Source of the DNA: Podarcis gaigeae
Lineage: Eukaryota
DNA: 64,000 nucleotides
Assembly (NCBI GenBank): GCA_964106915.2
Contig: OZ066915.1
Reading direction: 5' to 3' (one strand)
Part shown: positions 1 to 64,000 of the stretch, in pieces
How positions within the stretch are numbered: the first letter of the stretch is position 1
Layout of the letters: every line of letters starts with the position of its first letter
The notes under the pieces: generated by a model
What the model was told of the DNA's origin: nothing
Databases searched by the model: none
What the model saw: the letters and a program-made list of their open reading frames with translations, nothing else
Made by a program: the position numbers and the translations under genes

Positions 1-63
1 TCTCCTATGGGCTGAACATCACTTACCTGCTTTAATCAGGTAGTATACAGATTTAATTTAAGC

Positions 64-201
64 CAACCTTCCACAATCTAGTGCCTTCCAGATGTTGAAC
101 CACAATCCCCATCACATGAGCCCCAGCCAGTAGGGCTAATAGTTGGGAGTGGTGAGAACATGCAACTCGACACCTGGAGGATACCAGTTCAAGGAAGGCT
201 G
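64..201. mobile_element. Short (~140 bp) palindromic hAT-like MITE; related copies at ~2257-2393, ~14436-14550, ~32928-32980 and a split copy at ~425-478 plus ~1630-1688
   Basis: Shared arms CCAACCT..TGCC.TCCAGATGTT..GGACTACAACTCCCATCA and their reverse complement. Confidence 0.65.
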
Positions 202-489
202 GCTTAAGTTAAATCTGCATACTGTCATAAATCTTCCTATATAATGGTTATTTTTTTAAAAAATGGAGGATTTAGGAGTCCATCTCCTAACTTTGCTTTC
301 TGAAAATCAGCACTTGAAGTTCACATCATGTCATTTTCCCTAAAGACATGTTGCTTTGGTCCCAGCTTAGATACAGGTACTGTCCTTTTAGTGCTGTAGT
401 GTTTCTTCTGTCCATCCCTTAGATCAGCGGTAGCCAACATGGTACCCTAAATGTTGTTGGGCTACAACTCCCATCACCAGCTTCAAGCA

Positions 490-1560
490 TCCTTTGAGGA
501 TGCAGATTATCTAGATCCATTCTAGTCTGGATTCTGGCTTGGTTTGGAGACAGATCAGCCTTGGTTGCCCTGATAAATTACTATTGTCTAGAGAAGGATA
601 GGGGGCGTGTGACTATGTTACTCTTTCTTGATCTCTGTGACTCTGGATACCATCCACTATGGTGTTCTTGGACTGGCTCTTAGAGATGGAACCTGGGGGC
701 ATGTTCTTCAGTGGTCTGTTCCTACCGTCAGAGCCTGTTTCAGAGACTAGCACTGGAAGATTGCCTGTTGGCTTCCCGGCAGTTATGTTACGAGGTCCCA
801 TCTTGTCCCCAGTTCTGTTTAATGCCTATATGAAGCCTTTGGGTGAGGCCATTAGAATATTTGGAGCTAACTGCCATTGATAAACCGATGTCACCCAACT
901 CTTTCTCTTTGGCATTTGAATCAGGTATGGTGCGCAAGCCCAGAGCCAGTGTCTGGACTCAGTGGTGGGTTGATAAACTGGAGCTGAATCCTGGTAAGAC
1001 TCAGGGCGCTGTGTGTGTGTGTGCACCTACTGTCCAGGATAGAGGTCAGTTACCTGCTGTGGGTGGGGTTGCACTTCCTCTGAAGGGACAGGTATGTAGT
1101 CTGAGAGTGCTGCTTGATCCATTGTTGTCACTGGGGGCTCCAGTACCTTGGAATGCTTGGTAGTTTTGGCTGGTGTGGCAGCTATGGCTGTTTCCGGACA
1201 GGGATAGCTTAGCTCCAGTGGCCCATGCAGTGGTCCCCTTGCAATGGAATTGCTGCAGTGTGCTCTGTGTAGAGCTTGTGTTTGGTTGGGAAGCAGCAAC
1301 GAATGCAGAATGTGGGGTCACAGCTTATGGCCAGGTTACCTTCTGGAGAGAACTGCACCGGATGGCAAAATGCTTTACAGGACCAAATTTAAGATTTTAC
1401 TGTTAAGAGTTTAAAGCCCTAAACAACTTGGTACCAGGGTATCTGAGACATCACCTTATCCTCTATGTACCTGTATGTTCACTGCAGTATTTTATTTTTT
1501 TAAACTGTATTTTTACTTTTGTTGTTGTTGTTTTGTTGTTGTTGTTGTTGTATACTGTTA
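490..1560 (+). mobile_element. Degenerate L2-clade LINE fragment (RT region to 3' end)
   Basis: Translates with stops and frameshifts to DYLDPF*SGF..GLET..ALVAL and GPILSPVLFNAYMKPLGEAIR.FG, which are RT motifs typical of squamate L2 elements. Confidence 0.75.
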
Positions 1561-4500
1561 TGGTATTTTGTAACATTTAGCAGTTATCAATATTCCAAAA
1601 TTAATTAATAAATCGGCTAAACCAATTATTAGGGTTGATGGGAGTTGTAGTCTGACAACGTCTGGAAGATACCACGTTTGTTATCTCTATATTAGATAGG
1701 TCTCACTCATCTTTGCATGGCCAGTAAGCAAGGTATCCTTTGTTCCATATGGGAGATGAAATTTGATTATTCACTTTTTGTGCTTGCATCTCCCAGCTCT
1801 GAACCTATGATAACTGCTCTAGTGATGTCATTAGATAGGTAAAGAATTTGCTTTTCCCCTCTTCTCTGTTTGATTATATGTGTGTGGTAGTAAACACTAC
1901 AACATGATGCCAAAATAGATTGCTTTATACCCAAAAAAATTACTAAGAAGAGAAGCAACTTGACTCATTCCCCCACCCACCCCAGTCTCAGTTCCAAGGG
2001 CCTTTCTTGTTCCCATTTTGCTAGATCTTGAGGTGCTTCCTCACGAGTCCCAGTGCTCTCCTTCCACACACCTCTCTATCCTTGGCAAAACCTTCACAGA
2101 AGGGGCCCTGCTGTGTCTGAAAGCAGCCCATGACACACACACCTCTGTGCCTCATTTTTTATTATTGCACAGGATGCAGACAATAATACTGACCCAACTT
2201 GCTGGGCATGAGAAGCATTGGTGAGCTAACCCTTCCCTCAGTACTTTGTCCTAGGCCAGCCTCCCACAACCAGTGCTCTCCGGAAGTGGTTGGACTCCAG
2301 TTCCCATTAGACCCAGCAAACAAGGTCAGTGGTCAGGGAAGTTGAGAGTTGTAATCCAACAACATCTGGAATGGCACAGGCTGCGGAAAGCTGTCCTATA
2401 CTGAATTGGGGGCGGGGGGGGGATCATTCTAATTATTGCCTGTGACACATAGGTGAAACTTGCCCATAGTCACATACTGTGTTTTCCTTCCACCAAGCTC
2501 ACTAAATCACATCCCAGGGTAACTAACTTTACTACGGGGATAAAGGATATTCAGCCTTTTGCTTACCAAAGCCAGCTTTGCAGCCCTCTGACTGGGATGT
2601 TGGAGGCAGAGGGAGGCTGCCTAAATGGCCTTGCCTTCCTGTGCAAACATTAGAAGCCTGTTTTAATGTCTCGTATTATGTAAACTTGTATCAATCTGTA
2701 CTTTACCGTGGGTGGGATTTGGGGTGGGTGGGGGGAGGGTTTCTGAGGATGATAGATGTAGCCTGTGTAAAATATCATGTATACTTCCAACATTAAAGGG
2801 TGGTGGCTGTTGGGTTGTTTTTTTAGGAAAAGAAATAAAAAAATGAGCTTGACTGGTTTCAAGCAGAATTGTTACAACACTTTTGCTTTTTTCCTTCTGT
2901 CTATCCGACGTGTCAAATGCTGTTTTAACAGAACAAATGCCTCACTTAGGGGGCTGCAAGGCCCCCCCCCCTCACAGTCCTAGAAAGTGGCCTCTATCTG
3001 TCTCTCAAAAGAAGCAAGAGTATTGCTTGCTCTTGGTGTAATCTTGCCGGAGCTAAGTTTTTACCAAGGTTGTACTGTTTCCTTCTCTGCCATACCTGCT
3101 AGAGAAATGGGAATAATGCATTATTTCAAGCGTGAATTTATTAAACACACAAGTGTGTGTGGGGAGCTTCTGCCAAGGCTAGACCTGTTGCAGTAACCTT
3201 TTAACATTTTGGAGTAGTTTGAATGCTCAAGCAGCAATGGGGATACAAGTGGTTTGTTAAACGTTCTATAAAGCTTGCTCGAAAATAAAAAGTCCTTCAC
3301 CAAAAGTTTTCACAATGAAAGGTAGTAAGCTGTGGTGTCCCATAAGGTCCTCTTTGTTCATAAATTACCTGCAGTGAGGAATTGTGAAGCGGTCACATGG
3401 CGTCAAAGGATTCCAACTGGACTGCAAAGAGCTCCAAAAGTGTTTGTCCAAACTCGGTGAGTATGCAACAACATTCCTAACTTCGTAGTACACGTGGATG
3501 GGATTATCCATGGGTGATGACACTGCTGGGAAGTTCAGTGAGAATGTGGGGTCAGTGTACAGCATCAGGGGTAGCAAACCGCACCGTCTACCTCTGCCTG
3601 CCTGCGTATAGTGGCTGGGCAGCTGCTGGCCTGTCTGCAGCTGCTGCTCAGCTGCAATGGTCCCCCGCTCCTGCTGCTGTTCCCAGCTTATCCTGGGCTG
3701 CTCCCCCACACCCCGGCATGGAGTGCAGCTGCTGCAGGGAAGCAGCAGGTGGCTCTCCAGCAGTTTATTAGAGCATCAGTGGCCTGCTGTACGCCACTAT
3801 GGGCACACCACTCCTTATTCTGAGGCAAGGGTCCTTCCTTAGCGTGAGGCATTGTCATGGTCAAAGCAGTGTTGGTGGAGGCCATTTCTGTGGCTATCTC
3901 AGCTTCAAGGTCTCACTCCGGGCCCCTTCCTCAGAGCACAGCAGTGAGGGGCAAGGATGGTTCTACAGCTAGGTGGGGATGGCAAGTCAATCTATTGTGC
4001 CAGTGCTGTGATCATATGAAGGTTTGCCAAAATACCCCACCCCTTTCGGGAAGGGGATTGCTATATGGTAGAATTCAATGTCATGCTATGGCAAATGTCC
4101 CTTCTGAGCCAGTGTGTGCCAACGGAAGCCCTCATGCAAGACTTGTGCTGACAGTACTTATTAGGCTAATCCCATGCATTGTGTGTGGGAGGGGGTAGAA
4201 CTCGGAATCACCCAATGAAGACGGGGCATCTAAGTGGGCATGGAGTGTTGATGTGCTGCTATGGGGTATGGGCAGGGAGAAAAAGAGAATGGAGCATCTT
4301 TACACTGCAACATTTTGCTGCATTTCTCACTTACACCTGTGTATGTATGTAGATAGATTTTCCAGTTTATTTGCCCAATAAACAATGCAGTATAGAACAG
4401 AAAAAGAATGTTGTGCCACTTAATATCATTTTGCAGGAAGGCAAGCAGTAGGGAGGGTTGTCATAAGGCCGATAGCTGGAGTCTAGATGTTCCTGCAACA

Positions 4501-6499
4501 GTGGCATCCAGTATCTTTGCTCCAGGCCAACCTCAAGAACAGGGAGCTGAATTCAGGGGTAAGTACTAAGCCTATTCACCCAGCTCCTCAGAGTCATCCT
4601 CCTAGGCTAACCCTAACCCCTGTTGCTGAGCTATTAAATTACATGCTTGTTTGGAAAAAAACGAAGTCTCTCATATACTACTTTAGAAATTTGTGCACAG
4701 ATCAAAAGCTTGTGCGGCTTCCAAGAGAAGTTAAGTCATTCAGTGGGGATCACTTTGTTTTGCACATCACTCCAGGACCTAACATTCTGGACTTACCAAC
4801 AGTAAGAAAGGAGCAACTGTTCTGAGTTCCAGGAGGGAAAGATAAGGAGCCCCTTTTGTGCTTATATGACCTGCTTCTAGCCTTCTTTAGTGCAGTTCTG
4901 AGCTTCAAATGACCACTATGTGGTGCTATTAATGCAATTACCCAAATCTTGTTTCCCCCATTGCATTAAGCCTTGTAACTGTCGAGTAGCACCTGTTAGC
5001 TAGAGGCAGCGGTGGAAGTGAATTTCTGGTCTTCAGCTGCTGCCTTTGATCTCTTCAGTTAGTCCCTGATAAATTACTCAGAAGCAACGTAGCAGAAATG
5101 GAAATGCAGAAAGCTGAGTAGTTTTGCATGTGCCTTAAGGCTTGGTTATAATTACGTATGGGGTGCCCGACTCTCAACAATCCTGCCCTTATGCTGTTAG
5201 GAGCCAAAGGAATGGCAGTGCTACTTGGCATTTAGCAGCCCAGACCCATGTTATATTGTAGGAGATAAAGGCTTCTTATTGTAGTATATGAGGTGAAAGT
5301 CACGGTGAAGACCAGAGGGCTAGTATTATCAACTGACTGCAGGATGGCTTCCCATACCAACCCCCACCTTCATTGGCCTGGCACTCCAGTTGCAAATTTT
5401 ACTTGGATGAATGTCTCTCACTTTTGCCTTGTTCCTAAATTGTGCTTGGGCTTGGCAGACAGCAAAGCACATGGCAAGGAAGTATCTTGGGCTTGAATTG
5501 ACTGATGGGGAGCCATTGTGTTCTGTTCACCGTAGTCCAAGCTGCACTGTGGGTGGCAGCCAACCTTAGGGTGTTAATAACCCAAAAACCCATCAAGTCT
5601 CACAGTGGCTTTCTTCCCAATGGAGAGGCACATGGAGCAGATTGCACCACACCCAGAATTCCCTGGAGCCGATAAAGAGAAGGTTCTTGGCAACTTGAGA
5701 CTTTGACCTGTTATAATGATTAAACTGAAATTCAAATGCATTCACCATTTCCAGACAGCATTAACTGCCATGCTTGTGTCCAAATAACCAATCAGGTTGC
5801 ATTAGAAGTGGTTTTAGATTATTTACTTCCATTATTTGTTTGTTTCTCTCTCTGAGAAACTAAGACTTGGAAGGGCCACCTAAATGAGCAACAGCACAGT
5901 GGGATGGAAATGATGGAAGTATTGTGCTTTTCAAGCCATGTTCTCAATTACATTAATTGTGACAGAGACACACTTTTTCTGGTTGCTTGCCCATCATTGG
6001 TCTTTTATTTGTTCCCAAGAGTTGTTGAAATATGTACAGGAAGTCCAAGTTGCACGTCTCACTTGTTTCCACACATAACTGCTCTTAAAGTGGAAGCCTT
6101 CCATGATTAGCTTAATGTCTGAAAAGTGTATAAACCCAGAAATATACAGCATGGCGAATTTGTGAAAATTCATTTTGGCAGAGGTGACCATGTGAGTAGC
6201 AATTCTATGCTTCAGTTAATGGGATATAAGGCAGCACAAGTGTACACAGAACTCGTGTTACATTCTTATGAGCAATCTCCTCTGATATTAGCATCTAAGA
6301 AGGTATCCTGCTTTCAGGGCCTGATTGCTTACGTGTCCTGATAGGGTTGCTTAAATGTTGACATGTTTTTTGTCTGCTGACTTTTCAGTTGTTTTAAAAT
6401 GCTTTTTATTGATAACTTTAATATTTCTTGGAAACTGCCTAGAGGTTTTATTACAACCAAGTGGTATATAATTTTATTAAATAAATAAATAAATATTAC

Positions 6500-7259
6500 T
6501 GTCAGGACTGCCGCTAGGTCCCAGCTCACAGAGGACCAACGCCCAGTGGATATTATATACAAAAGTCTTTATTGAAGTTTAGTTTCCATTTCCAAGCTCT
6601 GGGCGCGCAGGCCCACGTCTTAACGCTAGACCGGCTAAGTCCCCTCTGACTCACTGCTCCACCCACACCAGTTTAAGATTCTAGCCCGGCTCCACCTCTT
6701 GCGCTGCTCTTTCCTGCGTTGGGTCCTTCTGCCCTCTGGGGTTCCCTCCTTCCTGGACTCCTCTGACGCGGAGCCTCCTGAGTCTTGCCCCTCCCTCCGG
6801 TGGGCTTTAGGACCTGGCTCCCTTCCCGGGCTCCCCGCTGTGCCGCGCTCCTGTACATTTGAACTTGGCGCGCGCGCCCAGCCGGTGACTTTCCTTCTGA
6901 CCGTTTCCCCGCTTCCTGATGTGGGTGTTGCCAAACCTGACTCCTCTCCTCCCTCTGGTGGTGAGGACACTGGTCCCGACTCCTGGGACTCCCCCTCCCC
7001 ACTGCGCTCTGGTGGAGACGCTGGCCCTGATCTCCAGCTGCTGTTCAGAGACTCCCCGCTGGCCCCTCCCTCTTGAGGTTTCTCCCTTGGAATCTCCCTT
7101 GCTCTGGCCACCGGCGCTCCCTTCTGTGAGTCCTCCGATTTGCTAGAGAGGCTTGTGGAATAACTCTGGCCACTGTCACTGCCTGCGCCCCCCTCGTACT
7201 CCTCCTCCTCACTCTCCATTTGCTCCCCCTCCTGTGTCTCTCCTTCTGAACCCCTGACA
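6500..7259 (-). mobile_element. Solo-LTR-like retroelement, copy A (760 bp), carrying a 194-aa ORF (7219-6635)
   Basis: Ends TGTCAGG...CCTGACA; perfect 5-bp TSD ATTAC (6495-6499 / 7260-7264); AATAAA at 6573-6568 about 70 bp from the 3' end; roughly 85% identical to 22358-23117 with no gaps across the ORF. Confidence 0.85.
6635..7219 (-). CDS. Putative LTR-encoded Ser/Gly/Glu-rich protein with C-terminal Arg-rich motif (copy A)
   Basis: 194-aa ORF, 82% identical (35 differences in 194 aa, no gaps) to the copy B ORF; synonymous changes exceed non-synonymous ones by hand count. Confidence 0.5.
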   Translation of the reverse strand: MESEEEEYEGGAGSDSGQSYSTSLSSKSEDSQKGAPVARAREIPREKPQEGGASGESLNSSWRSGPASPPERSGEGESQESGPVSSPPEGGEESGLATPTSGSGETVRRKVTGWARAPSSNVQERGTAGSPGREPGPKAHRREGQDSGGSASEESRKEGTPEGRRTQRRKEQRKRWSRARILNWCGWSSESEGT

Positions 7260-8639
7260 ATTACTTATTAACTGAAGGACAGAAAAGTAATATCAATTAA
7301 AAACCTTTTGCACCTTCAGGTAATTAGTTAGCCTAAGAGTTAAGTCTTGGTATTTTCACTCTTTGCAAGAATTATGCTAATGCAAAGAGACGGTGCCCAG
7401 TTATTGAAGTGACTGAATGTCAAGCAAAAATGGTTTGGGAGTTGTCTCTACTGTATGCTTTTTGTAACCTTCCAGGGCCTCTCGCCATCCTTCCATGTCA
7501 CAAGCATTAGAATCTGTCAAATTATCTACAGTGAAATGGAAAATGATGTGACAACCTAGCTTAACGTAAGCCTGGGAGGATTTGCCGACAGCTACAGGTA
7601 GGCAAGGGACCATGACTCCTTTTAGAGTTGAAAGATGCTGAATTGCTAGCTTCTCTTTTTTTAAAAAAAGGCAAGCTGTCTTGGAAACCCCTGAACTATC
7701 CATTTAGCTGTCTTGCATTCTGATATTGTTAGTGTCTGTGGCCCCACTGTCTGTGTCATATGTAGAGGAGTTAGAGGACTCTTGCACAGGAGCAGAGTGT
7801 AGTGATACAAGAGGTAAAGTCACTCTAGTTAGTGTAGTTTGCAGTGGTGGAACCAGAATAGTCTTTTCAGCTCTCGTAGTTGACATGGTAAATAAACATT
7901 GAGTTTGGAGGATATATTGGATCCCCTTTTGGGGCTAACTCCTGCTAATTTTCCACACTGGCTTTGCACAGAACACCTTTGTGCGTGAGAGTAGAGTGAA
8001 AAGGTGGTTTACTCTGCATTGGCGACACTAAGCAGTATGGGTTGCTTCACAAATTTCAGATATTGAACACTAGCCAACATTTTGCTTATCACCCTGTGTA
8101 CATTTCCTAGTAGTCAGTTTATTAGCAGGCTACTGTGTGTCCCTTTGTGCAAGCTGTGGTTAAACTAGGAAGTCTCCTAAACATCAAGGATCTCAAATCA
8201 GCTTCAACCCACATGCTGGGTTGGTCTAAAGCAGGTAACCATATTGTTCCAGTTTGGACAAAAATGGCAAACTGTTTCATTTGTGGCTTCCTGGTTTAAC
8301 CACAGCTCACATGAACAGGCAAAAGTCATGAGGCATGGTCATCTGAATGCTGGCCTGGATCCATTGATGTTTTGATTTGTTCTCATTTTCACCCCAACTT
8401 TTAACAAGTCACCTTAACAACAGGACCAGTGGTAGTCCTGCATATAGATTGGATTTTTACCAGAGGCAACAAAGGGTACTACAGGTTCAGGCAAACTTAA
8501 GCAGCAAATCCCTGTTTATTGAAGGTGAAAGGTCTGGGCAAGAGCCATCAAAGAAGTTTCAGGTTGCAAGGAGCTGCTTCTAAAGCCTATAACAGACATG
8601 CTCTCTGCTTTTACCATTTTTTCCACTTCAGGCCGGTGG

Positions 8640-11600
8640 GAATATTTTACAAGCCAACGTTTTATTTGTTTCATAAAACAGGTAAAATTTTATATTAATG
8701 TAAAACAGAACAAAATAAAAAACATACACACACACTACAGATCACAATGCTAGAGAGTATTAACATGTAGAGAAGGGCAAACTTCCCTCCCCAAAGAATC
8801 TGCATTGAAAGTTCTATTACAGAGAGATTAAAATCTGGCTTGTTTGAGAATGTGATATACAGATCACTGTCATGAACCAGAAAAATATCAAGAAGTTTCA
8901 GAAATCTCAAAACTTTTTAAAAAGCTTTTATACAAAGAGGAGATGGGGAGGAGGACGGCAGCAAAGTTTCAATTAAAACATAATATTTTCACTCCAATAT
9001 AAAAAAAGAGCAAAGTTCTTGGTGAACACATAAAATTCTATAAAAACTACCAACCATCTATTAGGGTCTTTTTCTCTCTCCATTTTTAAAAGTAGCATTA
9101 AAAAGGATAAAAAGTGCACAGACACCTTATAAGGCACAAACAGATCTTCTGAACAGATACTTTTCTCAAAACGAAACAAAAAAAGCAATAGCAAGAACAA
9201 GTTGCTAAATAGCCTCTACTTCCTAAAAGTTGTCTGTCAGAGTTTGAGAATTCCTTGTGAGACTGGAATCAGTAAAGCTGCATGTCCCTTAACGCTGCTT
9301 CCCCAGCTTGCTTCACAGCAACACTTAGGCTGTGGACTTAACTCTGCCTAATAAAGCCCATGTCAGATGCTGCTCCTTTTGGGCAGTCTGTTCCCAACAG
9401 AAAAGATTAAACACTATATGTCCTTTCCTCCACTTATTTTGAACTATCATAGGTCTACAAATTTCTTCTCAAAATACCATTGCAGTTGGAAGCTAGTAAA
9501 GTAAAAAGGCACACCTTTCCAAGATCGCTTGTAGCACAACTTGTCAATGCAGAAGTCAGCTCCATTGAGACTAATGGGACTTACTGCCAGGTGTATGTGG
9601 TGTATAGGCTTCTGTTTGGAAACTAGTTCTAGCCCAAAGGTACCTAAGGGCAATGCCCAGGGGGTGCTTTGCTATGACACCAAAAAGGGGATGGGAACAA
9701 TCCAACCCCAAGTTACCCAGGGAGTTGGGAGTAGAGTGGAAGGTAGTGATCAGTACTGATCAGCAAACCCACTGACTACAAAAATGGTCACCCTTCCTTA
9801 GAATTACATCTCTGCAAAAGTGTAAATTTGTTGACTTCTTTCTGGTAAGCTTATCCAGAGCTTAACTCTAGCTGGAGTGATGGCAGCTGCGACAAATAAA
9901 TTTCATTCAAATTAACTCTGTGATTCATAGTTATGTCGCTCAGTGGCATCTTAGGTAAGCAGGATGGAATTGAGATGCTAGGAATATATTCATGCCTTGT
10001 CCCCGGCAAACATCTGGCACTGTGGTCATGCGCAGCTAGCAGCACCTGAAATAGAGTGAGCGGAAAGACCCCCTTGGAACACATGTCAGTAAGTGGGCAG
10101 CCCCTTCCATGTTGCTGGCTTGACTCAGCTTCATAATAAGAAGGTAAGAAGTTTTGCTTTACACAAGTATCTCTATGAAGTATTAACAGCAAATAGACAG
10201 CAGCATGGTGAAAAATAACTTTTGGAGGATCTGCCTTTCGTGCACAGAGCTTGACAGCAGTGCTAACAATGGCAATTAACTTAGCAGGTGATTAAATAAT
10301 TGCAATCAGCTTAGTGGCTTTGCCCTTTCTCTCTGCTTTTTAACGTATTATTGTGCAACTAGTAGCCCAAGTTAAATCTGCTCCCTTTCTCAATTCAAGC
10401 ATCACATCTCCTCTGCCCCCTAAACGTTTCAGCTGTCCATCATTAACATGCACAACAGGGTCAGAAGCTGACACCAGCAAAAGCTGATTGTGGAGGTCAA
10501 GAAATGCAAAGATCCGCTCTTTAAGGTGGATGCAACAACCTGGAATCATCTTGTGATGGGCAGTGTTACTTGCTTTAACAATGCTGCTTGCATAATGCCT
10601 CCCATGTTGTGCAGTTATAGCATTATCTGCATTATTAATTGTCTCCTCCATGGTTATAGACTACAGCTGACGGTGCAAAAATTAAATGTAAATGCTCATG
10701 GAGATGCTTAATCACTGACTAGGACTCCTGTTTGGTTTTAGGAGGCCTCAGTTACTTATCTCATCACAAAGCAGCTGCATTCCATGTAGGCAAAAGTTGT
10801 TTATAGAGTAACTGATGGCATTTTTAAACTAACCTCGCTGCCCTTCACATTTCCGTATGGTAATTAGGATACTCAAAACTATTGTAAAGTTACTGGAAGT
10901 CATCATGCACCACAGTGTTGTCCCAAACCACTCTAAAATGGAAAAGAAACAGGCTTTCCTGTTGACAAAGATATTATCTGCACCTTAAAGAAAATGGAAA
11001 CTTATCTGTCTTGTTTGATGCCTTTCCTTGTGCAATATGTAACTGTAGCCAGTGACAATTTAAGACTGCTAGGATTGTGTCATTGGCATTCATTGGCTTC
11101 CAGTGCAGCCCACAAACGATGCTAGTACAGCAACTTTGCCAGGAGCTAAAGGTTAGAAAAGCATTTAAACTAAAGACAGAGGAGAAGAGAGGCTCAGCTA
11201 CCCAATGAGGTACAGCTACCATGTTGCTCAAAGGACTATGAGAAGCTTAGTCCACACATTTTTGTCTACAAAGCACTCCGTATGCCCTAAACATAATTTG
11301 TCCCTCTAAAGCCATTGCTGTCTTCCACCTTAAACTATGTATTGTTTTCCACACTAAGGGATCCACATGCTGTCCAAAAGGAAAACTGCCTTCTTCCTGC
11401 TAGAAGGGCCCCATAGGCTCAGAATAGCTGTTTTATGGAAAAGAATGCAGCCATATATTGGGGCTGAGAATGGCTCCTAGCAGGCTCCCAAGTAAGCATT
11501 TCTGCCCTGGAGAAACCTACAAGCTGCTCCACCACAGTAGATCCTAGGATCTCGTCATAAATCAGATAAAACATCAGGATCACAGCATTAGAGCATCTGT

Positions 11601-13060
11601 TGCACAATGGAATGGAATGCCTCTATAGAGGTGGAAGCAGCAAAAAGCCTGCTCTGAATAAATTCTACTGCTTTTAGATGACAATGGGACAGGTTGCCTA
11701 TGGGCAACTACAGTTTGTGTGCATTGTAGTAGGATGTTGCCACACAAAGACTGAGCAAGGAAAGAGAATCGGCAGATAGGTCAAGCAAAGTTGCTTTATT
11801 GCTTGCATGGCACCTCTCCCCTAAAGCCCCAAGACATTTCACATCCCATTCAGGCTAGTGTAGAGTTCAGAGGTTCCTATAACCACAATCAAAATGCATT
11901 TATCTTAAAAGCCCGAGCATCTAATAATAGCTTGCAAATTCTTTTTCCAACAAACAATGCCAAGAAAAAGGCTTTTAAATTTCAGTAAGATGCCTCTATT
12001 GTGGAGTAGATGACAACTTCCTGGAGAGGAAGAAATGAGAGATTCCACATGGCTGCATACTTTACTGACAAAATCTCTGGGGAGTAATAGAGGAAAACAT
12101 CCATCAGCTGTTTGCACAAATTTCAAGAGAGGGAACTCTGGACATTTGAAACCTAACAGTCCCCATCAGCTTTCTTTCTTTGTAGCTTGGTTCTAAGCAT
12201 GGTTACTTGCTGTGACGATTCAGAACCGCCATGCAAGAAGCTGCTTGTGCATGCAGAGGCTTACTCCTACCAATACGTTAACACTCTCCAGCTACAGAAG
12301 TGCTTCACAGTTGCTCAGTGCAACAGGAAGCTTCAATCTGTGACTTACAAAGGAGGAAAGTGGGATTGTTTACTTGCTGTGTTCCAAGGACATCGATAGC
12401 TTTTTCTTCACTATTCCTCATACCTGCTTCCCCTGTTGAACCATAAATGAGAAAAAGTGCCTTGAAGGAAGCAAATGCCATTCATTGCCTATTCCCCACA
12501 ATTTTTACAAGATGACAGGAGTCGTTTCACTCCACAGTGCCTCTGTTAAATCTTCCCCATATATTCCTCCCTGTTTGAAATTGCCTGAGTGCTGTTTCAG
12601 TAATTAAACTGCCTAATTCAGTAAATATCCCATGATTATGGTGGGGGGAGGTGCCCAGAATTATTATTAATAATTCAAACAATTGTTTTCTCCAGTACTT
12701 TCTGCCCAAGTGGGTTTCACTGTCTATTTTATGTTATTTTCTTTTGCTGGGTGGGGAGAGGTACTTACAGCTCAGCCCCCACCGCTACCTTAACCCTGCA
12801 GAGCAGCATCTTGCTGAAGCTCTTCTCACTCAGCAGCTGTACCTTCGGCATCTACAAGGACCAGAGTGTCCCAGATCATTTAATTATCCCTGATTGGTTC
12901 CTACTGGTCAAAACACGGAAATATAGACAAAAGAGCCACTCTGTAACCAGCACAATAACCCATAAGCGGTGACAGTAAGTTGTGGCAATGAGTAACAACA
13001 TTCTTCCTCCTGCCCCCTCGCCCCCTCCACACACACCCTCAGGACGGCTGGAAATGGGGT
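8640..13060 (-). other. NEURL1B: Probable long (~4.4 kb) 3' UTR of NEURL1B
   Basis: Repeat-poor stretch after the stop codon. It ends in a U-rich (sense) segment at ~9200-8670 followed by AATAAA at 8666-8661. The endpoint is inferred. Confidence 0.65.
8661..8666 (-). terminator. Candidate polyadenylation signal AATAAA of NEURL1B
   Basis: Plus strand TTTATT at 8661-8666, preceded on the sense strand by U-rich, CPE-like sequence. Confidence 0.6.
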
Positions 13061-13305
13061 TTAAGGGCGGTAGATTTTAATAATGTCTTTGATGACCCGT
13101 CGGCAGATTGGGCAGCAGGCATTGAGTTGTTTCTTCAGCTTAAGACCACAGGTGTTGCAGAGGCACATGTGTCCACAGGTGTAGATCACCACGTCCACCT
13201 CGTTGTCAAAGCAAACGGTGCACTCGCCATTCTTGCTGCTTGACGGCTCCGGAGGTGGGAACACGGGAGACACTGGAGGGCTCAGAGGTGAACTTGGAGC
13301 AGTCA
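13061..13305 (-). CDS. NEURL1B: NEURL1B coding exon 5 (245 nt coding), C3HC4 RING finger
   Basis: Acceptor CCTTGCAG|TG. Encodes [26 protein letters not shown]...[18 protein letters not shown]; stop TAA at 13063-13061. Confidence 0.97.
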
Positions 13306-16300
13306 CTGCAAGGAATGGGGAACAGAGAAACCTCGAGTCAGAACCACTTCCCTTTAATCTGAGCCTCTTATGTCAGGCTGCAAAGAAAAATGGGGAACGC
13401 AAAGGGTTGCTTCCTTTAGACAAAAGTGCTATGAACAAAAAGGTTGGGGAGATGTTTAAACGAGCAACACTTTGACACAGAGAGGGAACAGTAGAACTCA
13501 AGAAATGTTTGCATATATAAGTAAAACCTCTATCAAGCCTGTTTCCACATTCTTAAAAACTACAGTTTCAAACAGTTGTCATTTAGGAGGTTTTTAAAGA
13601 TCAAAGACATGCAGTATGACTTGCATGGGGTGCTGCTAGATAGACTTTGTCTATCATGATTTGTCCCTGCTGTGGCTGTTGCAGGAACCACTTATCCATT
13701 CTGTTTCGCTGCCTGGCAGTCACGCCGGCTGCAGCAACTTTCCAAATATGGTATTTGCAAGGGGTGGGGTACTTTCTTTAAAAGTCCATTTCTAAAGTGC
13801 ATAGCAGAATATTCAGGTGAATTTTATATTAAAACTTATCACAGAAACAAGCTGGCTTCTTTAAAAATTATTTACAGTAACTGGTACAGCAGCTCTGCAT
13901 TTAATGAATGGGATTTGGGGCTGTTCGTAGCTACCTGGCGTTAATATTTGTATGGTCGGAGATTTAATAATGAATTCAATAAATAAAAGAAAATGTTTTC
14001 AATCATATACTTTGTCTTCTAAAGCTCCATTAATAGAATCCTATAGCATGAGCTTTGAACCAGCAAAGGATGTTTTACCAGCTCTTAATATTTCTGGAGC
14101 AGAGTAGCTCATGATGCTAGATTAAGCAGTATTGACTTTCATCCAGCTGTGGTTCAGTGGTTGTGAAGTCCATATTTCATCCTTGCAGGATTTCAGTAGC
14201 ACCATGTGGAGTGACAGTTGATTTTGGGTTGTTGTTTTTTAATACAAATGATTTTGTATTGCATTTCATGTTCTATCTACCCTGGTTCTGCAAAAACCAC
14301 ATGTTACAGCCATAGCATAGGACAGCTCTTCATACACAAGGTCATTTCTTGTTACAAATGTCACATGGGGACCATATGACCCCAACCAAAGGAGCCCCTT
14401 CTGGAGCAGTTCATGAAACCACTGTGGGAATAGACCAGGGCTGAGGAACCTGCGGCCCTCCTGATGTTGGACTCATGACCATTTCCATCATTCCCACCCA
14501 TTGGCCATGCCTGCTGGGGCTGATGAGAATTGGCATCCACCAAAGATTCCCCACCTTTGAGATAGACAAACAATGGCTCTGTGTGAGCACTGGGGCAGCA
14601 CCTTGCTCCCCTTCCCCTAGAACAGGCTGCCATGCAATGGTTTTCCTGTTCAGGTAACGTGGGGCATCTACTCTTGGGAGCCAGCATGGTGTAGTGGTTA
14701 AGAGCAGTGGACTCATAATCTGGTGAACTGGGTTCGCTTCCCCGCACCTCCACATGCAGCCACTGGGTGACCTGGGGCTAGTCACACTTATCTGAAGTAT
14801 CTCAGCCTCACTCACCTCACGGAAGGGAAGTGAAAGGTGGGATATCAAGTCCAAACTCCTCCTCTTACTTATCATGTCATGGAGTTCTGGGTGCAACAGG
14901 TTTGTAAAGTAGCTTTGGTTTCTCCAGGCTTCACAGAATTGTAGAGTTAGAAGGGACCATGAGCATCATTTAGTCCAACCCCCTGCAGTGCTGGAATATT
15001 TTGCCCTATGTGGGGCTCAAATGCACAACCCTGAGTTTAATAGTCCCATGCTCTACCAACTGAGCCATCCCTCAGGGAGGAAGATATAACAGATATTTCC
15101 TACAGACAGCAACAGCTGTCACCTCATTTGTTGCTCTCAGGGTTTCTATCTGCTTGCATTAAAGTCTAACACAACCCCAACAGCAGCTTTAGGAAATCTG
15201 GACGCTCCTCTGTCACAGGAAGAAAGAGGAAGTTCGGCACACACTGCGCAAGTTACGACATGCCTCATTCAGGCAAAGCAAGACTCAACTTGTAAGGTCT
15301 GGCTCATAAGTTTTGGGCAGGGTGAAATGTGTGTATTCAAACAACAAGAGTGCAGGAGGCACAAAGCGAAAGGGTCCCTTACCTAGGGATGACTCAGAAG
15401 CGGAAGAAGACCTGTTCACGCTGAAAGCCATGTCTGAGTCACTGTCATATTGGGAGCCTCCAGGGGATCCTGAGGGAGAGACTGTCACAGGGCTGGACTG
15501 CACAGTGCCTGAAAATACAAAATAACAGGTTCCGTCAGCTTGAGGGGTGGGGCAGGAATCTCTCAAGCATGCAGTGCGGAACTGAGTCTACCCTGGGACA
15601 ACACCATCCATTTCATCTTCACAATAGACTTACTGTGTAATTGGGAACTTGGTATTTTGTAATACTTATTAGCAGGTTGATTTGTTTAAAGAAAATGAGC
15701 TTCCTCTGGTTCCAAGCTTGCCTTAACTACCTTGTTAAAGCTCACTCTATTCCCACCCAATTCAGATAGGGGCAAAAATCTGACTGGCAAGATCCAACCA
15801 GGAGATTGAAGACCAGTGGTGGAGAATGTCTAGAACATGGGCCCATGAGGCTGTTTTGACTAAGCCACACCCACCTGCCCCTCCACCTGGCATCATACAT
15901 GTGGGGTATGTGGTTTGGCTCAAAGCAGGGTTTGCAGGCATTACCAGTCTGAAGAAAAGGAAAAGAGGGTCCTGTGAATTCCACTTACAAAGGACCTTGC
16001 AAGCAGGAAATTAGGATCCCAAGAAAGATGTCAAGTTATTAAAATACAGCCTACCCCCACCTAGCCAAAAGGGTGCAGCCAACTGAGAGTGATGCCTATG
16101 AAGTCAGGATAGCTAAATGGAACTTCCCTGCTCGGAAGTGGTACATGTATCCAGACCAGAAGCTGAGAACAAAGTGAGAGTGGAATGTAGCCATAATCCT
16201 CATGCCCTGCTTGGCTGCTTTTTGGCAAGAGAATGCTGGAGCAGAGGAATCTTGGGCTGACTGTACAAGGCAATTCTGATGTTCTGAATTATGGAACTAC

Positions 16301-19300
16301 AATCAGCCCTGTTTCAAAGCAATGCTAGTTTTCAGCCAGGAATATAAAACTCAAGTAGTGATCAGACCTCTATATTGGCAAAACGGCCCATAAACTGGTA
16401 TGTGACCAAAAAGGGGCCTGGTGGTGGTACAAGAAGGCAGTCTGCATCTTTGCAACTGTGCTAGGGCCACTGAAGCTGCTTACAGCACATTGATCAATAC
16501 ACCAGGGCCTACCTGAGTGTTCTAGTCAGATGTGATCGAGATCCCTCTCTGCTCCATCGCATGGATCACATAGGCTTGTAGAAACAGTATACAGTGGTAC
16601 ATCTAGTTACGAACTTAATTCGTTCCGCAGGTCCGTTCTTAACCTGAAACTGTTCTTAACTAGAGGCGTGCTTTCGCTAAAGGGGCCTCTTGCTGCCGCT
16701 GGCACACAATTTCCATTCTCATCCTGGGGCAAAGTTCTCAACTCAAGGTAACTCTTGCAGGTTAGCGGAGTTTGTAACCTGAAGCGTTTGTAACCTGAGG
16801 TGTTTGTAACTCGAGGTACCACTGTAGAATAGTATGCACATTTACTAGCTTTATGAAAAAGTACATGCAAGTTGCCAGACAAGCGGCAGAGACATCTGGT
16901 TTTGACCATCTCCCCAAATATAAGATCATGCTTCAGCAATGCCAATGCAAGGCACAGCTGGTGACAACAAGGGTTTAGTTGGCCTATAAAATGCCACAGA
17001 GAGAGGCAACAGCCCACTGAAGCCAGGGAGAATGTAATGCCGCTCCAAAGCTGTAAAGAAATCTCAGCGTTACACTACACTACACCCATATTTTTGAGCT
17101 GCACTTACCTAATATTTTGAGTTGATTGATTACACCATGGATCGTGAAAAATACCCACAGTGACTGCGAGGTATCAACACACATCAGCATCCCACGGTTG
17201 ATCCCGTTTATTCCATGGTGCACTTCTCCATTTGGCAAGACCACAAAGCTGAGGATGTCCCCATTGTTGAGGACTGGGAAACCTCGGCAAACCACCCAGT
17301 ATTCCTTGCGATCCAGAAGGAAGTCTGGATCCGCTGGGAGCTCATTTGTTCGTAAAGTACCAGGATCACAAGAAGTGATGCCAAACGTGAGGGCTCCATA
17401 GTACGGCAGCCCCAGGTGTCCAACTTCCACAAAAAGGCTTTCGCCAATGTGCAAAGGCCGGTCGGAAAACACCAAAGTCCTATTGCTCTCTTGCCAGTTG
17501 GTGCAGGCAGACATCCGGTCCTGAGAAAAGTTAATGTCGGGCCCACGAGTAGGGTGGAAACGCAGATCTGTATCGAGAAAGGCAGGCACCACTTGGGCAA
17601 GCTGCCGCCTGCTTGGACAGCAAGGGATGGTGTGATTATCTGTCGGCAGCGCAGGCATACGGCTCAAGTTCAGATTAGCAATTTTGGCCACCACCTGGTT
17701 GTTCTCCAGTTCGTTGTTGTTGAAGTTGGCTGAGTCGTGGCTGCTCTGTGGAAGGCAAGTGCTGAGTCGTGCGTTGCTGAGACGGGTGGAGGTCATCGTC
17801 TCGGCAAACATGCTGTCTGTGAGGCAATGACAAGGAAAAGCTGTATTAGAGGCAAGCTGAAAATGGCAGCCTACCCTGGCTTGATCGTTGCTTTTTGGGC
17901 ACTCCATCATACTTAAAACATCAAATATGATACTTTTCCTAATCCAATTGTGTTTCCAATTAAAGTGGGCAAAAGGAACATAAAGAAAAATATCTGGAAA
18001 CACAGAATTTTCAAGGCAGTTAGGAATTCTTCCGTCAAACAAAGCTCCACCAGTATTTGCTATTCTACGGGAGCACTGTCCAATGGAACACCATACTACA
18101 AGCGGGTTGCCCGATGCAGGGGCCTCTATTCCTTTCAGACTTGTATTTGGTGCTCACAAAAAGAGACCTGTTTCTGTTCACTGCCTCACTCAATTGCAGA
18201 AAAGCAGATTCTGCAAACTACACTACCTGCTGGAGAGAATAAATATTCCTTCCTTGTCTCATCTCTCTCATGCCTCCGCACCCCCACCCCGTCCTTGCCA
18301 ATTTAATTCATGTAAGAGAGACTGGAAAGAGAATGCATTTAATCACTTTAGACCATTAATAATAAATTGTGTGTAATGTACTTGCATGCTAAAATAGCAG
18401 TAGTGACCTTTAAAAAAATGTTTCAAAGCACACTACAGACTATTTGTTACTGACAGGCTACATGAACAAGCGACAAACTCTCTCCCAGCACAACATCCCA
18501 TCTGATAGCGCCCAATGTAAACAAAAAAACAAAAAACCCACAAACATTTCTAGCCCCAAAGCATAAAACTAGAAACACATCACTCCATATGAACCATTCC
18601 CCTGTATAGTTATTGATAGTTGATAATGAGAAAAAGAATGCGTATAAGGAAAGCAAAGGGCAAGATACTTCGGCAAATTTTGATTTAGGACATTCAGATT
18701 TCTAAAAGGAAGAATCATCCTAAGATTATTTCCCCAAAGTCTTAGATCTATAATCTGGGGGCCACTACCTAGACGGTAATTCATGCTGAAATCATGGCAT
18801 GACTTGTGGATGGCAGCTTAAGGCTGCAGTACTGTGCGTGCTTACTTAGGAATAAAACACACTGAATTAAGTGGGATTTACTTCTGGGAAAACGTACACA
18901 GGTTTACACTGTTAAACTTGATTTTAAGTTACACATAACTCTGCTGCATTTGCATGCATTTTAGCCGCCTTAAAAGTGGAAATGTATTGAAAATTTATCT
19001 GAAGGGCTTAAAGTTGACTATCAATGCATATATGGAAAAATCAAACGTATAAAACAGCTTTCAATTTTGATTAGCCACATAGCTTTTCTTGACAGAAGGA
19101 ATCTGGGAGGGGGTGTTAAAGTAAAGCCTGTCTTCTTCCTCAGGATCCCAAGTAGCCAGTTCAATATTTCAAAGGAGTGGCTTTCTCTAAGTGCTTAAGT
19201 CATAAAAGCTTCACATCTACAATGTTAAGAGTTGATATAATGAATTTGTACATAGTGCATCCTGCTTTGTGAAGCATCTACAGTTCTATATTTGGAACAC

Positions 19301-22300
19301 CCTCTGTTCCCGTCTTCCAGCCACTCCCCAATTACTGACGCTACAAAAGTGATCCAACTTGGCCCTCACTTTCTCTTACATTTCTACCTGTAAAATGGTA
19401 ATAATAGTGATCTATTTCATATGGATGCTCTGAAGGGAAAGAGGCGGCCAAGCACTTTTGAAAGCTCTGATCAAAATTCAGCAAGAGTTAAGTGCTGTTA
19501 TGCTCATTTATTTTAATGGGGTTTTGGCACGCAGTCCAAATTAATTGACTGTGGCCAACAAGTGCTATAGCACATTGTAAACTATAGTTCTACAGACTAC
19601 AGGGGGGGAGAGAAATGGCCTGGTTTCTACCTGCTGCCTCCACGGACAAGCTAGCCATTGTATAATTCACTTCATAGGAGCTGTGCCCCTTCAACTCTAC
19701 CCAGGGTCATAATGCAGGATCTAACACACCACATAGCTTTCTGACAAGGCTTAGTAGGGCACAGTGAAAATGTAAAGACAATTTTCAGAATCACGCTAGG
19801 TCTTGGTATGGCATAAATACCCACAAGGCACAGAATAAATTTCAATAGCCTTTGGGCAAGGCACTTAACTATTCCTAGGTGATTGTTTAATTTTAAGCTG
19901 AAAAAGTGTCCCTTGTTTGTGTTGCAGAAGGACATGGAAAGGGGGCTTAAGAATTTGGGGAGGTGGGGAGAGGTTGTAGTCGTGGTTTTCAAAATTTTAA
20001 GCACCCCAATTTAAACCGTGCCTACTTAAGAATGATTTGAACTATTTTCCATTAATGCATTCATTATGTCATTATTGCTGAAGCTACGTTATCTTTAACA
20101 ATCATGTCCACAATTAAGATGACAGGAATGCCAAATCTGTCCTTTGAAGTCAACTGTAGAGCTGGAGATATGTGCAGTAAACCAATACCAGAAAGGGGGG
20201 AGGGGGTTGTGACAGCTTTATTCAGATAACCCCGGAGTACACCAGACACATGTATTAGTGCTCATGTTCTGAGAACACTGGAAGCAGCAGATTACATCAC
20301 AGGCAGCATCCAAGATCCCTAGTGCTTTGTAAACACATACTATCAGGCTTGTCTATAAGGACAAAAATAAGTCCACAATCATGGCTCACTGAGCTGTACT
20401 TCTAGGTACGCCAACTGAAGCCAAGCTATCACCTGAACTCTACAGGACAAGGTGATAAATCAAGAGCGAGGAATCTCTTGCCTGGACAGAATAGATTCAA
20501 GAAGAGGAAAAACCCAATGCTTTGGAAAAGCTTCCAAACTCTTGGAAAGAGAATTACGACATTGCTGCCCTCGCTGGAGTCCTCTGATAAGCAGAGAAGC
20601 TGGCGTTTCTCTTGTGTCAAGGTGCTGTGCTTTCTAAAAAACCCTGATAGGGCAGGAATGCCACATGAGAGGCTCTAAGTGGCCGTCACAGGAGATAATG
20701 GTTATAAAGCCTGAGCTGGAGAGGGAGGATGAATCATGGCACTGCATGGTACACACAGCTGGCAATTTGTGGAGCCAATGCAAGGGGAAGAGGCCTCATG
20801 CCATTGGATTGGTCTCCTTGGTTGTGGGGCTCACAGATCCAAAAGTTAAAAGCTTTCTCACACCAAGGGCACCAGTGCAACAAACACACCTACAGTTTTA
20901 TCAAGCGAGCTTATGTAATAGGAACAGGCTACCAATATAAATACTATGGGCAGTTTCTGGCGTTGGTTTTAAATTTCTGAAGTGTTGGCGTATTAATTTA
21001 GGCAACTGTAATTGGAGAAAAAATATCTGTTGCCAGCTTATCTGCCCCATGGTGCAATCCAATTTAACCACGATGGAGCAGAACGTCCGCCTGAAGATTT
21101 CATATTTTCACCATTGCTTATTTCATTTATTTATTACATTTACATTCCACCTTTCCTCCAAGAGCTCATAGTGGCACACCTGGTTCTGTCCTCCTCAGTT
21201 ATTACCCTCACAGCAAGCCTGTGAGGTAGGCTTGGCAGAGACACCGTGAGCTTCATACCTAGGTAGGGATTTGAACCCGAGTCCCAGGAACAGTGACTGG
21301 ATGAAAATGAAAGCTTAGTATCCGGGCTTTACACTTTACAACATAAGCACTGCTACCAACCTCACACAGCTTGTTCTGAGAGATGGGAGACATGACAAAA
21401 GGGTCTATACAGAAGGAGAATTTTTTTTTTAACAGACCATATACACCTACCTAGTATTTGCACTTCATGTGTGATTCCATAGACATCTATCAGTGCCCAG
21501 AGAGGCCCAGAGACTTTGACGCCACAGTGAAACAGAATCGGCTCTTCATCATTAACGCTATAGAAAACTCTCCCATGGCGGTCGACCCAGAACGCCAAGA
21601 TGTTGTCTCTTAGTGCAAACCTCTCTGGCAGGGCTTTGGCCCAGAAGCCTGGCCGTGTCACCAGGTCTGGGCAGGCGTATTTTGGTATGTCGTCTGCGCT
21701 CATCTGTGATGGATCGTGAGTGGTGAAGCCAAAGCGCAGGGCCCCGCTCCACCCGTGGTGCACAGACACCAGCTTGAGACGCACTTTCTCGTAGAGGTGG
21801 ATGGGCCGGTTGGTGAAAGTGACGCCGTTGCAGAAACTGTTCCTCCGAGTGGCTTTGCGGGAATGGGCATCCAGGCGTATGTTTTTTCCTTTGGCCTGGA
21901 AATGGAATCGCGGAGGTTCAGTAATGGTGAGGACAGACCGCCTCTCATGGCTACTGTTAGGCAGAGTGTAATAAGGCCTGTGGGATACAGAGCGAGCCTG
22001 TTGACTGGTGTCTGCAAATAATAATAATAAAAAAACAGGAAGAAGAGGCATTGTTAGGAATTTGCTAATTTAGGTTGCAATGCTAAGAAAACTGCTCCCC
22101 TCCCCCCCCGCCCCCAGCTACTGATATGTGCAGATTCTAGGCTAGATTTTAACAGACTAATCAGATACGAACACGCTCCTTATTTGGACAAAGTTCCTCT
22201 GCTCCCTGTTCTTGTAATCCTAGTAAGAATGACATTTTCCCAGTGGATAAAAATTCTGTCTCTCAGCCAGTGTTCAGCTGGAACCAGTTTTTAAATGAAT

Positions 22301-25300
22301 ACATTGCTAGATACAACTGACACCTCAACAGATACACAAACAAAAAAAAACCTTAGCTGTCAGGGGTTCAGGAGCAGAGACACAGGAGATGGAGCAAATG
22401 GAGAGTGAGGAGGAGGAATCCGAGGGGGGTGTAGGCAGTGACAGTGGTCAGAGAGATTCCACGAGTCTCTCCAGCGAATCGGAAGATTCACAGAAAGGAG
22501 CGCCGATGGCCAGGGCAAGGGGGGTGCCAAGGGGGAAACCCCAGAAGGAAGGGGCCAGCGGGGACTCCCTGAGCAGCAGTTGGAAATCAGGACCAGCTTC
22601 CCCACCAGAGCGCAGTGGGGGGGAGGAGTCCCAGGCATCGGGACCAGTGTTCTCACCACCAGAGAGAGGAGATGAGTCAGGATTGACCACGCCTCCATCG
22701 GAGAGCGGGGAAACGGTCAAGAGGAAAGTTACCGGCTGGGCGCGCGCGCCAAGTTCAAATGTACAGGCGAGCGGCACAGCAGGTAGCCCGGATAGGGAGC
22801 CAGGTCCTAAAGCCCGCCGGAAGGAAGGGCAAGACTCAGGGGGGTCAGCGTCAGAAGAGTCCAGGAAGGAGGAAACCCCAGGGGGCAGAAGGACCCAGAG
22901 AAGGAAGGAACAGCGCAGGAGGTGGAGCCGGGCTAGGATCTTAAACTGGTGCGGAAGGGATAGTGACTCAGAGGGGACTTCGCCGATCTAGAGTCAAGAC
23001 GTAGGGCTGCACGCTCTGGGGTTTGAAATGGAAACTAAACTTCAATAAAGACTTTTGTACATTACATCAACCGGGCGTTGGTCCTCTGTGAGCTGGGACC
23101 TAGAGGCAGCTCTGACATTAGCGCACTAGGTTGAGGTGGGGAGATCCAAACTGCAGTAGTCACACTGCTACTGTTTGAGGCCAAAAGAGGAACTGACTAG
23201 ACAATTTCATGGCTGACATAAACAGATTTGCTCAACAACTGCTTCTACAATCTAAAACATGGGTAGGCAAACTAAGGTCCAGGAGCCAGAACTGGCCCAA
23301 TCGCCTTCAAAATCCGGCCCATGGACGGTCTGGGAATCAGCCTGTTTTTACATGATAGATTGTGTCCTTTTATTTAAAATGCATCTCTGAGTTATTTGTG
23401 GGGCGTAGGAATTCATTCATTATTATTTTTTTCAAAATATAGTCCAGCCCCCCACAAGGTCTGTGAGACAGTGGGCTGGCCCCCTCCTGAAAAAGTTTGC
23501 TGACCCCTGATCTAAAACTTGGGGCAATTGTTAAGTAGGCACCCCAGAAGACAGAGATAAGTTAAGTAGGCAGCCAGTCTGGAGCCCTGTACCCCAGGCA
23601 GCCTATGTGTGCTACTGAGAGCAGAGAGGAAGACTGACATAAAGAGAAGCTGCCAATATGTGGTAATGTTACTTGCTGCCACCCTTCTGCCTCTTTTTGG
23701 TCCCCAATGCATGTCCTGTTGGAAGTGACTTGAAGCAACAGTGCCCTCCTCTACCAATGAGCTCTGAAGCAGACAGGTAGATTGTATGTTTGGAACAATG
23801 ACCGCATATCAACAAAAGGAGGTGGCAGATTTATCTTAGTGGCACTGAACACCTCCAAGATGACCTGCCCATCATTTAAAAAGAGAAAGTGAGTCACCAA
23901 GTTAGTAACTAATCTGCAAGCAACTGTTGGACCACCCCAGGCAACCAAGCATTTAACCATCCCTAAAAGGCCCCTGGTTCTGAGCTCTAAGTGCTATCTT
24001 TGGCCTACTTAGTATCCACAACATGCTTTGTAGCTCTAAGAACTAGTTTTCAATTGTATGTTGCTGCAAATGTTAGCTGCTGATGGCTTTAATTCTGGAA
24101 ATCCATTTGGGGCATCATAATTGTGTTTTAGCATAAACAGCATGCATTTTCCCTTATCCAATCTTTATTACACTGAACTACAAGATAAAATAGGGCCATC
24201 AGAAACCCCCAAAGCTAAATGAAGCAGCCCTAGGGCGGAGGTGGGGGAAATTGGCTCCTAATGAAACTGTTTTTGTAAGTCTGTCCTATGACTTCCCCTT
24301 ATGGCAGGAACAGTGTCATGGCAAATATTCAGTAATCATTTCCCTTATTTTTAATGAACCACACACACACAAAATAGCTCAGTGAGACAAGATTAAAGCT
24401 CCCACCCTAATAAACCCCAAACACAAAAGTCAAAACAGTTTTATTGTAATTACAAGTAGCCACATGCCGAAATATTAACATAGCTGGAAAACAAAACTGC
24501 ACTAAGGTCCTGCTTGGCACTTTACACGGGAGGAATAGGGATTTGTTTAAATATATTTTAAAATACCTTCACAGCAGGAGCTTCAATATTTTTGAATTGA
24601 TACTGTGCAAGTGACAATTGTTTCAAATAATGGCAACACCTCTCCTTAAAAACAAACAACACATTCCTAACATTTGTGACTTACTTCTTTTACTTAACAG
24701 TAATTAAAATGCATACCAAAAAGTATTAGCTGACCTCAGCAGCCACACACTAAACAGCCCAGAAGAACTCTACTTCAGAATTGATTCCTGCCAATTCTCT
24801 CCCATTATTTCCCTCCCAACACCCAGACAGGCTCTTTCGATTGCATAAAGGTGAATTCAGAAAAAACCCAGTCAGGTGTTGCACTTCTAAGCCACGTTCA
24901 CACCATACATTTAAAGCATGATACCGCTTTAAACAGTCATGGCTTCTTCCAAATAATCCTGGGAATTCACAGAGCTGCCATTTTCCAGAGTGGTTAAACA
25001 ATCAATCCCTCTTCACATGAACTCTAGGAAATGTAGCTCTCTGTGGGGAAGAGGGGCCTCCTAACAAACTACAGCTCCCAGAATTCTTGGGAAGTGCATC
25101 ATAGTGCTTTAAATGTGTGGTATGAATGCAGCCTAATAGTTGCAGATTCTGAAAGCATTTCACAGGGTCTCTCAGTCTCTACAGACCTTTCTATGGAAGC
25201 AGCTCAAGAATGCAATCCAACCCATTCCAGCCTGCAAATACATCCCACTGTGTTAAGTGGTGTTTATGTACAAGTAAACTTGCACAGGACAGGGCAGCAA

Positions 25301-26926
25301 GACAGGCATCCTGTCAGTTTTGGTGAGATTTTTTTTTACCTCCCCCTTAGGACTGCCTGACCAGAAAAAAACAGACTGCCCTGCTTTTTATCTGCAGAAA
25401 TCAGCAGATGGAGGTTTTTATGGAATGGAGCTAAGCATTCTCACCTCCCAGTGTCTGCAGTACAAGCTTGCAAAGGGTTTAGAAAACGTGCCAGTATAAT
25501 AATAATGATAAAGGAACAAAGCTGGCAACAATACCTCTTGAATGATATCTTTAGCAGGCCAAATCCTTAGCAGCAGCAGTGCCTCTCAGGAGGTTATACA
25601 AGCCTGTTTGTAATGTAAACATCCTGCCAAAGGATGACAGATATGTTTTAAGAAAAATTTTCCAAAAGGAGAGAACCAAGATGACTAGCAAATCTAAATA
25701 AATAACTGGGAGGGAAGTACTTGCACTTCCCAAGTGAACCACATGGGCCACGAACCACTCTCTGGTGCAAGAGATTCAGCTGGAAGAACTGAGAGACTAG
25801 CAACTCGCTGAAGGTGAAAATATAGTGTTTCTGGCCAGAGAGTCCTGGGAGCATCACTTCTGTTACAGTAACACCTAAGTACGTGGCAGCCATGAAGAGG
25901 TGGGAAACATAAGGCGTTTCAGGAGTTACATGGAAGAGCACATGCAAACAAGTTTATCTTTATATGAGAACTAGAAACAGAAACTGAACTCTTTAAGATA
26001 CTTCTTTTCATTACACTTATCTTAAGAATGGAGAGATACGGGAAAGAATGGCGAGGCACATAATAGTGGTACACATAATGAATAGCGAGTTATAGATAGG
26101 CCCAACGGGGTAAGCGTTCTCAGGCATTCAGGGCAGCATTGTTTACACCAATAGCGGAAGCTTTATCGCCACCTTCAATAAGAGCGTGATAAGGCCAGAG
26201 AACAGAATCAAAGACTGCCAGGCACAAATGCATTAAGGCCTGTGACACATACACTTATGTGATTAAGCGGCAAACTGCTCCCACTTATCACTATTGGCCT
26301 ATACACTACACTGTACAACTTGCCTTGTGAACGGGAAAACTCTCCATCTACTTATATTCAGTACAATAGCGCAGTTTCTGCACAATCTGATCTAGATATA
26401 TTGGCACTGACTGCCAAGAAAACCATTCTTAGTATCTGCTTATTGAGTTTTTAATGGGTGTCCCTTCCTCTAAAATAGTCATTGTTTCATTCATCTTAGT
26501 TGTCTAAGTATTTAGATGGCAACGGCCACAGTCAGCGCATAACTCAACTGCCTTGTCCAGGAATGGCTGCCATAAGGAGTGGTGGAGAGAGGAATATTTC
26601 AATAAATACAGCAAACCCACAACGTATGTGCATTTAACTTTTGCACATTCAGCTTTACGTGCGGACAAAATAAATAAATAAAAATTAAAAGGGTGGAGAA
26701 AGGGTGTGAGGTTCTGGGGGAAATGACTTTGGCAATCCCACTTACTATTGAGCTCAATAGATTTTGACTATGCATAATTTGGCTTTAGGCAAAATCCGCT
26801 GGAACATAACCCCTGCATAAGCTGCCTGCTTACTGTACATCCTGTTGTACAGCAACAAACTGTTTCACTATCTTCAAACACATTCTTCAGCACACCTTCA
26901 CATAGTTTATGATCTTAAGGTATAAA

Positions 26927-26972
<46 letters not shown>

Positions 26973-27071
26973 ATATACACACACACATAGACACACAGGG
27001 ATCTACATTTTGTATAATCCCTATCCCATTCCTTGAATGTACAAGCAGAGAAGAATATCAAGGCAAGAAAT

Positions 27072-27124
<53 letters not shown>

Positions 27125-30100
27125 GATAGGAATTTTATTATGCATTGGATAAATCCAGAGAATTTTAAGAGGTCGATGAGTAATGTCAAAAGATGGAAAA
27201 GCAGTTGTATAGCCAAAATGCTACCATCATTCCAAGCTGATGAACAGGAAGTTTAGGCCAGGGGTTATTTAAAAAACAAAACAAACAGGAAAGCATGTTG
27301 CGATTATACAATAGGGAATTATCCTGAAGGAAATGAATGGGGTCATGTTATCCTTTACTAGAACTGACACCTGTCAGTTACCCTTTTAAAACATACAGCA
27401 CTTTTTCTTTAGCGGGATTGGGACAATGAAAGAGCACTGTAAATATAGTTGCCCTATAGCGAGCATCATTTTTGACAAGATATTTTGCAAGCGTAAAACC
27501 AGCATCTTCCACAAGAGATGCAGAGGAAAGAGTGGCAAAAGCATTTTTCATGCACCAGACATCAACCTAGTATGACAACACATTCTCATTCCAGTGGGTG
27601 CCTCATTCTCTACCATTCTGAAGTCCACAGCAAAGGATAGCTTCAATTGGTACATAAGTAATCATATCCTATTTCCAGATTCTTCTGATCATGAAAGTGT
27701 TTTGGACAGTGTATGGGGAAATATCTATAGTATTTCAATAACCAGCCTTGTCAATCTGTGAGTGGTGGACCAATGGCGTACATGTACACCCCAAAATGAC
27801 TGTGGTAAAATATTGTCATAAATTGTCATATGATAAGTGAGCATGTTATTGGCTGTAACTACCTTAACTATTTTATGTTGATTGGTCAATCTGTGGTGCG
27901 GTTGATAGAAATAGAGAATGTGAGATTGAAGAAGCAGCTCGTGGGAAATGAAAGGAGAATATGGACTATTCAAAATGGAATACGAGATGTCTCAGCTCAC
28001 ATAATCTCACCATCCTGAGGTTTGAGAAAGTGGTGGCAGGGTTAGCTGTATTGGTAACCAGCAACACATCTGTTGCAGTGATTATATTTTTAGCTTTTTT
28101 TAAAAGACTAGTTTGCAAACAATCCAAATCATTCCCCACTGATACTTCAGCCCCTCACACAGTTTAAATCACACTTATTTATATATCTTTTAATTAAATT
28201 TAGTGATTTAATCCAGACACATGAGGATTTGGAGAAACCTGACTGGAATGGAATTGGGGCCCACAGTGTATCCCTCACTGCTAGTTTTAGAAAAGCTCTT
28301 AACTGCCAATCTCATGGGTATTTCAGTTGATTTTTAAAAAAAACCACTATAATACATCCTTAAATCATGGGTTTGGTATTCTTTTCAACATGCATTTTTT
28401 TAAATAAAAAAACCCCAACACCAGTTATTTCCGGTATTGTTTGGCTTTGTAAATGGAAGGCCACACAAACCCTTTTCTTTAATGTACATTGTATTAACCT
28501 CACTGAAGCCTTTAAAATTCCATTTTAGAACAAAACTCTTATTGTGAACAATACTTAAACCAACAAAGATTCCCCAAGACACACACAAACACATTACAGT
28601 TTGCATCATCTTGTACAAAGCATTATATATTCTATGTCTTTCTTCTCAGCCACACGTATCAGCATTACAACCACACAATGTTCATATCTTGAACACTCCG
28701 GCGGCCTAAATTATTTGGTGTCTCTGGAGGGTAATGGCAATGATCCAAACTGGAGGAAATGCTGAAATTAAAAGACATGTTTATACAGGACACACTTCTC
28801 CTAAAACGTGCACTGGAAGAACGAAAGACTATTTGGCTTCAATGACTCATATGGCTGAAAAGGCCAGAAGATAACCTAGCCCAGTGACTTACATCAAGGC
28901 AGTACTGCTACCTAACAACTCATCTTGAATTGACCTACATAATGCAGACTATAACATCTCACAAGCCGAGGGCAGCAGAGAGGAGAACCGCTCAAAATGC
29001 CCACAGAACAGATAGCACCAGACAATAAAAGAACCACACACTACAGGAAAATGTGGTGGTGGTGGTTTTCAGTACCACTATCTGAGACAAACAGACTTTT
29101 AATCTAGGAGAAAACTTCCCAAATTCAAATATGACATTATGTGAGGCCTAAGCCAAGAAGAAAACCATCCACAGACACTCCCCAAAAGTCATTTTAAACA
29201 GGGACACTACATCCAACCTCTTTCAAGATGTAGGAGGACTTGGTACCTCCAAAGAAATGGGGGTGGGGGAGAACCCAACTATACTGAATGTAGAAAATAT
29301 TTTTTCTCTCACCACAATGAGTCCACAAGAATAGAGGCACCAGATTAAACAATCTTAAAACACAATTAAAAATCAAACCATGCTTTTTAAAAAAGTTATA
29401 GCTTTGTCCAAGGCCACAGTAATACTTTCCCTAAGCCAACAAAGCCATAACCTAAATCCTAATCAGCTAATGGCCACTTAAAGCCCTGAGGCAGGCCACC
29501 TGGTTTCATTTGCACAGATGGAAAGCAGGAGCAATTGTACTAAAATCTCTAAAGGACATGAGACAAGTACGCCAGAGAGCCATAGCAACAAGTCTCAGAG
29601 CTTGCTCTCACAAATCAATTATTGCTTAATGCTTTTTCATTCAACTTTGTCCTCTCCTGGGCATTTAAAAATTGTGTTTCAAGAGGAAACCCATAGTCCC
29701 TTTGTGAATATGCTGTGAAGGTTTTAATAAAGTCAGAATATATGAGAGTGAGAAGTTTTAATGAGTAAGGTTATCATTACAGAGCCATTCTGAAAAACAG
29801 TGTTGTCAACAGTATCTCCTGCAATGGTCCCCTCTTCCCTGTGACACAAACATCACCACATTAGTATTTTGTCCCATGCACCTGCATGAACCTTTGAAGT
29901 GCATGTCAGAGTTTTTGGCCAATCTAAACAAGAAGAATTGAGAACTGAAGGCTCCCACTTTTGGTGGCAAGCAACTGCTCTAGTTTCAACTCAGAAACGC
30001 AAACCTGTGAAGATAAGCCCTTAATGATTTAGTATCAGAAACACAGAAAGGTAAAACAAAAACAAACAAAAACCCTCTTAACATTGGAGATAGTGTTAGG

Positions 30101-31321
30101 GCAAACAGTATATGTGTAGATAAGCACTACTTAAAATGTGTTACAAAGCTGCTCCTAATTGTTCATTCTTATCCCACAACAAAGATGCAACTGTGGAAAA
30201 GGGCAATGTAGCAAAATTCCAGACACAGGAAATGCTATGCTATGATTATTCAGAGCAAAGTAAGTTAGTAGCTCACAGCTTGGAGCAGCACATCCCTTGC
30301 CTCTGAAAGCACAGCCCTTTTATAGGATGAAACCCAAGATACCTGATGATGAATCAGAATTTGTCCCAACTCTGGGTTGCTGGAATCTAGCAGACATCAA
30401 AACAATGGAGGACTAAAGATAAAGGGGAACGAATTGGGTTGTTGAAAAGATGGCGTTCAAGGCATTTAAGATGGGCCTAAAGGGAATGATACATTATTGC
30501 AAGAAAAATGTTGATTCCTTCTCCTATTGTGTTCAGGGAGATGTTTTAGACGCTGCACTTCAGACCTGTCTAGTCACAATACAGTGGTGCCTCGCTAGAC
30601 GAAATTAATCCGTTCCGCGATTCTCTTCGTCTAGCGGTTTTTTCGTCTTGCGAAGCAAGCCCATTGACAGCTTAGCGGATTAGTGCTAGAGCTGTCAAGC
30701 GGCTTCCAGCGATCAGCTGTTAAGCGGCTTATCAGCGGAACAGCTGATAAGCGGCTTAGCGGCTTAGGAAAAGGGCAAAAAAAGCAAAAAAAAAACGCTG
30801 GGGGACGCAAGATTTTTTCGTCTTGTGAAGCAACCCCATAGGGAAATTCGTTTTGCGAAGCGCCTCCAAAACAGAAAAACCCTTTCGTCTAGCGGGTTTT
30901 TCGTCTTGCAAGGCGTTCGTCTTGCGGGGCACCACTGTACATCAGTAGGTGTACATGTCCCAGTTGCGAAGACGCAAAGAAAAGGAAGAGATCTTGATAT
31001 TGGATGCATTACAAAAGCTTCAGCTTTCACACTTTTAAAAGGCCAGTTTTTAGCCCATAGCTATGAAGACAGACTTCCAAGTGTGGAGCTTGTATGCTCT
31101 AAATATTCAGAGAGAATGAACACACAAACTTAGCTGAAACTTTTTCTAAGGTGTAATAATAGTTCCTTAAATCATCCAAATTTAAAAATGTCATTAAAAA
31201 TGCAGAACAACAACAAATATGTTTTACTTACTTAATTCTTATCTGGGAAACAAGGGACAGAACCCGTCATTATTTTATGTACACCCAACTGTATGGATGT
31301 TACTGAAACCGGGGGGGGGGG

Positions 31322-31374
<53 letters not shown>

Positions 31375-34300
31375 TTCAATGAATGCATCCTATAAGTAAC
31401 CATTTTATTTTGAGATCCTATTGTTCAAATGATGTGAATCCATTGTGAGAGCTGGGTGGCGGCTGAATTTTTGACCGACCTCCTCCCTATCCAGAAAGCT
31501 CTAAAACACTTCAAAAGGACTTCTGAATAGGAAATAGACTAGGCAGTGTTAGAACAGCCACAAATTCAAATGCAAGCATTTCCTCTGTGTGTGCTGCTGC
31601 TTCTAAAAGAGAGAGACTTCAACTGTCCAATATAGCAAACAGGGAACAGTTTTGTTTTTGCATTTTGAACCCTGATCTATACAGTACTGCAATATGTGAA
31701 ATGTATGGTTTAGTTGTTTTGAGGGGGCAAGGGGTGTCTTTAATCAGACAAGCCACTGTATTTTACTCATAGCCAACTGTCTGGAAGGAAGGATCCCTAA
31801 AAGAAAAAGCATAGTTTCATTACCAAATGAGTATGAACTACCGTACATTCCCAGAGAAAGTGAATTCCATAGAATCTAGGCCAAGGAACGAAGTGGGGGG
31901 GGGGGGTAAGGAAATGAAACTTTACAAACAGCATAAAGTTCACAGAAACTGCACCAAAATTCCTATTACACACAATCTTTCTGCTATTCCCATCCTACAA
32001 CAACTCGTTATTGTCACTTGAAAACATGTGATTAGGACTAATATTGTTACTAAATCATTATCAATCTGGCATGGAAAGACAAAGGAGCCCATTTCCTTCT
32101 TGTAGATTCATCTCACAGCTACTTTAGAATAGCTGAAACAGTAAACTGTGTTGTTTCCAGAGAAAATTTCATGACTTTAGCTTGTGACTTGATTCCCCAC
32201 CCCCACCCCGAAAAGCAACTTAATCATCTATCCCATGACATATCCTTAGTGTAATGGATCTTTGAGCAGGGCAGTTTCTCTAAAAATAAAATGACTACAT
32301 TCTCTGAAATGCGAGCGCTTCTACAAAGCCAGAGTTCAGCCACATCATTAAAAAGCTGCACACAATAGAACTGTTACCTTGAAAGGGAAAATAACCGCAA
32401 GGCTATGTCATCCTGGTTAACTGAGCATCCTTTAGCCATGATAGTGTCACAAGACAAACCACAAAAAAGAATGAAAAGCCGATTCATTGAGCTAGTCTCA
32501 AAGGCCCCTCATGTTTGCTAACAAAAAATCATAATGAGGCAAGCCTTCTTTCAACAATGAGTGATAAAAATCCTCACTAAAGTAGAGGCAATGGTAGAGA
32601 TAAAATATTCCATGATAATCATTTCTGCTCCCCACCCACATTGAGTAATGCAGATTATTTATAATAAAATGAGTATTTTCAGATGTCTAAGATACAGTCT
32701 TGGCAGTGTCCATTCTCAAGGGCTTACATAGGGCTGTTTCAGGCATAATGCTATACCAGAGTTTACTGCTACATGAAAAAACAAAAGAAAGACTTAAGCT
32801 TGTATATTTCTCCTTTCCTTCTGCTCCTCTGGTGCAGCTGCAATGAGATTTCATAATTTCTGTTTTAAAATTAAATAGAATAATTTCTGTTTTTAACCAT
32901 GAATTATAATTAATTTAAACCTTAAACCAGCCTCTCCCAACCTGGGGACCTCTAGATGTTTTAGACTACAAGTTCCATCAATCTGTGACATAATTCTTGA
33001 TAAGGGAAGGTAACAATTCCTCCCCGCCCATTGCCCATATCAGAGAAAAAGAATGTGGGGGTGAGATGCAGCTCTAAGACATGGGTCACCAACACAGCGT
33101 TCATGAGCACTAGGGGGTTCCTTTCTGCACCACTTATCAAAATAATGAATTCAGGGGCTCGGTCGCCAGCTCTGCCTTGTAATCAGTTACCTGGGCAAGT
33201 TACTTGTCCTTCATTATTAACCATGATCCCACAGCAGCCATTTTGTGGTGGTGCCTACAAGAGGTTTTGTGCTGCTTTCCCCCACAAATTATCAGATGTG
33301 TGCACGAATTCAAAAAAGTTGGCACCCCCTGCTCTACAAAGCTTGTGGAGTCTATCAAACAAAATTGACACTGCAGTAGAGAATAGCTCTAACTTCTGAT
33401 GAACAGAATATTAGAAACGCAAAGCACAGAGGCTGGCTCATCTGCCACTCACTTAAGCAAGTAATACTTTTTTATAAATAATTTGAATAAAAAACTGCTT
33501 GTCCTATTGTTTCCCCACGTCTCTTCCCAGCTCTCTCACTTCCACCTCACAAGCTACCCCAAACTAACAAGTAAAGTGTAGCTAGCAATAGTGATTATGA
33601 CATTCCACTTTTATGCAACTATCGGCTGATATTTGGTTTTAGATTACGTACTTTCACTGGCCGTCAAAGCTAGTCAGTGACAAAATAATATTGTAACGGA
33701 ACACTATAACTATCAGCAATACAGTTAACAGGAGAGTTTATAGTATACAGCTTTCTAGCCTGTGCTTCATTTTTCCTCAGCAATATGTACTACGATTCAA
33801 GTTCTCTTGGGAGGTAGCTCTTTAATTTAACTGAAGGTTTTGCTTCTCTCATCTGCAAGTTAAACAGCATTTAAAACAGAACCGCTGACAAGTATTTCCT
33901 GTACAGCTATAAGAAGGTCTTTTGCAATGAGTCAGGCCAATTTCCATCTCAGCCTCCTATGGCTTGCAGTAGCTCGCCAGAGAATTTTAAGATGGCTTTG
34001 GGAACAACATAGGATGGATGGAAGAAGGGGCTGTGCACCCTCAACTGCCATTTTGTGTAACATCCAAACAGTTTGGGAGCATCACATACCATTGGTTATG
34101 TTTAGGTTCTGGGGTTTTTTTTAATGAATCTTTTTAAGGTCAGGTGTTTTGCTTTGTTTTTGTTTTTGAAAAAAAGAGAGCATCAAGTGGCCTTCAGTTT
34201 GGGTCAAGAGGCCTCCATCTTTAATACCATGTTTTTAGAATCTGGTAGGTGAGAGTTAAAAGATGGATGGAGAAGGCATAGTGTCTAAGTCACGTTTAGT

Positions 34301-37300
34301 CTGCTACAATTCCCTCTTCCCCCCAAAATAGTATAAAAGCTACTGCCTGATAGATAGATGGAAGCCTTGGAAGCTGTTCAGATTGCTGCAATTGATCACA
34401 GTCATTTGACACCCAAGTTCCTCTGCCCTTATATTTACTTCAACAGTAAAGCTTTTTGAAATATCGTCCATGTGCAAGGAATCAGAAGTATGAAAATAAA
34501 GGAGGTAGCACTGGGTCACACCTTCAAGCCATAGCCAAAGAAAAATGTGCTGTCACCAAGCCAGGCAATTAATCTCACTACATTTAAATCTGCCTGTCAG
34601 TTTCTAGACTATACTCATTAATATGCTCTGCAAACATGTTGCAGCACTGTGGACCACTAGAATCAACTAATGGAGGCTGGTGTGATCCACAATGAATAAA
34701 TTTGAAGCACACAATTTTCCTGACCACCCCCAATTTTAATCTGATTTTATTCCAAGGTGGGGTTTTGGCTTGGACACTAAACTATCCATTTGACATTTAG
34801 CCTGCAAGCCTATGAAGGCTTATTTGGGAGTGAGCCCCACTGAACGCATGCAGGAGTGGGTTGCTAGTTTTTCATATGAGAAGTGTTTCAAAACAAGAGA
34901 CGCCCAGTTCATTAGCCACTGTTATGTTGTGCTTTTCCCAAGAGCCTGCCATAGTCTGAACTCAAAAGTTCAAGGAAAAAATAGTATTCCGAAAACTGTC
35001 AATCTTCTAAAAACTGGCTCTAGTATCAGTTTTCAGTATTCAACAACAGAAGTATGTCCAAAGATATTATATTAAATGCTAAATATGATAGTTGTATTAG
35101 CATCTAAAAATTATGTGTCAACATATTGCACAACACATAATAAAAAAAGACCTCAGCTCAAATTGCTGATGCTACAATCCTGTTGCCTTACATAAACATA
35201 TCTTATCAATTTTTCCTTTCTTGCAGAATGACTAAAACTATAGGATTCTTCCCCAGTTCTCTCTTACCAGCTAGCATCATACCCAAGTTCTACATTTCTA
35301 TTATAAAAACTAACTAAAATTATACAGAAATATAATTCCATCTAGCCTCCATTTCCCAGAATATTAAATATATTTTTCAGAAGGCCATAGTAACACTACA
35401 ACATTATAAGGTAGATGAGCAGATAGACTTGTTCTTTTGCATGTGCAAATACCAAAACAACAGTATAGTGTAATAATTAGCAGTAACATTTTATGTCACT
35501 AAGCTTGCAGGAGCATCTACGGAATATCTGGTTTTAAATTAGATGCAATTATCTTTTCTCCCCTGCCCCCACACTGCACTCATAAAAAATATTGGGTAAC
35601 AACATGTTTCACTCTGTCCCATCACCCAGATGTATTGGGGTCATGGAAAGGTGTGCTAACTTGAACACTATTCACATGCTGGTTGTTTTCTACATAAGCA
35701 GGAACAAGGTGAGGGGTGGAATCGTTGTCTGTGGGAGGCAGGAAATCCATCCCATCCCCTATAGGCACAAAGGGTCACCGTGTTACACCAGAAGACTAAT
35801 TGCTAAATAGTTACAAAAAAAAGAAAAGGAAAATGAAAGGCTTTAAAACAAAGCAACTGCAGTTCAGCATGGGTGGTAGTTTTGTCTGACATTCAAAATG
35901 GCCATTGAACACCATGTCGAATAACTGAAAGAGATGGGTTTAAATTCTACTGCGGTTATGGATTCTCCAAGTAGATCTGGTGAAGTCACTGTCTCTCACC
36001 CTTAGTCTCCAACCAGTTAAATGGGTTAATATTTACCATTTATACAAAGTGCTTCGGGTACTGTGATTAACAATGACAATGTTGTGTAAATGCAACAAAT
36101 TCCTGCAGGGAATTTATTAGCTTCCTGCTTGCCATTTTCCTAATACTAACAGACCACTCCAAGCACCCTAACAAGGGTACATGTCTCAAAGTATACTGGG
36201 AAGAAGCTGCCACGGCCATAAGGCTTTCAGGTTAACATGTTAAATAAGGCTTTGTGTTAACGTGCCTCCTTTTTGAAGAGCTGGCTCCCATAACACGTGC
36301 TGAATTTTGGCTGAGGAAACCAGCGTTGACTGTAGGAGTTCCTGAAGTTTGCTCACGGCCACTTTTGCTTCTCCCCAGTCTGTTTTTCTTTCTGATGAAC
36401 TGTGCTGAACTAAGTCATGATTTTGCTTAGCATATCATCTGAACTGGAACTCATGATTAAGGTCGTGATTCGCGAGAAGAGAGCTTAATCGCAAGCTCAG
36501 GCCGCATAGGCAACACAGTAAGCGAAACCTTTGTTTAACACAGCACAGTTGTTGTTGTTGTTGTTTTAAAAAAGAGGAGTAAAAGAAGCTGCACATTCCT
36601 TTCCAGGAGCCCACAGTGTTGTGAAAGCCAGGTCAATAGGTCAGTTCCTCCTTGGTGGGCAATAACTACTTCATGAAAATTCTGCAAGGACAAAGTTAAA
36701 GACCACAAAGTAAATGAGATGTTAAGGCTGCAAATCCTATGGACCTTTACCTCTGAACATAGCGAGAATTACTTCAGAGTAAGAACGCATGGAGTTCAGG
36801 CCTAAGGCATTTTGCTGCTTGAGGTCAAGGGCAAGATGAAACTCCCTCCCCCTTCTACACATTGAAGCCAACTGGACTGACAGCTGAATCACCCTAGTAA
36901 TGGGATAGCAACCTCCACAACACCTGGGTTGGGGGCTAATTTGCGGTAGGATTGGCTGTGCCAGGAGAATGGCCCCAACATCCGCTGCCCAAGGCCTCAC
37001 TTTGCCTAATGGCAGGGCCGGCCCTGATAGGATTGTACTACAAAATAGTGTTTATTAACCACCATTGTGCTACAGAAAAATTGGGGTGGGGAATGAGAAA
37101 TCACAGGGATGTTTCAATTCACGTAAGCAAGATGGCAACCCAGTTAGCAGCAGACTTAACAAGGGCCATGCATTCGGGGCTTCTGGTCTTTTCCGAGACA
37201 GCCACAAATCTCAGAGCGAGCAAGAAACTGTGGCTTCTAGGAAGCAGCTGCTTTCAACATCCCTGCCCCCAGTATGCTGCTGGATTGCAATCTGGTGCTT

Positions 37301-40300
37301 CACTTTTTATTTACACACAGTTTAAACAAGGCTCTGGCATAAAGGAGAAAAATGCTTTGGAAGGAATGCATTGAGTGAGAAAGGTAAATAATAAGTGGCC
37401 TGCTCTTCAATTATTTTCTTTTTAACAGCTATCAGGACTGTATATAATTCAACTGCACTTCTCAAAGATGAAATCCATGAAATCCAGAGCAGAAGAGAAG
37501 GTGGGGAGAGTAGAAACAGTGACTGTTTATAGTTAATTTGGCGAGGGGGTGGGGAGATACATAGCTTTCCTACTTGTTATGTTAGTTTATTTCTGTGCCA
37601 CCTTTTGTCCCAAAAGGCTCTCACAAGAACTAACAAAGGCAATCACAAAATTCAAGCAATAAAATACAGCAAAAGATTAATATCTCAACAACATATCATA
37701 TTTGTCATATCCATAGTTCAGAAGAGGATTCTTTCCCTAGAAAACGTCCATGGGTCATAGGATTTCAGGCAGAGATAAAATGGAGTTTAGCAAATGCAAT
37801 TCAGTACACAATTCAGCTGGGCCTCTCTGCAAAAGCTAAGAAGAAGAAATAAGTATTGTTATTTAGGCCAAATCACCATGCCCATTTATGGCACCCACGT
37901 GAAGAATTAAGAAATAGTACCATATGGTTACACATGCTGCAAGAAACAGCAAAAGAGGGTGCATTGAGAACAAGAACATAAAGTCTTGTTGCACCTTGAA
38001 GGCTAACAAATTGTATTGTGCCATAAGCTTTCATGGACTAGAGCCGACTTCACCAGATGCTTCAGATGAAAGCTTATGCCATAATAAGCTTTGTCAGTAC
38101 CACAAGAATTTTGCTGCAACAGACTTGTAACACAGCTATCCTTGCCCTGTCAAATGGACCAAAAGTGCTCCTTCTCCAGGCTGTCTTGCATCTCACCATA
38201 TGGCAAATTATAATGTGCATACATTATTCAAGAATGGAATAGTGGTGTCTTTGTAGCCATACAAACCAGAACTACTGAAATGCAATTTGGAAAGCTGGAT
38301 CTAGGACAAAGATTAAATGTGTGCAGCCTCAGCTCTGCCAAGTATATGGAGCAAAACACACACAAAACTACGGCTCCTCCTCCCCAACAACAAAGTCTTG
38401 TGACACTTCAAAGGCAAATAAATACAAGTGGGCTCTAGTTCACAAAAGCTTATAACTCAAATTCACCCATAATTTCTCTTACTATGCTGAGACTCTTTGG
38501 GATTTCTTGCAACAGAGTGATACAGCTTCTCCTGTTGAATTTATTGCTCTTGAATTTGCTAGTAGCATACATGGGAATAGTTCAAAATGTGGAATAATCT
38601 TAAGCAATTCTTCTTAATTCTTAAGCCCTGCACAAAAGGGATTTCCCTTCTCTCCTCCCCTGCACCCCCCAAAATTAGCTGGGGGTGGGTCAGGATAACC
38701 CCCTGCAGAACAACACACAGCAGGAGGGGGGGTCATTCCATCCAGCAAGCTGAAATATTTGTGTTGTTGGAATGTTTGGCATAATGCAAAGTGGAATTCC
38801 TCCCACTATAAATAGACTTGTTGGGTGCAATAGTTCTTTTGCAGCAAAATCCTATACATATTTGTTTGGACATAAGTCCCACTGTGTTGAATGGAGCTTT
38901 CTTTCACGTAAGGGTGCAAAAGGATTGCAGTTTTAGAATCCTTTATCTTGCATCTAAATAAGCTCAGCTTTTCAGTCTTCAGGGCATGATGCAAAAGTAA
39001 CTCCTTTTCAGACCTCTATTTGTACAAAATGGAAAAAGATTTCTGGAGGATAATGCTATCAGTGACTACTGATCATGATCACTATACCACAGTATGCGTG
39101 CTAAGAGGAAGGCACGTTTGGCAAACCCTCACCATGATCAACTCCCACCCAGAAACCTATGTCCACACTGTGGAAGGACATGTGGATCCAGAATTGGCCT
39201 CCACAGTCACTTACAGACTCACTGTTAAGACCATGTTCATGGAAGACAATCTTACTCTGCTACAAGTGGTCACTAAAGAAGAAGAGAAGAAGCTGAATAC
39301 CAGCAGCTGGGGGGCAAACAGCAGGACAGGGCTACTGTGCTCAAGTCCCATTTGGGGCTTCCCAGAGGCATCTGACTGGCTACTGTGGGAACAGAATGCC
39401 AAATTAGTTAGGCCTCAAATCCAGCAGGGGTTTTTGTGTGTTCTTATAGGAGACGGTGGGGGGAAATACTTCACTTTAATCAAACTCAAAATTAACTAAC
39501 GTTATTCCAGACTGCAGGGACAGACAGCCGTCCTTTTGACGTAAAAACAATCATCCTTTGTCACCAGAAAAAGCAAGCAAACAAAAAAATGCAAAAGCTG
39601 CTGAAGTTTCAAGCACAAGTTGCGCCTTTGCTAAAGAAAGCAATTCGCTGAAATGGCTCTCTTACAAAACTCCTATTAGGAATGCCTACTTTGCCAAAGG
39701 GAAAAAAGGTGGCTCTTCTTACACTAGAACCCTGGCCTCATTAAAGCTTAATTGAAAGGAGCAGCAGGGGGAAGAGGGCAGGCTAGAGTTCTGTGGGTGG
39801 ATGCAAGCAGTGCCTATTCCTCCCCCCCCCCAAAGGACGTTTAGAGGTTGTGCAAATACACCCCCATTGTGTCACAAATGTCACCTGGAGAAGCCCCATT
39901 GAAAGGGCAAGAATCAGACTTAACTTATCTCATTCAGATTCAGCTTTCGGTGGTCAGTGGGCAAGAAATGTGAACACAGCTCTACACCCCATCTTTGGCT
40001 CTGCTGGTTAACACTGATCCGCTTATGTGTCACAATGTCTTGCTTCTTAAAAACAAAAACAAAAAACCCTTGTCTATCATTTCAGTATCCCCAACGGAAC
40101 GGTAAAATCTTTGACATATTTCTGCTACATATGAAATATTATAGAGGTTGAAGATTCATATGCTCTAAACCTGAAGCCCATGGTTAAAATCTCAGTTCAA
40201 CTATGAAGTTCTCGTGTGAAATTAGCATGCTGCCATATTTCCTCTTTACTGATTAATAATCTTTCTGGGAAACATTATATGACTTCCACTCAAATGTTAT

Positions 40301-43300
40301 TTTTAATGACAAATGAAGTTTAAAAATCTAAGCAATTTAAATGATGCTCAATGAGTTCTAATTTTCATTTCTTGGCTGGGTGCAAACATTTTCCTGTCAT
40401 GTTCCTATTAAATATTGCCAATACCTACTGATTTATAGCCTGGATTGGATCCTGAGAAGCACAGCCAGAAGGAGGTTGGCATAAGATGGGGATTTTCCAT
40501 CAATTCCTCCCACTGAAAAGCCTCTTTTGAAGATTTAAGGGTCCTCCTGAATGGAGTGGTCTGTGGCATGTGAGGTGGTAATGGAAAGGGGGAGACAATT
40601 AAGAATCAGGTGGAGGAACCTTCTATGAGCAGTTTTGCCGGGGCCTGCAGAAGATAGGAGGGATGGTTAAGTCATCTTCTGCCAACCCTCTTCCATCAGA
40701 GCAACTCAGGATGTAAACCTCTGTTTCTTAGTCCCAATGAGTTAACAGGACTTATTTCCAAGTGAACATGACCAAACTGCTAACGCCACAATGGGAGAAA
40801 AAGCCAACAGATGTAAAGACCTTTGGGTCAATTTGGCCCAACCTCATATAGTGTCATTTAGGTATGGCAACCCCCATTACTTTTGCTTGCGTCAAACTGT
40901 GGCATGCTGGAAGTCTGATTAACTTTAGAGGGGATTGTTCATGTTTCTACAGCTGGTCTGCATAGCTAAGTAGAACCATGCCATGTTTTGTTCTAGCTCC
41001 ACATTCATGAAGAGGCAAGTGCAAGGCTAACAGTCAAAAGACAGAGCACCACACATGGGGTGGTTGTTTTAGATTTTAGTCAGTTTTAGTACACTTAATA
41101 CAATAAGACTGCTTCTAAAACATATTCATGCATTAATGAGTCTAAAGATAAGTGCCCAAAGGAAAGGCGTTTCTTGAGAAAACTGCCAATTTTGAGATGA
41201 AGGTTATTAGGCAATAACACACAGCTGTTGCACCTCTGGGACGTGAGAGTTCAGCTGTTCCCTCTTAGAATTAATAAAACAAACCATGAACTACTGACAA
41301 ACATTTATACTGTTCAGACAAAATTCATCAGGGCCTCTAAAGGAAAATGAAGTGCCTCTGCTGATCTCAGTAAGGGAAGAGTCACAGCGCAACAGAACCA
41401 GAAGTAACCATTTAGAGGAGCTTGGGAATGTGATTGTTTGTGTCTAACTTTTAGGTACAGAAACCCCGATCTCTCCTACTGCTGCAAACCTCTGAGATCT
41501 GTACGTATTATGCAGATTGCTATATATTTTCTTCTCTTAGAAAATATACTCTGCTAGCCAAGCTGTACCCCTTGAACACTAAAAGCTTTGTTTAATTCCT
41601 TCCCTGGGAGTGGAATTTTCCAATGTATTACCTACCGAGTATGGTATTGCTATGCTGCTACCAGGACACAGTGGTGGATATTTATTTTAATTGTCCCACT
41701 CATTTTAAAATGCCAGTGTAGACTATGGGGAAAGGTCATGGCTCAGTGGTAGAGCAGAAGGTCTCAGGTTCAATCTTCCTGTCTCAAGGGGGAGAGACAG
41801 TCAGTGCAGAGAGGGGGTATAACGTAAGAGTCCTAGCAGTTTACCTTAAAGGGCTGGATAAAATGTCATGAATGATCAATAGGAGATGTTGTTCCTTCTT
41901 GAGGTCAGTAACCCTGGTTCTGGTTTCTCAGTGTGACGCTGACAAACCAAGGCATTGATTTTGAAGCTTGTTCTGTATAGCACTTACAAATCACCCTGTC
42001 TTCAACCAGCAGAGGATGCCATTGCCATCATCTTCAACAAGGCTTTTATTTACACACCTAATGTATTTATGCCTTTGACATCAGTGGGATCAAGCTGTTT
42101 AAATGCACCCACACAGGCTTTGCAGCATTGCTTATGTCACATCCTGTGCATTCAGAGCACTTTCCCTGGCAATCCCACTGATGTTACTAAGCCTCTTTCC
42201 GAGAACTGGCCTTGAGGACTGTGCCTTTATTAGTTTTAGAGGCATGCTTCATCAGATTCATTCATTTATAAGATTTCTTGCCACCATAGGTTCCCAGGGC
42301 GGGTAGCTGCATGGGAGGGAGAGCTGGGGCAAATAAAGAGGGCTGGGTAAGGATGTCAGAAACTCAAATCTTTGCTTGCTCTTCTATGAAGCTCACTGGG
42401 TGTGTGGCTTTGGCAAAATTACTCTCACGCCCAAGGATGTTTTCAAACTAGAGTGCTTCTTTGACTTTGCTGGAAGAAAGGCAGGACACAAATACAACAA
42501 ATACAAGTTAATCCTGTCAGAAGTCTCCCTGTCATTGAAAGGACAAAGGGCCAAGCTAGAGACACATAAAAACTTACCCATACAGAGAGCACGGGAAGAT
42601 TGAATCAGGTGTTCAAGATTGCCGGTTCCCATTGTGCATCTGTAATGTTTGGAACCACTAATCCCATGAGTCTCCCCAATGTGTGGAGAGCTCTCACGCC
42701 AACACTGTCTATTCCTAGGGGCTGCTGGTGTGGTAAAATACTCCACACAATTAAGGAAAGTCACATAATGAGTTGCTCCAGTCACAAAGAGGCTATCTCT
42801 GGTACCCTCAAACATGCAGTAGGCATAATGTCTACAGTAGTCCTCAAAAAACTGGAGGAGATGGAACTATTGTATGAAATTTTTCTACTCCACCAGCCTG
42901 TTTTTCCTCTCAGCACTGCACCAGTTCTTCTAAACGATGTACAAATTTATTATTCCTCTGCAGCCAACAGAGTACATCTGTTCATAAACAGCATACTATG
43001 TAGTCTAAATTAGCACAGCCAATATATAAACTGCTTTTATTTGCTTAATTTCAGTTCTTTTTAATCATCTATTCATCTTGCAACTCGAAACGCAACATCA
43101 AACTATTAAAACATAAGCAGAGTGATTTGCCATTTAATATAAATAAAAGTTAGCTATATGGGGAACGAACTTTATGGAGAAACAAGACTTCTACATTACT
43201 AATAGTTTTAGAGATTAAATTACTTACTGTAAGCTGGTCTATGTACAGAAAATTATTCAAATTTAGAGCAAAATGCTTCACATTTAGGAAACAAACCAAA

Positions 43301-46300
43301 GCTAATTTTTTTGCCACATTCAACCCACGTGCTAACTTGCTTCTCATAAGCCTATTAGGCAGATGAGCAGAGTCTAATGAGTCCTGACAGTCATGCAGAA
43401 AATTGCATCTCTCTACCTTTGAAAAACACACATACACAAACTATATGACAAGACTTTTTGGTAAGCACCACACAGACAAAAACAAAACACCCCAAATGCT
43501 CAGTAACTGCAGAAATAAAGTTTAAAGAGTAGACAATAAAAATGAATCACACACAACAGTACAAGAAGATCTGGAATGAAGGGGGTTTCAGTCTTTAATA
43601 TATCAAGAATTAAGCTCGGGGAACAATTCAAGAAAAAGTGTCTGAGATGCAGATCACTAGCAACTGAGAGTTTGAAAAAACATTAAGTTAAGTTGCTGAT
43701 TTGTATTAAGAAAAATATATATGCAGAAACTTGAAAGGCTTCCACAAACCATTTCTAACCACACACAGAAGCAGGAAGTAAAGGTTTGAAAAGGGTTTTT
43801 TTGGGGGGGGGGGTTTCAACCCACCTCTCTTAAGTATGTAAAAAAAGGAAGGATGTAAACGTGGCTATATTTGTGTGTCCAAATGTTTACCACACTAAGG
43901 AAATATTTCTGCTGTAAAAGGAACTACAGTATCCCTGTGTCACACCAAGAGCCATTTCCACTCTTTCTTTAAAAGTTTCACTTCTGGTTTACTTTGTCTG
44001 GCTTTAGTTTCTATAGAGGATTCTGGTTGCAAGTTCCCAGTGACAAAGAACAGTTTTCATACCAGGGATCATTAGGAAAGGAACTGAAAACAAAACCACT
44101 CTTCATACAAATCTATGGTGTAATCCCACTTGGTTTATTGTGCTTTTAGTTTATTCTGGTTGCTGCACCTCAAAGAAAACATTGCAGAACTGGAAAAGGA
44201 CAACCAAAATTATCAGGGGGCTGGAAAAACTTTCCTATGAGGAAATGTAATATTTGAGGGGGATTGTTTAGAACAGCAATGGGGAACCTCCAGCCCACAG
44301 CCTGAATTCATCCTTCCAGGGGTCCTAATTCCCTACGCCTATCTTCCCTGTATGCAACGTCAGGTAGGATGTGTGCAGGCAAGAGAAAATATGTAATCTG
44401 ACATCACAATGACATCAGGTGGGTGGCTACTTCAATTTTAGAAAAAGAATAGAGGTTACAATCCTAAAGCCGTTTACCTGAGGGTAAGCCTCAATGAAAA
44501 CCATTGCTGGATTACCAAAAAGGCAGAGTAGGCACCGGCCCCACGCCTTTCTAGAGGCACTGCAACAACGGATCAAAATAGTATTGATTTGATCTTGAAA
44601 GAAAATTACAATCAAACTTTCTTAGTTCAATGTTATCCAACTAGAGCACACGCATGAGAAACCTCCAGATACCAACCTTTCTGTGTGTGTCGCGAGTTCC
44701 CGCCAACTCCAGATCCTAGTAGAATATTCGCAAGTGGCCAAGTAGAAACTTTGAGATAATTTGCGAGGCGCCCCCCCCCCCCCCGAGATTTGAACTGCCT
44801 AGGGTCGGTCCTCCACAGGGTTTAATCCAGCACTCATGAAAACAACAGGACTTACTTCTGAACAAACATTTGCAGGATTGCACTGTTAAGAACTGCTGCT
44901 CTGTCCTCAAGCCAAGCAGAATGAGAGCATCAGCCACCTTATCCTCTCATCTAATACCTATCTTTATGACTGGCTACACCACACCATCATTAGCCGAAGG
45001 TGGAGGAGTTCACAAAACCATCACCTGCCCATCAGGAAATAACATCTCTGTCATCGCTTAAAAGGGAGTGAAAACTTTTATTTGGAAAATTATGGCCTGA
45101 ATTATCTGTACACAAAAACCTAATCAAAGTGTCCTTGAAGGATCAAAAGCTCCGATAAGCATTTACAAGGACAGATGATACATCGAGCAGAAGATAAGTG
45201 GGAGATCCTGGCAGGCTGTGCAAGAGGCACAGGAAAACATAAGGAACAGAATATACTTCAGAGGCTAAGAAATGTTCTAGTAACATACTTCACTTACGTC
45301 ATCCCCCAAATGCTGCTAATATCCTCAGCAAAAAATTCTCTTATTAAGGAATGCACAGCTTACAGTCAAATGTATACAAGGCTTAAAATACCAGAGCTAA
45401 GGAACAATTGGTCCCACTGGCTCCACACCACTGGGAGGACTTAGTTGTGTGCCTACAGCAGGGAGTGTAAGGATAGAATGTTCCCCAGTGTATTGACCAC
45501 TACTACAGAATGCAGGTCTCAGAGGCTCCTTTGCCTTCCATAAAACTGATCTGTCTTCTCTTTCACCTTCTCTGCAGCATGAGGGTGTGAACATTCATGT
45601 GCTCTTCTCAGTGGAAGAACGGGTATTTTTCATAAAAAACAACAACTGCTGCACTCTGCAGGAGAGTCCTCCTGCAGATACCATCCTATCAGTAGTTGCG
45701 TTCTGTTGGATAGGAGAACTGGGCTTGTGGTGGCAGCTGCCCCTTAGAACTCCTTCCCATTGCACATCAGACAGGTACTGTTGCTATTGTGCTTCTGGGG
45801 TTTTCAACAAGCCTTTTACTTGGAGATCTTTCTCCCAGGTTAAATCTGTAGTGGGTTTGAAAATGGTTTTACATATTAAATTGTTTTATGCATGGAATGG
45901 TTTTTAATCGTTTTTACATATGAGCTTGTTTTTTGCATATGGAATTGTTTTAAATTGTTTCATTCCTGATGTTCTTGCTGGGAAATGACTTTTAGATATT
46001 TTACAGGCATCAAATAAATAGACAAAAGTGAGCTAGAGGGATTAATGGCCTCTGACTCAATATAGGGGACGCTTCATAGGCTAAATTCACCTTTCTTAGA
46101 AAATATATACTTTCCCCACACTCAGCTGCCCCAAATATAAGACAGTATACAAGCAATAGCTTTGGTGCCTGTTGCTTTGCACTGTATAAACATGCACCTA
46201 AGCAAGCATGTGAAATAAGAATCTCAAACAAGAGGCATACAAAAACCTCCTAGCTCCAGTTCCAGAAGGCATAGACTGATCCCATAATTCATGAGGCAGT

Positions 46301-49300
46301 GATGGGGGCGGGGAAGAGGAGAGATTGTGCAAGGAACCCAACGGAGAGCATAGTAATTTGGTACATGCTTTATTCAAAGGACAAAATCTTTAAAAGTGAG
46401 CTCTTGATTAGCTTTTTTCTTCTTCAAATGCAGAGATGCTTATACTATTCCTTATTGAGCCAGAACACCCAGAATCTACATCTATGCACAGGTATGCTAA
46501 GGAAATTACATTTTTCTAGAGGTTTTGTACATTAGTTGAAACCACCCCTTATTACCACCACTACAAGTCTTGTCACATTGTGCAATAACACAAAATACCA
46601 GAAGTGCAACGCAGTGTGAGGACAATTATCCTCAATTATGATAGTTCTACACAGAGAGAGATCTTCTCAGAAGTTCATGAAAATTAATATGCACTTGTTT
46701 ACTTAAAAATTGCCTACTTTGCAGCTGTCATTCTTTGTTCATATGGCCAACTGAACAAAGACATAAATCACTCTCAGAACCCTTAAAAAGTTACTTCCAA
46801 AGTTGGATCAGAAGGATGAATCAGTGTAAGGGAAGGGAAGATAATATGAAAAAGTGCCCGGGGTATAGATGTCCACATGTGTTGAATCAAGACATTTCCA
46901 AGTCAAGAGGCGGAAGACCCAATGAGTCACAACTCAATAGGGGGGGTTACCTTAGTTAAACAGTTAGGGCCTACTGAACTAATGAGGCCTTCTTTTGAAC
47001 AGAAGTAAACACAACGACAAGAGGCCAAACACTGACCAAGCAACTGCACAGCTTCCCCCCGTTCAGATGACAAGGGAAAACAGAGCTGGGTGTCATCTGC
47101 ATAATGGTGAAACTTCATTCCAAACCCCTTAACAAATGTTCTCAACAGTTCCTTAGAGAAGAAAGTTAGACTAGAAATCTAATAACTAAAGAATAAGAGT
47201 TTAATCGGCATGGGGGGACAGGCAGCACAACTGCCATGGGGCTAAGCTAAAGTCGCCCATGACTACTTTCTGGTACCAGTCCTGCAGGTAGAAATGGAAC
47301 AACTATAACAGTGTGCTCCCTACTCCCACCCACTAAGATGGTTCAGGAGGATGTTATAATTGATGGTATCAAAAGCTGCCATGAACTCAAGGAGAATTAA
47401 GCAAGCTCAAACTCTCTTTGTCCTCCCTGATACAGGCCACCAAAGTCATTTCAATGCCAAAATCTGGACTGGAGCCAGACTGAAATGGATCTAGATAATC
47501 GGCTTCCTCCAAAGACTCCTGACGCTGCACAGACACCACTCTCTTGATAATAACCATTCCCCAAAAGGAAATGTTTGCAACTGGCAGTAGTTGTCACTTG
47601 CTTCTGGATCCAGGGAAGGTGTCTTGAAAAGGGGACACACCACCATTTCCTTTAAAGGCAAATTACAGTTGTCTCTCACAAAAATGGCATTTACAGCTCC
47701 TGGGCCCAACCCAGGCAACCCCCAACCCCAACCCTTATATGACAGGAAGGTCAGGATTGCATGTGGTAGGCCAAAAAAATTCAAACACCTTGTCCACAGT
47801 TATCTGGCTTTAGCTACTGAAACTGATCCCAAACAACCAGACTTGACATCTCCAGCTGATCCACAATATCTGTGGCATTAAGCTCCAGCAGAACGTGAGG
47901 GACTTTTCAAGGTGCCTTGCAAATTAGTCACAGCAGGCTTTTGTGCATTGTATGCTACTCCCCTTAGGGGAAGATCCCACATTCCCACAAGCCCACAAAG
48001 CTGTGCTAGAAAGCTACTCAAGTAGCTACAGGTGGCATGATTATGTGTTCAACTGTTTTCACTGTAATACTTGTGCCACCTGTACTCCAGCAGTCACTTG
48101 GAGTAAGCCACTCAGAGCTTTCCTGAGGACCACAGAGCCATCCAGGATCCACAATGCTGGAGAGAGCACTCATGAATACCTGTGCCACTGGCCCTTTTCA
48201 TCTCACTATTCCACAGTGACACCAGGGCTTTGATAGGGGTGCCAGCCATGCCAACTGCACAATTCCCCAAAGCGTTCAGGAATCTTCCTAATTAAAACAA
48301 AACAAAACATAAACCTTCCAGGAGAGGATGATCCTAACTGGTCCTCCACCCCTGCAGGGAGCAATGAGCACCAAGCACCACAAATGTTAAACCTCACCAG
48401 GAAATGAACGGTCCATGATAACAAGGTAATTAAACACCACCAAACCATCAACCAGCCACCTGCTGGAAAAGACCAGCTTAAGCATATGTCCTTCCTCATG
48501 GATTATTTGGCCAGTGATATGCCAAGACAACCCCATGATTGCAATAGCAGCCAAAAAGTCCCAAGCCAGCTAAGTCAACGGGAATGGGATTCTCTCAGAG
48601 TAGATGCTGAAAATCGTTCAATACAACTGCCCTAGTTTCCCCCAAAACCACCTCAGCCATTCAGACTGCTGGTATTGGCAAAGACAACAAGTGAGAATAC
48701 GGTTGAGATTATATCTGGCAAAGCTGCTCTGCAGCCTTTCACTTTATAGCAAAATGAGAATGGGATACTGTGAGACATGTGTTCTACAAGTGTGATGTCC
48801 CGTCCCCCAACCCATTTGTTTGTTTCCGTATGCCAGCAAGGGTGAAACTTAAAATAGGTTCCCCTTGTCCATGCCAACTACTGAACTGTGTATTTATCTT
48901 AGTGTTCCCCATTCTCCACTACACCACTTCACCAAGTTCAAGCCTCTCTGTCCTTACTAATATGGAGCCAACTTTTTGAAGTGTGGTAGTGCCCCTTTTA
49001 TTGAAAGATCAAGGGTAACTTTCTGTTCGTCCCCTGTAAATTGAGTAATTGATTAAAGATTAGAGTCAGGGCCTTGCGTACAAAACAGACATAAATCACA
49101 AACTTTAAAAAATGGCCTTGTAACCACACTGTTTAAATATCAGGCAAGGAAGATAAACATGGGTAGAATTACTTCATTGTGCCCTTCTTTCCAGTTTAAA
49201 ACCTTGGGTATTTTTTCATTAATCTTTGGCTTGTCAAACTCACATTCAACAGGTACTCAGAGGCAAAGTAAAGCAATTTATATTTTCCAAAAAGCTGAGA

Positions 49301-52300
49301 CACAATGGAAATTATTCTGCCTGGAGATTGTAATAGGATTACGTCCACTGTTACAGGATCTGCATTTCTTGAGAGTAATTCACTTCTTTGGGCCTATGCT
49401 ATCATCTTAGATTTTGTGACGAAACCAATTGTGATCTCATTAGCATTACACATTGCTTTAAATTAGGCCTTCGTTTTCAGGTTAAGAATAAAATGAGAAA
49501 TGGGAGAATATAAGGTTTTTGTGTGGTTCCTTTTGTGACAAATACCAACATAAGAGTCATTGAAGACCACCTTAAGGGCTGGCAAATGGATTGTGGCACG
49601 AGGCTTCATGAGATGCAACAAGTGGACAATGAACAGCTTGTGAGTGGAAGGCTGGCTTCTTGCAGAACATTCCCCGACAGAGATTGCAACACTGCAGCAA
49701 GAGGACAACTGCTCAGCAGACTGGCGCTTGCAGAAATAAAATAAAACCACAACTACGTAATCCTGGCAGAAAGAAGCAGAACAAAAACAGTAAATAGATA
49801 AATCCAATTATGAAACTAAAGAAGCTGATGCTTTAGACAACACTAAAATGGAAGCTTTCTGAATGACCTTTCTACAGTAAGGTATAGTTTTATCCAGTAT
49901 ATGAACCTGATCTCACACAATCCTGCAAAAAAAGCTTCCTGCAACTGTAATCTGCTAAATTATCATGGTATTGGGGTGGGGATTTCTCCTGGGTGGCTGT
50001 AACCTATATTCAAGCAGTCTAGGAAAAAGGTCTTGACACAATCAGATTGCATTTAGGAGTCCCAAAAAGAGGAGGAGGAAGTAATCTGCTCATTCAGAGA
50101 ACAAATAGGAAGCAAAAGGCTAGGGGGCGGGGGAGGGGGGCGAGCTGTAAGGATAGATTGAAATTTTTAATGTGAGGAACAGATTCATATACGTACTTAA
50201 TAGATTCTCCACCCCTCTCCTCCAAGGTGAAAAGAAGGATGACAACAAGTCAATTTCAGTAAGTGACTTTAATCCTTATCTGCTAAACCCAATCCCACAC
50301 TCCTTCTTTTCAGAGACTTTTGACGTTGAATTACATGCCTCTTTCAGGGAAACCACATGCAAAAGAAGACTGGGCTCCTTCAGTCTTTCATGATTGTAAG
50401 ACAGACTTCAACAGGTGTGACTTGCTGAGAAAACAGATGCTGATAAAAAGGCCTCTTCTACACAGCCATGAAAGGTTACAGGTCACTGCCCTCCTCTGCA
50501 TCTGGTTCGCCCCAAAGATGTGTGTCCCCTCAAGGTCAAAATTCTCTGAAAATTAAGGAAGGCATTTGGGGGGGGAGGGAAACTGGCAGTGGCAAAATAC
50601 AGTGAGGGTAATCATCTAAAAATATAAAGGCTGCAAACTCACAAGTGTTCCATGAATAGTGCCCCCTCTCCTTTTTGCCCTGTCCTATTGGATAATAAAT
50701 AATAATGAATATTGGGGCAGCTTTTTTTTCATCATGACTCACACCCATTACATACCTTGCCACCTTGTGCTCCCAATCATACCAGCCTCTTATTCTAATT
50801 ATGAATCTGGACTCAGGCAACTAAAACACCAAACAGAGACACAATGGGAAGTATAGAGCGGAGAGCCCCTCGCCTTTATGGCAATGATGCAACAGGCCCT
50901 GCTGACACAGAACTAGTTTAATTCATGAGTGCTGCCAAATAGCAAAATGTTCATTTCCATCTTTGATTGGAAACTTTGATTGGAACTGATTTGCAGGCAG
51001 ATTTTTAGAATACGAACAGGGATGTTATATAATCTTCCAAATGAATCATCATCACCAGTCACATTAGGGTTTACGTTTTCAAACAAAAAATAATAATGCA
51101 GAGACCTAACATTATCTAAGTATTTGAGGACTCTTGATATCAACATTACAATGTTAATTTCAGAAAACATTTTTAAATGTATGAATAATCAATGGGCTAG
51201 AATAATTTGCATGCTGCGAGAACTTGGGTGTAAAAAGGGAACATCCAACCAGTGAGCAAGGCTGTGTACACACTCCTGTTTACTCTGCATCCAGCGCCCT
51301 GCCATGGGGGTTATTTATTGTGTTGTTTCTTAAGAAACATTGCATTTTGCTCCAAACCAGCTTCAATCCAAATTGAGAAGCTATGTTTTTAGCTGGCAAT
51401 AGGCACACAACCTACAAAACAGACTGAAGACTAAACAACTACATACATTAGAAAGAAAACCATGTATTCAAGGTATTAGCCAACTCATGGCATCTTCTCA
51501 CACATTTTGTAATCAGGTACCCTTACCATATTAAAAAAAAAAAAAACCCACACATGCTACATTCCAGAATCAACTGAGGTGGATTCACATGTGTGTAATT
51601 TATTGGTGTTCTTTTCAAAATGCAGTGACACGTTCAGTTCCAAACATTTCCCCATAAAGCTGTACGGTTGATTCAGTCTGACGTCTTGAGTCCCCACCAC
51701 TGCCCCCTCCATTTTCCTGATTGAAGTTAACCACTTTATCCAAACAAATTAAAGGAATTGTGTATGCTCCTGTCTCCAATAGTTTGCAGCACTCTTCCCT
51801 GATTTATACCAGTACGTATCTTATACCATAAAACAAATCTCGAAGTCCAAACATTAGCTGAGAGGTCAACTAGTACATTTTGCAGTTTGTGCTTGGGACA
51901 GCTGCTCAGATTATACCTGCATGCCTTCCCTTTATTCTCTAGAGCTGTTCAGTACCACCTATCCCACTGACTTTCAACCTATCCAAGACAGGGCACCTCA
52001 AGTACATATGCTCTGCCTATATATTATGGGCCTCCTTCTTGAATGAGGTTCAGTATAGGGGATTATTCAACAAATGTTTCTCTAACCCACCCCATGCAAA
52101 CTGGCAAGTATTTCAGCTCCTTCTGGAAATCCAGAACACTCTCTCTCGGGCTACCTAATAAGGAGATGAGAGGAACAATTAGTCTGAATGAACAAGTCAG
52201 AAAATGAGTGCTATCTACTGTCAACCATAGATGATGCCACAAAGGACGATGGATGAGGGATGAGGAGGATAGCAGATTGGTAGATGGTGTGTGAACTTGC

Positions 52301-55300
52301 ACCACAAAGAACAGATGGCTAATAAATTATGAGCAATATTGAGCAATAACTAAAGATAATATTGGCCATGAAATCAGAAGAGACATATTCTGTGGATTAT
52401 CCTCAAGACGATTTGGTATGGTCTTGTTTAGTTTGAGGTGGATTGCAGGAAATAGTTGGGAATTCTTTGAAACATTCAATAAATAAAAGAGAAGAAATCT
52501 TAAGTACTGAAGTTGTGTTTTGATGCCCAATGTTATGTTATGCACATGACCTAATATAGCTGCTTTGAAGTCTAATCACGGAAAGAAATGTCTGGATTCT
52601 TTTGTTGCAATAGCAATCCCCAAGGAACATTTAACACACACACAACATCTTTAGGATGATATCCTGTTGTCTGGTTATGAAACACAATATAAGTACCATA
52701 TTTAAGTGGCAAAGCAGAGAAGGTGATAATTAAATGTGCACTAAGATAGCTCATTGAGGGGGACCAAAAAGCTTTAAGGAAGAAAAGGTGAAATGAATGT
52801 CAAAGGGGAATCTCAGAGCATAGTGAGACAAGATCCACCTGTCAATGAAGAGCAAGCAATCAGCTAATTTAGATAAGGGGAAATTAGCTCCAAACCATAA
52901 AGGGGTATCATTATCTACAAAGCCACTGAAACATCACAAAATGATAGGCTGGCATGTTGCTTATAATCCAGCAATGTCAATTCTGACTCTCAGCCAGCTT
53001 TTTAAGTCAAAACAAGTCTTACCCATTCATTGCAATGTTGCACACCAAGTTTATCAGCTGTAGGAAGTACAATGCTGTAAACGATATGTAAGTCATTACA
53101 GTGAAATGGCTGAGCCCAAACATATAGCAGACTTCCTTACAATGCAAGCTTAAACCCATTTTTATTATAATTTAACTATGGCAGCATATTTTATCTATTC
53201 CCAGGTGAAAAAGCTATTAAGATGCATTAATATGGTCATCCCACAATGGTTTTTCACCACTCTCCCCCCCCCCCACTCCACTAGGGAAAACATCCTAGCC
53301 CCATGGGTTTTCCAAAAGGATGGAATGGGAATCATACAGCAATGAGCTGAATCAGCTGTCATATTAAACTAATGTATAGTTTATTGTGATAGGAACAAAT
53401 GGATAAAGCTTTGGGCTCATGTACTCTGCCCCACTTCTCCAGCTCAGCCATGAGAAGGCGATTAGAAGTTTTTGTTTTAATCTCTTATTACCTGCCCTTT
53501 GTTGTTTCATTCAGACCCAACAAACTGTCCCTAATATTAACAATGGTTTGCTTAAAATCAGTCAACTTCAAGCATTGGGCTTTGAAGCTGAACAAACCAT
53601 AATTAAGACCAACAATGAACTCTCATGTTCAGAAACAATGCTAAACTGTGGTTAACCAAAACCATAGGGGTTTTTTTTTATTATCTCCTTCTCACAGCCA
53701 TGCCAGAGGAGGAGAGGGAGTATGTGAGCCTAATGCTCCCTGTGGCTCACATCCATCACAATAAATCATGGCCTACTGGGATATCTGAGCTGGTTCAATG
53801 GAGGCACCAACCAAGCCAACCTCTCTGCAGGGGGAATGCTAAAGTTATGGCATCACAACCATCTCTTGGGTTGCCACCCGCTTTGCTTCACATGGCGAGA
53901 TATTTGGAAGAGAGCTTCTGCAGATGATCTCTGTGGAATGACAGGTCAATATAAAACAGGAACAAAAATAGATGATTAAGGAATGGCAGTAGCTTCTTTG
54001 GAGATCAAAAGAAAGTATAATCTAATATAGAGTGCAATCTTTGGGTGAGTTATCCTAGCCAAGTCCCAATTTGTTAGTGTGCTATGCAAGGACTGTGGCT
54101 CAAGAGATGCATAATACGAGAAGTTTCTTTGGCAAGTGGAAAAGGATTATACCTGCAAGCTTTTAGATAAAAGCAATTTTTACCACTACAGAGGGTTAAA
54201 AAAATGTTTAAGTAGCACATTAACTCTTGCATTCAAACCTTTCATAGTGATTTCTCAATACATATATAAAAATGTTATTTCATTAGCCCTTCTGTATTAC
54301 TCATTCCAGTACTGTACTGTGGCAATGTCCTTAACATGTTCAATGTCTGTATCTTTGCTGTGTTAACTATCAAAATGCTAGCCATGATAACAAAATAAGA
54401 TGCTTCCTAAAAGCTTTTCTGAATGTTAAGAGCAGAATGGGAATAATAGCTTTATAATTTAAGGCTTAACAGTGCAATCCTGTCCACCCATAAGTAAACC
54501 CCAGTGAGTTCATTGGTGGCTTACTCCCAAGTAAATTGATAAAGGACTGTGGTTTAAGACCCAAGATTGAAATCCTATACCCACCTACCTAGGAGTAAGC
54601 CATGACTGAAAACTGAGCTTTATATTTAGTAGCAATGTGTAAGACTGCACTGCAGAATGCCTTAAAAGGCAGAAATTGAACTTCAACCCCCCCCCCCAAT
54701 ATTTCTCATTAAAAGCTACAGTATCTAAGGAATACAGAGGAATGTTGATTATTTGGGCTTTTTCCATGATGTAAGTGAGAATGGTCTGTCTGGACTTTCT
54801 CTGCATGGGATCAGAATAAAACTCTCTCTTCTGCAACTTCAAAAAAGTTCTAATGTAGAATTCAAGAAAACAAACAGAAAGTAAAGTCAGCAAGGAGCTT
54901 TGATGCATCAAATAAACATTTCACTTAAGTGCTGGGTGAATATTAGTCTGGTTTATCCCAGCTTTGCTACAAACTGTTGCTACTGTGATGACTGGGCAAA
55001 AGAATTTTCTTTTGCTTAAACAAGAAAGCATCTGCTGACACAATATAAAGAAGAGCTCTTCAAGCTTCTGTAGATGGGGAGATGAAAGATTCCTAAAGAT
55101 ACTGGGACAGTTATATGATCACCCTAAACACCCCTGGCATTTTCAAATGGGAATTAGCCCAAGAATTTAAATATGCACAGAAGAATCTTTAGTTCTCCAG
55201 CAACTGTTGTGGAAGAATATTAAGACATTCCATGTTCCAGAATGGAGGAACATCACTTGTGCAACAAAATTTAATACAAGTATAATCCTACATATCCACA

Positions 55301-58300
55301 GAACGTGCGACATAATTGCCACATTTCAAGCTTTAAAGATTCTATCATTTCAATGTAAATCAACCTCTTTCTCCACAATTTTAAATACTGTATGTAGTAA
55401 TATGTTCTCTATTTCTCCATATCTTCTAAGAGTATATATAGCTTGAAAAATATGTTTTTAACAGCAATCCTGGCACAATGCAATTTCAAGTTGAATGGAG
55501 CTTTAATGATGCAAATGTTTTTAAAAGACCCATAACAAAATAACATACCATATTTTTCACTCTATATTTTATAAATTCTACAACTTCCCCACAGCAAAGC
55601 GAGGAAAATAGATTTTTTACTACTAGGAACTGCTCATACCTAAATAAAAGTTTTATGTAACTTCCTGCTCATTATTAATATACCATGTTAGTTCTAGTAA
55701 AAACACACACACAAACATAGCGCTGTGGCTTAAACCACACAGCCTAGGACCTGCCGATCAGAAGGTCGGCAGTTAGAATCCCTGCGATGGGGTGAGCTCC
55801 CGTTGCTCGGTCCCTGCTCCTGCCAACCTAGCAGTTCGAAAGCACGTCAAAGTACAAGTAGATAAATAGGTACTGCTCTGGCGGGAAGGTAAATGGCGTT
55901 TCCATGCGCTGCTCTGGTTCGCCAGAAGTGGCTTAGTCCTGCTGGCCACATGACCCGGAAGCTGTACGCCGGCTCCCTTGGCCAATAAAGCGAGATGAGC
56001 GCTGCAACCCCAGAGTTGGCCACGACTGGACCTAATGGTCAGGGGCCCCTTTACCTTTTAAGTGGCTATTGGCAAGGAAGAAAACTGATGTGTATGTTAC
56101 ACCAAAACACTCAGACTCAGAGCAGAATCCAATTAAATACCAATGTGTACAAGTAATGAGCTTTTGTAATTGCAAAAGTGGTTCTGTGCAATTCCAATTG
56201 CACTCTGTAAAGTGTGGGAGCATGAGAAGACTCTGTGCTAGATAAGAGCACAGGTCCTTCATGAGTCAAGGATGTTAAACTCCCAGCTATTAACATTAAT
56301 GTTTGTGTAGGTTGCTCTAGTCGAAAGCTTGCTTGATAAAGTTAAGCAGCTTAGCTTAGCAAAATGACAGAAGTAGCCTTAATAACCTCTTAACCTTTCT
56401 GCATGGCACAAAGCTGCTTCTCGTTGCTTTCCACATCAGAAGATGCGGAGCCCATCACCCTACTGAGTCTCTCTTATTTAATGGGTATAATCATCCTCCC
56501 TCCCACATGACAATAACATGTCTAGATCAACCTGACAAACAGTTTGCAGATCCTATGTTTTCAATGACTGCAGAGATGCCTATCAGGTAGTCTTTGGCTC
56601 TTTCAGTGGGTGGACTTGAAGTTTCCATCAAGTCTGTACCTAGAATGGATTGTGATCTTGCTTTTTGGCTATTTTGTAAACTCTACAAATTGAGGCAAAT
56701 AATGTAGAGCAAGGTGAAAATGAATTTGACCCTTTGGATAGTAGAAATACAGGTATGTGTTTTAAATATATATACATTTATATGTTGCCCTCTCTCCAGA
56801 TGTTTTGGGTGACATGCATGGGCCTCCTCCAACCTTTAACCCCTCAGTGACCCTGTGAGGGAGGCTGGGCGGAGAGACAGTGACTAGCCCAAGGTGCACA
56901 TATTTCTGTGATGCATATAAGCATGGCTGCAGCTACAGTTTTCAGACAAAAGCTTCTCTCTCTTGTCCCAGTATTTCATGCAGGGTTCTGAGGTCTGGTA
57001 CATATTCCAGTGGGGCAGCTACTATACAGATGAATTGCTATACAGGTGAAATTTCATCTTTGTAAAATCAAGTGCTTGACTGATAAAATAAGTAATTTAT
57101 TTGGATGTCTAATCAAGTCCCTAAGATGAAAGAAGAATAGAAATAAACTGTAAAGTAGAAATAAAGCATCACTTTTTAACTCCAACGAGCAAAATTAAGC
57201 CCACTTTCAAAGGTTTTGTAGGGCTGCAAAGAGAATTTCAGACTGGGGCTTTTATGCTCCTCATTATAGAAAGGGAACTTCATAATTGTGTTGTAGGACA
57301 GCCACAGTTCAGCAGCGTGCCTCCCAGGCTTTATAAGGCAGCCAAGTATACTAAATACGACATATGGTATAAGGAAGAGCAAGAGAGAGAAAAGGGAGAC
57401 AGCTGAAGACACAAGCTCACAGGAGCTCTGAGCAGTAATTCAATACCGTTAATTCTTCATCAACCAACTGTTCTCATTTCCCACTGACAGGGTTGAAGGG
57501 AGGAGTCGCAATTACAAACTTGCAAGCAAAAAAAGGGGGGGGGGATTTTATTCTCATTATATCAGAACAATGCTGCCTGGGGAGGGCACCTTTATTTTAA
57601 ATTAAGTCATTGAATGCACCAAACAGGTTTCAGATGTGGTTTCAATTTCCCCCCTTTTTGAGTCACAAAGAAGAAACTACATACAAAGTCTTCAAAAAGC
57701 AAAAATAAAGGCCAATACACTCGGAAATTTCACAATGAGAGGCAACGGCGTCTCTTCAATTCAGTCATATAAATGGCTTTTTCAGCCAGAAACAGAGTTT
57801 TGCTTTCTTTTGTTGTACTTGCAGGGGACCAAAAGACATCCCAGCTGCTGCTCAAGTTCATTGTTTTTATTTCAATTTCTGGGGGAGGGGGGCACAGCAG
57901 ATCCTGAAAGGGCCTGAGTTTTGAAAAGCATATTCTTTCCCTTCCACAGAAACAGGGGTTAAAAGAGGGAGCAGAACCATTCTTCCTAAGAAAACAGTCT
58001 GCTTCGAAACGGACTGGTTCTACTGCCAGCATGCCACTTGGCTATGGAACAAAAGCCATCCGTTCCTGCATCTGTCTCCTCTCACTCATGCCTGGTCTGC
58101 CAACCGTGCCCACTAAAAAGGCAACAGGTCCTCTTCTTCTCTGCATCCCCAGCCCTCAGCTTCCTCATTCAATTCCAAACATTTTACATTTGGAAATCCC
58201 ACTGACTGCCCACTTGAGACTTATTCAGCATCACAGCTCTTGAAATGCATGCACCCTAGGTTTCCTATACATTTGCATACCACAGTGCACAAAGTGGAAT

Positions 58301-59597
58301 AAATTCATGGGATACAGATTTTTAACTCCCATCAAATCAGACACAGATGTTTCATGTCAACATTTTAAATGCGCAGCTCTTTCCACCGAAAGAGCAGCTT
58401 CACCTTACACACCAGTTCAGACCACGGGTGCCTTTTCCGCCCTGCACTGCCTATTGTGAGCAGCAGAAGGATCTTTCCTTGCCCTGCAAACCCCTAAGTT
58501 TTAACTGGAAATGGTGGGGACAGAACATGGGAGAGAGAGAGAAGCCACATGCATGCAAAGAGCTTCTCTACTATTGTGCTATGGCCACTCCCCCTTTCTG
58601 ACGCTGTTGTCCTATGCCCACTTTAAGCACCAGGTAAGTGTGCAATAATACATCAGGCTGCACACGCATTTTTTTCTTTTTTTTGCCATTTCCTTGTCTG
58701 ACCAAAAAGGGATTGCCTCTGAGCACCTCATAGCCCCACCTTCATTCATTACAGGGTCCTCCTCCCCAGAACCATAAGCTGCAGAGAATCGAAATGTCGC
58801 TATGAATCATTAGGCTCAAATCCTTACCATGAAATAAGATTCGAATTTTGAGCTGAGGGGGGATCATTACTGAAACAGATATTCTTTTTAAGAGAAATCA
58901 AGAGGGAAATGGGGAATCCGCAGAAACAAGTTCTCCTCTCCTAAGCCCCCATATCTTCACTTAAAACCTCCCCTACTTAATTCAGCAATACCACCCGGAT
59001 TTGACAGCTCGCCACAATCAGAGCGGAGGATGGACCGGTATGTCAGAAGTATCTTGTCCTCCGGCAGCCGCAGCAGCAGAAAACAGGGAGTGACAGAAAG
59101 CAGCACGTGCAGGAAGGGAGGGGAGGGGGCGAGGTAGAGAAAGAAAAAGAGAGAAGAGACATAGAAACTGCCATTGCTGTTTGCACTAACAAAAGAGAGC
59201 TGCAAAAGCAGCCGGGGCAATGGGACCAGGGCACACACAGATAAGCTGCTTCCCAGGAGGTGGGGCAGTTTCCCTGCTCGCTCGCTCTCACACACACGCC
59301 CCCCCAAAGGCAAAAGAAGGTGCCGGGGGACAGCGAGCTCGCCCCCGCCTTTCCCCCAGAAGACACGCGGGAGCAGGTCCCCACCGACGCCCGAGCGGAG
59401 GAGGTCATCCTTGTCTAACGGCTCCGTGAGAAAGCTCTCCTCCGAAGACGCGCGAGGAAACCCGAAGCCCGCCCGCGCGTCTCCGGCTCCGCGACCTCGG
59501 CAGGGATTGTCGGAGGCAGCGGCAACCGCCCTTCGACGTCCCCCCCCCCCCGGCAGCCGCGCTTACCTGCCAGGGTCTTGTGCACCGTGTTGCCCAT
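13061..59597 (-). CDS. NEURL1B: NEURL1B, neuralized E3 ubiquitin protein ligase 1B; spliced CDS join(59597..59567,22011..21451,17816..17109,15508..15383,13305..13061), 1671 nt, 556 aa
   Basis: Five exons with canonical GT-AG junctions, all phase 1, join into one frame (31+561+708+126+245=1671 nt). The product begins [11 protein letters not shown], carries two NHR domains and ends in a C3HC4 RING followed by KIYRP*. These termini match my recollection of NEURL1B rather than NEURL1. Confidence 0.96.
14676..14835 (+). mobile_element. tRNA-derived SINE, Squam3-like (partial)
   Basis: GGGAGCCAGCATGGTGTAGTGGTTAAGAGC (A box)...GGGTTCGCTTCCCC (B box)...GGGTGACCTGGGGCTAGTCACA; family name from recall. 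Confidence 0.7.
14933..15071 (-). mobile_element. SINE with tRNA-Lys-like head and CR1-type 3' tail
   Basis: Minus strand reads GGGATGGCTCAGTTGGTAGAGCATGGGACT...GAGCCCCACAT..., then GGGGGTTGGACTAAATGAT...GGTCCCTTCTAACTCTACAATTCT (CR1-like 3' end). Confidence 0.7.
15383..15508 (-). CDS. NEURL1B: NEURL1B coding exon 4 (126 nt), Ser/Pro-rich linker
   Basis: Acceptor GTATTTTCAG|GC and donor CTAG|GTAAGG. Encodes [42 protein letters not shown]. Confidence 0.93.
16592..16824. mobile_element. Tc1/mariner (Tigger-like) MITE
   Basis: Imperfect TIRs CAGTGGTACATCTAGTTACGAAC / GTTTGTAACTCGAGGTACCACTG, flanked by TA on both sides. Confidence 0.85.
17109..17816 (-). CDS. NEURL1B: NEURL1B coding exon 3 (708 nt), linker plus NHR2 domain
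   Basis: Acceptor CCTCACAG|AC and donor TTAG|GTAAGT. Encodes [14 protein letters not shown]...[14 protein letters not shown]...[13 protein letters not shown]...[10 protein letters not shown]...[11 protein letters not shown]. Confidence 0.96.
21120..21290 (-). mobile_element. MIR-like / CORE SINE remnant (similar remnant at ~56770-56900)
   Basis: CCCTCACAGCAAGCCTGTGAGGTAGG core, GGGATTTGAACCC (reverse B box) and a TTTATTTATT tail. Confidence 0.55.
21451..22011 (-). CDS. NEURL1B: NEURL1B coding exon 2 (561 nt), NHR1 domain
   Basis: Acceptor TATTTGCAG|AC and donor CTAG|GTAGGT. Encodes [13 protein letters not shown]...[13 protein letters not shown]...[14 protein letters not shown]...[21 protein letters not shown]...[11 protein letters not shown], typical of an NHR domain. 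Confidence 0.97.
22358..23117 (+). mobile_element. Solo-LTR-like retroelement, copy B (760 bp), carrying a 200-aa ORF (22389-22991)
   Basis: Ends TGTCAGG...TCTGACA; perfect 5-bp TSD TTAGC (22353-22357 / 23118-23122); AATAAA at 23044-23049; located in NEURL1B intron 1, antisense to the gene. Confidence 0.85.
22389..22991 (+). CDS. Putative LTR-encoded Ser/Gly/Glu-rich protein with C-terminal Arg-rich motif (copy B)
   Basis: 200-aa ORF in a frame open from the element's 5' end; ends [34 protein letters not shown]. Confidence 0.5.
   Translation: MEQMESEEEESEGGVGSDSGQRDSTSLSSESEDSQKGAPMARARGVPRGKPQKEGASGDSLSSSWKSGPASPPERSGGEESQASGPVFSPPERGDESGLTTPPSESGETVKRKVTGWARAPSSNVQASGTAGSPDREPGPKARRKEGQDSGGSASEESRKEETPGGRRTQRRKEQRRRWSRARILNWCGRDSDSEGTSPI
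23258..23509. mobile_element. hAT-family MITE
   Basis: TIRs CATGGGTAGGCAAACT / AGTTTGCTGACCCCTG with perfect 8-bp TSD ATCTAAAA (23250-23257 / 23510-23517). Confidence 0.88.
24891..25133. mobile_element. MITE, possibly PIF/Harbinger-type
   Basis: Inverted ends TTCACACCATACATTTAAAGCA / TGCTTTAAATGTGTGGTATGAA, flanked by TAA on both sides. Confidence 0.6.
26609..26835. mobile_element. Old Tc1/mariner-type MITE
   Basis: TA-CAGCAAAC... / ...GCTTACTG-TA degenerate inverted termini. Confidence 0.45.
26929..26970. repeat. (GT)21 microsatellite
   Basis: Read directly from the sequence. Confidence 0.97.
27073..27124. repeat. (AGAT)13 microsatellite
   Basis: Read directly from the sequence. Confidence 0.97.
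30582..30937. mobile_element. Tc1/mariner (Tigger-like) MITE, CpG-rich and probably young
   Basis: TIRs CAGTGGTGCCTCGCTAGACGAA / TTCGTCTTGCGGGGCACCACTG with TA TSD; internal repeats of TTCGTCT(T/A)GC and AAGCGGCTT. Confidence 0.88.
31311..31371. repeat. G14 run followed by (AG)~23 microsatellite
   Basis: Read directly from the sequence. Confidence 0.95.
33080..33331. mobile_element. Older hAT-family MITE
   Basis: TIRs CATGGGTCACCAAC / GTTGGCACCCCCTG with near-matching 8-bp flanks CTCTAAGA / CTCTACAA. Confidence 0.65.
37975..38530. mobile_element. Penelope-like element terminal fragments (two degenerate pieces; a further trace at ~3240-3360)
   Basis: GTCTTGTTGCACCTTGAAGGCTAACAAATT...ATAAGCTTTCATGGACTAGAGCC.ACTTCACCAGATGC and AAAGCTTATGCCATAATAA, resembling reptile Penelope termini (recall). 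Confidence 0.55.
44157..44270 (+). mobile_element. CR1 LINE ORF2 3' fragment
   Basis: Translates with a frameshift to [12 protein letters not shown]...[14 protein letters not shown], typical of the CR1 C-terminal region. Confidence 0.6.
47020..48240 (-). mobile_element. Degenerate L2-clade LINE fragment (RT region)
   Basis: Minus-strand peptides [15 protein letters not shown] (YADD RT motif) and [24 protein letters not shown]; many disruptions; boundaries approximate. Confidence 0.75.
55719..56058 (+). mobile_element. Sauria SINE (slightly 5'-truncated)
   Basis: GCTGTGGCTTAAACCAC...GCCGATCAGAAGGTCGGC...CCAACCTAGCAGTTCGAAAGCAC...GTAGATAAATAGGTAC...GGCCACATGACCCGGAAG...CCCTTTACCTTT, matching the Sauria SINE body and its ACCTTT tail. 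Confidence 0.9.
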
Positions 59598-60570
59598 CAC
59601 TGCTTCATGCACTCACGCCACGCGGAGGGGCTGCTCGGCGGGGCAAGGCGCTCTCGGAGCCCGGAGCTGCGCGGCGGCGCTCCGAGGGGCCATTGACCGG
59701 GGCGGAGAGGGAGGGGGGCCGCCGCCAGCTCCGCTGGCTCGGCTGGGGCTCGCGAGTCTCCCCTGCGCTTAACCCCGAACCAGGCACTGAAGCAGCCCCG
59801 GCGAGTCAGCAGCGCCCCCAGCTCCCCGCGGCCGGGGCCGCCTCCGGAGGGTTGGCCGAGGGCTCGGAGCCCAGCCCTCGTCTCCGCCCAGCCGGGGCGG
59901 AGCCCGCCATGCACGCATTGTTTGAAAGTTGGCAGCAGCCAGCCAGCCGGCCGGCCTGCCCAGCCTACGTAAAGCGGGATTGAGGGCGGGGGCGGCGACG
60001 CTGGAGGGAGGCAGGCAGCGGGGGCGCCTGTGCCGTCACAATGCGCGCGGCGGCAGCGGGTCCGGGCAGAGGAGCATGCCCACGAGTGGCCCTCTAAAGC
60101 GGGCTGGGGCCGTGCTTGCGGGTAGGGGCAGCCCGCTTCAAAGCAAGTGAAAAGGAGAATTGCACCCCCCCCCCCAAAGTACGGATATATGTATGTGGGA
60201 GGCAGGTGGAAGGCGTCCAGGGGGAGAGGCAGTGCACTGTGAATGGCTTCGAAGCCAAAGGCAATGGTAGAATGGCTGAGAGCTGGAATGTGCTCAGAGG
60301 TCACCCAGCCCACCCGCATCCCTGAGGCTGGATCAGCGTCAACAGCCCACTTTGTACATTTCGACTACACCTCCTTACCGAAGCTCGTGGCTAGGACGCC
60401 AGCTTTAGGGCGCTTCTACAACGCGCTGCAACCCTCCATCCCGCCAGCGTAGGTGTACTCTTTAAGCACACCTGAGCCTTCGCCCCGCTAAATGCTACCC
60501 ACGTGGTCCTTGCTAACCTTGTGATCCCCCGCGCCCTACTGCATGCGATATACAAACAACGCGTCGACGT
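59280..60570. promoter_or_regulatory. CpG island / promoter and first exon of NEURL1B
   Basis: Sharp rise in GC and CpG content against a CpG-depleted background; GC boxes (GGGCGG at ~59895 and ~59983-59994); overlaps the ATG-containing exon. Confidence 0.9.
59567..59597 (-). CDS. NEURL1B: NEURL1B coding exon 1 (31 nt, [10 protein letters not shown]+G)
   Basis: ATG at 59597 in a strong Kozak context (GCAGTGATGG) inside a CpG island; donor GCAG|GTAAGC. Confidence 0.93.
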
Positions 60571-61009
60571 CTGCAGGAGAGAATCCGCTTTGCAATTCTG
60601 CAACACAATTCTGGCTGTGGTTGCCAGAAGCTCAGAATGGTTGGTGACAGGTGGATCCCACTTGCTTCATCGTTGACCACAACTGTACATCAGGTGTGGA
60701 TGCACCACAGATTTTGTATTAGGGCATTACAATATTGGCAGTTTGATTTCAGATCCCTTTCTTAATTATTCCCAACTTGGAATTTTCTTGCTGCACACTG
60801 TGTCAGCATATCCACCAACCTACAGCTCACCAGAGCACCAAGGTCTTTTTCCTGGTCAATGCCACCAGCTCAGACCTTCCCCAAAATGTATTTTTGGGGG
60901 GTTGGTATTGTGCATCCCTTTACAATACTTGCATATCAAAACCCATTTGCTTTTTTAATGCTCATCCTCTCAGTTTGGAATTGAAATTATGTTAAGGAAT
61001 TGGAATCCT

Positions 61010-61170
61010 TAAGAACATAACTAGTCCTGCTGGATCAGCCCTATATCCACCTAGTCTGGCATCCTATTCTCACAGTGGCCAACCAGATGCCTATGGGAGG
61101 AATAGAATCATAGAATTGTAGAGTTGCAAGGGACCCCAGGGTCATCTAGTCTGACCCCCCTGCAATGCAG
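61010..61170 (-). mobile_element. Two adjacent CR1-type 3' tails (a related tail lies at ~39300-39447 on +)
   Basis: TAAGAACATAA...CTGCTGGATCAG...CTAGTCTGGCATCCTATTCTCACAGTGGCCAACCAGATGCC, then ATAGAATCATAGAATTGTAGAGTTG.AAGGGACC. Confidence 0.6.
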
Positions 61171-62413
61171 CTACCTTTGTAAAACCATTAGTATACAAGC
61201 ATAGCAAGAACAGTTTTCTTCAGTGGAACTAAGTATGAAGAATACAAAAGGGGTAGAATTTAAGAAAGGCTGAAAGCTGATAGAAGTTTCCTGCTCCCTG
61301 TTAGGCAGCTGGGTGATGATTTGAAAGGCTGAACATTATGTAAGCTACACAACCATTAGGTAAAATAATGGCTTCTAATTCCAGAAAATCAAATGTATCT
61401 ACTGTGACCATTAAAATATACTCTGGGAAGTCATTTTATTCAGCTGCCTCAGATTATACAACAGATCTTACTACTTTAGTCTTCTTCTAAAAATGTGACA
61501 AAATATCTAGGCATATGTAGAGTCTCCCAAACCTTACAGGTTGTTTTTTTTTTTTACTGCAATAGTTAACACCACAGTGGCCTGTGTGTTTCTATGAGCC
61601 TGCTGCTTCCTTTATTCAGTCAAGGGTAATTTTGCCCCTCTATTATTCTCTTGAGTCATTCCTAGTAAGGTCAATTTCAAGGATGTTTACTCCTGAAATG
61701 TGAGTTTCTTAGGAGTTCATTGTGAAATGATTCTCCTGTTTTGTATAAGCACACACTTAGCTGCCATTTTCAAGCATTCTTACTTCATGGAGCTGCTTGA
61801 TGCCTAGTTTCAGGCTGTCCTAATGTGCTCCAAGCTCTGCGACCCATCCATAAGGCTGACTGCAACACAATTATAATACAAGTACAATATTTTTTGTGAA
61901 TTTATACTGCACTCAAGATGGGGCTATTCTGTGCATATTATTCTCATAGACAAAAACCTTGATGTATAGGATCACAGGTTGAAAGTTGCCTTTTGTGCTC
62001 TCTTTATACAACCACCACCACCACCCCTTAAACACCATAGGTTTATTAAATTATAAGCTTAGGTGGTACCCCAGTATTATGCATACACATCAGTGATAGT
62101 CATATGGACGGGCACCTCCTCCAGACTCATCTCCAAGGATCTTTTGGCTGTTTATTTAGCTAGCCATTCATATGGGCATTCAAAAGAGAGAGAGAGAAAA
62201 CTACCTAGGGAAAATAAACCCAACCCTGTTACTTTGGTCTGTTGTATAATGTGTATCAGGTTCCTATGTATGTTTACTCAGAAGTCCTGCTTCATTCAGC
62301 AGGGCTTATTATAAGATGTGTGTGCATAGGTCTGCAGGTTTGTAGCACAATTCTGTGCTTGCTTCCTTGGAGCTTAAGTCTATTTTGTTCAATTGAGATC
62401 TGAATGCAGCCCT

Positions 62414-62633
62414 GTATCTCAGGTTACAGACGCTTCAGGATACAGACTCCGCTAACCCAGAAATAATACCTCGGGTTAAGAACTTTGCTTCAGGATGAGA
62501 ACAGAAATCGCGCGGCCGCCGCGGCGCAACAGCATTGGGAGGCCCCCATTAGCTAAAGTGGTACCTTAAGAACAGTTTAAGGTTAAGAACAGACCTCCAG
62601 AACGAATTAAGTGCTTAACCTGAGGTACCACTG
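62414..62633. mobile_element. Tc1/mariner MITE of the same family as 16592-16824, opposite orientation, one end damaged
   Basis: Ends ...GAACGAATTAAGTGCTTAACCTGAGGTACCACTG-TA; internal sequence resembles the reverse complement of the 16592 element. Confidence 0.75.
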
Positions 62634-62659
62634 TATAGAGAAGTTTTAAATAGTTTTAG

Positions 62660-62758
62660 TGTGTTTTTAATATCTTGTTGGGAGGTGCCCAGAGTGGCTG
62701 GGGCAACCCAGTCAGATGGGTAGCATATAAATAAAAATTATTATTATTATTATTATTA
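62660..62758 (+). mobile_element. L2-type LINE 3' end with (TAT)n tail
   Basis: GCCCAGAGTGGCTGGGGCAACCCAGTCAGATGGG...ATAAATAAAA followed by (TAT)n, resembling a common lacertid LINE terminus. Confidence 0.6.
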
Positions 62759-64000
62759 CTCCTGTTCGTTGTAAAAGTAAAGCCTTTTTTGCAACTGTTG
62801 CACAGTATAAAGAAAGTGCCTTCTGCTTTTCCTTATGGCTTGGTCTATTGTATCTGAGGACACACTTGCTATAATTATCTATAATTAGGGTGGCTTCAGA
62901 ATTCATTTTAGATGATGGAGATACTTGTTTTATGTTGTTATCAGCTGATATTAGATACCAGATAACATGCTACAACATGTGCACACTAAAATTAGCCCAA
63001 CCAGGTACTAATCAAGGTGCTTTTGGGGGCGTTGATCTTTGACTGATCCCACACAATGTCATACATGGACATTTGCATCACACCATGTTATCTAATAACA
63101 CATGTACCAAATAACGTGATTTAATCTAACTGGTCCGGGTGATGGCTTATTAAATAATTACATCACTGTATGCAAAATCTGCCACAGCAAAAGCACCTCA
63201 TTAACATGTCCATGAGTGTACAATATATTACGGCATATTCTGATTGGTAGGTTTTTTTTCCCTGACACAGGTTGAACAATTTTTAAAAGAGATAGAACAC
63301 TGATTTGTAAGAACGTGGCCAAACTTGGTTCCTTACATTGGACTTTGTCAAGGGAAGAAAAACAGAATGAAAGAATATGACCTACCAGTGACACAAAGGT
63401 GATCAACAGCCTCCAGAAAATGCAAGGGAAGGTGATGGCATACCAAGTATAGTATTCAGCAGAGATACAAAACCAAAAGATCTACTATGAAACTAATTAT
63501 ACTAATTAAAAGAGACTTTAACCAATCAAGACACATGTAGGCCATTTGCTCACCAAGGCAAATGCTAAACCTGCCCAATTTAAAAAAATAATCAAGGATG
63601 AGCTTGCTGAAATACAACATGCCCTTTTGAGAAAGAAAGTGTGTGCATACATTAGGGTGGACAGAGGGGGAAATGCCCCTTTTTGGAGAGCAAAAGGCGG
63701 GGGGCTGCTTTCCAGAAGGGAAATCCCCCTTCCTCTAATTCACATTTCTGAGGGAAGTGGGGCAGATATAATTATATGGCTTTAAAAGGCATTAGAGTAC
63801 AGGAGGGTTGTGGTCGTGTGCAGCTGGATTACCATGTTCTAAAAAGCAACTTGCTTTTTTGCTTTCCAAAGGAACAGTAGCACAAAGACTTGCTCCCACA
63901 CAAGTCCCATTTATTTCAATGAAGCTTTCAAGGAAGTGCCACACACCTTACATTTCCACTTTGTATTTTTCATCTAGGGGCATACATCAGTGGAGGAGTT

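Follow-up and report, generated by a model that had tools for sequence, protein, structure and literature searches.

To understand why two long terminal repeats (LTRs) of a lizard genome should each carry a reading frame of more than 200 codons, we analysed two 760-bp repeats in a window of 64,000 nucleotides from Podarcis gaigeae (contig OZ066915.1 of assembly GCA_964106915.2). A sequence-only reading of the window had considered them independently inserted solo LTRs of a lizard LTR retrotransposon or endogenous retrovirus, in which an accessory protein resembling MMTV sag or lentiviral nef is kept within the LTR under purifying selection. The two repeats reside at 22358-23117 on the plus strand and at 6500-7259 on the minus strand, in a host region with minus-strand Neuralized and RING exons. 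A direct sequence check confirmed that both are 760 bp long with the termini TGTCAG...CTGACA and are bracketed by perfect 5-bp target-site duplications (TSDs), TTAGC at 22353-22357 and 23118-23122 and ATTAC at 6495-6499 and 7260-7264. The poly(A) signal AATAAA, located in R at 23044-23049 and found at 6568-6573 on the minus strand in the other copy, starts 74 nt upstream of the LTR 3' end, close to the earlier estimate of about 70 bp. The solo-LTR status and the independent insertions are upheld by the different TSDs and by the existence of LTR-internal-LTR copies in the genome.

Because the 6500-7259 copy lies on the minus strand, the two repeats are inverted relative to each other, and an alignment of both on the same strand is meaningless. 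Compared in matching orientation, they differ at 104 of 760 positions (13.7%; 72 transitions and 32 transversions) with zero indels. The open frame of the 22358-23117 copy spans 210 codons (22359-22988, stop codon at 22989-22991) and that of the 6500-7259 copy 207 codons (7258-6638, stop codon at 6637-6635). Over the first 627 nt, we counted 42 synonymous and 43 non-synonymous differences, corresponding to an NG86 dN/dS of 0.26; the previous hand count was about 44 and 36, with a ratio of about 0.3. An open frame of this length in one copy is weak evidence, since 107 and 120 of 2000 dinucleotide shuffles of the two copies (5-6%) also contain some frame open for at least 200 codons, which is frequent because the coding strand has just 11% T. 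The evidential weight lies in the retention of the frame across lineages and in the codon-position pattern rather than in one open frame.

The search of the lizard's own genome yielded 2748 candidates, of which 40 were scored, and a 30-nt motif of the element had 2272 exact genome matches, compared with none for a control motif. We collected 144 distinct full-length LTRs (82 solo LTRs with a 5-bp TSD, 31 3' LTRs, 22 5' LTRs, and 9 others), which fall into seven clusters with 76-95% identity. In this sample, skewed to young and top-scoring copies, the frame is open for at least 200 codons in 129 of the 144 LTRs. Complete elements, in which two LTRs with TG...CA ends enclose a primer-binding site (PBS), gag, pol, and a polypurine tract (PPT), were also found (L031, L092, L162, L165, L170, and others), and a common 5-bp TSD flanks 21 of 23 LTR pairs. 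The 22358-23117 copy belongs to subfamily A and is 99% identical to both LTRs of the full-length copy L031, whose outer TSD matches at both ends. The 6500-7259 copy, with 99.7% identity to the LTRs of the full-length copy L092, belongs to subfamily B, the youngest sampled and the satellite-enriched branch.

The full-length copies are ~6.6 kb long and encode gag with a CCHC knuckle, followed by an overlapping pol in the -1 frame. The Pfam order in full-length copies is gag, protease (PR), reverse transcriptase (RT), RNase H (RH), integrase (IN), and Tf2-1 SH3, and the best PDB match of the Gag-Pol is Ty3 Gag-Pol (E 8e-135). The element is a young and abundant Ty3/gypsy (Metaviridae) chromovirus. 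No env was found by Pfam in the full-length copies, and no room is left for one because pol enters the 3' LTR. Likewise, a tRNA primer site is absent after the 5' LTR, where the sequence lacks the initial TGG and pairs with the LTR itself. Of the two identities proposed previously, the LTR retrotransposon therefore holds, and the endogenous retrovirus is ruled out.

The sequence 3' of the 5' LTR is complementary to LTR nucleotides 613-623 of the same element. All 11 nt are complementary in 29 of 43 junction rows, a count that includes overlapping loci, and the PBS covaries with the LTR, occurring in four variants that are each matched by the LTR of their own lineage. Self-priming marks the Tf1/Sushi group (PMC6317226), and the complementarity of the PBS to the element's own LTR points to self-priming of this type. 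The 11-nt self-primer segment is located at 22970-22980 in the subfamily A copy and at 6637-6647 on the minus strand in the subfamily B copy, where it overlaps the last codons of the frame. The RNA would start at 22970 (~LTR nt 613), the presumed U3/R border, ~30 nt past a TATA-like CTTAAA at 22940-22945, so that the open frame would fill U3.

The lizard element and the Tf1/Sushi chromoviruses (V-clade Sushi-ichi and Amn, fungal Tf1 and Maggy; PMC6317226, PMC3601003) have gag-pol, the PR-RT-RH-IN order, Tf2-1 SH3, the chromodomain position, the lack of a tRNA PBS, self-priming, and TGT...ACA ends in common. The lizard element differs in that its chromodomain is below Pfam detection and is followed by ~350 residues, of which ~210 are U3-encoded. 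It appears to be of the Tf1/Sushi type, as judged by self-priming and layout. No Pfam Chromo match was obtained for subfamily A or B. In all four distant relatives the aligned segment passes the Pfam Chromo cut-off, and the chromo-like segment of the lizard element is thus a decayed chromodomain homologue.

As for the LTR reading frame, we are confident that it is the C-terminal tail of Pol/integrase and not a separate accessory gene, because pol is open in frame through the PPT to the stop codon of the LTR frame. In L092 of subfamily B, a single pol ORF of 1566 codons runs across the PPT and terminates at the LTR-frame stop. In natural copies from four other subfamilies, A, C, D, and F, pol likewise extends without interruption to the LTR stop (1412, 1528, 1229, and 1591 codons, respectively). 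U3 encodes the final 210 codons and the stop of Pol at 22359-22991, in frame with pol in full-length copies, and the final 207 codons and the stop at 6635-7258 on the minus strand in the subfamily B copy. The sag- or nef-like accessory protein suggested by the sequence-only reading does not survive this continuity, as pol runs in frame into the 3' LTR and uses the same stop. We classified 55 distinct 3' LTRs: 35 share the frame of the chromo-like motif, and 31 of these are open throughout; 16 are shifted out of the pol frame, 11 by one base, and in the other 4 the chromo-like motif is absent within 800 nt. The differences in the frame-shifted copies inspected sit in G runs upstream of the LTR. 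The shifts suggest either that the tail is perhaps not a strict requirement in cis or that G runs are prone to errors in replication or assembly. In L031, the first full-length copy studied, the frame is shifted ahead of the LTR, which initially pointed to a separate ATG-started ORF; the other copies overturned this.

The same terminal tail is found with 67% identity in the UniRef Pol proteins P0002 (1498 aa) and P0001 from Podarcis muralis. A profile search of 1.84 billion representatives returned 10 proteins, all named ones being from Podarcis. Distant families, in which the chromodomain is Pfam-positive (four of four), have the layout in common. Their U3 part is shorter, comprising 65-76 codons in two local copies; an FxGF motif follows the chromo motif at a distance of 69-70 residues (116 in P0136), and the C-terminus is of the basic-W type. 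Tail lengths vary from about 65 to 230 codons between families, and the tail sequence is also highly variable. Two features recur in families that are only ~30% identical: the position of the stop beside the promoter, and a terminal basic helix together with a hydrophobic-[C/N]-W motif.

Likelihood omega profiles of five natural pol ORFs gave 0.07 for RT, 0.1 for RNase H, 0.1 for the integrase core, 0.17 for the SH3 and chromo-like region, 0.3 for the linker, and 0.4 for the U3 tail (grid range 0.3-0.45; 2dLL of 52 against omega = 1). Tail codons 1-185, from which the promoter codons are excluded, gave the same omega of 0.4 (2dLL 42). With CpG transitions, remaining transitions, and transversions treated as separate classes, the class-weighted pN/pS between subfamilies was 0.36-0.48 in five of five pairs. 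Outside CpG, subfamilies A and B differ by 40 non-synonymous and 35 synonymous changes. The variable columns at codon positions 1/2/3 number 42/57/100 in U3 and 13/11/16 in R-U5. Subfamily tail indels are in frame, with a 21-codon insertion in D and F.

For changes after insertion, we compared the 5' and 3' LTRs of 21 of the 23 pairs, leaving out the two with unequal TSDs. We found 48 non-synonymous and 24 synonymous changes, or 28 and 9 outside CpG, the latter looking neutral as expected without selection. Singleton changes are depleted of non-synonymous ones (pN/pS 0.59-0.70 outside CpG), and the ratio measured against singletons is 0.52-0.69, with p<0.05 in just one of six pairs. Purifying selection on the tail is real but moderate, with an omega of ~0.4 after correction for transition and CpG bias, or 0.5-0.7 by the strictest yardstick. 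The selection claimed from the two copies was correct, and its strength had been somewhat overestimated. Since the last codons of the tail overlap the promoter and the self-primer, part of the constraint acts on DNA.

The tail contains 18% Ser, 14% Gly, 13% Glu, and 11% Arg and has nine S/T-x-x-D/E sites. This S/G/E/R/P-rich sequence is predicted from a shallow alignment to be disordered except for the terminal basic helix, and a structure prediction for a 421-aa tail from five sequences had a mean pLDDT of 38.6. No Pfam family was matched by the LTR ORF, the whole tail, or the antisense ORF. The codons of the terminal basic helix and the hydrophobic-[C/N]-W motif (22887-22952, enclosing the CTTAAA) correspond to the tail-model helix 390-405 and to the C-termini of P0134, P0136, and P0002. 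Integrase C-termini often bear import and targeting signals, and the helix and W motif of the lizard tail might serve as a nuclear localization signal (NLS) or in chromatin binding.

Upstream of the PPT, pol contains an acidic linker of ~140 aa with a helix-linker-FxGF motif. Of 11 proteins, 10 have the FxGF at 69-70 residues past the chromo motif and one at 116; some have it twice. F68, F77, G79, and F80 are nearly invariant in 15 sequences. The stretch before FxGF is S/T-rich in the lizard element and D/E-rich in distant families. A TND-interacting motif (TIM) consists of a helix, an acidic or phosphorylatable linker of 8-16 residues, and FxGF, and binds a LEDGF-type TND, as found in LEDGF, HRP2, and IWS1 (PMC9987994, 10.1101/624023). 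The lizard segment fits this pattern, with a helix predicted at low confidence. It resembles the TIM/IBM of LEDGF/HRP2 binders in the predicted short helix ending in Phe, the 8-residue S/T- or D/E-rich linker, and the FxGF, conserved in distant families. It differs in residing in pol upstream of the PPT and not in the LTR ORF, and may be regarded as a candidate binder. A motif of this kind hints at a partner that reads active gene bodies, and this does not fit an accumulation in satellites.

A ~510-bp AT-rich satellite flanks 5 of the 30 top subfamily-B loci, compared with 1 of 30 in A, 0 of 30 in D, and 0 of 20 in C. A 22-mer of the satellite has 6271 exact matches. The satellite adjoins telomeric repeats at one end of chromosomes C1, C2, C3, C8, and C9, and none was seen at the opposite ends of C1, C2, C3, and C9 among the loci sampled there. 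We placed fixed-step windows on C2, C3, C8, and C9, for which the chromosomes, but not the positions, were picked from earlier hits. Satellite was present in 13 of the 20 windows, and the 7 with <1 kb of satellite were left out. The satellite-bearing windows amount to 130 kb, of which 59 kb is element sequence, and contain 18 B LTRs with 14 distinct insertion flanks by our count. On the C1 arm, from 1 to 120.6 Mb (119.6 Mb), 92 B LTR ends represent 65 insertions, likewise by our count. The insertion density of subfamily B is ~108 per Mb in satellite versus 0.54 per Mb on the C1 arm (~200-fold), as estimated without the C1 satellite windows, partly chosen at satellite-list gaps, and without a separate set of C8/C9 windows that included two known hits. 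The sampled terminal satellite windows are ~45% element, compared with the average transposon content of 7% given for chordate satellite arrays in a cross-species atlas (10.64898/2026.09.17.752431).

Part of this density is tandem amplification, as some satellite blocks on C1 and C3 are tandem duplications of element and satellite with one TSD; the distinct flanks, at least 14 in 130 kb, indicate that it is not the amplification of one insertion. Copies of older subfamilies are found stacked along the edge of the C2 array and at telomeric ends, and satellite turnover could strip old copies. At its satellite-free end, C1 likewise has a high density of subfamily B (8 LTR ends in the first Mb), and the subfamily occurs on arms, e.g., the 6500-7259 copy; many element copies lie on chromosome arms. 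Most Lacertini are acrocentric, and in Iberolacerta a HindIII satellite occupies the centromeres (PMC10654178). By analogy, the terminal ~510-bp array may be centromeric. The tail might be the cause of the pile-up.

The tail could instead be translated within Pol as a largely passive spacer, which selection keeps merely stop-free, soluble, and similar in composition, with conserved short DNA signals overlapping it. We consider this unlikely, although the omega of the tail is far weaker as a constraint than that of the pol core, 16 of 55 3' LTRs are out of the pol frame, and tail lengths differ several-fold between families. A spacer poorly explains why the basic helix, the hydrophobic-[C/N]-W end, and the stop beside the promoter recur at ~30% identity, or why codons 1-185 retain their low omega without the promoter. 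The same view would attribute the satellite pile-up to tolerance, array amplification, and slower loss rather than to targeting by the tail. The blocks duplicated with one TSD on C1 and C3 agree with it, but the number of distinct flanks exceeds what one amplified insertion would leave.

A separate accessory protein could also be encoded in U3 and expressed through splicing or internal initiation, with the ATG at the PPT end as start and the GTAAG after the 5' LTR as splice donor. MMTV sag and lentiviral nef are such separate U3-overlapping genes, expressed from spliced RNAs of env-bearing retroviruses. The lizard frame resembles them as a coding frame within U3 expressed from the 3' LTR alone, but it is the end of pol in an element without env. 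An in-frame ATG does reside 4 nt upstream of the 3' LTR in subfamilies A-F and Podarcis relatives, GTAAG directly follows the 5' LTR, and the U3 ORF stays intact in copies shifted out of frame. However, distant families have Val instead of Met at the ATG position, the AAG of the putative donor belongs to the self-priming duplex, and pol is open in frame into U3 in 31 of 55 3' LTRs and in natural copies of five subfamilies. Such a protein in place of the Pol tail is therefore improbable, while a second, separate U3 product might still be made alongside the Pol fusion.

That the frame is open and biased merely by composition (a T-poor strand with transition and CpG bias), or that selection acts on an antisense shadow ORF of 179 aa (22448-22987, minus strand), is largely refuted and very improbable: the 5-6% of shuffles reaching 200 codons, a shadow-frame NG86 of 0.37, and second positions more variable than first ones are outweighed by a signal persisting in non-CpG transitions and transversions, neutral genuine post-insertion changes, the physical continuity of the sense frame with pol, and a shadow frame that shares its third positions with the sense frame and is rejected by three stops in subfamily B and two in E.

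We consider it probable that the two repeats are solo LTRs retaining the Pol tail, and that this tail, moderately conserved and predicted to be disordered, likely serves nuclear entry and a chromatin tethering that steers insertion. The element is arranged as 5' LTR, PBS complementary to the start of R, gag, pol in the -1 frame, PPT, U3-encoded tail, and 3' LTR. Its pol runs from PR, RT, RNase H, IN, and SH3 through the decayed chromodomain and the acidic linker with FxGF to the PPT and the U3 tail. With an RNA start near LTR nt 613, only the 3' copy of U3 would be present on the RNA, and translation of Gag-Pol would finish in it. During reverse transcription the 3' U3 would then be copied to both element ends, so that every LTR, solo LTRs included, carries the frame. 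Recombination would leave solo LTRs with the frame but without its start, and selection would work via replicating full-length elements only. In the solo LTR, the frame at 22359-22991 lacks a pol before it and precedes the presumed transcription start. The two solo copies in the window are probably passengers that make no protein. An attractive misreading is thereby corrected, in that a conserved ORF in a solo LTR may be an integrase tail copied into both LTRs and not an accessory gene.

The tail may act as a targeting module, comparable to plant CRM, whose CR motif is encoded by the LTR, or to Ty1 integrase with its disordered C-terminus. Such a module would go some way towards explaining why subfamily B accumulates in terminal satellite arrays. 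That the tail steers integration is plausible, with chances slightly below even; that it targets centromeres is a more tentative proposal. Ty1 integrase has a large disordered C-terminus (PMC8487063) carrying an NLS and a targeting domain (PMC7459421, 10.1101/2019.12.18.879569). The resemblance to the lizard tail in this respect is analogy only, as Ty1 is a Ty1/copia element with its integrase upstream of RT and not encoded by the LTR.

The closest precedent is found in plants, where the integrase CR targeting motif of CRM chromoviruses is encoded in the 3' LTR (PMC3059260, PMC3605345), so that an integrase tail filling all of U3 has its precedent in plant chromoviruses. [quoted passage not shown] A possible further likeness is the accumulation of the young lizard branch in a terminal satellite, a candidate centromere. 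However, the lizard element is a vertebrate, self-priming element of apparent Tf1/Sushi type, whereas CRM is primed by tRNA-Met. The lizard element keeps the decayed chromodomain upstream of the PPT, whereas CRM has the CR motif in the chromodomain's place. The lizard tail, which has no Pfam match, is likened to the CR motif by layout and description. In layout, and perhaps also in location, the element resembles CRM without being a member of that group. It is conceivable, though doubtful, that it represents an independently evolved vertebrate counterpart of CRM, in which the chromodomain decayed and a new LTR-encoded tail directs insertion into centromeric satellite, with a LEDGF-type FxGF motif helping or modulating. 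Should centromeric chromatin prove to be the target of the tail, centromere-seeking retrotransposition would have a young vertebrate example in lizards, high in copy number, with subfamilies that form a natural series and a small domain that is testable alone.

In the full-text literature, outside Repbase, Dfam, and most subscription journals, we found no description of a vertebrate chromovirus with pol filling U3, nor of one with an FxGF motif in its integrase. The available portions of PMC3601003 and 10.64898/2026.10.14.759201 hold nothing further on coding LTRs. The tail itself is already present, unremarked, within automatic Podarcis Pol annotations.

Behind the chromodomain, the pol linker of every lacertid family seen carries a helix-linker-FxGF motif at constant spacing (L169:597-1868, minus strand, residues 57-89; L096:4044-4680; L102:4134-4790), and in a distant family the motif is present twice. 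It resembles the motif bound by the TND of LEDGF-type proteins. Further downstream, losses of one base are frequent in the G runs immediately 5' of the 3' LTR (L019, L024, L048, L062, L070 and L080, among other loci), putting pol out of frame with the tail encoded in U3. The Podarcis protein entry P0006 ends in the identical shifted frame. These losses may reflect either real slippage or assembly errors.

The copies of subfamily B, the youngest sampled, heavily invade an AT-rich satellite with a unit of ~510 bp, containing internal subrepeats and a HindIII site (unit L054:506-1016). Its arrays occupy 138.49-138.85 Mb of C1 and the first 0.3-0.45 Mb of C2, C3, C8 and C9 in the same-species genome G000 (loci L185-L243), adjoining telomeric repeats at one end of each of these chromosomes. 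Some insertion points within the unit recur on different chromosomes. We consider this repeat a candidate centromeric satellite.

Subfamilies A and D, which are older, have many of their top matches on a single contig of G000, C32 (29.5 Mb), where nested element stacks are present; none of the 40 top B matches lies there. As a guess, C32 may be heterochromatic or the W chromosome. Several insertions are hosted by (AAT)n, (TTG)n or (GTAT)n microsatellites (L004, L005, L064/L065, L069, L075). The LTRs at L185:5541-6324 and L231, located at telomeric ends and array edges, show only ~66% identity to the family and are accompanied by internal sequence; they are further, older relatives.

In the window, a NEURL1-like gene for a RING E3 ligase of the Neuralized family has exons on the minus strand at 21362-22069, 17080-18153 and 13061-13372. 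The LTR at 22358 is antisense to this gene, ~290 bp from one exon; the LTR at 6500-7259 shares the gene's strand and is positioned below the RING exon. A repeat of ~210 bp, likely an interspersed element, occurs in two mutually inverted copies (16588-16799 and 62418-62637; 78-88%).

Follow-up and report, generated by a model that had tools for sequence, protein, structure and literature searches.

An open frame in a lizard solo LTR is very probably the C-terminal tail of a chromovirus Pol and ends in an arginine-rich motif

The open frame that spans most of a solo LTR of the lizard Podarcis gaigeae is almost certainly the tail of a Ty3/gypsy chromovirus Pol, and the arginine-rich motif near its end is the last conserved element of that Pol. 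By sequence and by analogy, the best explanation overall, and one that we consider probable, is that this motif would act as a C-terminal nuclear-import or chromatin-tethering motif of integrase, carried on an LTR-encoded tail.

Two solo LTRs share one open frame

We analyzed a stretch of 64,000 nucleotides (assembly GCA_964106915.2, contig OZ066915.1; hereafter, the window), in which two LTR copies, A and B, are 86% identical without gaps (Table 1). Both copies have the TG...CA ends and 5-bp duplications of Ty3/gypsy LTRs. The window contains no internal Pol remnant, and no internal retroelement sequence adjoins either copy; hence, both are solo LTRs. When contigs of public sequencing runs were compared with the window, depth dropped at 22358 and 23117 in every run examined, and contigs matching the LTR element numbered in the thousands (6,597 in run X1). 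Runs X1 and X10 each contain an empty-site contig joining 22349 to 23118, which means that insertion A is not fixed among the material sampled there. One contig of run X1 joins 23117 to 22357 with 15 letters in between, as a near head-to-tail LTR pair or a circle junction would. Judged by the positions of AATAAA and of the putative TATA-like CTTAAA, the arginine-rich motif sits close to the inferred U3/R border; Sushi-type LTRs are described in PMC3601003 as carrying AATAAA and an AT-rich box near the 3' end.

Table 1. Coordinates of features in the window
Feature	Position	Strand	Remarks
Host exon region with Neuralized domain	21362..22051	-	Pfam PF07177, E 1e-45
Solo LTR copy A, Ty3/gypsy chromovirus-type	22358..23117	+	760 bp, TGTCA...TGACA ends
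5' target-site duplication TTAGC, copy A	22353..22357	+	
3' target-site duplication TTAGC, copy A	23118..23122	+	single copy at empty site
Solo LTR copy B	6500..7259	-	760 bp, target duplication GTAAT
Open frame, very probably the LTR-encoded last part of the Pol/integrase tail	22359..22991	+	210 codons and stop
Corresponding frame in copy B	6635..7258	-	stop four codons earlier; motif at 6659-6733
Acidic serine block (14 residues)	22464..22508	+	most invariant segment in family
KRKV..RAPSSN block	22719..22767	+	includes longest DNA stretch identical in both copies
Arg-rich motif with RW...L.WC core, C-terminal motif of integrase tail	22884..22958	+	
CTTAAA, candidate TATA-like box under ILN codons of motif	22940..22945	+	both copies; inferred
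AATAAA polyadenylation signal of LTR	23044..23049	+	both copies

Reading from LTR base 2, the frame is uninterrupted in both copies, and the five other frames contain stops. An initial annotation of the window had the protein begin with MESEEEE; the acidic stretch is there, but it does not mark the start, as the frame is already open upstream and this Met is present in 2 of the 10 relatives listed. Another Met, shortly before the LTR start (MD-VRG), occurs in 9 of the 10 relatives listed from the window's clade, and the sister clade has Val where the window's clade has this junction Met. Repeated SPP motifs are present as described (GPVFSPP in copy A and GPVSSPP in copy B).

Between copies A and B, dN/dS over the frame is 0.23-0.25 (0.23 when counted from the Met at 22398, with 42 synonymous and 38 non-synonymous differences), and base differences at codon positions 1 to 3 number 13, 24, and 47 (p=2e-5). 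The copies differ at 38 residues, compared with 54.4 +/- 3.8 expected if the 84 base changes were placed randomly; none of 20,000 random placements gave 38 or fewer residue changes, and 17,761 of them created a stop. The indels listed in the frame among sequencing-run contigs are few and of low depth, and one is in-frame. Among the 40 variants listed of 183, 35 are in-frame, a small preselected set: within the motif 4 are synonymous and 2 are not, and outside it the numbers are 12 and 17. We conclude that the LTR frame is under purifying selection as a protein and that the motif is real coding sequence.

The motif is conserved in character more than in identity

Both copies carry the motif with the sequence and coordinates first reported, and copy B differs from copy A at two residues. 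The initial count of eight synonymous and two non-synonymous differences was reproduced: 10 nucleotide differences lie in 22898-22956, 8 of them in residue-keeping and 2 in residue-changing codons, and the AGA/CGC double change that preserves Arg is among the residue-keeping differences. Counted by codon, the motif has 7 synonymous and 2 non-synonymous differences, compared with 29:33 in the rest of the frame (Fisher p=0.15), and the ratio becomes 7:6 when the motif is widened by four codons on each side. The lowest count in any 25-codon window, 2 changes, is shared by 13 windows, and 99% of 20,000 codon shuffles contain at least one such window with 2 changes or fewer.

A family profile was built from 8 representatives under 85% identity, out of 17 aligned sequences. 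On this profile, motif identity is average (0.62 versus 0.60 on average, which places it 82nd of 186 windows), but similarity is near the top: its BLOSUM62 score ranks 3 of 186, and its C-terminal 15 residues rank 1 of 196, with the high scores of W and C accounting for part of this. The acidic serine block is more invariant, with an identity of 0.91 in the 8 representatives and 5 synonymous to 2 non-synonymous codons between the copies. Hence, the motif is not clearly the most constrained part of the frame, which it had been proposed to be. Its invariant residues in the 8 representatives are T, three R, W, L, W, and C, and its basic charge (9-12 K+R of 25) is kept in all eight. The motif also has the highest synonymous rate (0.47 versus 0.31), so its DNA appears free while the protein is kept; the TATA-like hexamer under the ILN codons means that part of the constraint may nevertheless be on DNA.

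The acidic serine block presumably fits a CK2-type site consensus. The longest stretch identical in copies A and B (37 nt, 22731-22767) has a GC run and TTCAAA, and we take it to resemble E2F/CHR cell-cycle promoter elements; given this identity, the KRKV..RAPSSN block may also be a promoter element. A role of the LTR-encoded region as a nuclear localization signal or under phospho-regulation, suggested at the outset, is plausible.

The frame matches the end of Pol

A search among proteins of near length gave 6 matches among 576 candidates, three of them named from Podarcis lilfordi, and cluster members of the P. lilfordi matches extend upstream of the LTR start. Among longer proteins, 4 of 8,000 scored were matches, all of them Podarcis muralis gypsy Pol records that carry PR, RT, RNase H, integrase, and SH3 domains and have the window frame at their C-terminus. 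A class III ERV or snakehead-retrovirus-like 3' ORF, considered at first as the identity of the frame, was dropped after this match to gypsy Pol. Aligned with full-length Pol records, the frame corresponds to their final 209 residues at 62-69% identity; in P0010, which has the order PR-RT-RNase H-integrase, the C-terminus is 68% identical. An integrase core motif and the RW..L.WC motif occur in one chain in 14 of 239 collected proteins, these full-length records being gene predictions from one species, many of them near-identical. P0157, a 415-aa protein, runs from the chromodomain to the motif on a contig of 1,384 nt, which leaves little room for introns; this record gives independent support for chromodomain-to-motif continuity. 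Directly before the LTR-start residues VRG, 8 of the 10 relatives listed have GGFEGGMD, and such a G/E-rich peptide at the junction is consistent with a purine tract.

A profile search with the LTR part found 4 proteins among 1.84 billion representatives, all from the window's family. The Pfam search of the window frame and short relatives gave nothing above cut-off, the PDB profile search of the LTR part gave 0 matches at E 10, and the ESM Atlas search gave no usable match. The likeness to HIV-1 Rev, which had been presented as compositional, is indeed of composition only, with no Pfam or PDB match behind it. In full-length members, Pol runs ~360 residues past the chromodomain and across ~630 of the 760 LTR bases, in the order integrase, SH3, chromodomain, acidic linker, LTR start, Arg motif, and stop. 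The separate accessory or trans-activating factor first envisaged is not supported, and the frame is very probably the C-terminus of a Ty3/gypsy Pol/integrase polyprotein.

Two further features of these records were noted. First, the acidic linker that separates chromodomain and LTR (residues about 1133-1290 of P0010) contains clusters of conserved aromatic residues (FDDWLF, SYWWDD, and W..KW), and the sister clade has repeated F.GF acidic motifs; in sequence, these motifs look like short protein-binding motifs. Second, P0049, P0060, P0225, and P0226 are Podarcis, Rhineura, and Anolis gene models in which chromovirus Pol is fused to host genes (vomeronasal receptor, TM9SF2, PCBD2, and KCNQ5 by record name), and these fusions are probably annotation artefacts or exonisation.

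Chromodomain cage and tail length vary across clades

In the structure model of P0018, the integrase resembles Ty3 (7Q5B, E 3e-30) and a chromodomain fold is predicted at about 478-525 (pLDDT about 88-90). Residues 540-896 are almost all below pLDDT 50, and the motif has no confident fold or contact, in line with the disorder first suggested for this region. Pfam Chromo was not detected at the chromodomain position in the window's clade, and PF00385 scored at that position in the sister clade. All 11 of 11 PDB matches of the chromodomain piece are HP1/CBX chromodomains (best E 0.017).

Alignment to HP1 has all three cage aromatics replaced in the window's clade, which thus lacks the three-residue aromatic cage of group I (HP1-like) chromodomains. 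Scoring covered the records that match the search pattern: aromatics at cage positions 1, 2, and 3 were found in 0, 0, and 3 of 22 records of the window's clade, in 11, 25, and 0 of 25 scored (30 listed) of the sister clade, and in 36, 36, and 35 of 36 scored among the 99 other matches. All three are present in P0053-type (6 scored of 15) and Anolis records (20 scored of 33). From sequence and model, the chromodomain of the window's clade appears degenerate, with the fold kept and the methyl-lysine cage lost.

Tail lengths were counted in records reaching their end. The chromodomain is followed by 353-366 residues in the window's clade (401 in one record with an internal duplication), 179-194 in the sister clade, 126-132 in P0053-type records, 105-117 in Anolis records, and a median of 7.5 in the other matches (82 of 99). 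Judging from junction residues, the tails of the other lineages would also be LTR-encoded. In a midpoint-rooted tree of 49 integrase pieces taken from the best matches, the window's clade and the sister clade are joined at 100/99, and all squamate long-tail lineages are joined at 80/77 only; the trend between cage loss and tail length spans about four lineages.

Arginine-rich tail ends in related lineages

At its end, the sister-clade tail has an Arg-rich segment containing LL.W; this segment aligns to the window motif without gaps, and of 38 windows compared with the sister clade, that of the motif alone stands clearly above shuffles (z 4.9). Support is weak in whole-tail shuffle tests, which involve no window picking and gave 16 to 143 of 1,000 (six non-independent pairs); cross-clade profile matches gave 1 to 77 of 500. 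The motif is the only LTR-encoded segment that is, weakly, recognisable in the sister clade.

Other lineages end differently. RRS(A/L)R(I/L) lies at the end of the LTR-encoded tail, 12-22 residues from the terminus, in 17 of 20 Anolis and 5 of 5 P0053-type tails; the RRSAR core is present in 13 of 20 and 5 of 5 (Podarcis), respectively, and absent from the window motif. RRS.R occurs in under 1% of shuffles, and the tails that carry it represent two lineages, not 22 events. They belong to P0053, P0203, and P0208-P0210 (Podarcis muralis) and to P0054, P0057, P0059, and P0212-P0236 (Anolis carolinensis), in both species within the last 25 residues. The window-family profile had no similarity above shuffles to Anolis or P0053-type tails. 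P0053 against Anolis tails scored 284 of 2,000 shuffles, so the shared RRSAR is not backed by wider alignment. In HMGN2, RRSAR is described as binding the nucleosome acidic patch (a passage of PMC12487698). At the sequence level, the likeness of these Anolis and Podarcis tails to HMGN/Dsup is a five-residue match, and the window motif does not have the string. RRSAR-type tails are possibly a more testable lead than the window motif.

A proposed role for the tail motif and its alternatives

Genomic RNA of such elements includes the U3 of the 3' LTR, which reverse transcription duplicates into each LTR, so any Pol frame that enters U3 turns up in every LTR; in a solo LTR, transcription starts downstream of U3 and thus does not include it. 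Because U3 is copied into both LTRs, the frame and its selection record would be present in every LTR, solo copies included. U3 of a solo LTR lies upstream of that LTR's presumed start site, and so both solo copies are fossils of the element's 3' end. Selection would act on active elements, and a solo LTR would carry the frame without expressing it. The mature integrase would bear a long disordered, acidic, serine-rich tail that ends in a short basic-aromatic motif. This motif would bring the integration complex into the nucleus and/or tether the complex to chromatin, taking over from a chromodomain whose fold is kept and whose methyl-lysine cage is lost. By analogy, we lean towards such an import or tethering role.

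A bolder version, possible though in our judgment doubtful, is that lizard chromoviruses moved chromatin targeting into the LTR, with an Arg motif at the integrase end that anchors nucleosomes and a chromodomain cage lost stepwise while the tail lengthened from about 110 residues to 360, an arrangement convergent on the CR motif of CRM elements. As part of this tentative version, the anchor would be an HMGN-like RRSAR in Anolis-type lineages and the basic-aromatic motif in the window's clade.

We considered three alternatives. First, within the particle, the tail motif might bind nucleic acid, whether genomic RNA, primer tRNA, or cDNA ends, and serve as a chaperone or condensate former without any part in choosing chromatin. 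An Arg-rich, disordered tail with acidic and basic blocks would suit this activity, as would conservation of charge plus a few R/W residues, but the invariant W, L, W, and C suggest a protein-contact motif over plain charge, and related lineages end in the RRS(A/L)R(I/L) string that binds the nucleosome acidic patch in HMGN2; we consider this alternative unlikely. Second, and less likely still, the frame might yield an accessory protein of Rev/Tat type, translated from a subgenomic RNA or cut out of Pol by protease, that acts in trans on RNA export or LTR transcription. The acidic-then-basic layout and the Met just before the LTR start fit such a protein, and protease release is compatible with the sequence; however, the frame is continuous with integrase without a stop, the window's own Met is rare among the relatives listed, the sister clade has Val at the junction, the parent element is not a retrovirus, and Pfam, PDB, and atlas searches gave no match. 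Third, it is very improbable that the frame reflects passive read-through and that conserved promoter DNA in U3 accounts for the apparent motif, as CTTAAA under the ILN codons and the 37-nt identical block (1 synonymous change in 11 sites under a 14-residue segment) might suggest, given the codon-position bias, the high synonymous rate of the motif, and the few frame indels; for the frame as a whole, passive read-through is largely refuted.

Comparison with known systems

Two features of this arrangement have precedents: a Pol frame that reaches into the 3' LTR and carries a targeting motif (CRM group A), and overlap of pol with the LTR (pufferfish V-clade). In plant CRM group A chromoviruses, Pol runs into the 3' LTR and encodes the CR motif in a variable integrase tail, according to passages of PMC3059260 and PMC3605345. 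In the lizard family, too, the Pol frame enters the 3' LTR, where a short conserved motif is encoded. Unlike CRM group A, in which the CR motif replaces the chromodomain, it appears to keep a cage-less chromodomain fold ahead of the tail and upstream of the putative purine tract, and its tail is about 360 aa; the CR motif was compared by description. Overlap of pol with the LTR is mentioned for pufferfish V-clade1 in part of PMC11117352. The lizard family resembles vertebrate V-clade/Sushi-type chromoviruses in domain order and in the position of SH3 and chromodomain, a likeness drawn without V-clade reference sequences; it differs in that more than 80% of the LTR is overlapped, the overlap is measurably under purifying selection, and all three cage aromatics have been lost alongside it.

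Ty1 integrase has a disordered C-terminal tail with a nuclear localization signal and a targeting motif (PMC8487063 and PMC7459421), and the tail is a CK2 substrate (PMC9673352). The lizard family similarly has a large disordered tail, as predicted, with a basic end; unlike it, Ty1 is a copia element whose tail lies outside the LTR, and no homology is claimed. HIV-1 Rev and Tat, HTLV Rex, and the U3-overlapping nef and sag are separate retroviral genes. The window frame resembles Rev, Tat, and Rex in the composition of its Arg-rich segment and nef and sag in being coding sequence inside U3. In contrast to all of these, it is not a separate gene with its own start but the Pol end of an element without homology to them.

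In the literature searched, which covered few subscription journals and repeat-database reports, no description of the lizard family, of cage loss, or of an HMGN-like motif in an integrase was found. Integration-site choice of vertebrate LTR retrotransposons is little studied, and one genus here offers a natural series from intact cage and short tail through partial cage to no cage and long tail, with tail motifs that are short peptides directly testable for nucleosome or importin binding. The Pol-tail identity would explain the apparently selected frames in thousands of lizard solo LTRs annotated as hypothetical proteins, and it cautions against taking LTR frames under selection for accessory genes. 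Should tethering prove wrong, the family would still show an overlap of pol and LTR that is extreme in extent but ordinary in kind.

Genomic surroundings of the LTRs

Copy A lies in an intron, antisense to the host gene and ~0.35 kb upstream of the Neuralized exon region. A second Neuralized-domain exon of this gene, which we take to be NEURL1B-like, is found at 17080-17910 on the minus strand, and the promoter of the gene may correspond to a GC-rich island at 59-61 kb. Both LTR copies are in or near a gene, with no sign of special targeting. A small element with imperfect 21-nt inverted ends lies at 23253-23514, 135 nt downstream of copy A, and presumably resembles a hAT-type MITE. Another repeat, with 25-nt inverted ends starting TACAGTGG, is present at 16590-16826 and about 62418-62637; its two copies are 75% alike and, by appearance, represent a Tc1/mariner-type MITE.
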